From Armatimonadia bacterium (GTDB lineage Bacteria > Armatimonadota > Zipacnadia > Zipacnadales > UBA11051), in contig JBDKRC010000224.1 in NCBI GenBank assembly GCA_039683575.1, positions 1-34,599 on the forward strand: a DNA stretch of 34,599 bases, in the 5' to 3' direction. How positions within the stretch are numbered: the stretch's first letter is position 1; the number at the start of each line of letters is the position of its first letter. A model generated the notes under the pieces. That model was given only the letters and a program-made list of their open reading frames with translations, was not told the DNA's origin and ran no database searches. Shown piece by piece: positions 1-34,599 of the stretch. The translations under genes were made by a program, and so were the position numbers.

Positions 1-361
1 TTGCGGGCGTTACTGCCCGCACTACGCGGTGAGACTGTTGGGCGGGGGCTTGTACCCCGCCGGCCTCTATCACCGACGACGATTGCGCCGGGGTACGAGC
101 TCCCGCCCCACAGAACGTGGTGATCTCCTCCCCCGGCGGCAACAGCGCCAGCAGGTTCGCCAGCACCGTGCTCTTCCCCGCGCCACCCGGCCTCGCTGCC
201 GTTAGGAACGACGCGCCGTGCGCGATGGACGTCCAGCAGTATGCCACCAGCTCCGCCGTCATCGTCCCCGCCTCGATCAGGTCCACGAAGCTAAGCGTCC
301 GCCCGCCCCGCTGATTGAGGCCCTCGATCTCCCGCAGGTTGTGTGACTGCAATTGGTCCAT
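1..361 (-). CDS. P-loop NTPase, type II/IV secretion ATPase-like (VirB11/CpaF/FlaI-like); N-terminal part only, runs off the window edge
   Basis: Not in the ORF track because there is no stop in the window. Manual translation from ATG 361 (GGAG 6 nt upstream): MDQLQSHNLREIEGLNQRGGRTLSFVDLIEAGTMTAELVAYCWTSIAHGASFLTAARPGGAGKSTVLANLLALLPPGEEITTF... Walker A (ARPGGAGKST) sits in the LSxxDLIxxGT...LLxxIP context typical of secretion ATPases. The frame stays open to position 2. Confidence 0.75.
   Translation of the reverse strand, partial: MDQLQSHNLREIEGLNQRGGRTLSFVDLIEAGTMTAELVAYCWTSIAHGASFLTAARPGGAGKSTVLANLLALLPPGEEITTFCGAGARTPAQSSSVIEAGGVQAPAQQSHRVVRAVTPA
36..112. repeat. 77-nt palindromic element (family A), inside the P-loop ORF
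   Basis: tgttgggcgggggcttgtaccccgccgg...ccggggtacgagctcccgccccaca; same length as, and similar along its length to, 29383-29459. Confidence 0.9.
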
Positions 362-406
362 ATGACGCTCCGTGCGGCCGTAGCCGTATCCACTCTATCC
401 GTATCC

Positions 407-489
407 GCTGTAGGGCGGGGGCTCCGTACCCCGCCGGCCGTCATCTACGGCTTCCCGAGCGGCGGGGTACGGAGCCCCCGCCCTACAGC
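407..489. repeat. Palindromic element (family A), intergenic, perfect 30-bp arms
   Basis: 407-436 gctgtagggcgggggctccgtaccccgccg is the exact reverse complement of 460-489. Confidence 0.95.
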
Positions 490-510
490 CCGAGGAAGAG
501 GCGAACCCCT

Positions 511-539
511 TTGACGCCGCGAGCGATTCACACTACACT
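511..539 (+). promoter_or_regulatory. Putative sigma70 promoter of the MFS gene
   Basis: TTGACG-N17-TACACT, ending 13 nt before ATG 553. Confidence 0.55.
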
Positions 540-552
540 CTTCTGGTTCCCC

Positions 553-1788
553 ATGAGCAACTCCTCGCCCCAGCCAATCCTGCTCTCGCCCACCGGCCAT
601 CCTGTCGCCTACATGCGGCTCATGATCGCGTCGGTGCTTTGCATGGTCATGTTCGGTGCCGTGCAGGTCATGCCTACCGTCTGCCTCGATGCCCTCGGCC
701 GCGATATGTGCCTGAACTTCGAGCAGCGCGGCTTCCTCATCGCGATCCGCATGGCGGCGCTGACCGCGTGCCTGCTCGTGGTCGGCCACTTCGGCGAGCG
801 CCCCGGCAAACGCTTCATCCTCTTCGTAGGCCTCGCCGCCATCTCCGTCGGCCAGATCATGGCCGCTCGTGCCCCCGGCTATTCCGTCCTGCTCGCCGCC
901 TTCATCGTCTCCGGCCTCGGCTATGGCGTCGTCGAAGCCTACCTCAACCCCATCGTCGCCCAGCTACACCCGCACGGTTCCGCCCGCGCGCTCAACATCC
1001 TCAACGGTATCTTCTCCCTCGGCCTCGTCCTTGGCGCCCTCACCACCGGCGAGATGCTGCAGGCCGGCCTCGGCTGGCGACTGCCCTTCTGGGTCTGGGT
1101 CCTGCCGCCACTGGTCATCGGCATCCTGTACCTGACGCCTCACTACCCCGCGCCAGTGCATGGCTCCGACGATGTGCGCCCGACCCCCGACGTCCGCCGC
1201 TTCATCAGCCTCCCGCTGTTCTGGGTGCTGTTCGGGGCCATGATCCTCGGCGGCGGCTGCGAAGCCGGCCTCACCAATTGGGCCCCCAATTACGTCGCTG
1301 AAGTCCTAAAAGCCACCGCCCGCGGCGGCGCCTGGACCACCATCCTCTACGGAACCTTCATGGCCGTCGGGCGCCTGGGCAGCGGCCTCGTCGTCTCGAA
1401 GACCGGTGCGATAAAGCTGATGGTGCTCTCGGCCATAGCCTGCGGTGTCGTCACCGCCGCGCTCACCTTCGTGCCCAGCATGTTGGTGGCGTGGGTGCTA
1501 TTTGCTCTCAGCGGCCTCTTCGTGGCCTGCTTCTGGCCGACGCTGCTGTCGATCGGCTCGGATCAGATCGCCCCCGGTTCCACCTCGCTGCTGTCCTTAC
1601 TCGGCGCCGCGGGCGTCAGCGGCTGCGTCATCGTCCCCTGGGCCATCGGTGCGCTCGGCGACCTCTTCGGCCTCCGCCTCGCCATGCTGGTATTGCCGAC
1701 TTCGATGATTCTGCTGATCATTCTCCTCGCCACCGCCGCCGGCATCGTCCACCGACACAAGAACGGGACTAACGAAAATGGGGACTGA
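553..1788 (+). CDS. MFS transporter (FucP/TsgA-like sugar permease)
   Basis: About 12 hydrophobic segments, motif-A-like GHFGERPGKR, ALNILNGIFSLG, GGCEAGLTNWAP. The ORF-track start at 343 would read through the palindrome, so ATG 553 is preferred. Confidence 0.88.
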   Translation: MSNSSPQPILLSPTGHPVAYMRLMIASVLCMVMFGAVQVMPTVCLDALGRDMCLNFEQRGFLIAIRMAALTACLLVVGHFGERPGKRFILFVGLAAISVGQIMAARAPGYSVLLAAFIVSGLGYGVVEAYLNPIVAQLHPHGSARALNILNGIFSLGLVLGALTTGEMLQAGLGWRLPFWVWVLPPLVIGILYLTPHYPAPVHGSDDVRPTPDVRRFISLPLFWVLFGAMILGGGCEAGLTNWAPNYVAEVLKATARGGAWTTILYGTFMAVGRLGSGLVVSKTGAIKLMVLSAIACGVVTAALTFVPSMLVAWVLFALSGLFVACFWPTLLSIGSDQIAPGSTSLLSLLGAAGVSGCVIVPWAIGALGDLFGLRLAMLVLPTSMILLIILLATAAGIVHRHKNGTNENGD

Positions 1789-1859
1789 CACCACTTTCGC
1801 AACCTTCCCTGCCTAACACAGAAAAGCCTCATGCAAAAATGGTGTCTGTCCCCATTTTC
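1774..1859. repeat. Inverted repeat pair (GGGGACTGACACC / GGTGTCTGTCCCC type)
   Basis: 1774-1800 vs 1833-1859: 24/27 reverse-complement match; the MFS stop codon lies in the left arm. Confidence 0.8.
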
Positions 1860-1902
1860 CCCCGTAGACCCCTATTCCCTCTCGCCTTTGCCTCTGCCTT
1901 TA

Positions 1903-1930
1903 CTATTCGCGATTCGCTATTCGCTATTCG
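1903..1930. repeat. Heptamer tandem repeat (CTATTCG)x4
   Basis: ctattcg cgattcg ctattcg ctattcg; contains the oxidoreductase stop codon. Confidence 0.8.
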
Positions 1931-3078
1931 CCCCTAACTATCTCACAGAACTTCCGCTCTGCCGCGCTTTCCCGCGCCTTCAGGCATGTCAGCGCGCTCG
2001 TGAGCCCCGCCTCGATGGGACTGCGGGAGTTGCCCTTGCCCTGCACGATCTGCAGGAAGTCGTAGCATAGCTGCGTGTCGCCGCCGAAATGCCCGCCGCC
2101 AGCCTCGAACTTGATCGTGTCGTTGCGCAGGCTGTGGTGCTCGAACACCTTGACCTCACCGGTGTACCAGTCGAACTCGATGGTGCCCTTGTACCCAAAG
2201 AACCGCGCTCCGCGCGCCCCCGCTTTGCCCCTCGCGAAGAAGTTCTGCGAATAGCTCGCCTGCACGCCGCTATCGAACTCCAGGATCGCGTTGCCGCTGT
2301 CCTCGTTCTTGATGCTTTCTGAGAACATGCAGTGCATCCCCGCCCCACGCTTCACCTGGTTGCCCTGCGCGCGCTGGTAGAACAGGTTGAACGGGCTCTC
2401 CGGGCACGTCTCCTGCTCGTCACAGTCGTCGCACATCAGGCCCTCGGGTTTGTCGCCGCCATAGACCCGCCGCGAGTTCATCGCGCACACCATGTGCGGC
2501 TTGCTGCCAATGATGTACGAGATGTAGTCGAAGTCATGCGTGGCCTTCTGCAAAAACAGCCCGCCGGTCTCGTTGAAGTCCCGGTACCATCCGCCGTAGT
2601 ACACCCAGCCGTACGGCACGTTGTTCCATGCCTGAACATGCTCAATGGTCCCCAGCCGCCCGGACTCGATGATCTCCTTGGTCGTGAGCGCCAGCGTGGT
2701 CAACCGCAGCGGAAATGACACCACAACCTGCGAGGAATAGTCCGTGAACGCCGCCTTCAGCGCGTCCCACTGCTCGTAGCTGGTGGCCACCGGCTTCTCC
2801 AGAAACAGCGGCAGCCCCCGCTTGGCGACCTTCACCGCCGAGGGCGTGTGCAGCGAACACCGCGTCCCCACCAGCACGCCGTCGAGGTCTTCCTTGTCGA
2901 GCATCTCGTCGGCATCCTCATAGATAGTCGCATCCTTGAGGTCCTCATGCTCCTGCTTATACTCCGCGCCCTTGGGGTCAGTCACCGCCGCAATAGTGAA
3001 CGGGACGTCAAACTGCTTGAGGCCGTTGATAATCCCGCGAATCCGGCCACCGTAACCGATAACTCCGAAACTTAACAT
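1924..3078 (-). CDS. Gfo/Idh/MocA family oxidoreductase
   Basis: N-terminal GVIGYGGR Rossmann motif, LFLEKP, GGLFLQKATHDFD; Cys-rich insert CDDC..TCPES. Confidence 0.93.
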   Translation of the reverse strand: MLSFGVIGYGGRIRGIINGLKQFDVPFTIAAVTDPKGAEYKQEHEDLKDATIYEDADEMLDKEDLDGVLVGTRCSLHTPSAVKVAKRGLPLFLEKPVATSYEQWDALKAAFTDYSSQVVVSFPLRLTTLALTTKEIIESGRLGTIEHVQAWNNVPYGWVYYGGWYRDFNETGGLFLQKATHDFDYISYIIGSKPHMVCAMNSRRVYGGDKPEGLMCDDCDEQETCPESPFNLFYQRAQGNQVKRGAGMHCMFSESIKNEDSGNAILEFDSGVQASYSQNFFARGKAGARGARFFGYKGTIEFDWYTGEVKVFEHHSLRNDTIKFEAGGGHFGGDTQLCYDFLQIVQGKGNSRSPIEAGLTSALTCLKARESAAERKFCEIVRGE

Positions 3079-3100
3079 TTGCTAACTCCTTACCTTGTCT

Positions 3101-3130
3101 CGCCTGTACGAGCGATCACTGATCGCGACC
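3101..3130 (+). repeat. REP-like hairpin, family B (GTA[C/G]GAGCG...CGCGA)
   Basis: cgcctgtacgagcgatcactgatcgcgacc; exact reverse complement at 26973-27002. Confidence 0.9.
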
Positions 3131-3136
3131 GGCCGG

Positions 3137-3319
3137 TTAGCCTACCTGAGCCGAACCCGCGGCCTGCCAATCAGTCGCTCCCCATTCTGCATATTCATCA
3201 ACCATACGCCGCAGCAACTCAGAGCGGCTCAGTCCCGCGCGCCGGGCAACGCCGTCCAGTTGCCTCTGCGTGTTTGTGTCCAGATTGACATGAACCCTCA
3301 CGGAAAAAGCGGTTACCAT
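3137..3319 (-). CDS. Ribbon-helix-helix (CopG-family) DNA-binding protein
   Basis: VRVHVNLD (alternating beta ribbon), QLDGVARRAG (helix A), LSRSELLRRMVDEY (G-x-S-R-S turn plus helix B); 60 aa. Confidence 0.75.
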   Translation of the reverse strand: MVTAFSVRVHVNLDTNTQRQLDGVARRAGLSRSELLRRMVDEYAEWGATDWQAAGSAQVG

Positions 3320-3376
3320 GCTGAATCACCGCGTGAGGTTACTACTTTCTTTCCCCACCCGCCCCCATCTTCCCTC

Positions 3377-3417
3377 TTGACAACCCATAGACCATTGTTA
3401 TAATCATCTATAACAAT
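3377..3417 (+). promoter_or_regulatory. Consensus sigma70 promoter with overlapping palindromic operator
   Basis: TTGACA 3377-3382, TG-n-TATAAT 3396-3404; inverted repeat ATTGTTATA (3394-3402)-N6-TATAACAAT (3409-3417). Confidence 0.85.
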
Positions 3418-3436
3418 AGACCTTACAGGCCGCACA

Positions 3437-3814
3437 ATGCCTCTAGCCATTGATCAGACCAGTCCCGTACCCATATACGCCCAACTGATCGAGCAGCTCC
3501 GTCTCGACATCGCCGCCGGGCGGCTGGCCCCCGGTGAGCAGTTGCCAACCGTCCGCCAACTGGCCGTGGACCTGCGCGTGAACATGCACACCGTCGCTCA
3601 TGCCTATGCCGAGCTTGCCCGCGAGGGGCTGATAGCCGTCCGCCGAGGCGTGGGCACCATCGTCGTCGGCCCGCCCGCCCCGCCTCAAGGTGATGAACGG
3701 GCGCGCAAGCTGGCAGATATCATCCAAAACGCTCTCGGCCAGGCCGCCGCACTCGGCCTTACCCCCGAAGAGTTCGTCTCAGAGTTGGATACCTACCTCA
3801 GGCGAAACGAGTAG
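3437..3814 (+). CDS. GntR family transcriptional regulator, YtrA subfamily
   Basis: PIYAQL...GEQLPTVRQLAVDLRVNMHTVAHAYAELAREG..RRGVGT; short two-helix C-terminus, 125 aa. Confidence 0.93.
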   Translation: MPLAIDQTSPVPIYAQLIEQLRLDIAAGRLAPGEQLPTVRQLAVDLRVNMHTVAHAYAELAREGLIAVRRGVGTIVVGPPAPPQGDERARKLADIIQNALGQAAALGLTPEEFVSELDTYLRRNE

Positions 3815-3844
3815 CTGCCGGTAATTCAGAAGGAGAGTACTACC

Positions 3845-4783
3845 ATGCTTGCCACTCCTCCGACCGTCCAACTGACGATCCAGTCGTCCTCTGCCTCTCA
3901 TGTCCACCCGTTGCAGGTTCTGGTGCTGGTTTTGTCCATTGGAGCTGGCGCCGCGCTCATGCCCGTCGTGGGCAATCCTCTGCCCGCCATCTGCGGCGCG
4001 CTCCTGGGCGTCTTCCTCTTCTCCAGCCTCCAGATCGGCTCGCAATGGGAGAAAGCCGTAGTCCTGCGCGCGGGCAAATTCCAGTCCCTCAAGGGCCCCG
4101 GTGCCTTCTGGATCGTGCCGATCCTCGACACCATCTCCACCTGGATTGACCACCGCATCCAGACCACGTCCTTCAATGCCGAACAGACCCTGACCAAAGA
4201 TACCGTCCCGGTGGACGTGGACGCCGTCCTCTTCTGGGTAGTCTGGGACGCGCAGAAGGCTGCGCTGGAGATCCAGGATTACCGCCAGGCCACCTTCTGG
4301 GCGGCGCAGACCGCCCTGCGCGACGTCATCGGCGAAACCCCTCTCTCAGACTTACTCACCGGCCGCCGCAGGCTCGACGAGGCCCTGCAGAAGGTCATCG
4401 ACGAGCGCTCGACCCCCTGGGGCATCACGGTCCAGTCGGTTGAGATGCGCGATGTCATCATTCCCGCCGGACTGCAGGACGCCATGAGCCGGCAGGCGCA
4501 GGCCGAGCGCGAACGCCAGGCCAGGGTGATCCTCAGCGAGTCCGAGGCCCAGATCGCCGACCAGTTCATCAAGGCCGGCAAAGCCTACGAGACCAACCCC
4601 ACGGCCCTGCACCTCCGGGCCATGAACATGCTCTACGAGGGTCTCAAAGAGCGCGGCGCGCTCATGGTAGTGCCCAGCACGGCGGTGGAGAGCATGGGCC
4701 TCGGCACCATCACCGGCCTCTCCGCCATGTCCAAAGCCGGCCTCCCAACCTCACCGGACACAACTGACGCCTCAGTAGTATAG
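3845..4783 (+). CDS. SPFH/band-7 stomatin-like (slipin) membrane protein
   Basis: N-terminal TM hairpin, GPG, LTKDTVPVDVDAV, AQTALRDVIG, WGITVQSVEMRD, AMSRQAQAERERQA; RBS AAGGAG. Confidence 0.95.
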   Translation: MLATPPTVQLTIQSSSASHVHPLQVLVLVLSIGAGAALMPVVGNPLPAICGALLGVFLFSSLQIGSQWEKAVVLRAGKFQSLKGPGAFWIVPILDTISTWIDHRIQTTSFNAEQTLTKDTVPVDVDAVLFWVVWDAQKAALEIQDYRQATFWAAQTALRDVIGETPLSDLLTGRRRLDEALQKVIDERSTPWGITVQSVEMRDVIIPAGLQDAMSRQAQAERERQARVILSESEAQIADQFIKAGKAYETNPTALHLRAMNMLYEGLKERGALMVVPSTAVESMGLGTITGLSAMSKAGLPTSPDTTDASVV

Positions 4784-4796
4784 CCGCAAACAAAAG

Positions 4797-4824
4797 GTGC
4801 CTGGCATCAAAAGATGCCAGGCAC
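4797..4824. terminator. Hairpin between convergent genes (terminator or REP-like)
   Basis: gtgcctggcatc-aaaa-gatgccaggcac, 12-bp stem; followed by (CTGTTTT)-type heptamers at 4836-4863. Confidence 0.7.
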
Positions 4825-4879
4825 TCTCCTCAGGGCTGTTTTCCGTTTCCTGTTTTCTGTTTTCGCCGTTCCTCTCCCC

Positions 4880-6859
4880 CTACTCCTCGAAAACCACCAC
4901 CGCATACCCCTCCACCTTCGGCACCGTCACATGGATGTAGCCGTCCTTCACCTCAAACGCCAGTGCCTCGCGCGTCGGGGCCAGGTACACGCTCTTGACG
5001 TCCTTGCCATCCGCCCGCAGCGCCACCTTGACGTCGCGCAGTTCGATCGGCTCTTCGATCATGTCCACGCTGTTGCCGCGCCGCTCGGGGATGTATGACG
5101 TGATCCACATCATCCGGCGGTTCGGCTGCGAGGTGACCATCGCCCGCGCGAATGACGGCAACTCCGTCTTGACCAGCGGGTTGGGCATGATGCGCTTGAG
5201 CATGTTCTCGACGAAATGCTTCATCGGCACCTGCGCGTCTACGATGTAGCTCGTGAACACCGGGTGGCTGAAGTGCGCCACGCGCCCGTTCTGCACCGCT
5301 GCCGCGCGCCCCGTGGGCTTGTCGGGGGGCAGGTACACGAACCCGTGTTCGCCGTCCCAGTGCTTGTTGTAATACGGCGCGATGATCTCGGCCAACTGCT
5401 GTCCGGTGGTCGGCTCGATGTTCGTGCCCTTCTGGTACAGCGTGATCGGCATGTCGGGCATGTTCTCGGCCAGTTCAGCCGACGGGGTAAAGAACGCCGG
5501 GTCGTACGGGTCCTCGCCCAGGAATTTCGCGCCCCACTCGGGGAAGACGAAGTCCTTGCCCTCGGGGTCAAGGCCAGACCACGCCGAGGAGATGATCGCT
5601 CCGCCCTTATCCAGGTGCTTGCGGATGCGCTTTGCGAACTCCTCATTCATCACCGTATGGTCGGGCAGCACGAACAGTTCGTACTTGTCCCAGTCCGAGA
5701 AGTCCGTGACGATGTCGAACTGGTACTTGAGCTCGCAAAGCAGCCGGGTCGCGCCCTTGATGCCGTTGTATTGCTTGTCCCAGAACGCCCGCTTGTTCGG
5801 GCTCATGAACTTGTAGCCCGGATACGGAGCCTGCCACAGCACCGCCGTGTCCGTCTCGGCCTTCGCGTCTTCCATCCACGGGTCCAGCGGCTTCAGCTTG
5901 TCATACAGCCGCTTGTACATGGCAAACACGGGCTTGTTGATATCTCCGCGCGGGTGGAAGTGGTCGCCAATGTTCGGCCGCATGGCATTGCCTGCGCCGT
6001 ACACCAGGTCATACTCCAGGCTCGGGTCGGTGCGGATGCCGCCGAAATCGCCCCACGACTTGTGGAAGCGACCGCTCATGTTCAGCACCGGCTTGCCCAG
6101 CGTCCGCAGGTACCGCGCGCCCATCTGCAGCGTCTCATAGCCCCAGCCGCCGGTCGGCAGGCACTCGAAGTCCAGATAGGTCCCCATCTTGTCCTGTGCT
6201 TCGTAGTCAATCCCGTTGCAGTACAGCAGCACTTCAGGATTGACGGCCTTGGCCGCATCCGTGAGGTTCTGGGCCATGCGGTTCATCTTCATGTAGTTGT
6301 AGTCGTGGATCTGCTCGTCATCCTGCCAGTCCACGCCCAGCCGCTTCATCTCTTCCATGCACTCGATGCCATAGCACGGCTGGGTGAACATGCAGTCGAA
6401 GAACAGCCCCGCAATCGGATGCATGGTCAAAAGCTCCGTGACCATGTCCACCGCATGCTGCCCGTAGCCCGAGTTGTAGCACATCTGCCGCATGAAGCTG
6501 TTCAGCCGGTCGGGCCCGTATACATACCCTTCCTTCTGGATTGTCAGCCAGTCCCGCTTCCGCAGCCCCTCCTCATGTGACAGGCCGATGTTGATGTAGC
6601 AAGTCAGCGCAATGCCGCGCTTCATGCAGGCATCGTTGAGCTTGCCAATCAGGTCATACTCCAGCGCCGCATGCTTGATGCCAATCTTGGTGTCATAGTA
6701 GGCGGTCCCGAGATTGCAGCGGGCGGGGAAGACAATGTAGTCCACGCCCGCATCTGCCAACTGCCCGGTGATGGCGTCAAAGTCAAAACCCTTGCCGACA
6801 TCCGGGTTAGCGGGCATGGTATGAAAGTCGAAGAAGATACACCACTTGGGGTCATGCAT
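4880..6859 (-). CDS. Glycoside hydrolase, GHL6/GH151-like (putative alpha-L-fucosidase) with beta-galactosidase-trimerisation-like domain
   Basis: N-terminal FDFHT, GLFFD, ECLPTGGWGY, GRFHKSWGDFGG, LLCELKYQFDIV. Confidence 0.75.
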   Translation of the reverse strand: MHDPKWCIFFDFHTMPANPDVGKGFDFDAITGQLADAGVDYIVFPARCNLGTAYYDTKIGIKHAALEYDLIGKLNDACMKRGIALTCYINIGLSHEEGLRKRDWLTIQKEGYVYGPDRLNSFMRQMCYNSGYGQHAVDMVTELLTMHPIAGLFFDCMFTQPCYGIECMEEMKRLGVDWQDDEQIHDYNYMKMNRMAQNLTDAAKAVNPEVLLYCNGIDYEAQDKMGTYLDFECLPTGGWGYETLQMGARYLRTLGKPVLNMSGRFHKSWGDFGGIRTDPSLEYDLVYGAGNAMRPNIGDHFHPRGDINKPVFAMYKRLYDKLKPLDPWMEDAKAETDTAVLWQAPYPGYKFMSPNKRAFWDKQYNGIKGATRLLCELKYQFDIVTDFSDWDKYELFVLPDHTVMNEEFAKRIRKHLDKGGAIISSAWSGLDPEGKDFVFPEWGAKFLGEDPYDPAFFTPSAELAENMPDMPITLYQKGTNIEPTTGQQLAEIIAPYYNKHWDGEHGFVYLPPDKPTGRAAAVQNGRVAHFSHPVFTSYIVDAQVPMKHFVENMLKRIMPNPLVKTELPSFARAMVTSQPNRRMMWITSYIPERRGNSVDMIEEPIELRDVKVALRADGKDVKSVYLAPTREALAFEVKDGYIHVTVPKVEGYAVVVFEE

Positions 6860-6937
6860 TAGAGGTCGCCTCCAGGAAATCCACGTTGGTCCGTCGTCCG
6901 TTCGCCATCCGGCACCACAAACCCTCCGTACCTCCAG

Positions 6938-7219
6938 TCATTGTTTCCGCCGTCGAGCGCGCTCATAGAAGTGCTTGCGGTCGCCGATCTGCCAGATAGT
7001 GACGGTACGCGTCCCATCGTTCACTTCGTATCCTATGCGGTGACTGCCTACTCGGATCCGGTAGTTGCCGCTCGTTTCACCCCGAAGAGCTACTACACCA
7101 TGTGGTCGCGGATCTTCCTGAAGCATGTCCAGGTGCTCGTCAACCAGGCGCAGCACCCGTTCGGACAAGGCCTGGTAATCGTGCAGGCCCTTGCTTGTGA
7201 ACTCCAACCGGTATGCCAT
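6938..7219 (-). CDS. RelE/ParE family toxin
   Basis: AYRLEFT, PRPHGVVALRG, YRIRVGSHRIGYEV, IGDRKHFY; 93 aa. Confidence 0.9.
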   Translation of the reverse strand: MAYRLEFTSKGLHDYQALSERVLRLVDEHLDMLQEDPRPHGVVALRGETSGNYRIRVGSHRIGYEVNDGTRTVTIWQIGDRKHFYERARRRKQ

Positions 7220-7261
7220 CTACGCCCTCCCCCTCGCGCGCGCCGCGCGCGCAAGTACAAG

Positions 7262-7291
7262 AACAAAAAGTGACTGGCATGTGCCAGTCAC
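7262..7291 (-). terminator. Intrinsic-terminator-like hairpin between antitoxin and toxin genes
   Basis: Minus strand: gtgactggca-ca-tgccagtcac-TTTTTGTT. Confidence 0.65.
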
Positions 7292-7320
7292 CATAAATCC
7301 CCTTAAGCCCCACTGGTTCG

Positions 7321-7608
7321 CTAAGTGTTCGTCGGCTGTCGCTTACGGACCTGCTCCCACGGTATTCTCTCCCCCGTGTCCTCGCGCCGCCTCTCCTCCA
7401 ACTCCAAATCCATACCCTTCTGCACCATCGCCTCATACCGGTCGCCGCCTGCTGCCAGCCACGCGTCGAGTTCCGATTTTCGGAATCGCCACTCGCGGCC
7501 CAACTTCGCCGCCGGGATCTTGCCCGCCCGCGCCCGCCGCAGCAGCGTGTCTCGACTGGTCTGCAGGAAATCAGCCGCCTGGTCTGCTGTCAGCACGTCT
7601 TGCGCCAT
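7321..7608 (-). CDS. Excisionase-type HTH (HTH_17) protein, probable antitoxin
   Basis: LTADQAADFL..TLLRRARAGKIPAAKLGREWRFRKSELDAWL plus C-terminal GERIPWEQV; upstream of the RelE gene. Confidence 0.8.
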   Translation of the reverse strand: MAQDVLTADQAADFLQTSRDTLLRRARAGKIPAAKLGREWRFRKSELDAWLAAGGDRYEAMVQKGMDLELEERRREDTGERIPWEQVRKRQPTNT

Positions 7609-7647
7609 AAAATCACCCTTAAGTCACGTCTTGCCATGTTCTGCTAC

Positions 7648-7676
7648 ATTATACAGCGTGCCGAATCAGCCGTCAA
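7648..7676 (-). promoter_or_regulatory. Sigma70 promoter of the HTH/RelE operon
   Basis: Minus strand TTGACG-N17-TATAAT. Confidence 0.75.
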
Positions 7677-7751
7677 CTGGTCGCAAAGCGCCTGCTTGTG
7701 CCCAACTGCCGTTTACACGACCCCTCCGAAACCCTAAACTACACCCACACC

Positions 7752-8879
7752 ATGCGCTGCCTCACCATTGACCTCGGCACAACCTTCGCCAAGCTGGCTG
7801 TCTACGCCCTCGAGGACAACCAGCCGCGCGTCCTGCACAGCCTGCGCCTGCCCTCCGGCGTTGGCACCTACGACGGCTCTCCTGCCTCAGTCGCCCAGTT
7901 CCTGCGGCTCTGCGCAGACCTGCAGGCTGCCGTCGATGACTGCCTAACCCGCTACGCCATCGACCGGATTGGCCTGACCGGCATACGCGAAGGCCTCGTC
8001 CTGCTGGACGAGGCCCTGCAACCACTATGGGTCTCCGGCAACGCCGTCCTGGACGGCCCGCACCTGCTCGACCTCCCCATCGGCGACATCGCCATCGGCG
8101 GCATGCTGCCCGATCTCCTTGTCCGCCACCCGAACGTCTGCGCCGGCGTCACCCTCCAGGGCTACCTCGCCCACCTTCTCGGCGGCCGTCTGGCCATCAC
8201 CGTCTCTGAACTCGACGCCTGGGGCCTTCTCAACCCAAGTGGCGCGAGCCGCGCCGCCGCGCAGCGCCTCCTCCAAAACGTGCTCAAAGTCGAAGTGGGC
8301 GCCTCCTTAGGCACCCACCACAAGTATCCCGCCACCGACCTCTATCTGGCCGGGTCGGACGAGCAGGCCAGCCACTACGGCGCAGGCGTCGGCGTATCCG
8401 CTGACCTCGGCCTTGCCACTGCCACCTTCTGGTCGCTCACTGCCCCCACCGTCACCACTCCGCTCCGCTTCCCCGAGGTCCGCTACATTCCAAAGGCCGG
8501 CCCATACTGTGCCGCGGCCTCGATCATCGGCTACCGCTGGGGACCATATCTGCAAGAGGCCCTGTCTAATCAGCGCCCCATCCTGCCCGAAAAGCTGCCC
8601 CGCTGGGCCGTCGGCGAACTCCTGCGCTACCTCCGCCAGTCCGAGCCCCTCGATCACGAGGAACTCGTCACAGCCGCGGTGGCCGACCTGCAGGCTGCCT
8701 TCGACGTGCTCACACGGCTGGGCAACATTCCCTCCAACCCCACCATTGTCGTCCACGGCGGCGGCCTCACCGGCCTCCCCACCTTCACCACCGAAGTCAT
8801 GCAGCGCCTCGGGCACCACTGGATAGAACTCCCCGGAGACGCCACCCAGTTAGGCTGCTACCTCGCCGGTAGGCTATAG
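7752..8879 (+). CDS. Compact FGGY-like (ASKHA) carbohydrate kinase
   Basis: IDLGTTFAK, IGLTGIRE, GSDEQAS, VHGGG, DATQLG; possible promoter TTTACA-N17-TAAACT at 7712-7740. Confidence 0.7.
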   Translation: MRCLTIDLGTTFAKLAVYALEDNQPRVLHSLRLPSGVGTYDGSPASVAQFLRLCADLQAAVDDCLTRYAIDRIGLTGIREGLVLLDEALQPLWVSGNAVLDGPHLLDLPIGDIAIGGMLPDLLVRHPNVCAGVTLQGYLAHLLGGRLAITVSELDAWGLLNPSGASRAAAQRLLQNVLKVEVGASLGTHHKYPATDLYLAGSDEQASHYGAGVGVSADLGLATATFWSLTAPTVTTPLRFPEVRYIPKAGPYCAAASIIGYRWGPYLQEALSNQRPILPEKLPRWAVGELLRYLRQSEPLDHEELVTAAVADLQAAFDVLTRLGNIPSNPTIVVHGGGLTGLPTFTTEVMQRLGHHWIELPGDATQLGCYLAGRL

Positions 8880-8907
8880 CCGCACCAGTGGCGTTCAGGG
8901 AGTAGTC

Positions 8908-9039
8908 GTACGAGCGGCATCCTTGCCGCGAGATATCGCCAATGGAGTGGGGCTTCCAGCCCCACGGGCGCCATCCTCCGCCTGCCGCCAGCCGTGCCAC
9001 TCGCCCAATCCCCCAGTAGGGCAGGCGGCTCGCCTGCCC
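8908..9039. repeat. Mosaic of three REP-like hairpins between convergent genes
   Basis: gtacgagcggcatccttgccgcga (8908-8931); gtggggct-tcc-agccccac (8947-8965); gtagggcaggcg-gct-cgcctgccc (9016-9039). Confidence 0.8.
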
Positions 9040-9054
9040 GCCGTCATACCCCCG

Positions 9055-10488
9055 CTATAGATCGTAATACAGCACATACTCGTGCGGATGCGGCCGCAGG
9101 TTGACTGCCGCGACCTCCTCCGCCTTGAACTTCATCCACGCCTCCACAACGTCCCTCGAGAACACCCCACCTTCCAGCAGGAACTCGTGGTCGGCTTCGA
9201 GCGCAGCGAGTGCCTCCTTCAACGACGTCGGCAACTGGGCGATGCGGGCCCGCGCCTCGGGAGCCATCTTGGTGATGTCCTGATCGAACGGCCCAAAGTC
9301 ATTCGCCGCCGGGTCTATCTCATTGCGCACGCCGTCCAGCCCGGCCATGGTCATCGCCGCCAGGCACAGGTACGGGTTGCAGGTCGCATCGGGCGGACGG
9401 AACTCTATTCGGTTCTCCCGCTCATTCACCGCATAGGCCGGAACCCGGATGGCGGCGGTGCGGTTGGACAGACCAAAGAAGCAGGAGACGGGCGCCTCGT
9501 ACCCCGGAACCAGCCGCCGGTACGAGTTGGTGCTGGGGCTACACAGAGCCAGCAGCGCCGCCGCATGCTTCAGTAGCCCGCCGATCCAGTGCAGGCCCAG
9601 CTTGCTCAGATTGGCGTATGGCGCCTCGGCATCCCAGAACAGCGACTTGCCCTCGTGGGCGACGTACTGGTGTACGTGCATGCCGTTGCCCGCCTCCCCG
9701 AACATGGGCTTGGGCATGAAGGTGGCTGTCATCCCGGCATTGTCGGCGATGTTGCGGATCAGGTACTTCATCTTCATGACCCCGTCCGCCATGTGCAGGA
9801 GCGGCCCGAGCCCCACCTCAATCTCCACCTGACCCGGCGCGCCGACCTCGTGATGGTGGTAATGACCTTCGATACCGGCTGCCTCAATTGCGAGCAGCAT
9901 CGCCGACCGCAGATCATTGAGCTTGTCCCGCGGCTGAATGGCGTGGTAACCGCAATGGGCCGGTATCTTGTGGCCAAGGTTCGGCGCCTCCGCCACGCCG
10001 CAGTTCCATCCCGCCTCCACCGAGTCCACCTCATAGCCCGCCGCGTTCATCTCGGAGAGGTACTGCACGTTTGAGAAGACATAGAACTCCAGCTCAGGCG
10101 AGAACACGGCCTGTCCGGGGTTGATGATCTCGGAGCAGTACGCTTCGGCGCGTAGCGCCACTCCGCGCGGGTCGCGTGGATAGGGGGCTCCACTGATCGG
10201 CTCGACGATGTTGCAGATGAAGCTGAGAGTCCTGGCCTGGCAGAAGGGGTCCACCATGCCACTGGCCAGATCGGCCACGACGCGCATGTCGCCGGCCTCG
10301 ACAGACTTGTAGCCGGGATAGCTGGAAGTATCGATCCCCACGCCATGCCTGAGCTTCTCGGCAGTGAGCCGGCTGGTAGGCAGCGTGACGTGGTGCCACC
10401 GGCCGGGCAGGTCCACGATCTTGAGGTCCACCATCTGTACGCCTTCAGCGGCAACGAAATCGAGTACTTCAGCAGGATCACTGAACAC
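9055..10488 (-). CDS. glnA: Glutamine synthetase type I
   Basis: GTG start after GGAGGAGG; PELEFY, HHHEV, ATFMPKP, GNGMHVH, NSYRRLVPGYEAP, NRTAAIRVP, RIEFRPPD; 477 aa. Confidence 0.93.
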   Translation of the reverse strand: MFSDPAEVLDFVAAEGVQMVDLKIVDLPGRWHHVTLPTSRLTAEKLRHGVGIDTSSYPGYKSVEAGDMRVVADLASGMVDPFCQARTLSFICNIVEPISGAPYPRDPRGVALRAEAYCSEIINPGQAVFSPELEFYVFSNVQYLSEMNAAGYEVDSVEAGWNCGVAEAPNLGHKIPAHCGYHAIQPRDKLNDLRSAMLLAIEAAGIEGHYHHHEVGAPGQVEIEVGLGPLLHMADGVMKMKYLIRNIADNAGMTATFMPKPMFGEAGNGMHVHQYVAHEGKSLFWDAEAPYANLSKLGLHWIGGLLKHAAALLALCSPSTNSYRRLVPGYEAPVSCFFGLSNRTAAIRVPAYAVNERENRIEFRPPDATCNPYLCLAAMTMAGLDGVRNEIDPAANDFGPFDQDITKMAPEARARIAQLPTSLKEALAALEADHEFLLEGGVFSRDVVEAWMKFKAEEVAAVNLRPHPHEYVLYYDL

Positions 10489-10717
10489 GGCCCCTCCTCC
10501 TTCACATGCATACTGGTCTGGTCGCGATTGACACCACCACCATCCCTCGTGTGCCCTGGCCTGTGGTCCCAGGTGGTGGCGCACCAGGAAGATGATGTGG
10601 AAGGTGTCTGTACCTTTGACGACGAACCTCAGCGAGTTGCACAGAACCATTTGGTTCGAAATCAGAAATTGGCACGTCCGACACTGCTGTCGGAAACGAT
10701 TCGGGAGGCAGGCACAG

Positions 10718-11881
10718 ATGGCTACAGTAAGTATCCCCAAGAGCGAATTCCAGAAGCGTTGGGCCACTGCACAGGCGAAGATGGCGGAGATGGACCTCGA
10801 CGTTCTCATCGCCCATGGTGATGAAGCGGACCCGTCGAACGTCCGGTATCTCTCCAACTACTGGCCGCTGTTTGAGACCGGCGGCGTGGCCCTCGGCCGC
10901 ACCGGCGATCCCATGCTGCTGATCGGCCCCGAGACCCTCACGTTCGCCAAGGACCGCTCGGCGATCAAGGACATCACGATGCTCCTGCACTACCGCGAGT
11001 CCGCCGAGCCGGATTACCCGGGCGTGCAGCTTGACACCTTCGCCGATGTCTTCAAGAAGGTCGCTGGCGGCAAGGAGATCAAGCGCATCGGCATCGCGGG
11101 CCTGCCTGTCATGCCCGTCACGGTGTACGAGCAGATCAAGAAGCACGCCGGCAAGGCCAAGATCGTCCGCGCCGATGACATCATCGTGGACATGCGGACC
11201 GTCAAGAGCGCCAACGAGCTCAAGTGCATGCGAGAGGCCTTCCGCATCAGCGAGCTCGCTACCGAGTACGTCCTCAACAACCTCAAGCCCGGCATGACCG
11301 AGCAGCAGGTCGTCGGCCTGGCGCAGGCTGCCATGTATGAGAACGGCGCCGAGTATGAAGGGCACCCGACGTACGTACTCTCCGGCAAGAACAGCACCCA
11401 CGCCATCGGCCGCCCGAGCCCCAAGGTCATCAAGGCAGGCGAACTGATCCAGCTCAACATCGGCGCACTGGTCAGCGGCTACTCCTCCAGCGTCGGCCGC
11501 CCGGTCTGCATCGGCAAGATGCCCGCGAAGATGCGCGAACTGGTCAGCTTCGGCCTCGAGGCCCACTACAAGACCGCCGAATTGATGAAGGCCGGCGTCC
11601 CGGCTGCCGAAGTTGTCATCAAGTTCGAAGAGTTCGTCAAGGCCGCCGGCTATGGCAAGTACCTGCTGTACGGCCCGTGCCACTCAATCGGCCTGATGGA
11701 AGTCGAGCGCCCCTGGATGGAAAGCAGCAGCAAGTATCCGCTGCAAGAGAACATGACCTTCCAGATCGACACGTTCCTGTACACAAACCAGTTCGGTCTG
11801 CGCTGGGAAAATGGCGCCCGCGTCACCAAGAGCGGCGTCGAGTGGCTGTCGGATTACCGGAATGAAGTAATCGAGTTGTAG
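10718..11881 (+). CDS. M24 (Xaa-Pro peptidase/creatinase-fold) hydrolase with atypical metal site
   Basis: Creatinase-N-like NVRYL, RTVKSANEL, KPGMTE, HSIGL, GLRWEN; ATG after GGGAGG. Confidence 0.88.
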   Translation: MATVSIPKSEFQKRWATAQAKMAEMDLDVLIAHGDEADPSNVRYLSNYWPLFETGGVALGRTGDPMLLIGPETLTFAKDRSAIKDITMLLHYRESAEPDYPGVQLDTFADVFKKVAGGKEIKRIGIAGLPVMPVTVYEQIKKHAGKAKIVRADDIIVDMRTVKSANELKCMREAFRISELATEYVLNNLKPGMTEQQVVGLAQAAMYENGAEYEGHPTYVLSGKNSTHAIGRPSPKVIKAGELIQLNIGALVSGYSSSVGRPVCIGKMPAKMRELVSFGLEAHYKTAELMKAGVPAAEVVIKFEEFVKAAGYGKYLLYGPCHSIGLMEVERPWMESSSKYPLQENMTFQIDTFLYTNQFGLRWENGARVTKSGVEWLSDYRNEVIEL

Positions 11882-11883
11882 AC

Positions 11884-11941
11884 GGCGGGAACAGGTAAGG
11901 CGGGAACATCGGGAACAGATACGGCGGGAACCGTGGAGAAC
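11884..11941 (+). repeat. GGCGGGAAC-type 9-mer repeats, left flank of the four-helix-bundle gene
   Basis: Units at 11884, 11899, 11908, 11923 and a degenerate unit at 11933. Confidence 0.9.
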
Positions 11942-11979
11942 GCGTAGTGCGGGCGTCTCGCCCGCATCGGGGGGAGCTA

Positions 11980-12342
11980 GTGGCAGAGCAGGTCCGAGAT
12001 TTCAAGCAGTTGGACGTCTGGCGTATCGCCATGCACGTCGTGACGCTGACATACCAGATGACGCGTGGCCTGCCCGATGACGAGCGGTTCGGTCTCACCA
12101 GTCAGATGCGCCGCACTGCAGTCTCCATGGCCTCCAACATCGCGGAAGGCTATGGCCGCGGGCGAAGGCAGGAGTACATCAGATTCCTGCAAATCGCCCG
12201 TGGTGCAGCCTGTGAGTTGGAGACGCAGGTTCTCCTGTGTACGCAGCTTCAGTATTCAGTTCAGTCTGAGGAGATTCTGCTGCAGCTCAAACGCTGGTAT
12301 CAACTCATGAATCGCCTTCTCCGGTCTCTGGAGACCGCCTGA
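11980..12342 (+). CDS. Four-helix-bundle protein (23S rRNA IVP / Avd-like family)
   Basis: FKQLDVWR, LPDDERFGLTSQMRRTAVSMASNIAEGYGR, FLQIARGAACELETQ; GTG after GGGGAG. Confidence 0.95.
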   Translation: MAEQVRDFKQLDVWRIAMHVVTLTYQMTRGLPDDERFGLTSQMRRTAVSMASNIAEGYGRGRRQEYIRFLQIARGAACELETQVLLCTQLQYSVQSEEILLQLKRWYQLMNRLLRSLETA

Positions 12343-12355
12343 GCCGTTTTGCCGG

Positions 12356-12424
12356 TGTTCCCGATGTTCCCGCCTCTGCCGTACGTTCCCGGCGTTCCCG
12401 CCTTGTCTCAACGGCGTTCCCGCC
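12356..12424 (-). repeat. GTTCCCGCC-type 9-mer repeats, right flank, inverted relative to the left flank
   Basis: Units at 12357, 12366, 12385, 12394, 12416; 12356-12375 is the exact reverse complement of 11898-11917. Confidence 0.9.
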
Positions 12425-12441
12425 TCTAAAGGAGCAAGAAA

Positions 12442-13323
12442 ATGTCCGACATCACCGTACTCTTCGGTCTCGACATGGAGACCGACGTTGGCAGTTGGGG
12501 GATTAACTACGAGGGCGTCACGCAGGGCACCCCGAAGCTCTTGAAGCTCTATGCAGAAAAGGGCGTCAAGGGCACCTTCTACTTCACCGGCGAAACCGCT
12601 CGCCTGCATCCGGAAGTCGTGCAGGCAGTCCATGCCGCCGGAAATGAAGTTGGCTGCCACTCTCTGTACCACGAGACCGTGGGCGACCCGATCTTCGAGA
12701 TCCCCGGCGTCAAGCCGCTGCTGGTCGAGGAAGTGCCCTTCCGGCTGAAAGTGGCCACAGACTGGGTCACCGAGGTCCTGGGCGAGCAGCCAGTGTCATT
12801 CCGCTCGCCCCGCCTGTGGGGCAGCACCGCCGTCTGCAACGCGCTCAATGACATGGGCTACGTCTCAGACGCCTCGTATCCGCTGTACTTCTACGAAAAG
12901 CAGCTTGTGCCGTATCACCCCAGTTCCCACGACTGGACCGAGACCGGCGACCTGAAGCTGGTCGAAATCCCGAATTTCTGCGACATGACCCTGAATAGCA
13001 CCGATGAGTACCATCGGGATCGGGACCAGTGGCCGCTGTTCCGCAACAAGAGCGCCGAGGAGCTAATGCAGCATATTGATAACTTCATCGGCTATGTCCG
13101 CGAGCGGAACCTGCCCGTGGTGCTGTGCTTCTACTTCCACCCGTGGGAGTTCATGCCGATGCCGACGCGGCTGCACTATGGCGAGGGAGCGGTCGAGCCG
13201 GACTACTTCCTGGTAGAGAACTGCGGCGACTACGCGATGGAGCAATTCACTATCCTGATAGATCTGCTCAAGTCGCGCGACGCGAAGTTTGCGACCGCCA
13301 AAGAGATCGCAGCGGAGTGGTAA
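12442..13323 (+). CDS. Polysaccharide deacetylase family protein (CE4/NodB-like)
   Basis: GLDMETD, GTFYFTG, EVGCHSLYH, SFRSP, YFHPWE; RBS AAAGGAG. Confidence 0.9.
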   Translation: MSDITVLFGLDMETDVGSWGINYEGVTQGTPKLLKLYAEKGVKGTFYFTGETARLHPEVVQAVHAAGNEVGCHSLYHETVGDPIFEIPGVKPLLVEEVPFRLKVATDWVTEVLGEQPVSFRSPRLWGSTAVCNALNDMGYVSDASYPLYFYEKQLVPYHPSSHDWTETGDLKLVEIPNFCDMTLNSTDEYHRDRDQWPLFRNKSAEELMQHIDNFIGYVRERNLPVVLCFYFHPWEFMPMPTRLHYGEGAVEPDYFLVENCGDYAMEQFTILIDLLKSRDAKFATAKEIAAEW

Positions 13324-13496
13324 ACTGCGCAAAAGGGGGGCTTAGTTGCGCAAACGAAGTTAACCAATGTAACGATTCGGGCCGGAATTAGGCCCTAACA
13401 GGCTTGGATTGCAATGGTATGAAGTGGTGAGTGAACGGGTGGGCCCGATGGGCGACGAGACTGCTCATTCTGCCCCCTCGTATCGCTCCGAACAGT

Positions 13497-13573
13497 TGTC
13501 ATTCTGAGCGAAGCGAAGAATCCCCGTGATGGTATGAGATCCTTCGTCGCGAACGACGCTCCTCGGGATGACA
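13497..13573. repeat. TGTCAT..GAGCG / CTC..ATGACA palindromic repeat (family C)
   Basis: tgtcattctgagcgaagcgaagaatc...gatccttcg...ctcgggatgaca; second copy at 33778-33862. Confidence 0.85.
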
Positions 13574-13616
13574 GCGTTGGACAATACAAGACACAAAAGC
13601 GCTGGAGATGATAAGC

Positions 13617-13994
13617 ATGGCACTAGGTGAGGGTCGGAAGGTCTGGATTTTCCCTGACGGCGATTTGCCGCCGGCGGGCGAGGAAGGGTTGCCGCTGGAA
13701 GGGCACGAGTCGCTGGTCGTGCTCAACACCGGCGATGAGGAGGCGGTCATTGATATTGACGTGTACTTCACGGACCGCGAGCCGATCATCGGCATAGTGG
13801 AGACCTGTGGAGCGCGGCGCGTGAAGTGCTTCCGGATCGACAAGGGTATCGGCGCGGACCAGTACAAGATCCCGTTCGGGCAGTACGCCCTGCGGCTGCG
13901 GTCGAGTGTGCCTATCGTGGCCCAGATAGGCCGGGCAGACGTGCGGCAGCCGAATCTGGCGTATTATACGACGATGGGGTATGGGCAGGACTGA
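13617..13994 (+). CDS. ASRT (sensory rhodopsin transducer-like) family beta-sandwich protein
   Basis: GRKVWIFPDG, HESLVVLNTGD, YFTDREP, ARR, SSVPIVAQ; start may instead be 13608. Confidence 0.8.
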   Translation: MALGEGRKVWIFPDGDLPPAGEEGLPLEGHESLVVLNTGDEEAVIDIDVYFTDREPIIGIVETCGARRVKCFRIDKGIGADQYKIPFGQYALRLRSSVPIVAQIGRADVRQPNLAYYTTMGYGQD

Positions 13995-14024
13995 ACGGCG
14001 CAGCACAGCGTGAAGGAGTACCAT

Positions 14025-15197
14025 GTGTTCCCGATACGTATATTCATGACCGTGTGCATTCTACTAGCGCTTGTGTCAGGGGCCCCCGCCCAACAGCCAG
14101 CATCAAGTGCAAGCATTGACGATGTCATCAAAGCTTTGGAGGCCCGCGAGGCCAGCGTCTCCAATGTCATCGCTACTGCGGTTGTCCGCACCTACCGCAC
14201 TGACTGGGACTTCATATGCTTTGACACCGCGATCAGGCAAGCGCTCAAGCCTGACTATCCAATCAGAACTGAGGCCGAAATCAGGAAACAGCCTCACCAA
14301 GCCATGACCATTCTGGAGATGAGCCTGGGACGTGATGTGTCACAGTTAGTAGCGCAAGGAATAGCTGGTCTTGGTGACCAGTGGTTTCCTTCGGGAGGGG
14401 AGCAGGAGGTCGCTGATCAGGCACGTAACCTCCGAATCACCGCCACCGACGGTCAACGCATATTTGACTTCTCACGCGCTGAGGGCTCGCCCAAACTGAC
14501 GGTAAGTCCGCGTTACGGACAGACAGCCGAGTTCTCCCGCGATCCGTATGCCAGTTGGTTCGGTCTTGCCTTGGGGGGAATGCCGCCATCCAAATTACTG
14601 CGTCGCCCCTCCCTGAAGATGCTTCCTCTGGCCAAGCTGGAGGACGCACTGCTGTTGGAGCTTGCTGACATCGAAACGAGCAAGCAGGGCACGTTCATCC
14701 ATGAAACGCGCTTCTGGATGTTGCCCGCCTACGGGTATGCGCTCAAGCGGTTTGAGCGCCTGACCATCGGCACGGATGATCCAGCCACCGGCAGCAGGCG
14801 CATCGTCACGTGGGACGATTTTGCTCCGGCAGAGGGCATGGGCCCCTTCTTCGCTCGACGATGGCGAAGCGAGACCTTCTACTACAATAGTCAAGTTGAC
14901 ACGCCGCACGCCCGCACACAGATCGTCGACTTCGAAGACTATCCGGTCAACTCAACCATTCCACAGCCCACTCATGCGTGGGCACCTCTTGGCACACTGG
15001 TGGTGATTGACCCACGCCTGGGGTCCGACGATTCTACCCTCGCGGCGATTCAGAATCGCGCACGGCGACTGGAGGTCCAGCGGGTTGCCTTCGAGCGTGA
15101 AGGCTGTCCTGCACCTGACGGAGCCGCGAACAGGAAGATAGGCAAGGCAGACCTTGACGCTCTGCTCGCTAAGTACGGGCTTGTCGTTCCAAAGTAG
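14025..15197 (+). CDS. Hypothetical secreted protein
   Basis: GTG after AAGGAG; signal-peptide-like MTVCILLALVSGAPA; 390-aa open frame with visibly more A/T than its neighbours. Confidence 0.6.
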   Translation: MFPIRIFMTVCILLALVSGAPAQQPASSASIDDVIKALEAREASVSNVIATAVVRTYRTDWDFICFDTAIRQALKPDYPIRTEAEIRKQPHQAMTILEMSLGRDVSQLVAQGIAGLGDQWFPSGGEQEVADQARNLRITATDGQRIFDFSRAEGSPKLTVSPRYGQTAEFSRDPYASWFGLALGGMPPSKLLRRPSLKMLPLAKLEDALLLELADIETSKQGTFIHETRFWMLPAYGYALKRFERLTIGTDDPATGSRRIVTWDDFAPAEGMGPFFARRWRSETFYYNSQVDTPHARTQIVDFEDYPVNSTIPQPTHAWAPLGTLVVIDPRLGSDDSTLAAIQNRARRLEVQRVAFEREGCPAPDGAANRKIGKADLDALLAKYGLVVPK

Positions 15198-15342
15198 TAT
15201 TATCCCCCGCGGCCGGAGTGAGCAAAGAACCTGTAACATGGGGGCGCGAGCAGGGAGTGGGGCAGTTTGTCAACCCGCGGTGTTACCGTGCGACAGGTCT
15301 GCAAGGGGCGGAGAAGGGCCAGTGGGGAACACGGGAAAATAG

Positions 15343-15369
15343 CAGGCGCCGCTCATTGAGCGGCGCCTG
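15343..15369. terminator. Hairpin between convergent genes, probably bidirectional terminator
   Basis: caggcgccgctca-t-tgagcggcgcctg with A-rich left flank and T-rich right flank. Confidence 0.75.
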
Positions 15370-15377
15370 TTTGGCTT

Positions 15378-17645
15378 TTAGCGTAGGGACAAGTGGCTCC
15401 AGCAGTTGTCGCCCTGCTTGCAGAAGCGGCTGAAGGTGCCTTGTAGCGTTGCGCCGGGCTTGAAGATGGTCTGCAGGACTATGAAGCGTAGATCATCCTC
15501 AGTGGCGTTGTAGCGCATCGGGCAGTTTTTGTCGCCGGTGGAGCCCTCCTCGCCGCTATCGGGGTTCACGTGGCCGGGTATGCCGCAGGCGTGGCCGACT
15601 TCGTGGATGGTTGTGGAGCGGATGCACTGCTGGGCCAGTTGCTCCTGGGTGGCCGCGTCCAGGCGGTCGAGGGCGTCCTGCCACAGGCGGGGCGGCATGC
15701 CGGCTTGCTGCAGGGCCTGGCCTTCATCGCCCTGCGGGTTGGCGACGGCTCGCTTCAGGTAGCCAACGATCCCCTTGATGAACTTGCGGTGGCGGTCCGG
15801 GAAGACGACGCAGCGCGTGACCTCTCGGGGGCTGCTGAGGGGCCAAGGAGTGGTGTAGCCGCCCACGGTCTCGCCCTCCTCGCCTCCGGGGTCTGCGAGG
15901 CCCTTGACCGTCTCCACACGCACGGCGTAGACGTTGGGGCCTTCGGACATGGTGTGGTCCACGATCCGGGAGGAGATCGGGTCACCGCCGCCGCGGACGA
16001 GCGAGTCGTCAACCTTGTAGGCGAGGATCTCGCTGACCACGCCCCAGGCGGAGAGGTCGAAGACCCCCCCGGCGTCTATGACAAACATGTTCTTGCGGCG
16101 GGGATCGAGGCGCACGAAGCGCTTGTGGCCATCCTCGCCGATGATGCAGAAGCCCCGGTACTCGCGGTAGAGGCTGATGCCATCTCCTGTAGTCGCCTGG
16201 CCGCTGGGCTGGGGATCCTCATCCCAATCCGCCGGATGGGCTTCTCCGCCAACGACGCGCTTCTCCCATATGTCGGCAACGTTGTTCTCGTCATCGTCAC
16301 GCGGGAGGCCGATATACTGCCGGCCTGTCGGCTTGTATTCGCCGACGAGCGACAGATCGTCGCAGCGGACCTCCAGCTTGCCGTAGGCGCCGGTATCGAG
16401 GGCTTCGACGGTGACAGTGGCCTGCTCGACCGGCTTGGTCGTGAAGGCATGCCGCGGGTTGGCGGGGTCTAGCTGTACGTTGGGATCGCTCTGCGTGGCC
16501 GCAAAGCGCAAGTCGTCGTCTTCGGCGAAGGACTTGGGGAAGTTGCAGCAGCGCCCGCGGTTGGTGCTGACGTCGGTGAGATGGAAATCGAGGCGGCCGC
16601 TGGGTTGGACTTCCTTTTCACTGGCCGGCTCCAGACGAGCTTTCACCTCCAGCGGCTCGGGGTTGTAGCCAGGGGTGCTGAAGTCCACGCCGCCCTCGGG
16701 TTGTGGGGTGGGGAGCCAGTCGCCATAGGCGGTCTCATCGTCGGGCTCGAGGACGAGGCGCGATTGTGGCGGACGGGCGCCAAGCCACCAGGTTATGGTC
16801 AGAGTGCCGGAGAAGGTGGTTTCTGCCAGCGGGTTCTCGACTTCCTTGCCACTCATGCCCTGCAGGTACTTGTTGGCTTCGGGGGTGTTGACGTTGATCC
16901 AACCTGGGGTGACGAGCGCTTCGATCTTGACGGTGAAGGTCCCGTGAGCCGCCGGGCCCTTCCAGGGGACCTCGAAGGTGGCAGGGCCGACGTTGCCCGA
17001 TAGCGGCATCCGCGCGTCATGGCCCTGGCGCTCAATCTCCGCAACCGCCGCGGCAAAGGCGGTATTGGTGGAGGCGAGGTCGGGGATGCGGATATCGAAG
17101 CAGGCCTCCTGCTCCAGCTTGTCGGTGAAGGTGCCCTGCTGGTTCTTGTAGACGAGGTTGGTGGTTGTGGGGAAGTTCACGATCTTCCAGGTGGGGGCCG
17201 AGAAGTGGGCCACGCCGAGCTTCTTGCTGATGGTTACCGGCTTTGAGCCCTCCTCTTTACCGGGGGCGTTGACGGAATGCTGGTAGGTGAAGGGCGTGGT
17301 GGACACCGAGACTTCGTCTTCATCAACGCAACGACTGACGAGTTGCCCGGTGATGCGGTCGGTGTACTGCAGCCCCTTGGAATCGCGGATTGAGGTCGAT
17401 TTGGCGAAAACTCGGGCCTGATTGGTTACGGTGCGGTCGCCATCGCGCTTCACGTGCTTGCCACTGATGCTGAGGGTGTACTCGAAGCCGGATGACGTGA
17501 CGCTGAGCTGGGTCTGGTCGGGGTAGTCGAGCGCCATCTCCTTCTTCATGCCCGGCAAGGCGGAGAAGTCCTGAGCGACCGCGACGCGAGCGAGGCAGGA
17601 GAGCAATACGAGCAACAAGATCCTTGCGGAAAAGCGGAAAGACAT
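15378..17645 (-). CDS. Secreted protein with C-terminal metzincin-type zinc protease motif
   Basis: Signal peptide MSFRFSARILLLVLLSCLARVAVA; HEVGHACGIPGH (HExxHxxGxxH) followed by CPMRY (Met-turn); Asp-rich DDDENNVADIWE and GDGISLYREYRGF. Confidence 0.75.
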   Translation of the reverse strand: MSFRFSARILLLVLLSCLARVAVAQDFSALPGMKKEMALDYPDQTQLSVTSSGFEYTLSISGKHVKRDGDRTVTNQARVFAKSTSIRDSKGLQYTDRITGQLVSRCVDEDEVSVSTTPFTYQHSVNAPGKEEGSKPVTISKKLGVAHFSAPTWKIVNFPTTTNLVYKNQQGTFTDKLEQEACFDIRIPDLASTNTAFAAAVAEIERQGHDARMPLSGNVGPATFEVPWKGPAAHGTFTVKIEALVTPGWINVNTPEANKYLQGMSGKEVENPLAETTFSGTLTITWWLGARPPQSRLVLEPDDETAYGDWLPTPQPEGGVDFSTPGYNPEPLEVKARLEPASEKEVQPSGRLDFHLTDVSTNRGRCCNFPKSFAEDDDLRFAATQSDPNVQLDPANPRHAFTTKPVEQATVTVEALDTGAYGKLEVRCDDLSLVGEYKPTGRQYIGLPRDDDENNVADIWEKRVVGGEAHPADWDEDPQPSGQATTGDGISLYREYRGFCIIGEDGHKRFVRLDPRRKNMFVIDAGGVFDLSAWGVVSEILAYKVDDSLVRGGGDPISSRIVDHTMSEGPNVYAVRVETVKGLADPGGEEGETVGGYTTPWPLSSPREVTRCVVFPDRHRKFIKGIVGYLKRAVANPQGDEGQALQQAGMPPRLWQDALDRLDAATQEQLAQQCIRSTTIHEVGHACGIPGHVNPDSGEEGSTGDKNCPMRYNATEDDLRFIVLQTIFKPGATLQGTFSRFCKQGDNCWSHLSLR

Positions 17646-17745
17646 ACAGCACCCCGTGAGTGGCAATACATGCTAACGACGGATGCGGCGGGTGACCCCG
17701 TTGGGGTCCAGGGCGAGGCGGGCGGCCTGCACTGCCGCATGTACG

Positions 17746-17774
17746 AATATACTCTCCCCGGGGTGAGTGCGCAA
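17746..17774 (-). promoter_or_regulatory. Putative sigma70 promoter of the metzincin gene
   Basis: Minus strand TTGCGC-N17-TATATT. Confidence 0.45.
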
Positions 17775-17919
17775 GCGGACCGCCATCCCTGTTGAGCACA
17801 GCCTGAGAGAGCCCCCAGTAGACGTCATTACGCGATTGGGCGGGGCCCGGTGGGGAGGCTTCGCGGCGGTATATGGCGAACATCACAGCAGCGTGTTATC
17901 AAACAAGGTGGATGAGTGA

Positions 17920-20181
17920 ATGAAGATCATCGAGACCATTCCGTTTGCTAAGGAATTGCTTTCGCCTACATATGAAGAATCGTTCAGGCGCGAAGGCGTT
18001 GTGGCCGGGGAGCGGGAGGTGACGGTGGACGAGTGTTGGGCGGTGGCGTTGTACTGCACCGAGGAACTGGTTCAGGTGGCCGCCGATCACCTGGGCAACT
18101 TCCTGGGCACGGCCATGGGGAGCAGTACCAGCACGTGTGGGACCGAGAAGCGGATTGTGCTGGATGTTGATCCTGAATTGGATGAGAACCCCGAGGCGCA
18201 TATGCTCCGGGTGACTGAGGATGCCATCGAGATCATCGGCGCCGGGCCTGCAGGGGTTCTGCAGGGCGTGTTCCGCCTTGAGAACCGGATGCGGGAGAAA
18301 GGGGCGCCGGTGGTGACCATGGGCGTGGAGACCCGGGCGCCGCTGTTCAAGCACCGCATCCACCGTTCGCCGCTGTCGTGCTTCTACAAGGAAGAACTGA
18401 CGGGGACATACGAAGACCCGTTCAACGCCGAGTGGCTGTCGCCGGGGATGGACTATCCCGCCTGGCGCGAAGAGGACGCCGGGGCGGACACCTTCTACCA
18501 CGACAACCTGCTGATGCGGATGGCCGAGCATGGGTTCAATGGCATCTGGCTGCGCGCGTCGTTCCGGCATTTCGCGAAGGTCAGCGTGTTCCCGGAGTTC
18601 GGAGCCAACTCGGACGTGATCCTGGAGCGGCTGCGGAAGCTGACGCAGCGGGCGGCGCGGCACGGGATCAAGGTGTTTCTGTACCTCAACGAACCGCTGG
18701 GGATCGCGGAGTATGACGACTTCTTCAAAAAGTACCCGCAGTGCGCCGGAGCGCCCTCGACCTATAAGCCGATGGTCAACCTGTGCACCAGCACGCCGGA
18801 GATCAAGACCTACCTGAAGGAGTCGTCGCAGTACATCCTGAGCCAGGTGCCGGAACTGGCCGGGTATGTGATGATCACGGCGTCGGAGTACCCGAGCCAC
18901 TGCTGGTGCCGGACGGGGATTGACCCGGAGAACCCCGACAGGCAACTTGGCGAGGTCTCGGCGTGCCCACGGTGCGTGAACCGCACCCCGCAGGAGGTTG
19001 TGGGTGAGGTCGTGAGCCTGATCCGCGAGGGCGCGGTGTCCGTGAACCCCGACATCGAGATCATCGCGTGGAACTGGTCGTGGCGGATGTGGGAGGAGGA
19101 CCCGCAGATCGGGGTGCTCAAGGCCCTGCCGAAAGAGACCATCGTCATGGGCGACTACGAGCGGGGCGAGCCGACCGAGGCGCTGGGGTTCGCGTACACC
19201 AATGATGAGTACAACATCAAGGTAGTGGGGCCGAGCCAGCGGTTCAAGGGCGTGGCGGACTTCATCACGGGCGAGGGCAGGCCGGTGTATGCGCGGATTC
19301 AGATCGGGACGACGCATGAGAACCCGGACATCCCGTACCTGCCCGTGCCGCAGAAGATTGCCGAGAAGTACCTGAGCCTGCCGAAGGCCGGTGTGACCGG
19401 GATGATGACGTGCTGGAACTTTGGCAACATGCCATGTCTGGGCACGGAGATCGCCGGGGAGTTCACGTGGTCGCCGCAGCCGAGCGTGGAAGGTGGCCTG
19501 AAGGCGATAGCGGCGCGGCACTTTGGGGCGGGCGTGGCCGAGGAGGTCGTGGCGGCGTGGGAGATCATGTCGCGGGCGCATGACGACTTCCCGGGCAGCA
19601 TCCCGGTAATGTACGTCGGGCCGATCAGCCGCGGGCCCAACTTCCTGTTCATCTTCGACCAGATTGACCACCGGTTCCCGAACTCGTGGCTACTCGACAA
19701 GAACATAGAGGGCGACCAACTCGACTGGGCCTCGCCCTTCGGGCCGGAGAAGGTACTGGAGTGCTACCGGTCGGAAGTGGCGAAGGGGCGGAAGGCGCTG
19801 CCGATACTGGACGCGGCGATTGCGAAGCTGTCGGGTGAGGACAAGCGGCGGCTGGAGCGCGAGACCGGCGTGATGAAGTTCCACCTGATCCAGACCGAGT
19901 GCGCGGCGAACGTGGTGGACTTCCTGCTGCGGCGCAACGAGTTCTATGCGAGCGAGGACAAGGCGGAGAAGCTGGCGCTGCTGGACCGCATCGAGACGAT
20001 CTGCCGCGGGGAGCTCGACAATGCGGCGGCGGCGATCCCGCTCCTGCAGGCGGACCCGAGGCTGGGGTGGCATGGGGAAGCGTATGGGTACATGATCAAC
20101 GTACCGGATGTGGAGGAGAAGCTGCGGAGGCTGCGGGAGTTGGTTGAGGTGCGGCTCCCGGAGGAGAGGGGGAAGGTGTAG
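17920..20181 (+). CDS. Uncharacterised glycoside-hydrolase-like protein (GH20/GH67-type N-domain plus probable TIM barrel)
   Basis: PEAHMLRV..IEIIG..AGVLQGVF N-domain pattern, P.FKHR, GFNGIWL, HGIKVFLYLNEP, IIAWNW. Confidence 0.6.
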   Translation: MKIIETIPFAKELLSPTYEESFRREGVVAGEREVTVDECWAVALYCTEELVQVAADHLGNFLGTAMGSSTSTCGTEKRIVLDVDPELDENPEAHMLRVTEDAIEIIGAGPAGVLQGVFRLENRMREKGAPVVTMGVETRAPLFKHRIHRSPLSCFYKEELTGTYEDPFNAEWLSPGMDYPAWREEDAGADTFYHDNLLMRMAEHGFNGIWLRASFRHFAKVSVFPEFGANSDVILERLRKLTQRAARHGIKVFLYLNEPLGIAEYDDFFKKYPQCAGAPSTYKPMVNLCTSTPEIKTYLKESSQYILSQVPELAGYVMITASEYPSHCWCRTGIDPENPDRQLGEVSACPRCVNRTPQEVVGEVVSLIREGAVSVNPDIEIIAWNWSWRMWEEDPQIGVLKALPKETIVMGDYERGEPTEALGFAYTNDEYNIKVVGPSQRFKGVADFITGEGRPVYARIQIGTTHENPDIPYLPVPQKIAEKYLSLPKAGVTGMMTCWNFGNMPCLGTEIAGEFTWSPQPSVEGGLKAIAARHFGAGVAEEVVAAWEIMSRAHDDFPGSIPVMYVGPISRGPNFLFIFDQIDHRFPNSWLLDKNIEGDQLDWASPFGPEKVLECYRSEVAKGRKALPILDAAIAKLSGEDKRRLERETGVMKFHLIQTECAANVVDFLLRRNEFYASEDKAEKLALLDRIETICRGELDNAAAAIPLLQADPRLGWHGEAYGYMINVPDVEEKLRRLRELVEVRLPEERGKV

Positions 20182-20202
20182 GGTTGAGATGAAGATGGGA
20201 CG

Positions 20203-20237
20203 AAGGCCCTCCCTGGTTTGGGGAGGGCCTTTTGCTT
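20203..20237 (+). terminator. Intrinsic terminator
   Basis: aaggccctccc-tggtttg-gggagggcctt followed by ttgctt. Confidence 0.8.
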
Positions 20238-20254
20238 TGGGTGGGAATGTATGG

Positions 20255-20302
20255 GAGAGCTTTACAGGATGTGCAGGATAACGGCAAGGATGGGGAGGAT
20301 GA
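20255..20302 (+). repeat. CAGGAT-periodic element (family D), copy 1
   Basis: gagagctttacaggatgtgcaggataacggcaaggatggggaggatga. Confidence 0.85.
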
Positions 20303-20326
20303 GGCGGGGAGGACAGGACAGAGAAA

Positions 20327-20355
20327 TCGCGCTCTGGTGAGCGCTCCTACAGGCG
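20327..20355 (-). repeat. REP-like hairpin, family B
   Basis: tcgcgctctggtgagcgctcctacaggcg. Confidence 0.75.
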
Positions 20356-20395
20356 GCGGTAGCGGCATTGCCAATAGGTTTGCGGGAGGTTTGTT

Positions 20396-22672
20396 ATGAG
20401 TGAGCAGGGACGATTTGATATAGCGTTGGAGAATGGGGCCGTGGTGCGGGTTCAGGTGGTTTTGCCGCAGGTGTTTCGCGTGAGGATGCGGGCGGATGGG
20501 GAGTTTGAGGAGCCGGGTCTGGTGCGGTATGGGGTGGTGAAGAGTGAGTGGCCGGAGGTGCCGGTTAGCGTCACGGGCGATGACGGGGTGCTGGTGTTTG
20601 ATACTGGGGAGGCGCAGCTTGAGGTGTCGAAGTTGGATGGGCGCGTGGCGCTGTATGGGGCGGGAGGGGAGGAGGTGCTGCGGCAGGTGGAGGCGCCGGT
20701 GTCGGAAGGGGATGAAGGAGGCTTTCGGGCGGAGTTTGGGCTGGCGGATGGGGTGCGGCTCTATGGGCTGGGGGATGAGACGCGGGACCGGATCAACAAG
20801 CGCGGGCACAAGACGCAGATGGTGCTGCGCAATGTGGTCAGCTATGTGCCCATCCCGTTTCTGATGAGCACGGGGGGCTGGGCGATCTTCATGAACAGCA
20901 CCTGGTTCCACCAGCTTGACCTGGGGGCGACGGTGGCGGATCGGCTGGTGTATAGCGCTCGGCGGGGGGAGTTGGATTACTACTTGATCGCGGGGGAGAC
21001 GTTGCCGGTGTTGCTGGACCGCTATACACAGGTGTCGGGGCGGCCCGTGCTCCTGCCGCAGTGGGGGTATGGGCTGACTTTCGTGTGCGATGAGCGCGGG
21101 GTGCGGGCGCGGGATGTGCTGTATGAGGCGCTGGAGTTCCGGCGAGAGAAGGTACCGTGCGACTTGATTGGGCTGGAGCCGGACTGGATGGAGACACGCT
21201 ATGACTTCAGCGTGGACAAGCAGTGGAGCACGGAGCGGTTCCACCAGCCCTTCTGGAAGCAGCACCAGGAGCCGGGGGGATTTGTGGCGGGGCTCAACAA
21301 CATGGGGTTCAAGCTGAGTCTGTGGTTGTGCGTGGATTATGATGTTAGTGAGTATGAGGAGCAGATGGTGCGGGAGAATGATGCCACAGACGGATCGCGC
21401 TCGGGGGAGCGCTCCTACCGGGAGACGGAGGAGGATCGGTATGACGAGGATATCATCAAGGACCCGCATTTCGTGCCTTCGTACCAGGATAAGATCACGA
21501 AGCGTGGGGAGCCGTGGTTTGAGCATCTGAAGAAGTTTGTGGACAACGGGGCGGCGGCGTTCAAGCTGGATGGGTCGAACCAGATCTGCTTCCACCCGGA
21601 CCGCAAGTGGCTCAACGGGATGGATGATGAAGAGATGCACAACCTGTACCCGGTGCTGATGGCCAAGCAGATGGCGCATGGGTTCCGGGACCACACCGGC
21701 AAGCGGGCGATGATCTATACGGCGGGCGGCTATGCTGGGACGCAGCAGTATGCGGCGACGTGGGCGGGGGACACTGGCGGCGGGCAGAAGCCGCTGGTGT
21801 GTACGCTGAACCACGCGCTGTCGGGGCACTCGAACACGAGTTGCGACATGCAGGTCTGGAACGTCGAGGGGATTCACTTCGGGTTCCTGCAGGCGTGGTC
21901 GCAGGTGCTGTCGTGGCATATGTATAACCAGCCGTGGTTTTTGAAGCCGGAGATATATGAGGTGTTCAAAAGCTATGCGCGGCTGCGTTACCGGCTGTTG
22001 CCATACCTTTACTCGATGGCGCACGTGGCGGCGCGGACGGGGATGCCGGTGGTGCGGCCGATGCCGCTGGTGATGCCGGAGGACCCGCGGTGTGATGAGT
22101 TACTTAGCCAGTACATGCTGGGCGAGAGCTTCCTGACGTGCTCGTTCACTAACACGATCTACTTGCCCGAGGGCCGGTGGGTGGATTACTGGACCGGCGA
22201 GGGGTATGAGGGTGGGCAGGAGATCGAGTATGCGGTGCCGGAGGGGAAGGGCGGGCCGCTGTTTGTGAAGGCAGGGGCGATCATCCCGACGTGGCCGGAG
22301 ATTGACTACGTGGGACAGCGGGCGATGGAGACGGTGGGGTTGGAGGTGTATCCGTGGGAGGATAGCCGCTTCACGCTATATGAGGACGATGGGGAGACGT
22401 TTGGCTACCTGGAGGGCAAGGTGGCGACGACGGAGGTGGAGTGTCAGGCCGAGGCGGGGAGGGTTGTGGTGAAGGTCGGGCCGCGGGTCGGGGACTATGA
22501 GGGGAAGTCGGAGCGGAGGGTCTGGGAGGTTGGGGTACATCTGGAGGGGCGGCCGTCGCGGGTGACGGTGGACGGGGCGGACGCGGAGTGGGCGTGGGAG
22601 GAGGAGGGGACGGGGGCGCGGGCTATGGTGGAGGAGAAGGCGGAGGGGGTTGAGGTGGTGTTGGAGGGTTAG
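20396..22672 (+). CDS. Glycoside hydrolase family 31 (alpha-xylosidase/glucosidase-like)
   Basis: LYGLG, SYVPIPF, GRPVLLPQWGYG, FKLDG (nucleophile), HNLY, TWAGD, LRYRLLPYLYS, QYMLG, LYEDDG. Confidence 0.93.
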   Translation: MSEQGRFDIALENGAVVRVQVVLPQVFRVRMRADGEFEEPGLVRYGVVKSEWPEVPVSVTGDDGVLVFDTGEAQLEVSKLDGRVALYGAGGEEVLRQVEAPVSEGDEGGFRAEFGLADGVRLYGLGDETRDRINKRGHKTQMVLRNVVSYVPIPFLMSTGGWAIFMNSTWFHQLDLGATVADRLVYSARRGELDYYLIAGETLPVLLDRYTQVSGRPVLLPQWGYGLTFVCDERGVRARDVLYEALEFRREKVPCDLIGLEPDWMETRYDFSVDKQWSTERFHQPFWKQHQEPGGFVAGLNNMGFKLSLWLCVDYDVSEYEEQMVRENDATDGSRSGERSYRETEEDRYDEDIIKDPHFVPSYQDKITKRGEPWFEHLKKFVDNGAAAFKLDGSNQICFHPDRKWLNGMDDEEMHNLYPVLMAKQMAHGFRDHTGKRAMIYTAGGYAGTQQYAATWAGDTGGGQKPLVCTLNHALSGHSNTSCDMQVWNVEGIHFGFLQAWSQVLSWHMYNQPWFLKPEIYEVFKSYARLRYRLLPYLYSMAHVAARTGMPVVRPMPLVMPEDPRCDELLSQYMLGESFLTCSFTNTIYLPEGRWVDYWTGEGYEGGQEIEYAVPEGKGGPLFVKAGAIIPTWPEIDYVGQRAMETVGLEVYPWEDSRFTLYEDDGETFGYLEGKVATTEVECQAEAGRVVVKVGPRVGDYEGKSERRVWEVGVHLEGRPSRVTVDGADAEWAWEEEGTGARAMVEEKAEGVEVVLEG

Positions 22673-22678
22673 GAGAGG

Positions 22679-22724
22679 GAGCTTTACAGGATGGGCAGGA
22701 TAGAGGCAAGGATGAGCAGGATGA
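22679..22724 (+). repeat. CAGGAT-periodic element (family D), copy 2
   Basis: gagctttacaggatgggcaggatagaggcaaggatgagcaggatga, ending 12 nt before ATG 22737. Confidence 0.85.
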
Positions 22725-22736
22725 AAGGCAAGCGCT

Positions 22737-25700
22737 ATGAAACGGCTGATTGCGGTCCTGATAGTGCTCATGGGAAGTGTGGCGGCGATTGCACAGGGAG
22801 AGGTTAAGGCCTATAGGCCGGGGCCGGTGCCGCCGGATGGGGAGCTGCGGTACTGCATTCAGTATGGGAATGTGGACGCCGAGTTGTTGGGGTTTCTGCA
22901 GCGGTCGCGGGTGAATTTCCTGCACTGGCATGGGCCGTTCTCGGGGTACAACGGGCTGGAGCCGCGGAGTGAGTTGGCGAGGCTGACCAAGTCGGCCAAG
23001 CAGACCATTGATGCGGCCCATGCGGCGGGGATGGCCTGCATCCTGTACATCGGGCCGTGTTTCAGCTATGGCGACAAGGACAAGCGGACGCTGCTGTTTG
23101 AGTTCTATGACAAGCGCTGGGCGCAGTATGAGGACTACTTCGGCAAGAAGCCGGGGGACCTTTTGGAGATGGCACAGTGCAATGTGGAGGGGAAGCCGCG
23201 GCCGTATGTGTATGAGCGGCAGGAGGGGTACCATCTGTGTGTGAACAGCCCCGGGGTGCGGCAGATGACCAAGGGGCTGATCCGGATGATCGTCGAGGCG
23301 GGGGGCGACGGGAGCTTCTATGACGGGCCGTATGTGACCGAGGGGCGGTGCTACTGCAAGTGGTGTAAGGCGAAGTTCCGGGAGTGGCTGAAAGAGACGT
23401 ATACGGCCGAGGAGTTGCGGACGCGGCTCGGGGTGACGGATCTCGCTGCGGTGGAGCCGCCGAAGTCGGCCAAAGAGAAGCTGTGGGTGCCCTTCCGGCG
23501 GTTCAATGCGTGGAGTCTGCTGGACTTCATGCGGGACACGAAAGCGTACGGGCGGTCGCTGAACCCGCACTATATCATGACCTCGAACTACTGCATGTGG
23601 AGGGGGGAGCCGTTCTCGCCGATACGGGGAACGGCGGAGGATGCGGAGGTCGAGAGCCAGGTCGTGGATGTGCTGTTTGATGAGGCGAGATACGGGGCAG
23701 GGCCGCGGTGGGAGAGCGGGCGGATCAGCAACTCGACGGACTATCGACACTTGCTGGCGGCGGCGCAGGGGGTGCCGGTGGCGCTTCTGAAGACCGCGCC
23801 GGAGGGGACGAACCCGGAGGCGGGTGGCAACCTGACGCGGCTGGCAATGGCGGAGGGCGCGGCGAACGGCGGGACGTGGCAGCTTCACCGGCTCAAGCCG
23901 GCGGCGGCACAGGGGGCGGAGGAGTATGGGCAGTTCCTGGCGGGGCGGCAGGAGGCGCTGACGCGGTGCAGACCGTGGGCGACGGTGGCAATCTGGACGT
24001 CGGCGACGCAGGCGTACTATGATCTGCCGACATATCCGACGGCGGTGTCGCGGTACCTGGCGGATAGTCACGTGCCGCACAAGTTCGTGATTGACGCGGA
24101 GGTCGAGAAGGGGAAGTTGGGGGCGTATGAGGTCTTGATCGTGCCGGAGGTGGCGGTGATCTCGGAGAGGCAGCTTGCGGCACTGCAGGCGTTTGCGAAG
24201 CAGCCGGGCAAGCACGTGATCCTGATTGGGCCGTGCGGGCGGCTCGACGAGTGGGGGGAGAAGCGCGAAGAGATCAAAATCGCGGGGGCGGGAGTCTTAC
24301 CTTCAATGGCCTTGCCGCAGTCGCCCAATGAGGGACTGAATGCGGCGGATAAGGAGAAGCTGAAGGGGCTGCTGCCGCTGATGCAGGAGCTGACGAAGCA
24401 GTGGCTGCCGGCGTGGGTGGCGGCACCGGAGGGGCAGGTGGAGGTGACCACCGGGTATGACGGCAGGGGTAAGCTGCTGGTGCATGTGGTGAACTATGGG
24501 GTAGAGATGACAGGGAGTCTGCGGACGCCGAAGGACGTGCTGGTGCGGGTGAGGCTGCCGCAGGGCATGACGGCAAAGACTGTGCCAGACCAGGGACCGA
24601 CGGGGGCGAAGTTGTATACTCCCGAGCAGCCCAAGGGGAGGCCGCAGGCATTCGAAACGGTGCGCCCGGGGCCGGAGGAGTATGCCGAGTTCCGGCTGGA
24701 TGAGCTGGGGATATACAGCCAGGTGGAGTTTGACCTGGCGCCAGAGAGGCGTCCGGTGGCTGACAAGACGCGGCTGGTGACGAAGGTGGAAGGGGAGGCG
24801 GCGCCGGGGGCGACGGTGGTGATTGAGGCGAAGCTGGAGCCGGCGGCGAAGGGGCAGTGGTGGATCAGCCCCGGTGGGGGATGGCAGATCGAGCAGGCGG
24901 ACATGCCCGGAGGTAAGCGGTATACACTGAAGCTGGGTGAGACTATTGGGGATGGTTACACCGGGCCGCAGTTGTCGGTGCGGCTGCCCAGCGGCAGGCA
25001 GTTGACGCAAATGGTGTGGATGCCGGTGCAGGCGCCGTTTGAAATGGGGATGCGGACGCCGGCGTTTGCTGATATGCTGACGGGACGGACGCGGCTGGCG
25101 GTGACCGTGCGCAGCCGGCTGCCGGTGGCGGCGGAGGGGGCGCTGACGGTGACGCCGCCGGAGGGCTGGGCGGTGGAGGGGCTGCCGGCGACGGTGAGTC
25201 TCAAGCCGCAGGCGAGCGAGCAGGTGGTGGGATGGCTGAGGGCGCCGACGGGAGTGAAGCCGGGGGCGTATGAAGTGGCGGCGACGCTGACTGTGGGGAA
25301 GAGACGGGCGGAGGCGACCGCGACGCTGAGCGTGGCAGACAACATGAAGGCGTTGCAGTGCCGCAAGACGGCGGCGGCGCCGGTACTCGATGGAACCCTG
25401 GACGAGGAGTGCTGGAAGCAGGCGACAGTGGTGACGGACTTTCAGCGCACCGACGGCAAGGGCAACGCGAAACAACAAACCGTGGCTCGTGTTTGCTATG
25501 ATGAGCGGAGGCTCTATATAGCATTTGAGTGTTTGGAAAGCGAGCCGGAGACGATCATCAACCTGGTCGAGCAGGACGGCGGGGAAGTGTGGCGGGATGA
25601 CTCGGTTGAGGTGTTCGTGGACCCGGGGTTGACGCGGCGGGGAGTACTGCACTGGACGTGCAATACGGCGGGGAAGAAGTCGCCGGCAAAGGGGTGGGAA

Positions 25701-25913
25701 GCGGCGGCCAAGCGGACGGAGCGAGGATGGAATGTGGAGATGGCGCTGCCGATTGGGGACTTGAAGCCGCAGGTTGGCGAGATGTGGGGGATCAACCTGT
25801 GCCGCACGAGGCCGTCAAGGCCGCAGAACGAGCCGGAGTACAGCGCGTGGTCGTTCACGCCGGGGGCCTTCGCGAAACCGGAGCGGTTTGGGGTGCTGGT
25901 GTTTGGGGAGTGA
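22737..25913 (+). CDS. Secreted multidomain GH42-like protein with trimerisation, NEW3-like and CBM9/DOMON-like domains
   Basis: Signal peptide; DGSFYDG..CYCKWCKAKFREWL; YEVLIVPE; LLVHVVNY; PPEGW; PVLDGTLDEECW..LYIAF..DSVEVFVD. Confidence 0.7.
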   Translation: MKRLIAVLIVLMGSVAAIAQGEVKAYRPGPVPPDGELRYCIQYGNVDAELLGFLQRSRVNFLHWHGPFSGYNGLEPRSELARLTKSAKQTIDAAHAAGMACILYIGPCFSYGDKDKRTLLFEFYDKRWAQYEDYFGKKPGDLLEMAQCNVEGKPRPYVYERQEGYHLCVNSPGVRQMTKGLIRMIVEAGGDGSFYDGPYVTEGRCYCKWCKAKFREWLKETYTAEELRTRLGVTDLAAVEPPKSAKEKLWVPFRRFNAWSLLDFMRDTKAYGRSLNPHYIMTSNYCMWRGEPFSPIRGTAEDAEVESQVVDVLFDEARYGAGPRWESGRISNSTDYRHLLAAAQGVPVALLKTAPEGTNPEAGGNLTRLAMAEGAANGGTWQLHRLKPAAAQGAEEYGQFLAGRQEALTRCRPWATVAIWTSATQAYYDLPTYPTAVSRYLADSHVPHKFVIDAEVEKGKLGAYEVLIVPEVAVISERQLAALQAFAKQPGKHVILIGPCGRLDEWGEKREEIKIAGAGVLPSMALPQSPNEGLNAADKEKLKGLLPLMQELTKQWLPAWVAAPEGQVEVTTGYDGRGKLLVHVVNYGVEMTGSLRTPKDVLVRVRLPQGMTAKTVPDQGPTGAKLYTPEQPKGRPQAFETVRPGPEEYAEFRLDELGIYSQVEFDLAPERRPVADKTRLVTKVEGEAAPGATVVIEAKLEPAAKGQWWISPGGGWQIEQADMPGGKRYTLKLGETIGDGYTGPQLSVRLPSGRQLTQMVWMPVQAPFEMGMRTPAFADMLTGRTRLAVTVRSRLPVAAEGALTVTPPEGWAVEGLPATVSLKPQASEQVVGWLRAPTGVKPGAYEVAATLTVGKRRAEATATLSVADNMKALQCRKTAAAPVLDGTLDEECWKQATVVTDFQRTDGKGNAKQQTVARVCYDERRLYIAFECLESEPETIINLVEQDGGEVWRDDSVEVFVDPGLTRRGVLHWTCNTAGKKSPAKGWEAAAKRTERGWNVEMALPIGDLKPQVGEMWGINLCRTRPSRPQNEPEYSAWSFTPGAFAKPERFGVLVFGE

Positions 25914-25921
25914 ACAAGGCA

Positions 25922-25959
25922 TACAGGATGTACAGGATAACGGCGGATGGGCAGGATGG
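25922..25959 (+). repeat. CAGGAT-periodic element (family D), copy 3
   Basis: tacaggatgtacaggataacggcggatgggcaggatgg. Confidence 0.85.
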
Positions 25960-26015
25960 GAGCGTAGGACGTTGTGGATGAAGCAGGGCGTATAGGATGA
26001 AAGATATGATGATTG

Positions 26016-26912
26016 ATGAGCAGTAGTACTCGCGGCATGTTGGTGATGGTCTTGTCGGCGGTGTTCTTTGCCCTGATGGCGGGGCTGGTGCGGGGCATGG
26101 AGGGCACGAGCGCGTATGTGATGGTGATGGCGCGGTTTGTGATTGGAACGCTGGTGTGCGTGGGGTTGTTTGCAGTGGGGTTGGACCGGCCGCGATGGAC
26201 CAACTGGCCGTGGATCATCACCCGGGGCGTGGTCGGCGGGGTTGCGGTTGTGATATTCTACTGGACCATCAAGGACATCGGTCTCGCCAAAGCGACAATG
26301 CTGAACTACACGTACGTGGTGTGGGCGGCGGTGGTGGCGGTGCCGCTCTTGCACGAGCGGCTGGGGATCATGCACTGGTTAGCCATCGCTGTGGCGCTGC
26401 TGGGGATTGTCCTGCTGTTCGATGTGCGGGAACTCTCGGTGGGGTATGGCGAGGCGTTGGCGTTGTTTGGCGCACTGTGCAGCGGCGTGGCGGTGATTTG
26501 CGTAACGCGGTGCCGGGAGACCGACAGCTCGACCAACATCTTCTGGTCGCAGTCGCTGTTCGGGATCGGGCTGGCGGCATGGCCGATGACGCAGCAGTGG
26601 GTGATGCCGACGACAGGGCAGTGGGCGGCGCTGGTGGGTATCGGGCTGCTCGCGGCGGTGGGGCAGTTGGCAATGACATATGCGTACAAGCACACCGGGG
26701 CCACGCAGGGGAGCCTGCTGAGTCTGGTGACGCCGGTCTTGAGCGCGCTGATGGGGGTGCTGTATTTCCATGAGGCGTATAACGCGGGGTTTGTGATCGG
26801 GTCGGCGCTGATTCTGGGGGCGTGTGGGTATATGGCGGTCTATCCGGTGGGGAAGGGTGGGCTGGAGAAGGCTGGGGAGGAAGATGAGAGCTTTACAGGC
26901 TGTACAGGATAA
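26016..26912 (+). CDS. DMT/EamA family transporter
   Basis: About 10 TM segments in two halves; ARF, ATMLNYT, LHERLG, AYK. Confidence 0.92.
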   Translation: MSSSTRGMLVMVLSAVFFALMAGLVRGMEGTSAYVMVMARFVIGTLVCVGLFAVGLDRPRWTNWPWIITRGVVGGVAVVIFYWTIKDIGLAKATMLNYTYVVWAAVVAVPLLHERLGIMHWLAIAVALLGIVLLFDVRELSVGYGEALALFGALCSGVAVICVTRCRETDSSTNIFWSQSLFGIGLAAWPMTQQWVMPTTGQWAALVGIGLLAAVGQLAMTYAYKHTGATQGSLLSLVTPVLSALMGVLYFHEAYNAGFVIGSALILGACGYMAVYPVGKGGLEKAGEEDESFTGCTG

Positions 26913-26932
26913 CGGCAGGATGGGGATGATGA
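26886..26932 (+). repeat. CAGGAT-periodic element (family D), copy 4; overlaps the EamA stop codon
   Basis: gagagctttacaggctgtacaggataacggcaggatggggatgatga. Confidence 0.85.
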
Positions 26933-26972
26933 GCTGGGATCGTATGGCGAAGGGCGGGTTTGGGTGCCAGCT

Positions 26973-27002
26973 GGTCGCGATCAGTGATCGCTCGTACAGG
27001 CG
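26973..27002 (-). repeat. REP-like hairpin, family B
   Basis: Exact reverse complement of 3101-3130. Confidence 0.9.
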
Positions 27003-27076
27003 GAGGTAGCCGAGGGTGTTGGGAAGGGCCCGACAGGGATGTCGGGCTGTATTTTGTGTAACGGGATTGTGTTTGC

Positions 27077-29005
27077 ATGCCGCTGATTAGCGTTGAGAAC
27101 TTGACTAAGTACTACGGGACCGAGCTGATGCTGGATCATGTGTCGTTTGCCATTGATCACCGGGAGAGGCTGGGGTTCATTGGGGCGAATGGGACCGGGA
27201 AGACTACGCTTTGCCGGATACTGCTCGGCCAGGAGCAGTATGAGGATGATTCAAAGATACATATCGCGCGGGGGACGACGATTGGGTACCTGTCGCAGGA
27301 TGTGCGGTTCCATGGGGCGGATACGCCGTGGGAACTGGTGATGTCGCTCTTCAAGGACCTCAAAAAGCGCGAGAAGCGGATGGCTGAGGTGACCGAGCGG
27401 ATGGGGGCGGAGGGGGTCGATGACGAGGAACTGCACCGGCTGCTGGATGAGCACGCGCGGCTGCTGGAAGAGTTTGAGCGGCACGGCGGGTATGACTATG
27501 AGCACCGGGCGGCGGGGGTGCTGACGCGGGTGGGGGTGCCGGAGGTGGACTTCCACCGACCGCTGGCGAGCTTCAGCGGAGGCGAACAGCGGCGGGCGGC
27601 GCTGGCGAAGCTGCTTCTTGAAGCGCCTGACCTGTTGCTGCTCGACGAGCCGACGAACCATCTCGATGTGCAGGGGATCGAGTGGCTGGAACAGTACCTG
27701 AGAAACTACCCGGGCGCGGTTGTGGCGATCTCCCATGACAGGCGCTTTCTGGATTCCGTGGCGCAGAAGATACTGGAACTCGAGGCCTGTGATCTGACCG
27801 AGTATCACGGGGGGTACTCGGACTACATGAAGCAAAAAGAGCAGCGGCTCATGGTGTATGAGCGGCAATATGAGCGGCAGCAGCAGGAACTGAAGAAGCA
27901 GATGAGCTTCATCCGGTGGGCACTGGCGACGCAGCAGGAGAAGCGCGTGAAGGCTGCCAAGAGCAGGCTGAAGCTGCTGGACAAGACGGAGTACCTGGAC
28001 CCGCCGCTGAACCAGCGGCGCAAGATGAGCATCCGGTTTCAGCCGAAAGTGCGCGGAGGGAACGAGATACTGCTATTGGAGGGGCTGGGGAAGCAGTACG
28101 GGGGCAAGCGGCTGTTTTCGGGGCTGGACCTGCTGGTGCGGCGTGGCGAACGGGTCGGGGTTGTGGGGTCCAACGGGACCGGGAAGACGACGCTTATCAA
28201 GATTGCGCTGGGTCTGGAGACGCCCAGCGAGGGGACGGCGCGGCTGGGAAAGAGCGTGGAGGTGGGGTATCACCGGCAGGAGGAGTTCGGCCTGGACCCC
28301 AACAACACCGTGTTGCAGGAGTTCGGGACGGTGCTACCGGATGCCGATACCGCGGAGCTGCGGAGTCTGCTGGCGCGGTTCCTGTTCGTGGAGGATGATG
28401 TCTTCAAGCGAGTCGGGGACCTGTCGGGCGGCGAACAGAGCCGCCTGTCGCTGGCGAAGCTCGTGATGACGCGGCCGACGCTGCTGGTGCTGGACGAGCC
28501 TACCAACCATCTGGACATCGACTCGCGGAATGCGCTGGAGGGGGCGCTGAAGGAGTACGAGGGAACGATCCTGGTTGTCAGCCATGACCGTTACTTCCTC
28601 GACGCGGTGGTCAATCGGTTGATCCTGCTCACCGAGGGTGCGGCGGTTGTGCACGAGGGGAACTATAGCTCGTACATGGCCAAGAAGGCGGCGCTGGAGG
28701 CCGAGGCCGAGAGGCTGGTGCAGGAAGAAGCGGAGGTGGCCCGCCAGGAGCGGCTGCGGCAGGAGAAGCTGGCGCGGAAGGCCAAGCGCGAAGCGGCGGA
28801 GAGAGACGGTGGGCCGAAGCTGACGCCTGAGGAACTGGAGGCGCGGGCGTACGCGCTGGAGGACTCGATCAGCCGGATCGAGGGGATACTGGGGGAAGCG
28901 GCGACATACGAGAACCCGGCGCGAGTGGCGGCGCTGAGCGCTGAGCACCAGAAGCTGAGCGAGGAACTGGAGCGGGTGTATGAGCTTTGGGTGGAGGAGG
29001 AGTGA
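27077..29005 (+). CDS. ABC-F family ATPase (Uup/YdiF-like)
   Basis: Two NBDs (GANGTGKT/FSGGE/LDEPTNHLD and GSNGTGKT/LSGGE/LDEPTNHLD), no TM segments, C-terminal coiled coil. Confidence 0.96.
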   Translation: MPLISVENLTKYYGTELMLDHVSFAIDHRERLGFIGANGTGKTTLCRILLGQEQYEDDSKIHIARGTTIGYLSQDVRFHGADTPWELVMSLFKDLKKREKRMAEVTERMGAEGVDDEELHRLLDEHARLLEEFERHGGYDYEHRAAGVLTRVGVPEVDFHRPLASFSGGEQRRAALAKLLLEAPDLLLLDEPTNHLDVQGIEWLEQYLRNYPGAVVAISHDRRFLDSVAQKILELEACDLTEYHGGYSDYMKQKEQRLMVYERQYERQQQELKKQMSFIRWALATQQEKRVKAAKSRLKLLDKTEYLDPPLNQRRKMSIRFQPKVRGGNEILLLEGLGKQYGGKRLFSGLDLLVRRGERVGVVGSNGTGKTTLIKIALGLETPSEGTARLGKSVEVGYHRQEEFGLDPNNTVLQEFGTVLPDADTAELRSLLARFLFVEDDVFKRVGDLSGGEQSRLSLAKLVMTRPTLLVLDEPTNHLDIDSRNALEGALKEYEGTILVVSHDRYFLDAVVNRLILLTEGAAVVHEGNYSSYMAKKAALEAEAERLVQEEAEVARQERLRQEKLARKAKREAAERDGGPKLTPEELEARAYALEDSISRIEGILGEAATYENPARVAALSAEHQKLSEELERVYELWVEEE

Positions 29006-29010
29006 GCATC

Positions 29011-30144
29011 ATGAAGCTGGGAGCAGAGCTTCGCGAGGCGATTGAGCGACAGATTGAGGCGGGGGAGATACCGGGTGGCGTGGTGCTTGCGGGGCGAGGT
29101 GGGGAGGTCCTCTGCCACGAGGCGGTGGGGGAGCGGATGGTGGCACCGGAGCGGCGGCCGATGGAGCCGGACACCCTGTTTGATCTGGCGTCGGTGACCA
29201 AGCCCGTGGCGACGGCGACGGTGGTGATGCAGCTAGTGGAGGAAGGGCGGCTGGAGGTTGAAGGGCGAGTGTGTGAGTGGGTGGACGGGATTGATGAGCG
29301 GGTTACGCTGCGGCATCTGCTGACACATTCGTCGGGCTTGCCGGCGCACAAGAACTATATGCTCGAGTGGGGGGGGACGGACTGTAGGGCGGGGGCTTGT
29401 ACCCCGCCGGTCGTTATCACCGACGGCGCTCGCGGCGGGGTACAAGGCCCCGCCCTGCAGTCCGAGGAGCGGCTGGAGCAGGTGGTGGCCGATATCTGCG
29501 GGCTGCCCTTGCAGTGGGCGCCGGGGGAGGGGTTTGCTTACTCCTGTCTGGGGTACATCGTGCTGACGGCGGTGGTGGAGCGGGTGACGGGGGAGCGGCT
29601 GGACAGATTGGTGGAGCAGCGAGTGACGGGGCCGCTCGGGATGAAGGACACAGGCTTCTGTCCGGATGAAGCGCGGCGGGCGCGGTGTGCGGCTACGGAG
29701 CAGTTTCCTGAAGGGGTGCTGTGCGGGGTGGTGCATGACGAGAATGCGCGGTATCTGGGCGGGGTGTCGGGGAATGCGGGACTGTTTGCGACTGCGGGCG
29801 ATCTGGCGCGGTTTGTAGCGATGGTGATGGGCGGGGGGGAACTGGAGGGGGAGAGGGTGCTGGCGGCGGATACGGTGGAGACGATGACTACGCCGCAATC
29901 GCGGCTTGTCGGGGGAGTGCGGGGGCTGGGTTGGGACATCGACTCGACTTACTCGGCGGCGCCGCGTGGCGGGTTCCCCATGGCGAGCTTTGGGCATACG
30001 GGGTATACGGGGACGTCCATCTGGGGGGATCGGGCGAGTGGGGTGTTTGTGGTGCTGCTGACCAACCGGGTACATTTCGGACGGGAGAAGGACGTGAGCG
30101 CCTTGCGGCGTGAGGTGGGGGAGATTGTGGCGGAGCTTATCTGA
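29011..30144 (+). CDS. Serine hydrolase, beta-lactamase class C-like family
   Basis: FDLASVTK (SxxK), LLTHSSG, YSC, GVVHDENA, GNAGLF, GHTGYTG, LLTNR. Confidence 0.92.
   Translation: MKLGAELREAIERQIEAGEIPGGVVLAGRGGEVLCHEAVGERMVAPERRPMEPDTLFDLASVTKPVATATVVMQLVEEGRLEVEGRVCEWVDGIDERVTLRHLLTHSSGLPAHKNYMLEWGGTDCRAGACTPPVVITDGARGGVQGPALQSEERLEQVVADICGLPLQWAPGEGFAYSCLGYIVLTAVVERVTGERLDRLVEQRVTGPLGMKDTGFCPDEARRARCAATEQFPEGVLCGVVHDENARYLGGVSGNAGLFATAGDLARFVAMVMGGGELEGERVLAADTVETMTTPQSRLVGGVRGLGWDIDSTYSAAPRGGFPMASFGHTGYTGTSIWGDRASGVFVVLLTNRVHFGREKDVSALRREVGEIVAELI
29383..29459. repeat. 77-nt palindromic element (family A), in frame inside the serine hydrolase
   Basis: tgtagggcgggggcttgtaccccgccgg...cggcggggtacaaggccccgccctgca; read as CRAGACTPPVVITDGARGGVQGPALQ. 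Confidence 0.92.
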
Positions 30145-30188
30145 AGGGCGCGGACGGGTCAGGCCCGCGCCCCTTTTCGCAGCCCGGT

Positions 30189-31514
30189 CTAGGCCAGGTA
30201 TACCGCACTGACCTTGTTGATCGCCTCGGCGATTTGCTCGCAATCCCCCTCCGTCCAGCCTCCATCGATTCCCATGCGCACCGCACGCGAGAGCCAGTCG
30301 AGAGTGTTGGGGCACATGTCCGGGCTGTAGTCGGGCAGCTTGCCCTGGTAGAGCGGGCAGGTGAAGGGGCAGCCGTCGGGTGTGGCCGTCTTCTGCTCCA
30401 TGATCTGCTCCCAGTAGCTGTAGACGTGCCAGTCGCGGATCTGGTCGGAGTAGCCGCCACCCGCGCCGATTCCCTCGGCGGCGAGGGCCTCACGCACTTT
30501 CTGGGCAGTGTCCACGTCGGGGGCGAAGAAGGTGAAGGTGTAGGCGGCCTCACCGTCGGGATCGTGCGAGGTCTGTAGCTGGAGGCCGGGGCGCGACTCC
30601 AGGCGGGAGATGATGGCCTGTTTGACGCGACGCCAGTCGGCACAGCGCTGATCGACCTTGCGTAGCTGGGCCAGGGCTACAGCCGCGGCCAGCTCCGACA
30701 TCCGGTAGTTTTCCCCGCAGAATAGCTCGCCGGGACGCCGCTCCTTGGCGTAGCGGTCGGGCCGCCAGCAGGCCGCGGTGTCGTGCCAGCTTTGGGCGCG
30801 GGTATCGAGCCACTCATCGTCCGTGCACACCACTCCCCCTTCTCCAGCCACGAACGTCTTGTAGTAGTCCAGCGAGAAGCAGCCCAGGTCGCCGATGGTG
30901 CCCAGTGGCTTGCCGTGGTAGGTGCCGCCGCCGGACTGCGCGGCGTCTTCGATTACCCGCAGGTTGTGGCGGCGGGCGATGTCCATGAGCGCGTCCATGT
31001 TCGAGGGCATTCCGCCCATGTGTACAGGGGCAATGGCGACAGTCTGCGGGGTGATATTCGCTTCGACGTCGGCGGGGTCCAGGGTGAGGGAGGCGTCTAC
31101 CTCGGCGATGACGGGGATGCCCTTGGCGACCACCACGGCGGAAGTCGTGGCGAAGAAGGTGTAAGCCGGGACGATGACTTCCGTGCCTGGCCCGACGCCC
31201 GCCGCAACCATTGCCGCCACGAGCGCGGAGGTGCCGGAGTTCACGCCCAGGGCGTGCCGGCAGCCGAAGTGCTCTTTGAAGGCAGTCTCGAACTCAACGA
31301 CCTTGGAGCGCTCGTTGTAGTAGCGGAAGAGGTGCGGCGACCGGGGCTGTGACTGCAGCACGAGGTCTGCGATCTGCTGCTTGGTCTGTGCATCGTCGGT
31401 CCACAGGTCCAGGAGTTCGAGCAGTTCCTCGGTCCAGATTTTGGGCTGTGAGTGGCCAGTGATTTGACTGACGGCGCGGGGGCCGCCGTTGATGGCGAGC
31501 TTCGCTTCAGGCAT
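30189..31514 (-). CDS. DegT/DnrJ/EryC1/StrS PLP-dependent aminotransferase
   Basis: VNSGTSAL, EVIVPAYTF, IEDAAQS, FSLDYYK (PLP lysine), GEGG, NYRMSEL; start MPEAKLAINGG. Confidence 0.93.
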   Translation of the reverse strand: MPEAKLAINGGPRAVSQITGHSQPKIWTEELLELLDLWTDDAQTKQQIADLVLQSQPRSPHLFRYYNERSKVVEFETAFKEHFGCRHALGVNSGTSALVAAMVAAGVGPGTEVIVPAYTFFATTSAVVVAKGIPVIAEVDASLTLDPADVEANITPQTVAIAPVHMGGMPSNMDALMDIARRHNLRVIEDAAQSGGGTYHGKPLGTIGDLGCFSLDYYKTFVAGEGGVVCTDDEWLDTRAQSWHDTAACWRPDRYAKERRPGELFCGENYRMSELAAAVALAQLRKVDQRCADWRRVKQAIISRLESRPGLQLQTSHDPDGEAAYTFTFFAPDVDTAQKVREALAAEGIGAGGGYSDQIRDWHVYSYWEQIMEQKTATPDGCPFTCPLYQGKLPDYSPDMCPNTLDWLSRAVRMGIDGGWTEGDCEQIAEAINKVSAVYLA

Positions 31515-31646
31515 GTTCCTGTTCCCTTCGCGTTGATTGCGCATGTTGCGGCCAGATTGGCTGTGTGACGATGATAGCGCCATGAACGGCGTGGTGAAAT
31601 ATGCATTTGTTGCGATCTGTTTGCCATTCATGCTATGCTTTCTGGC

Positions 31647-32519
31647 ATGCTGAGCCCCAATCGTCACTTTGATCGCGAGGCGCTGGAAGTGCTGCTGGCC
31701 CCGGAGCGCTGGGCGCTGGTTACTCCCGAGCTGGCGGAGCTTGAGCCGTGCGAGGATGCGCGGCACCAACGGTGGATGGAGGTGAATACGCATTGCCACG
31801 CGCACCGCGAGATCTGCCTGATAACGCGAGGAGAGGGTGTCCACGGGTGCGGAGGGGCGATGTACCACTTCACACCCGGGACGGTCTTCTACTTTGAGGC
31901 GTTTGTCGGGCATGACCAGGTGCCGCCGCCGTATATGGATGGCGTGGATCAACTGTGGTTTTCGGTGGTGAAGGATTCGGTGGTGGCGCGGCTGATTGAA
32001 GTGCGCAACGGGGAGTTCGGCTTTGGGGGGCGGTTCCGGGAGCTGTTGACCGACCGGGAGTTGGGCGTGACTGACTGCGGCAGCCTGCTAAGCCGCATCC
32101 AGCTGACGGGGATGCCGGGGGAGCTGTGTCTGCTGCAACTGCGGGCGGCGGTGATGACGCTGGTGTCGGCGCTGCTGGCGGTTGGCTATGCGCCACCGGT
32201 GCCGGAGCTGGCGGATGACTTCCAGGGGCGGGTCATCACGATGGTGGCCAGGCACATAGCAGAAACCGCCGGGCGCGGAGAGAGTCTGGACAGTCTGGCA
32301 CGGCTTGCGGGGTATAGCAAGTACCATTTCCTGCGGCTGTTTCAACAGCACACCGGGCGGTCGGTGCACGAGTACATTGATGAGTGCCGACTGCAGCGGG
32401 TGTCGGCGGGCCTGGCGAAGGGGCATACGCAAAGGCAAATCGCCGAGGAGTTGGGATTCTCCTCGGCGGCGGTGTTCTGCAGGTGGTACAAGCGCTATCG
32501 GGACCTGGAGATCGGCTAA
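31647..32519 (+). CDS. AraC family transcriptional regulator
   Basis: Cupin-like HCHAHREI; C-terminal SLDSLARLAGYSKYHFLRLF..IAEELGFSS; start 31647 or 31635. Confidence 0.92.
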   Translation: MLSPNRHFDREALEVLLAPERWALVTPELAELEPCEDARHQRWMEVNTHCHAHREICLITRGEGVHGCGGAMYHFTPGTVFYFEAFVGHDQVPPPYMDGVDQLWFSVVKDSVVARLIEVRNGEFGFGGRFRELLTDRELGVTDCGSLLSRIQLTGMPGELCLLQLRAAVMTLVSALLAVGYAPPVPELADDFQGRVITMVARHIAETAGRGESLDSLARLAGYSKYHFLRLFQQHTGRSVHEYIDECRLQRVSAGLAKGHTQRQIAEELGFSSAAVFCRWYKRYRDLEIG

Positions 32520-33601
32520 CGCCCCAGCGTCCGGCCGCGCTCGACGAAGTACTTCATGGTCTCGTAGTTGATTTCCGGCGGCTCGGAGTGGTCGGAGTGG
32601 AGGATGTAGCCGCCGCCACCCTTCACTACCGGCAGTATCTTGCGATCCATCTCCTCGTCAATCTGCCTGAAGTCGTTGCTGATCAGGCAGCGGACGTCCA
32701 CCCCACCGTAGAATGAGATCTTGTCTCCGAAGCGCTCAAACAGCGTGGGCAGGTCCATGCCGGCTTTGACTTCCATGGCCTGCAGGCAGTCCATCCCCGC
32801 CTCGATCATCCCGGGAACCAGCGGCTCGACGTATCCGCAGCTATGGACGATGACCTTGCAGCCGAGACTGTGGGCGTAGTCGAACAGGCGGGCGTGGCCG
32901 GGCTGGAGAATTTCGCGGTACATCGTGGGTGACATGAAGGGGCGGTTCTTGAAGCCCATGTCCTCATAGAAGAAAAAGCCGTCGGGCTTGCCTTCTTCGG
33001 CGAAGAGGAGTTCGAGGTGGTTGATGGTGAGGTCGGTGTAGGTCTGCACCATGTCCCTGACCCAGTCGGGGTCGAGGGCCATGCCCATCAGCATGTATTC
33101 GTGGCCACAAATGGGGTGCATCTGCTCGAAGGGGGCGACGCCGGCCCAGCAGTAGAAGCGCTGCCTTTCGGCGGCGTACTTCTTAGCCTCCCGGTAGCCC
33201 TCGAAGGGGATGCGGCGGCGGTCGATGCCGACGAGCTTTTCCTTGAAGGGCTCCCAGCCGTGACGGTCCTTGACGGTGAAGTCCACATGCTCGGGGGTGC
33301 TGTCGTGGAGCTTGTGGCGGCGCAGCTTGGCGCCGTTGCCGTCGATCTGCAGGATCGTCTCGTCGGTTTCCTCGATGGTCTCAGGGGTGAAATCGAGGTC
33401 GGCGACGGAGTTGAGCCAGCCGCCGGTGCGCAGGTCCTGGCCGAAGTGCTCCTGGATGTCCTCGTCGGCGCCGATGTGGCCCTCGTCGCGCCAGCGCTTG
33501 ATGGTGGCGCCCCAGGGGCTGACGGCGATGGGCGTGAGGTCCACGGGCTGACGGCTGAGGACGGCGGTCATGCGTTCGAGGCTGGTCATGGTGGCGGGCA
33601 T
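32516..33601 (-). CDS. Uroporphyrinogen decarboxylase (URO-D/MtaA-CmuA) family protein
   Basis: MTSLER, YEDMG..PFMSP, VHSCG, GGVD, GGGYILHSDH. Confidence 0.88.
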   Translation of the reverse strand: MPATMTSLERMTAVLSRQPVDLTPIAVSPWGATIKRWRDEGHIGADEDIQEHFGQDLRTGGWLNSVADLDFTPETIEETDETILQIDGNGAKLRRHKLHDSTPEHVDFTVKDRHGWEPFKEKLVGIDRRRIPFEGYREAKKYAAERQRFYCWAGVAPFEQMHPICGHEYMLMGMALDPDWVRDMVQTYTDLTINHLELLFAEEGKPDGFFFYEDMGFKNRPFMSPTMYREILQPGHARLFDYAHSLGCKVIVHSCGYVEPLVPGMIEAGMDCLQAMEVKAGMDLPTLFERFGDKISFYGGVDVRCLISNDFRQIDEEMDRKILPVVKGGGGYILHSDHSEPPEINYETMKYFVERGRTLGR

Positions 33602-33638
33602 GAACGGGCTCCTTGTGGATGGTCGCGTGGCAGACCGA

Positions 33639-33674
33639 TCGCGGTCTGGTGACCGCTCCTGCAGGCGGCGGTAG
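33639..33674 (-). repeat. REP-like hairpin, family B
   Basis: tcgcggtctggtgaccgctcctgcaggcggcggtag; shares its tail with the 20327 and 26973 copies. Confidence 0.75.
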
Positions 33675-33777
33675 TGGCAGATTCGACGGGTAGCGGGGGA
33701 TTCCTGCTACGCTCGCGGGCAGGAAGTGGGGGGAGCGTGGCGAAAGGTTTGGGGCGGGGTACAGACCCCAAATGCTC

Positions 33778-33862
33778 TGTCATCCTGAGCGCGGAAGTCC
33801 GCGTCCGCCAAGCGAAGGATCTCTCCCCACGCTGCAGATTCTTCGCTGCGCTCAGAATGACA
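33778..33862. repeat. Palindromic repeat family C, copy 2
   Basis: tgtcatcctgagcg...gcgaaggatct...agattcttcgctgcgctcagaatgaca. Confidence 0.85.
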
Positions 33863-33877
33863 ACCCTATAGCCGTCT

Positions 33878-33920
33878 CATCCTGCCCATCCGTCGTTATC
33901 CTGTCCATCCTGACAAGCTC
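33878..33920 (-). repeat. CAGGAT-periodic element (family D), copy 5 (minus strand)
   Basis: Reverse complement reads gagcttgtcaggatggacaggataacgacggatgggcaggatg. Confidence 0.85.
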
Positions 33921-33937
33921 TTCCCGAGGCCACCAAC

Positions 33938-34369
33938 ATGCTAACAGGTATCTCACCTCTCCTCAGTCCCGACCTCCTCGCCACCCTCTCCCGCATGGGC
34001 CACGGCGATGAAATCGTCCTCGCCGACGCTCACTTCCCCGGCGAGACCATCGGCAAGCTGACCCTCCGCGCCGACGGCCTGCGCATCCCGGACCTCCTCG
34101 ACGCCATCCTGCCGCTCTTCGAACTCGACGCCTATGTCGAGGACCCGGTAGCAATGATGGCCCCGGTCCCCGGCGACTCCCTCGACCCCGCGGTCGAGCA
34201 AGCGTATCGCACGGCCATAGACCGCCACGCCCCTGCGACCCCGCCCATAGCCCGGGTCGAGCGCTACGCCTTCTACGAGCGCGCCAAACAAGCTTTCGCA
34301 GTAGTAATGACCGGCGAGACCGCCAAGTACGGCAACATCATCCTCAAAAAGGGCGTCACACCCCTCTAG
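33938..34369 (+). CDS. fucU: L-fucose mutarotase (RbsD/FucU family)
   Basis: [41 protein letters not shown]. Confidence 0.93.
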
Positions 34370-34384
34370 AGCGCACGTCAGGCA

Positions 34385-34599
34385 GGGGGCGCCTCTGTTG
34401 CACGCGGCGCGTTCCGCTGTAGGGCGCATCCGTTGCACGTGCGCCTCTGCTGTAGGGCGGGGGCTCCGTACCCCGCCGGCCGTTATCACAGACCATCGCA
34501 CAGCGCGGGCCTCCCTCCCGCCTGTCCCTGGGGATGCATCCGCTGCACGTGCGCTGTAGGGCGTAGCGACGTCTGCGTCGCAGGGGGCTCGTACCCCGC
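34385..34599. repeat. Cluster of GTAG-type REP-like hairpins, including a family-A half element
   Basis: tgtagggcgcatccgttgcacgtgcgcc; tgtagggcgggggctccgtaccccgccggccg (from 34451, identical to 409-440); tgtagggcg...gggggctcgtaccccgc at the window end. Confidence 0.8.

Follow-up and report, generated by a model that had tools for sequence, protein, structure and literature searches.

The question raised by the window analysed here, a 34,599-nt stretch starting at base 1 of contig C224 in the genome of an uncultured Armatimonadia bacterium (G000, a MAG of 352 contigs, 96% complete), is whether a reading frame that contains a palindromic repeat and runs off the contig edge is a broken gene or a working one. 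The frame begins at an ATG and extends over positions 361->1 of the minus strand (codons 1 to 120 plus 1 nt), with no stop codon; the window sequence shows a GGAG 6 nt 5' of the ATG, and the translation contains the Walker A motif GGAGKST (aa 59 to 65, positions 167 to 187 of the minus strand). In the initial annotation, it was described as a missed P-loop ATPase gene that the palindrome might have altered or inactivated. We consider it very probable that this is a genuine, conserved mini-ATPase gene with an in-frame, tolerated REP dimer in one of its loops, and that its apparent truncation is an assembly break within the repeat.

Since the window starts at the first base of C224, it is the assembly, and not biology, that interrupts the reading frame. 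Homology does resume past the contig edge, the point on which the initial annotation had made the distinction from a simple pseudogene depend. In particular, a tblastn search of the G000 contigs placed the C-terminal part as 149 open codons at the start of contig C268 (positions 3 to 449, plus strand), 92% identical to P0123, the closest of the database relatives of the ATPase (P0123, P0066, P0002 and others), and within the complete P0123 protein (262 aa) the homology continues in frame. The part encoded in the window is 94% identical to P0123 over aa 1 to 112 and 95% identical over aa 1 to 84 to P0002, an insertion-free protein of 243 aa. Judged from the sequence, the gene has no real truncation, and its remaining codons lie on C268. 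Divergent from it is the gene of an MFS transporter (553 to 1788, plus strand; Pfam MFS_1, E 6.6e-34), which is not conserved beside the ATPase; across eight related loci the neighbours vary, none is a conserved operon partner, and no pilus, secretion or archaellum genes occur near the ATPase.

The search for homologues returned 252 proteins at E <= 0.001, typically of 243 to 270 aa, and their sources, among the matches listed, are Armatimonadota or Planctomycetota. Neither family alignment shows any variation at the Walker A residues G60, G62, K63 and T65, and the first shows none at S64, which is conserved to at least 90% in the second. The AlphaFold model of the ATPase has a mean pLDDT of 90.6, and Foldseek matched it to the archaeal GspE 2OAP (E 3.6e-15, TM to query 0.75) and to FlaI 4II7; furthermore, the family profile matched FlaI in the PDB with an E value of 8.7e-13, covering FlaI residues 230 to 440. 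Homologues, structural matches and profile thus agree with the assignment to the FlaI/GspE/VirB11 fold class proposed at the outset. Sequence models, a kind of search suggested there for T2SSE/VirB11, gave no match to Pfam T2SSE or to NCBIfam FlaI or TadA above the curated cut-offs: Pfam gave 0 families for P0002 at E <= 0.001, and hence no T2SSE match, and the NCBIfam FlaI model scored 34 bits against a cut-off of 550, in the Walker A region only.

In the profile alignment, the EEIxT segment of the ATPase corresponds to IVTIED of FlaI, and further downstream the motifs LAHE and CLHAD are invariant in the family alignments. The usual Walker B of secretion-superfamily ATPases is GE; we take LAHE to be a plausible equivalent of Walker B, and CLHAD of the His box. 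The protein shares with FlaI and GspE (PDB 4II7, 4IHQ and 2OAP) the Walker A motif, the catalytic-domain fold and the His-box-like CLHAD, but it is smaller (about 245 aa), has LAHE in place of the GE Walker B, and presents a much shorter segment between Asp box and Walker B. It lacks an N-terminal domain, with 58 residues ahead of Walker A. On the evidence of the structural model, we regard it as a stand-alone P-loop ATPase of about 245 aa with the FlaI/GspE catalytic-domain fold.

The palindrome inside this gene is a dimer of the repeat family that we call family A and lies at positions 35 to 113 according to our delimitation, 36 to 112 in the initial annotation and 34 to 114 in the profile search, the single arms being matched at 34 to 66 (plus) and 113 to 85 (minus). 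It measures 79 nt, follows Cys84 in frame and is read as GAGARTPAQSSSVIEAGGVQAPAQQ (25 codons); the homology of the G000 ATPase to insertion-free relatives stops exactly at that residue (window positions 110 to 112). The earlier observation that the palindrome is read in frame with no stop codon was therefore correct. Each family-A arm holds GGCGGGG...CCCCGCC, as read from the sequence, and canonical copies carry CTGTAGGGCGGGGGC... on both arms; in the ATPase copy both GTAG tags are degenerate (GTGG and GTTG), and the copy of the sister species G002 retains one. A canonical dimer occurs in the divergent intergenic region at positions 407 to 489, 46 nt upstream of the ATPase start, with 30-nt arms that are 100% complementary, lie 23 nt apart and score 36.4 and 37.0 bits. 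By these features, family A consists of GTAG-tagged REP units in head-to-head dimers, a REPIN-like arrangement.

Behind the dimer, the window ORF enters a second REP-type monomer, formed by a GTAG and the stem TGCGGGC / GCCCGCA, at which the contig ends. A GTAG hairpin had indeed been noticed here, at positions 1 to 25; its presence stands, and its extent is rather 1 to 34. The monomer is read as SHRVVRAVTPA, the last 11 codons of the window ORF (the second module reads CGCGTAGTGCGGGC), and belongs, as a variant, to an abundant hairpin family whose core counts 171 copies in G000 at <=3 substitutions. The sequence ahead of it in G000 is ...CCCAACAG; in the sister alleles CGG AGA CGC comes next. 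When folded as DNA, window positions 1 to 120 form one long hairpin and a small one (-35.6 kcal/mol, z = -4.4), a stability that 0 of 200 shuffles reached.

A second coding copy of family A was found at positions 29381 to 29461, in the plus-strand frame of a beta-lactamase-family (serine hydrolase) gene (28987 to 30144, plus strand; Pfam PF00144, E 7e-72, aa 17 to 373), where it encodes aa 133 to 160, read as DCRAGACTPPVVITDGARGGVQGPALQ. The Pfam domain spans this insert, which is absent from the orthologues in four related genomes (G001 to G004). The elements of the two genes have the same orientation on the plus strand, as an 82% direct repeat, and the genes lie on opposite strands, so that opposite element strands are translated; the inference of two coding insertions read in the two orientations holds in this respect. 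At the far end of the contig (34449 to 34599), direct repeats and the profile indicated one or more family-A arms, one of them interrupted by a small hairpin, and both ends of C224 stop in REP sequence.

The insertion in the ATPase is not confined to G000. The sister species (contig C29 of G002), P0066 and P0123 carry this element in frame at the identical position, with the same loop sequence; after it, all three read RRRC(D/E)LAHEIG..., and the P0123 and P0066 proteins span the element on both sides. In translation, the P0123-type allele would give ...EEITTFCGAGAR... and ...APALQRRRC... across the element. An independent 404-nt contig from run X1 covers window positions 35 to 420 with 14 differences, whereas run X3 yielded an insertion-free allele; the presence of the element varies among ATPase alleles at 87 to 95% identity. 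The runs with parts of the window are labelled wastewater or bioreactor, with small shares (at most 0.24) that give no ground for naming a habitat. It would be extremely improbable for the element to be an assembly artefact, that is, a contig end wrongly extended into a repeat copy from another place in the genome: the contig does end in a repeat, its last 38 nt are identical to a copy on contig C253, and the MAG is split into 352 contigs, but G002, P0066, P0123 and the run X1 contig place the same element at the same codon.

The site of insertion is one at which the family itself varies. In 89 of the 103 relatives for which it was measured (out of 120 listed), the spacing between Walker A and AHEI is 41 to 49 residues; it is 44 to 54 residues in 20 of 21 loci, and residues 83 to 92 of the ATPase model form one of its two least confident 10-residue blocks (mean 71). 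The profile alignment to FlaI confirmed that the insertion site adjoins the strand equivalent to the Asp box, as had been surmised, and there FlaI has about 22 extra residues at the position of the ATPase insert. By these alignments, the insert lies in the most length-variable loop of the family, between the Asp-box-like and the Walker-B-like strands. In the model of P0123, insert residues 88 to 108 have a pLDDT <50 and the core is unchanged, so the inserted segment is modelled as a disordered loop. The net gain of P0123 from the insert is 19 aa; the element-bearing linker lacks the ERSGSSE segment of the P0002 linker, so that merely adding the element to the latter does not reproduce it, and neither a target-site duplication nor a clean empty site was definable. 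At the protein level, the linkers of P0027, P0028 and P0032 (VGRGLR.AP) resemble what a family-A arm would give in the other frame.

Moreover, the C-terminal part of the ATPase differs between G000 and G002 at 34 of 447 nt, with 18 synonymous and 12 non-synonymous codons and a crude dN/dS of 0.22. The insert peptide differs between the same two genomes at 5 of 26 residues, no slower than its flanks, and a trend towards faster protein evolution of the insert was not significant (non-synonymous to synonymous 5:2 against 12:18 in the flank, Fisher p = 0.21). The hypervariable loop, the intact insertion-bearing alleles in three other assemblies and the synonymous excess in the flanks leave the supposed inactivation of the ATPase unsupported.

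The extra monomer sets the G000 allele apart. None of the G002, P0066 and P0123 alleles contains it, G000 alone having it behind the dimer, and an exact 36-nt copy of the region occurs in G000 only in an intergenic composite on C253; C224 ends at the last base that it has in common with this copy. No exact overlap of 6 to 60 nt joins the ends of C224 and C268, the junction of their first bases is absent from all other G000 contigs, and a comparison of window positions 1 to 420 with runs X1, X2, X3 and X6 gave no record that bridges the gap, X6 yielding no matching sequence at all. Protein searches with the C268 part gave no full-length allele of the G000 type; they returned one longer, distant relative and four near ones, none with the extra monomer. 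C268 starts with GC GAT CTC, which fits the second and third bases of the invariant Cys codon, and across the position of the gap G002 has 10 nt (CGGAGACGCT). If the missing bases were the 10 nt of G002, the monomer would shift the frame and the G000 allele would be broken; if C224 and C268 abutted directly, the frame would be maintained, but the invariant Cys would become Ser.

It is possible to hypothesize on this basis, although we find it rather doubtful, that the G000 allele is a recent pseudogene, in which the dimer was tolerated and the monomer later shifted the frame, leaving about 120 codons correct. The length of the monomer fits this reading, since 34 is not a multiple of 3 and its addition to the CGG AGA CGC TGC of the sisters gives a +1 shift, as do the start of C268 within the Cys codon and the restriction of the monomer to G000. 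However, the 149 codons on C268 are fully open and, as noted, closely match P0123; furthermore, the monomer up to its stem end (...GCCCGCA) counts 33 nt, or 11 codons, and the last A of the contig may start an AGR (arginine) codon, in which case the frame would be kept. A frameshift that arose only very recently would not show elsewhere in the gene. We retain the reading of a conserved gene with a tolerated insert, in which the G000 frame may or may not run on across the gap. According to this explanation, a mobile, non-autonomous palindrome would have inserted, before the divergence of G000 and G002, into the loop that leads from the EEITT strand (the Asp-box equivalent) to the C.LAHE strand (the likely Walker B equivalent). 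The element would be translated, because it has no stop codon in the ATPase frame, and would add a disordered surface loop; it would have been carried since as tolerated selfish DNA, with the rest of the gene under purifying selection, and the insert itself is probably neutral.

To place this copy within its family, the profile search across G000 gave 347 arm matches, corresponding to 82 paired elements and 185 unpaired arms; both GTAG tags are kept in 37 of the paired copies. For most of these (67 of 82), no coding-like ORF runs across the element. Among the 15 that have one, Pfam domains were found in 10, and in eight of the 10 the element lies inside or between Pfam-matched segments of the host protein, namely two FGGY kinases, MutS, the beta-lactamase-family protein, an RluA-type pseudouridine synthase, a DUF6785 protein, a squalene-hopene cyclase and an Fe-S/FAD oxidoreductase. 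With the ATPase, recognisable genes of G000 thus hold at least 9 of the 82 paired copies in frame. The element had been suggested to be free of stop codons in one frame of either orientation as a property of its own; this was not borne out, with a mean of 3.40 open frames of 6 in the elements, 3.47 in equally long random segments of the genome and 3.76 in shuffled elements. The count is at chance level because a G+C content of 67% gives it.

Some features of the in-gene copies could suggest more than tolerance. The left arm is read in the same frame in 10 of 11 in-gene copies (expected 0.51, p = 0.012) and in 8 of 9 of a strict set (p = 0.039), and the two FGGY kinases, only 35% identical, have the element at the same homologous position. 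Together with the variable presence of the element among closely similar ATPase alleles, these data might fit a co-opted insert, with either a selected peptide (C-x-A-G-A-R-T-P-P...G-G-V-Q-A-P-A-L-Q) or a strong mRNA or DNA hairpin that regulates through pausing, mRNA stability or phase variation by gain and loss, which we consider very improbable. The host proteins are unrelated, the insert is predicted to be disordered and its peptide changes at least as fast as the flanks; the frame bias comes from few copies and was noticed after the fact, and the recurrence at one site is equally explained by selection clearing all copies but those in permissive loops. A bolder version, also quite unlikely, is that family-A dimers are inserted or kept by preference in the C-R-A-G-A-R-T-P-P... 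frame and at homologous loops of paralogues, either because target choice is coupled to coding sequence or as a selected, reusable module; if so, an uncharacterised mini-FlaI ATPase would be switched by the element as it is gained and lost, and by the additional monomer of G000.

The repeats are also concentrated where contigs end: of 305 family-A arms, 56 are no more than 150 nt away from an end, when 5.2 would be expected (about 11-fold). In G000 we could identify seven Y1_Tnp (IS200-like) genes, four of which best match the REP-associated model NF047646, below its cut-off and with only the Pfam-matched segments (87 to 113 aa) scanned. Each is flanked by palindromic repeat families of its own; within 1.2 kb of the seven genes there is no confident family-A arm or hairpin of the second family, the one family-A match near the Y1 gene of C237 reaching only 16.6 bits. 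Since G000 is 96% complete and breaks at these repeats, a cognate gene could be unassembled. Family A is presumably moved by a RAYT-type Y1 transposase.

In REPIN-RAYT systems, two inverted REPs reportedly form a hairpin of about 80 nt that is non-autonomous, the RAYT gene is said to have repeat flanks of its own, and REPINs are said to be extragenic. Family A likewise consists of an inverted pair of REPs of about 80 nt, and the Y1 genes of G000, with their own repeat families, are comparable to such a system, but no RAYT gene with family A or the second hairpin family at its flanks was found in this assembly. The work cited for such systems is that of Bertels & Rainey (2011; PMC3116915).

The closest precedent is the work of Di Nocera, De Gregorio & Rocco (2013, BMC Genomics 14:522; PMC3733652). 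According to its accessible sections, most GTAG REPs are intergenic and high in copy number, head-to-head dimers can fold as one long hairpin, and a minority of copies are located entirely in ORFs, in which the dimers encode 20 to 30 aa; intragenic copies, for instance in repair genes and pseudouridine synthases, are argued there to sit in flexible loops. Family A shares with these REPs, as there described, the GTAG tag with a GC-rich stem-loop, the head-to-head dimers, the high copy number, the prevalence of intergenic copies and the presence of copies in repair and pseudouridine synthase genes, and also the occurrence of different REPs at the same site of homologous genes (recB there; the FGGY kinases and the ATPase here). 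It differs in belonging to another sequence family and in its uncultured Armatimonadia host, whose phylum is not among the species named in those sections, in the proportion of at least 9 of 82 paired copies in frame in recognisable genes, and in that no cognate RAYT was found flanked by it.

The Rickettsia palindromic elements (RPEs; Ogata et al. 2000, 2002), as summarised in PMC3733652 and PMC10969869, are in-frame palindromic selfish DNA in many unrelated housekeeping genes, and their peptides appear compatible with protein fold and function. In-frame insertion in functional genes is common to them and to family A (the ATPase and the eight Pfam-matched hosts). By the same accounts, RPEs are about 100 to 150 bp long and AT-rich, and reside in obligate intracellular alpha-proteobacteria; nearly half of their copies lie in ORFs, against roughly one in eight for family A. 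Because size, base composition and host differ, we did not file family A as an RPE.

Intragenic GTAG REPs have thus already been published (Di Nocera et al. 2013), as have the Rickettsia RPEs, and the ATPase case is real and fairly ordinary. It illustrates how MAG contigs break off inside genes at REP elements, the halves of the ATPase lying on two contigs and one of them being recorded as a 149-aa protein, and that REP inserts can make intact genes look truncated or missed; for annotators, such an insert alone is no ground for a pseudogene label. The genes affected in this organism include mutS, an rRNA/tRNA pseudouridine synthase and two sugar kinases, and, as far as their sequences indicate, Armatimonadota would join the groups with translated REP-type selfish DNA in working genes. 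The host ATPase, a conserved and unannotated mini FlaI/GspE without a Pfam family, may merit a study of its own.

The minus-strand ORF that opens at ATG 361, with a GGAG read in the sequence 6 nt upstream of the start codon, runs for 120 codons without a stop to beyond base 1 of the window and encodes a Walker A motif, GGAGKST (167 to 187, minus strand; residues 59 to 65). Since base 1 of the window is also base 1 of its contig (C224, one of the 352 contigs of a genome, G000, that is 96% complete), it is the assembly that truncates the ORF. The ORF belongs to a real and conserved gene: a protein homology search with residues 1 to 83 retrieved 252 matches at E <= 0.001, and the homologues, mostly of 243 to 270 aa, belong to the Armatimonadota or Planctomycetota wherever a source is named. 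The best full-length match, the insertion-free relative P0002 (243 aa), is 95% identical to residues 1 to 84 of the ORF, and the similarity ends exactly at Cys84. Downstream of this residue, a 79-nt palindrome of family A (35 to 113) supplies codons 85 to 109, and a 34-nt GTAG hairpin, a REP monomer (1 to 34), supplies codons 110 to 120.

Family A counts 82 paired elements and 185 unpaired arms (an arm being one REP unit) in G000, with 347 arm-profile matches overall. The canonical copy reads CTGTAGGGCGGGGGCT(C)CGTACCCCGCCGG, followed by a loop of 12 to 40 nt and then by the reverse complement, and each arm presents the GTAG tag and, next to it, a small stem (GGCGGGG/CCCCGCC). GTAG-tagged REPs that form head-to-head dimers, also named REPINs, are built in this way; the terminology has been compared with passages of PMC3733652. 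As for the 34-nt unit, it represents a variant form of a second hairpin family, which is very abundant and has the core GCGGGCGAGACGCCCGCACTACGCG (171 copies at <=3 substitutions), and the exact composite of the dimer with this monomer occurs elsewhere once, in contig C253, where it is intergenic and lies immediately upstream of a gene beginning MANVLVLHGPNLN. Second-family REPs form clusters too, as shown by a tandem array in contig C63 (16177 to 16417), whose units of ~45 nt combine this hairpin family with a GCCCTACRG fragment.

Homology to the ATPase does resume past the window. In particular, tblastn with P0002 and with P0066, a relative carrying the element, located the C-terminal part that the window lacks right at the beginning of contig C268 (bases 3 to 449, plus strand), where it reads (C)DLAHEIGSGHWYGYIWG... 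on to a normal stop. Contig breaks at the family-A repeat are the rule in this assembly: of 305 arms, 56 are found no more than 150 nt from a contig end (5.2 expected), and an arm is borne by 41 of the 704 contig ends. C224 terminates at the last base common to the C253 copy, and its opposite end likewise stops in family-A sequence; there (34544 to 34599), an arm is broken after GCTGTAGGGCG by a small hairpin, GTAGCGACGTCTGCGTCGCAG, and then resumes, which makes this a nested REP insertion. In public records, the C-terminal half of the gene (C268:1-449) figures as a separate 149-aa protein, P0125, from a 20,897-nt contig, and exemplifies how a REP-induced assembly break yields a fragmentary gene model.

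The allele carrying the element is found in relatives of G000. In G002, a sister species of the same genus, the orthologous C-terminal part lies on a contig ending at the other edge of the element, and the DNA continues from the element into CGG AGA CGC TGC GAA CTC GCG CAC GAG, so as to read ...GGVQAPALQ + RRRCELAHE. Furthermore, P0123, a complete 262-aa protein encoded in another Armatimonadia MAG (24-kb contig) and placed in the 90%-identity cluster of P0066, reads ...EEITTFCGAGARTPTQSSSGIEAGGVPAPALQRRRCDLAHEIG... in a single frame across the element, with 94% identity to residues 1 to 112 of the window ORF and 92% to the C268 part. A 404-nt contig from sequencing run X1 covers positions 35 to 420 with 14 differences, and a loose end in run X3 represents an insertion-free allele (...PGEEIVTCGEDAGEA...). 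The element is absent from P0002, P0003, P0004, P0126, and P0127, whose identity, where measured, is 75 to 87% in the C-terminal and 91 to 95% in the N-terminal part. The elements of G000 and G002 have site, orientation, and loop in common, with 7 of 78 nt different, for which a single insertion before the split of the two species would be the simplest reading. Across 149 flanking codons, these genomes show 18 synonymous and 12 nonsynonymous codon differences (crude dN/dS, 0.22); thus, purifying selection on the gene has continued in the presence of the insert. At the protein level, different additional segments occur in the same linker in ATPase relatives from other lineages (P0027, P0028, P0032, P0008, P0016, P0020, and P0010), and those of P0027, P0028, and P0032 read VGRGLR.AP..., as a family-A-like arm would in its other open frame.

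As regards G000 itself, a 34-nt monomer directly follows the dimer, and unsequenced bases then separate C224 from C268; 1 nt is left over from the ORF at the end of C224, and 2 nt (GC, compatible with the invariant Cys codon) precede the first full codon of C268. Direct abutment of the two contigs would keep the reading frame, but Ser would replace Cys. If the gap corresponded to the 10 nt of G002, the 34-nt addition would shift the frame. If, instead, the monomer proper were of 33 nt, ending with the stem ...GCCCGCA, and the last A of the contig opened an AGR Arg codon, the frame would be kept. Among reads, contigs, and database proteins, we found none that decides the frame across this gap, and we consider it somewhat unlikely that the G000 allele is broken.

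The AlphaFold model of the ATPase, built with 21 homologues (mean pLDDT, 90.6; pTM, 0.91), has its closest solved folds in archaeal GspE 2OAP (E, 3.6e-15; TM to query, 0.75) and FlaI 4II7/4IHQ, with TadA/CpaF, PilT, and VirB11 as weaker matches, and the family profile aligns to residues 230 to 440 of FlaI (E, 8.7e-13). The Pfam search of the family found none, NCBIfam returned weak FlaI and TadA matches only, around Walker A, merely 58 residues stand ahead of that motif, and the neighbors at eight related loci are unrelated genes (MFS, TauE, GFO oxidoreductase, beta-propellers, APH kinase, ADH, HMGL, and PPIase). On these grounds, membership in the T2SSE/VirB11 family was not adopted, and we describe the protein as a stand-alone mini ATPase with a predicted FlaI/GspE-like catalytic fold and an unassigned role.

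In the model of P0002, the insertion point falls in the loop formed by residues 83 to 92, between the strands 79 to 82 (EEIT) and 93 to 100 (RCHLAHEI); with a mean confidence of 71, this loop is among the two least confident 10-residue blocks. The profile alignment places EEIVT of the ATPase on KIVTIEDTPE of FlaI, which we take to be the Asp box, and FlaI has about 22 additional residues between this segment and the next strand. The likely Walker B equivalent is the invariant C.LAHE strand, and the likely His-box equivalent is CLHAD, whose columns are invariant. Walker A and AHEI are 41 to 49 residues apart in 89 of the 103 homologues measured (of 120 listed), a few having other, longer inserts, and the linkers are of 44 to 54 residues in 20 of 21 related genomic loci. 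The initial annotation was right in placing the insertion near the Asp box, given that alignment. Its suggestion of an inactivated protein finds no support. For P0123, the insertion allele occurring in nature, the model (mean pLDDT, 88.1; pTM, 0.88) has an unaltered core, with residues 88 to 108 predicted as an unstructured loop (pLDDT < 50).

A stop-free frame in both orientations, regarded at first as a trait of the element, turned out to be at chance level when stop codons were analyzed in the six frames: the average number of open frames is 3.40 in the elements, 3.47 in random genomic segments of equal length, and 3.76 in shuffled elements. The sole stop in the arms is the TAG within GTAG, which falls in one frame on each strand, and the element has no feature designed for translation. 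The in-gene copies use the left-arm frame C-R-A-G-A-R-T-P-P, one of two open, in 10 of 11 cases (expected from all copies, 0.51; p = 0.012), in 8 of 9 in the strict set (p = 0.039), and in 13 of 16 among all candidates (p = 0.022); this small, post hoc count is a lead only.

When the 82 paired elements were screened for an open frame of at least 40 codons on each side and a coding-like GC3 signal, 15 passed; the ATPase copy, being at a contig end, could not. Pfam domains were found in 10 of the candidates, the other 5 being without a match, and in 8 of these 10 the element lies inside or between Pfam-matched segments: two FGGY sugar kinases, MutS, a beta-lactamase-family protein, an RluA-type pseudouridine synthase, DUF6785, a squalene-hopene cyclase, and an Fe-S/FAD oxidoreductase. 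In the remaining two, a Peptidase_C26 and a GT2 protein, it precedes the match on the N-terminal side and may fall outside the real coding sequence. The second in-frame copy of the window (29381 to 29461, in the beta-lactamase-family protein) is absent from the orthologues of the related genomes G001 to G004. The FGGY kinase elements (C204:27150-27248, L041; C95:19523-19601, L047) occupy, in frame, one and the same homologous position of FGGY_N in proteins mutually only 35% identical, which points to independent insertions kept at one permissive loop. The mutS element (C298:12840-12920, L042; DCRAGARTPPAVITDHQSGGVHAPALQ) lies in frame between domains I and II, and in the squalene-hopene cyclase (C22:4731-4894, L053) the loop of the element has expanded to a tandem repeat, PPQPLPPTNQAA..., giving a 55-aa in-frame insert.

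Seven Y1-transposase genes (IS200/RAYT-like) were identified in G000, at C168:442-780, C51:7083-7421, C331:37316-37654, C237:52338-52667, C102:9064-9342, C31:890-1150, and C338:4861-5124. The REP-associated tyrosine transposase model is the best match for four of them, all below the model cut-off. Each gene has, on its two sides, a palindromic family that is high in copy number and distinct for that gene (~16 to 96 BLAST hits each), and thus G000 seems to host many parallel REP/RAYT-type systems. Neither family A nor the second hairpin family was found beside the seven genes; RAYT-type movement is proposed here from the GTAG-REP architecture. Among other repeats in the window, a 28-nt inverted repeat at the 3' end of the MFS gene (1774 to 1859; 89% complementary, 30 nt apart, beginning AAAATGGGGAC) resembles the family flanking the C237 transposase gene. 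A 46-nt CAGGATG-rich repeat (D1) has four copies within 20257 to 26933, with inverted partners near 33875 to 33921 (I2, I12), and a 52-nt inverted pair (I1) occupies 13495 to 13546 and 33813 to 33864.

Intragenic in-frame REPs are already known as a kind. According to the excerpts of Di Nocera et al. 2013 (PMC3733652) considered here, the only on-topic work that our search of the literature from 2013 onwards found on in-frame intragenic REPs, GTAG and CGTC REPs occur wholly inside ORFs, among others in repair genes, an excess echoed by the mutS insertion, and in pseudouridine synthases; Opitutus terrae has the highest GTAG count, same-site insertions occur in recB, and the inserts are argued to sit in flexible loops. 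The Rickettsia RPEs are the classic case of in-gene palindromes in the parts consulted of that paper and of a 2024 MITE review (PMC10969869). What is new here with respect to known intragenic REPs is the host phylum, the sequence family, the unannotated mini-FlaI ATPase as host, and the relatively high in-gene share.

Follow-up and report, generated by a model that had tools for sequence, protein, structure and literature searches.

The 23S_rRNA_IVP family of four-helix-bundle proteins is very large and, to our knowledge, has been without an assigned function since its discovery in rRNA intervening sequences. Avd, the accessory protein of diversity-generating retroelements (DGRs), is a related small, basic four-helix-bundle pentamer, and Avd and IVP proteins are kin at the sequence-family level. 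Other systems are built from repeats of similar appearance. In REP/RAYT (REPIN) systems, hairpin repeats are scattered over the genome and some copies bear a gene, and the foldback transposons of eukaryotes carry long inverted arms of short tandem repeats. Among published systems, the one closest to the locus described here is the 23S rRNA intervening sequence (IVS) with an ORF, known from Coxiella burnetii and Leptospira, among others. In Coxiella, the ends of the IVS form a 28-bp stem, two to three tandem GACAGAT heptamers, in a strain-dependent number, precede the S23p ORF, and RNase III cuts inside the stem (PMC4990558). The Correia (CREE) elements of Neisseria can be bound by RNase III, which may cleave or protect them (PMC2649163). 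In Geobacter metallireducens, paired sites that lie on opposite strands at a variable distance, each made up of an octanucleotide repeated four times or a heptanucleotide repeated five times, were published as 'predicted global regulator binding sites' (PMC2700814).

The locus was analysed within a 34.6-kb window, by which we mean the whole stretch of DNA under study, taken from a draft genome assembly of 352 contigs. A cassette at ~11882-12426 takes up all of the space from the stop codon of an M24 metallopeptidase gene to the ribosome-binding site of a polysaccharide deacetylase gene. The upstream host gene (Creatinase_N and Peptidase_M24; 10718-11881, with a TAG stop at 11879-11881), the enclosed gene (11980-12342; 120 aa, with a GTG start at 11980) and the downstream host gene (Polysacc_deac_1; 12442-13323) are all located on the + strand. 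The start of the M24 gene is uncertain, the ORF being already open from 10592. The enclosed gene is flanked by a G-rich left (5') arm at 11884-11943 and a C-rich right (3') arm at 12355-12424, both given on the + strand; the right arm is complementary to the left. A REP-like hairpin (GCGTA followed by GTGCGGGCG, TCT and CGCCCGCA; + strand, 11941-11967) is nested between the left arm and the likely Shine-Dalgarno sequence of the cassette gene (GGGGGGAG; + strand, 11970-11978), as judged from sequence reading. The ribosome-binding site of the deacetylase gene (AAAGGAG, 12428-12434) starts 4 nt past the right arm.

The protein encoded by the enclosed gene matched PF05635 (23S_rRNA_IVP) with an E-value of 1.5e-29 and 102.8 bits, against a cut-off of 33.8, and TIGR02436 with 100.5 bits, against a cut-off of 24. 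The gene is intact, and all 7 invariant columns of a 29-sequence alignment are kept. By sequence, the protein resembles PDB 2gsc_A (E 9.2e-25), an entry with 5 chains, and the family's solved relative is described as a homopentameric toroid, citing Lin 2006 (PMC4990558). The genome contains two other IVP genes, each within its own distinct inverted arrays, composed of GGGAAT units in one case and CAGG/TCAG units in the other. One of these paralogs sits between tRNA-Ser(GGA) and SRP RNA, and in relatives the stem base at this position adjoins the 3' end of the tRNA. The closest IVP proteins in the order carry related units, namely L078 (60% identity; CGGGAA/GGGAAT) and L002 (58%; GGGAAT).

The left arm is constructed of two 22-nt repeats, 24 nt apart, and places five short direct repeats of the CGGGAAC type (11884-11941) ahead of the ORF. 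Exact copies of GGCGGGAAC were located on the + strand at 11884, 11899 and 11923, accompanied by ATCGGGAAC at 11908 and a degenerate GAGAAC at ~11935. The right arm presented GTTCCCG units at 12357, 12366, 12385, 12394 and 12416. Those at 12366, 12394 and 12416 are exact GGCGGGAAC copies on the - strand, and the degenerate units at 12357 (GTTCCCGAT) and 12385 (GTTCCCGGC) bring the right side to five. The two arms share a perfect 20-nt inverted match, with its left half (AGGCGGGAACATCGGGAACA) at 11898-11917 and its right half (TGTTCCCGATGTTCCCGCCT) at 12356-12375, both given on the + strand. All six exact copies of GGCGGGAAC in the window are at the cassette. When up to one mismatch was allowed, 21 matches were obtained in the window, and the remaining 15 fit the number expected by chance (16.5, sd 4.4). 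One of these 15 non-exact matches is the unit at 12385, within the right arm. No transposase, integrase or reverse transcriptase family was detected in nine large ORFs within ~8 kb, and the sole RVT_1 match in the genome is on another contig, C320. An earlier note on this DNA had described a four-helix-bundle gene between co-oriented enzyme genes, with about five inverted units per side, an exact 20-bp inverted match, no such arrays elsewhere in the window and no adjacent transposase or reverse transcriptase. Each of these observations was confirmed, with three exact and two degenerate units counted on either side.

The folding analysis highlighted the pairing of the two flanks. In a 566-nt fold, the flanks paired with a z-score of -8.4, and 0 of 100 shuffles folded as well. 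The duplex of the arms alone reached -86.3 kcal/mol, compared to a mean of -52.9 (sd 5.05) and a best value of -72.4 kcal/mol over 300 shuffled right arms. The whole 6.2-Mb genome was scanned for inverted arrays, defined by a 6-mer occurring at least three times with a complement array within 1.5 kb, and just 11 loci were returned, the cassette locus included. The unit cores showed a higher identity across the arms than the positions between them (0.88 vs 0.77 of aligned columns), but local alignment favours matches by itself, so that pairing and binding sites cannot be told apart on this basis. Several cassettes showed conserved unit cores in alternation with poorly matching spacers, a pattern that also fits arrays of protein-binding sites.

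To place the locus among its relatives, 40 genomes were searched for the M24 orthologue, which was found in 22 of them, with the deacetylase directly downstream in 17. None of these 17 syntenic relatives carried an IVP gene between the two enzymes. The gap measured 14-305 nt in 16 of the 17, against 560 nt here, and the remaining relative had an 843-nt gap with an unrelated ORF. This shows that the stretch at ~11882-12426 is a discrete inserted cassette between two operon enzyme genes. The earlier note had suggested an excisable or mobile cassette and had proposed to compare empty sites at M24-deacetylase loci, the flanks of paralogs and the fold of the region. The cassette passed each of these computational tests, and both other IVP genes were flanked by inverted short repeats of their own. 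Excisability at the DNA level draws its support from presence and absence between genomes, and from nothing beyond that. No target-site duplication was visible at the cassette site or at the four copies of the ACAGGATG arms described below.

The link to the rRNA intervening sequences, which had also been drawn in that note, proved apt in view of the stem, the heptamers and the RNase III cutting of the Coxiella IVS (PMC4990558). The cassette shares with the 23S rRNA IVS its protein family (S23p/23S_rRNA_IVP), an ORF within stem-forming terminal inverted repeats and purine-rich short repeats 5' of the ORF (PMC4990558). The IVS is sporadically distributed and seemingly acquired horizontally (PMC4990558), and the cassette is likewise absent at the same site in relatives. 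Unlike the IVS, the cassette is located between two protein-coding genes and not in helix 25 or 45 of 23S rRNA, has irregularly spaced units of 7-9 nt in place of tandem heptamers, and holds the nested REP-like hairpin. Cleavage by RNase III was demonstrated in the stem of the Coxiella IVS (PMC4990558), whereas such processing is presumed for the cassette. Correia elements are similar in being inverted-repeat elements between genes that are co-transcribed (PMC2649163), but they are gene-less, have fixed terminal repeats instead of short-unit arrays, and are confined to Neisseria. The paired sites of G. metallireducens resemble gene-less or gene-bearing shells of the present type, and the part of the main text available to us draws no link to IVP or GxxExxY genes (PMC2700814). 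Unlike REP/RAYT systems, no Y1 (RAYT) or other transposase is present in or near the cassette, and the cargo of the cassette class, a four-helix-bundle or PD-(D/E)XK-fold protein, differs from that of both REP/RAYT and foldback elements. A search of full-text literature, with subscription journals and the supplements of PMC2700814 outside its reach, returned no IVP or GxxExxY genes in inverted-repeat shells outside rRNA.

We then surveyed how common such arms are around IVP genes. The threshold for the arm score was set at 29, the best value of 420 shuffles in the order survey. Flank complementarity exceeded 29 in 57 of the 84 testable IVP loci of the order (91 found), whereas none of 95 displaced mock geometries did so and direct comparisons did in 3 of 84 cases. 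In the cross-phyla set, the threshold was exceeded by 55 of the 77 testable loci (80 fetched), against 8 direct comparisons and 2 shuffle maxima; these loci were fetched with a 6-sequence alignment and are the best 80 of at least 600, biased to closer relatives of the cassette protein. Isolates with arm scores over the threshold included Vreelandella sedimenti QX-2 (146), Geobacter sp. AOG1 (42), Zoogloea oryzae NBRC 102407 (33), and Hymenobacter fastidiosus and H. aerophilus (30 each). By the same threshold, 27 of the 84 order loci and 22 of the 77 cross-phyla loci had no arms. The 5' arm contained more G than C in 48 loci and less in 7 within the order, and the corresponding numbers across phyla were 49 and 5. 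The unit period of the 57 armed loci was 7 or 14 in 17, 9 in seven and another value in nine, and none was clear in 24. An unrelated small gene family, GxxExxY/PDDEXK_3, was found inside the same shell type, and arms were present at 16 of 21 testable GxxExxY genes of the order (26 found). These results show a widespread class in which most IVP genes and, separately, most genes of the GxxExxY nuclease fold lie between inverted arrays whose short units are specific to the locus. In nearly all cases the 5' arm is G-rich, and gene-less shells occur too.

Copies of such shells within the genome under study bear on events at the DNA level. Arms of the ACAGGATG type were common to four loci, one with a GxxExxY gene between hisF and hisI and three gene-less, with 37-39 nt between the arms. 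The arms of an IVP pseudogene on contig C213 reappeared almost unchanged on C68, and GGGAAT arms were found at two loci, making these sister families multi-copy. The cassette's own arm sequence is single-copy in the genome; the arrays on C81 are of the same unit type, with diverged arms. At the tRNA-Ser/SRP RNA site, 11 of 23 loci of the order were empty and 7 held full cassettes, two cassettes retained gene remnants only, and one locus carried a 230-nt gene-less hairpin. Some arrays were also located in frame within a membrane-protein gene. Arms that are almost the same at several loci of a single genome, together with the in-frame arrays, point to copying at the DNA level, which an account based on RNA alone does not explain.

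In our best explanation, to which we assign a probability of about 0.6, an inserted IVP cassette is read through from the M24 gene, its arms pair in the mRNA and RNase III cuts the stem. Between 11600 and 12700, no promoter-like site on the + strand and no terminator-like site were detected. As the cassette thus has no such site of its own on the strand of the gene, its transcription would depend on read-through from the M24 gene. The C-rich 3' arm, once made, could pair with its G-rich 5' counterpart, and the bulged stem thus formed would contain ~55 paired nt from each arm, including the perfect 20-bp duplex, with the gene looped out. The RNase III of the host, the gene for which is encoded in the genome, would cut this stem as in the homologous 23S rRNA intervening sequences; both the pairing and the cutting in the read-through mRNA are our inference. 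In its favour count the fold and duplex energies, the RNase III gene, the stem base beside the tRNA 3' end at the paralog site in relatives and the Coxiella precedent. The cut would release the IVP message and split the two host messages apart, and the insertion would therefore hardly harm the operon. The order of the arms, G-rich first, might ensure that a C-rich, Rho-attracting stretch is not left unpaired during transcription of the gene.

The RNA data consisted of assembled contigs from four runs of one study (21 runs found), in which ends, strand and level are unreadable and a DNA origin is possible. Within these, a 998-nt contig covered 11508-12447, that is, the 3' end of the M24 gene, both arms and the start of the deacetylase gene. 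Contigs ended at 11903, 12371 and 12379, in or beside the arms, although these are loose ends from one study, with adapter letters after 12371. Neighbouring genes were co-oriented with the IVP gene in 91 of 108 calls by a codon-position GC caller, and the upstream neighbour in 48 of 53, both being raw counts. A cruder ORF-length caller gave 34 of 55 co-oriented calls, again a raw count and with most flanks uncalled. Mismatches between the arms were sorted into sense G.U-compatible and A.C-type, with 141 vs 120 in the order, 73 vs 101 across phyla and 214 vs 221 pooled. There was no G.U excess, and selection for sense-RNA pairing is therefore not detectable by this test, which is weakened by register ambiguity in repeat arrays and does not separate RNA from DNA function.

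The absence of an RNA strand signal in these mismatches also suits a reading in which the arms are the DNA-level ends of a foldback/MITE-like mobile element and RNA pairing is a by-product. In that case, each arm would offer an array of sites to be bound by a mobility enzyme, which could come in trans or from the GxxExxY-type nuclease cargo of sister elements. The ACAGGATG arms shared by one gene-bearing and three gene-less loci, the repeated arms of the C213 pseudogene and the empty, full, remnant and gene-less states at the tRNA-Ser/SRP RNA site all argue for it. The unit repeats are reminiscent of Tn7 and Mu, with their multi-site ends, and of eukaryotic foldback elements, with arms of tandem repeats. 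Against this stand the lack of any transposase, integrase or reverse transcriptase within the cassette or nearby, the missing target-site duplications, the single-copy arms of the cassette, with those of C81 diverged, and the absence of a known catalytic fold in IVP. We regard this reading, which is compatible with the best explanation, as unlikely.

The units could also be putative binding sites, in RNA or DNA, for the IVP oligomer, through which the protein would control its own message, stem processing or cassette maintenance. About five units per arm, as seen here, would suit a homopentamer, the form described for the solved relative (PMC4990558), which is deposited with 5 chains, and the higher conservation of the unit cores and the related units around L078 and L002 point the same way. 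The latter are equally accounted for by shared descent of the whole cassette, and the periods and numbers of units vary widely among loci. Moreover, the same shell surrounds an unrelated protein family and occurs in gene-less copies, so that the arms do not need IVP, and we consider this role of the units quite improbable. The sequence-family kinship of IVP and Avd raises the question of whether the gene is an Avd-type accessory of a DGR, with the repeats as its template or target, and Avd_like is reported to adjoin 62% of DGR reverse transcriptases (PMC8934634). Unlike in Avd systems, the cassette has neither an adjacent reverse transcriptase nor a template/variable repeat pair, its repeats being short inverted units and not a ~100-nt direct pair. 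The DGR assignment is refuted at this locus by the missing reverse transcriptase, and its probability is negligible. Low-complexity sequence arisen by chance, or an artefact of the assembly, for which the draft state of the genome might speak, can be given hardly any credence. Every exact unit of the window is at the cassette in a mirror arrangement, the fold and duplex energies were unmatched by any shuffle, independent RNA-library contigs reproduced the cassette at 95-100% identity, and the pattern was seen again in 57 + 55 + 16 other loci. These unit, shuffle, RNA-contig and recurrence controls refute it.

The results suggest that the intervening sequences of rRNA are a single instance of a far wider cassette type, as yet undescribed. 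More tentatively, and with less than even odds in our estimation, the IVP and GxxExxY cassettes may form a single undescribed class of foldback-like mobile elements of bacteria that spans phyla and comes with two kinds of cargo. The G-rich/C-rich arms of these elements would be 'self-insulating', as they would pair in any host transcript and be removed by RNase III. The 23S rRNA IVS would be members that landed in rRNA, the long-puzzling paired heptamer/octamer repeats of bacterial genomes would be empty shells, and the IVP pentamer would read the units. If most IVP genes sit in hairpin shells amid ordinary genes, the rRNA elements are no oddity but the conspicuous part of a general cassette type. 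The IVP and the equally obscure GxxExxY families would each gain a testable nucleic-acid partner, and a recurrent structure that probably gives rise to sites of RNA processing would enter operon annotation. A candidate origin would also be at hand for the dispersed paired short-repeat arrays hitherto read as regulator sites.

A role as an anti-phage defence component was rejected, as neither the IVP protein nor the GxxExxY protein matched any family among the PADLOC models at E <= 0.01. The REP-like hairpin nested in the cassette is dispersed in the genome, with 188 copies at up to 3 mismatches, and RNA-library contigs connect it to other flanks.

The M24 peptidase gene ends with a TAG stop at 11879-11881, and the polysaccharide deacetylase gene begins with the ATG at 12442, both on the forward strand. 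The 560-nt gap between them contains an ORF of 120 amino acids on the same strand (GTG 11980 to TGA 12342), which matches the profiles PF05635 (23S_rRNA_IVP, E 1.5e-29) and TIGR02436 ('four helix bundle protein') and has a solved relative in 2gsc_A (E 9.2e-25), a PDB entry with five chains. Upstream of the ORF, on the forward strand, GGCGGGAAC occurs at 11884, 11899 and 11923 and ATCGGGAAC at 11908, with a degenerate GAGAAC unit at about 11935; downstream, GTTCCCG units start at 12357, 12366, 12385, 12394 and 12416. A perfect 20-nt inverted pair connects 11898-11917 with 12356-12375, and every detail that the earlier note had reported of these repeats was confirmed. In keeping with its remark that no such arrays were noticed elsewhere in the window, the six exact copies of the 9-mer, three per strand, all sit at the cassette. 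Allowing at most one mismatch gave 21 matches, and the 15 non-exact ones, including one within the right arm at 12385, fit chance (16.5 expected, sd 4.4).

When 11875-12440 was folded as RNA, the two flanks paired with each other as had been proposed (z-score -8.4; 0 of 100 shuffles as good). The arms alone gave -86.3 kcal/mol, while 300 shuffles of the right arm gave a mean of -52.9 (sd 5.05) and a best value of -72.4. The cassette extends from just past the M24 stop codon to just ahead of AAAGGAG, and no transposase was found in it. One copy of a REP-like hairpin (cGCGTA-GTGCGGGCG-TCT-CGCCCGC) lies at 11941-11967, between the left arm and the ribosome-binding site GGGGGGAG. This hairpin has 188 genome copies at up to 3 mismatches, often in tandem sets; in a close strain represented in an RNA library, it is duplicated at the cassette position.

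The earlier note had proposed to look for an empty site at orthologous loci, and such sites were found. An M24 orthologue (E <= 1e-60) was present in 22 of 40 relatives, none of which had an IVP gene at this locus. The deacetylase gene directly followed in 17 of the 22; for the remaining five, the 1.5 kb retrieved did not include it, and two of these loci stop at a contig end. The gap measured 14-305 nt in 16 of the syntenic relatives, and the closest one, from the same genus, had a 60-nt gap containing a plain hairpin. No target-site duplication was seen at the cassette site. We consider it highly probable (about 0.9) that the stretch is an inserted member of a hairpin-cassette class, and the junction seems to have served repeatedly as a landing place. 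The longest of the short gaps, 305 nt (L012 about 2655-2960, genome G029), holds a long palindrome, CCGTGGTAGGAGCGCTCCCC...GGGGAGCGCTCCTACCACGG, and in the remaining syntenic relative an unrelated ORF lies within an 843-nt insert (L025 658-1501, genome G032).

The genome encodes three PF05635 genes, and the expectation that the paralogs would have inverted short-repeat flanks of their own held for both others, with different units for each copy. The paralog on contig C213 (locus L002) is flanked by GGGAATN heptamers and, on its opposite side, by ATTCCCN. It carries an in-frame TGA (L002 about 1700-1712, minus strand) at the conserved arginine of the QMRR motif of its relatives, and is probably a pseudogene that still has its heptamer arms. 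The paralog on contig C63 (locus L001) has units of the CAGG/TCAG type upstream, and its downstream units are of the CCCTGA type.

The pairing of the flanks was then scored across the family by local alignment (+2/-3/-5/-2) of 160 nt upstream against the reverse complement of 160 nt downstream. All 91 PF05635 matches of the order, from 36 of its 67 genomes, were considered, and 84 loci had enough flank. The median score was 39.5 for the own partner in inverted orientation, compared with 16 for the same flanks in direct orientation, 18 for a partner from another locus and 16 for a shuffled partner. With a threshold of 29, the best of 420 shuffles, 57 of the 84 loci scored higher, as did 3 of 84 direct comparisons and none of 95 mock positions of the same geometry. 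A second sample comprised 80 loci taken from named records in many phyla, including Planctomycetota, Bacteroidota, Pseudomonadota, Acidobacteriota, Chloroflexota, Patescibacteria, Bacillota and Verrucomicrobiota; as the 80 best out of at least 600 matches, they lean to closer relatives. Of the 77 that could be tested, 55 exceeded 29, and so did 8 direct comparisons and 2 shuffle maxima. By alignment score, roughly one quarter to one third of the IVP loci in the two samples show no arms.

The arms also have a polarity. The aligned 5' arm had more G than C in 48 loci and more C than G in 7 (order), and in 49 and 5 across phyla; it was G-rich and C-poor in 97 of the 109 armed loci with differing G and C counts, and purine-rich in 55 of 57 in the order sample. 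As an inverted repeat reads alike on both strands, this polarity is independent of gene orientation and is a property of the element: whichever strand is transcribed, the first arm is G-rich and the second C-rich. A Rho loading site is a C-rich, G-poor, unpaired stretch. A C-rich arm placed first would stay bare during the transcription of about 400 nt, and placed second it would pair at once. Our guess, from what is known of Rho, is that the polarity avoids Rho loading sites.

Six tRNA genes, of which tRNA-Ser(GGA) is the last, precede the C63 paralog (L001 1430-1960), and the large SRP RNA follows it, all in the same orientation. An SRP RNA match was found in 48 genomes of the order, and 13 of these, from three families, have a co-oriented IVP gene 105-455 nt ahead of it. 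We surveyed 23 fetched loci in which tRNA-Ser(GGA) precedes the SRP RNA. Eleven were empty (tRNA-to-SRP gap 19-178 nt), seven held a full cassette (544-750 nt), two retained arms and gene remnants only (L256 and L261; 564 and 614 nt), one a gene-less hairpin (L263; 230 nt), one was degraded (L253; 384 nt) and one held other ORFs (L251, genome G021; 726 nt). The site thereby shows the life cycle of the cassette, which here forms an IVS-like spacer within an operon of stable RNAs. The IVP proteins found there are 40-90% identical; the arms differ across genomes and are complementary within each. In L046 and L049, the base of the stem begins at the tRNA 3' GCCA. The two small non-IVP ORFs of L251 stand behind a short GGGAG-type array.

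A scan of the whole genome for 6-mers repeated three or more times close together, with a complement array within 1.5 kb, yielded 11 loci and missed the L001 arms. The gene-bearing loci were the window cassette, C213 and C321. The last of these (C321:7589-8103; L115 about 1061-1575) has ACAGGAT-type inverted arrays enclosing the genome's only PF13366/TIGR04256 gene, a GxxExxY gene of 126 amino acids (PDDEXK_3, PD-(D/E)XK fold), co-oriented between hisF and hisI. Its arms (CTTTACAGGATG...CATCCTGTCAAGC) recur in gene-less hairpins at C323:6551-6652, C323:63120-63229 and C47:14827-14926, with 37-39 nt between the arms. Gene-less C81 (L116) has GGGAAC-type arms, the unit type of the window cassette, around 117 nt. 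Of the 26 GxxExxY genes found in the order, 21 were testable and 16 scored above 29, with 0 in direct comparison. Since GxxExxY genes and gene-less copies occur in the same shell, the shell is not tied to the IVP protein. C68 (C68:5786-6043; L117 1061-1318) holds two arrays almost identical to the C213 arms, in frame within a 569-aa membrane-protein gene, where they encode GGIGNGESGIG and RFPIPNSRFPM in two variable loops flanking a conserved segment. At these loops, different repeats occur in the congeners G003 and G002 (WRDGEMARWRDG / IPNPESRIP; GIGIRDSGFG). The last three loci were C44, C223 and C246, the C246 match being probably due to chance.

These observations bear on whether the element works as DNA or RNA. 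DNA-level copying is called for because identical arms recur at several loci and because of the C68 arrays, and we take the element to be an inserted, probably mobile DNA cassette. The arms themselves most likely act in RNA. With a codon-position caller, the upstream neighbour had the orientation of the IVP gene in 48 of 53 calls and the neighbours taken together in 91 of 108 (34 of 55 with a cruder caller); no promoter-like site on its own strand and no terminator-like site were found in the cassette. An RNA-library contig of 998 nt covers 11508-12447, from a single study whose contigs may contain DNA. On the sense strand, G.U mismatches in the arms were no more frequent than A.C mismatches (214 vs 221, order and phyla pooled). 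Direct published precedent comes from Coxiella, whose 428-nt IVS holds an S23p ORF inside a 28-bp terminal stem, with GACAGAT heptamers repeated two or three times in tandem before the ORF; RNase III cuts inside that stem (PMC4990558). RNase III is encoded in this genome too, and we give even odds to the arms being cut by it in the operon transcript; the combined statement, an inserted hairpin cassette with arms so cut, we hold to be somewhat better than an even bet. The earlier note's cassette reading is supported by empty sites, paralog arrays and fold; processing in the mRNA stays at those odds, and the repeats may also be binding sites for the protein.

The cassette would share its working mode with ORF-bearing rRNA IVSs, but it lies in an mRNA operon and so lacks the location that defines their class; we regard it as a new variant and not as a member. 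Correia elements are a functional analogue but without a gene (PMC2649163). In Geobacter metallireducens, paired hepta-/octanucleotide sites were published as regulator-binding sites, and they may be the same shells (PMC2700814). Full-text literature searches found no description of IVP/GxxExxY-type cassettes outside rRNA. A diversity-generating retroelement (DGR) was rejected, the genome's only reverse transcriptase being on another contig, and so was a known defence component, as the protein matched no PADLOC family at E <= 0.01.

Another dispersed repeat, of the GTCATCCTGA...GAAGGATCT...CAGAATGACAG type, was observed inside the loop of the gene-less hairpin on C81 and close to the cassette on C213 (L002 100-180). 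A further copy of it may lie downstream of the deacetylase gene, at about 13395-13590 of the window.
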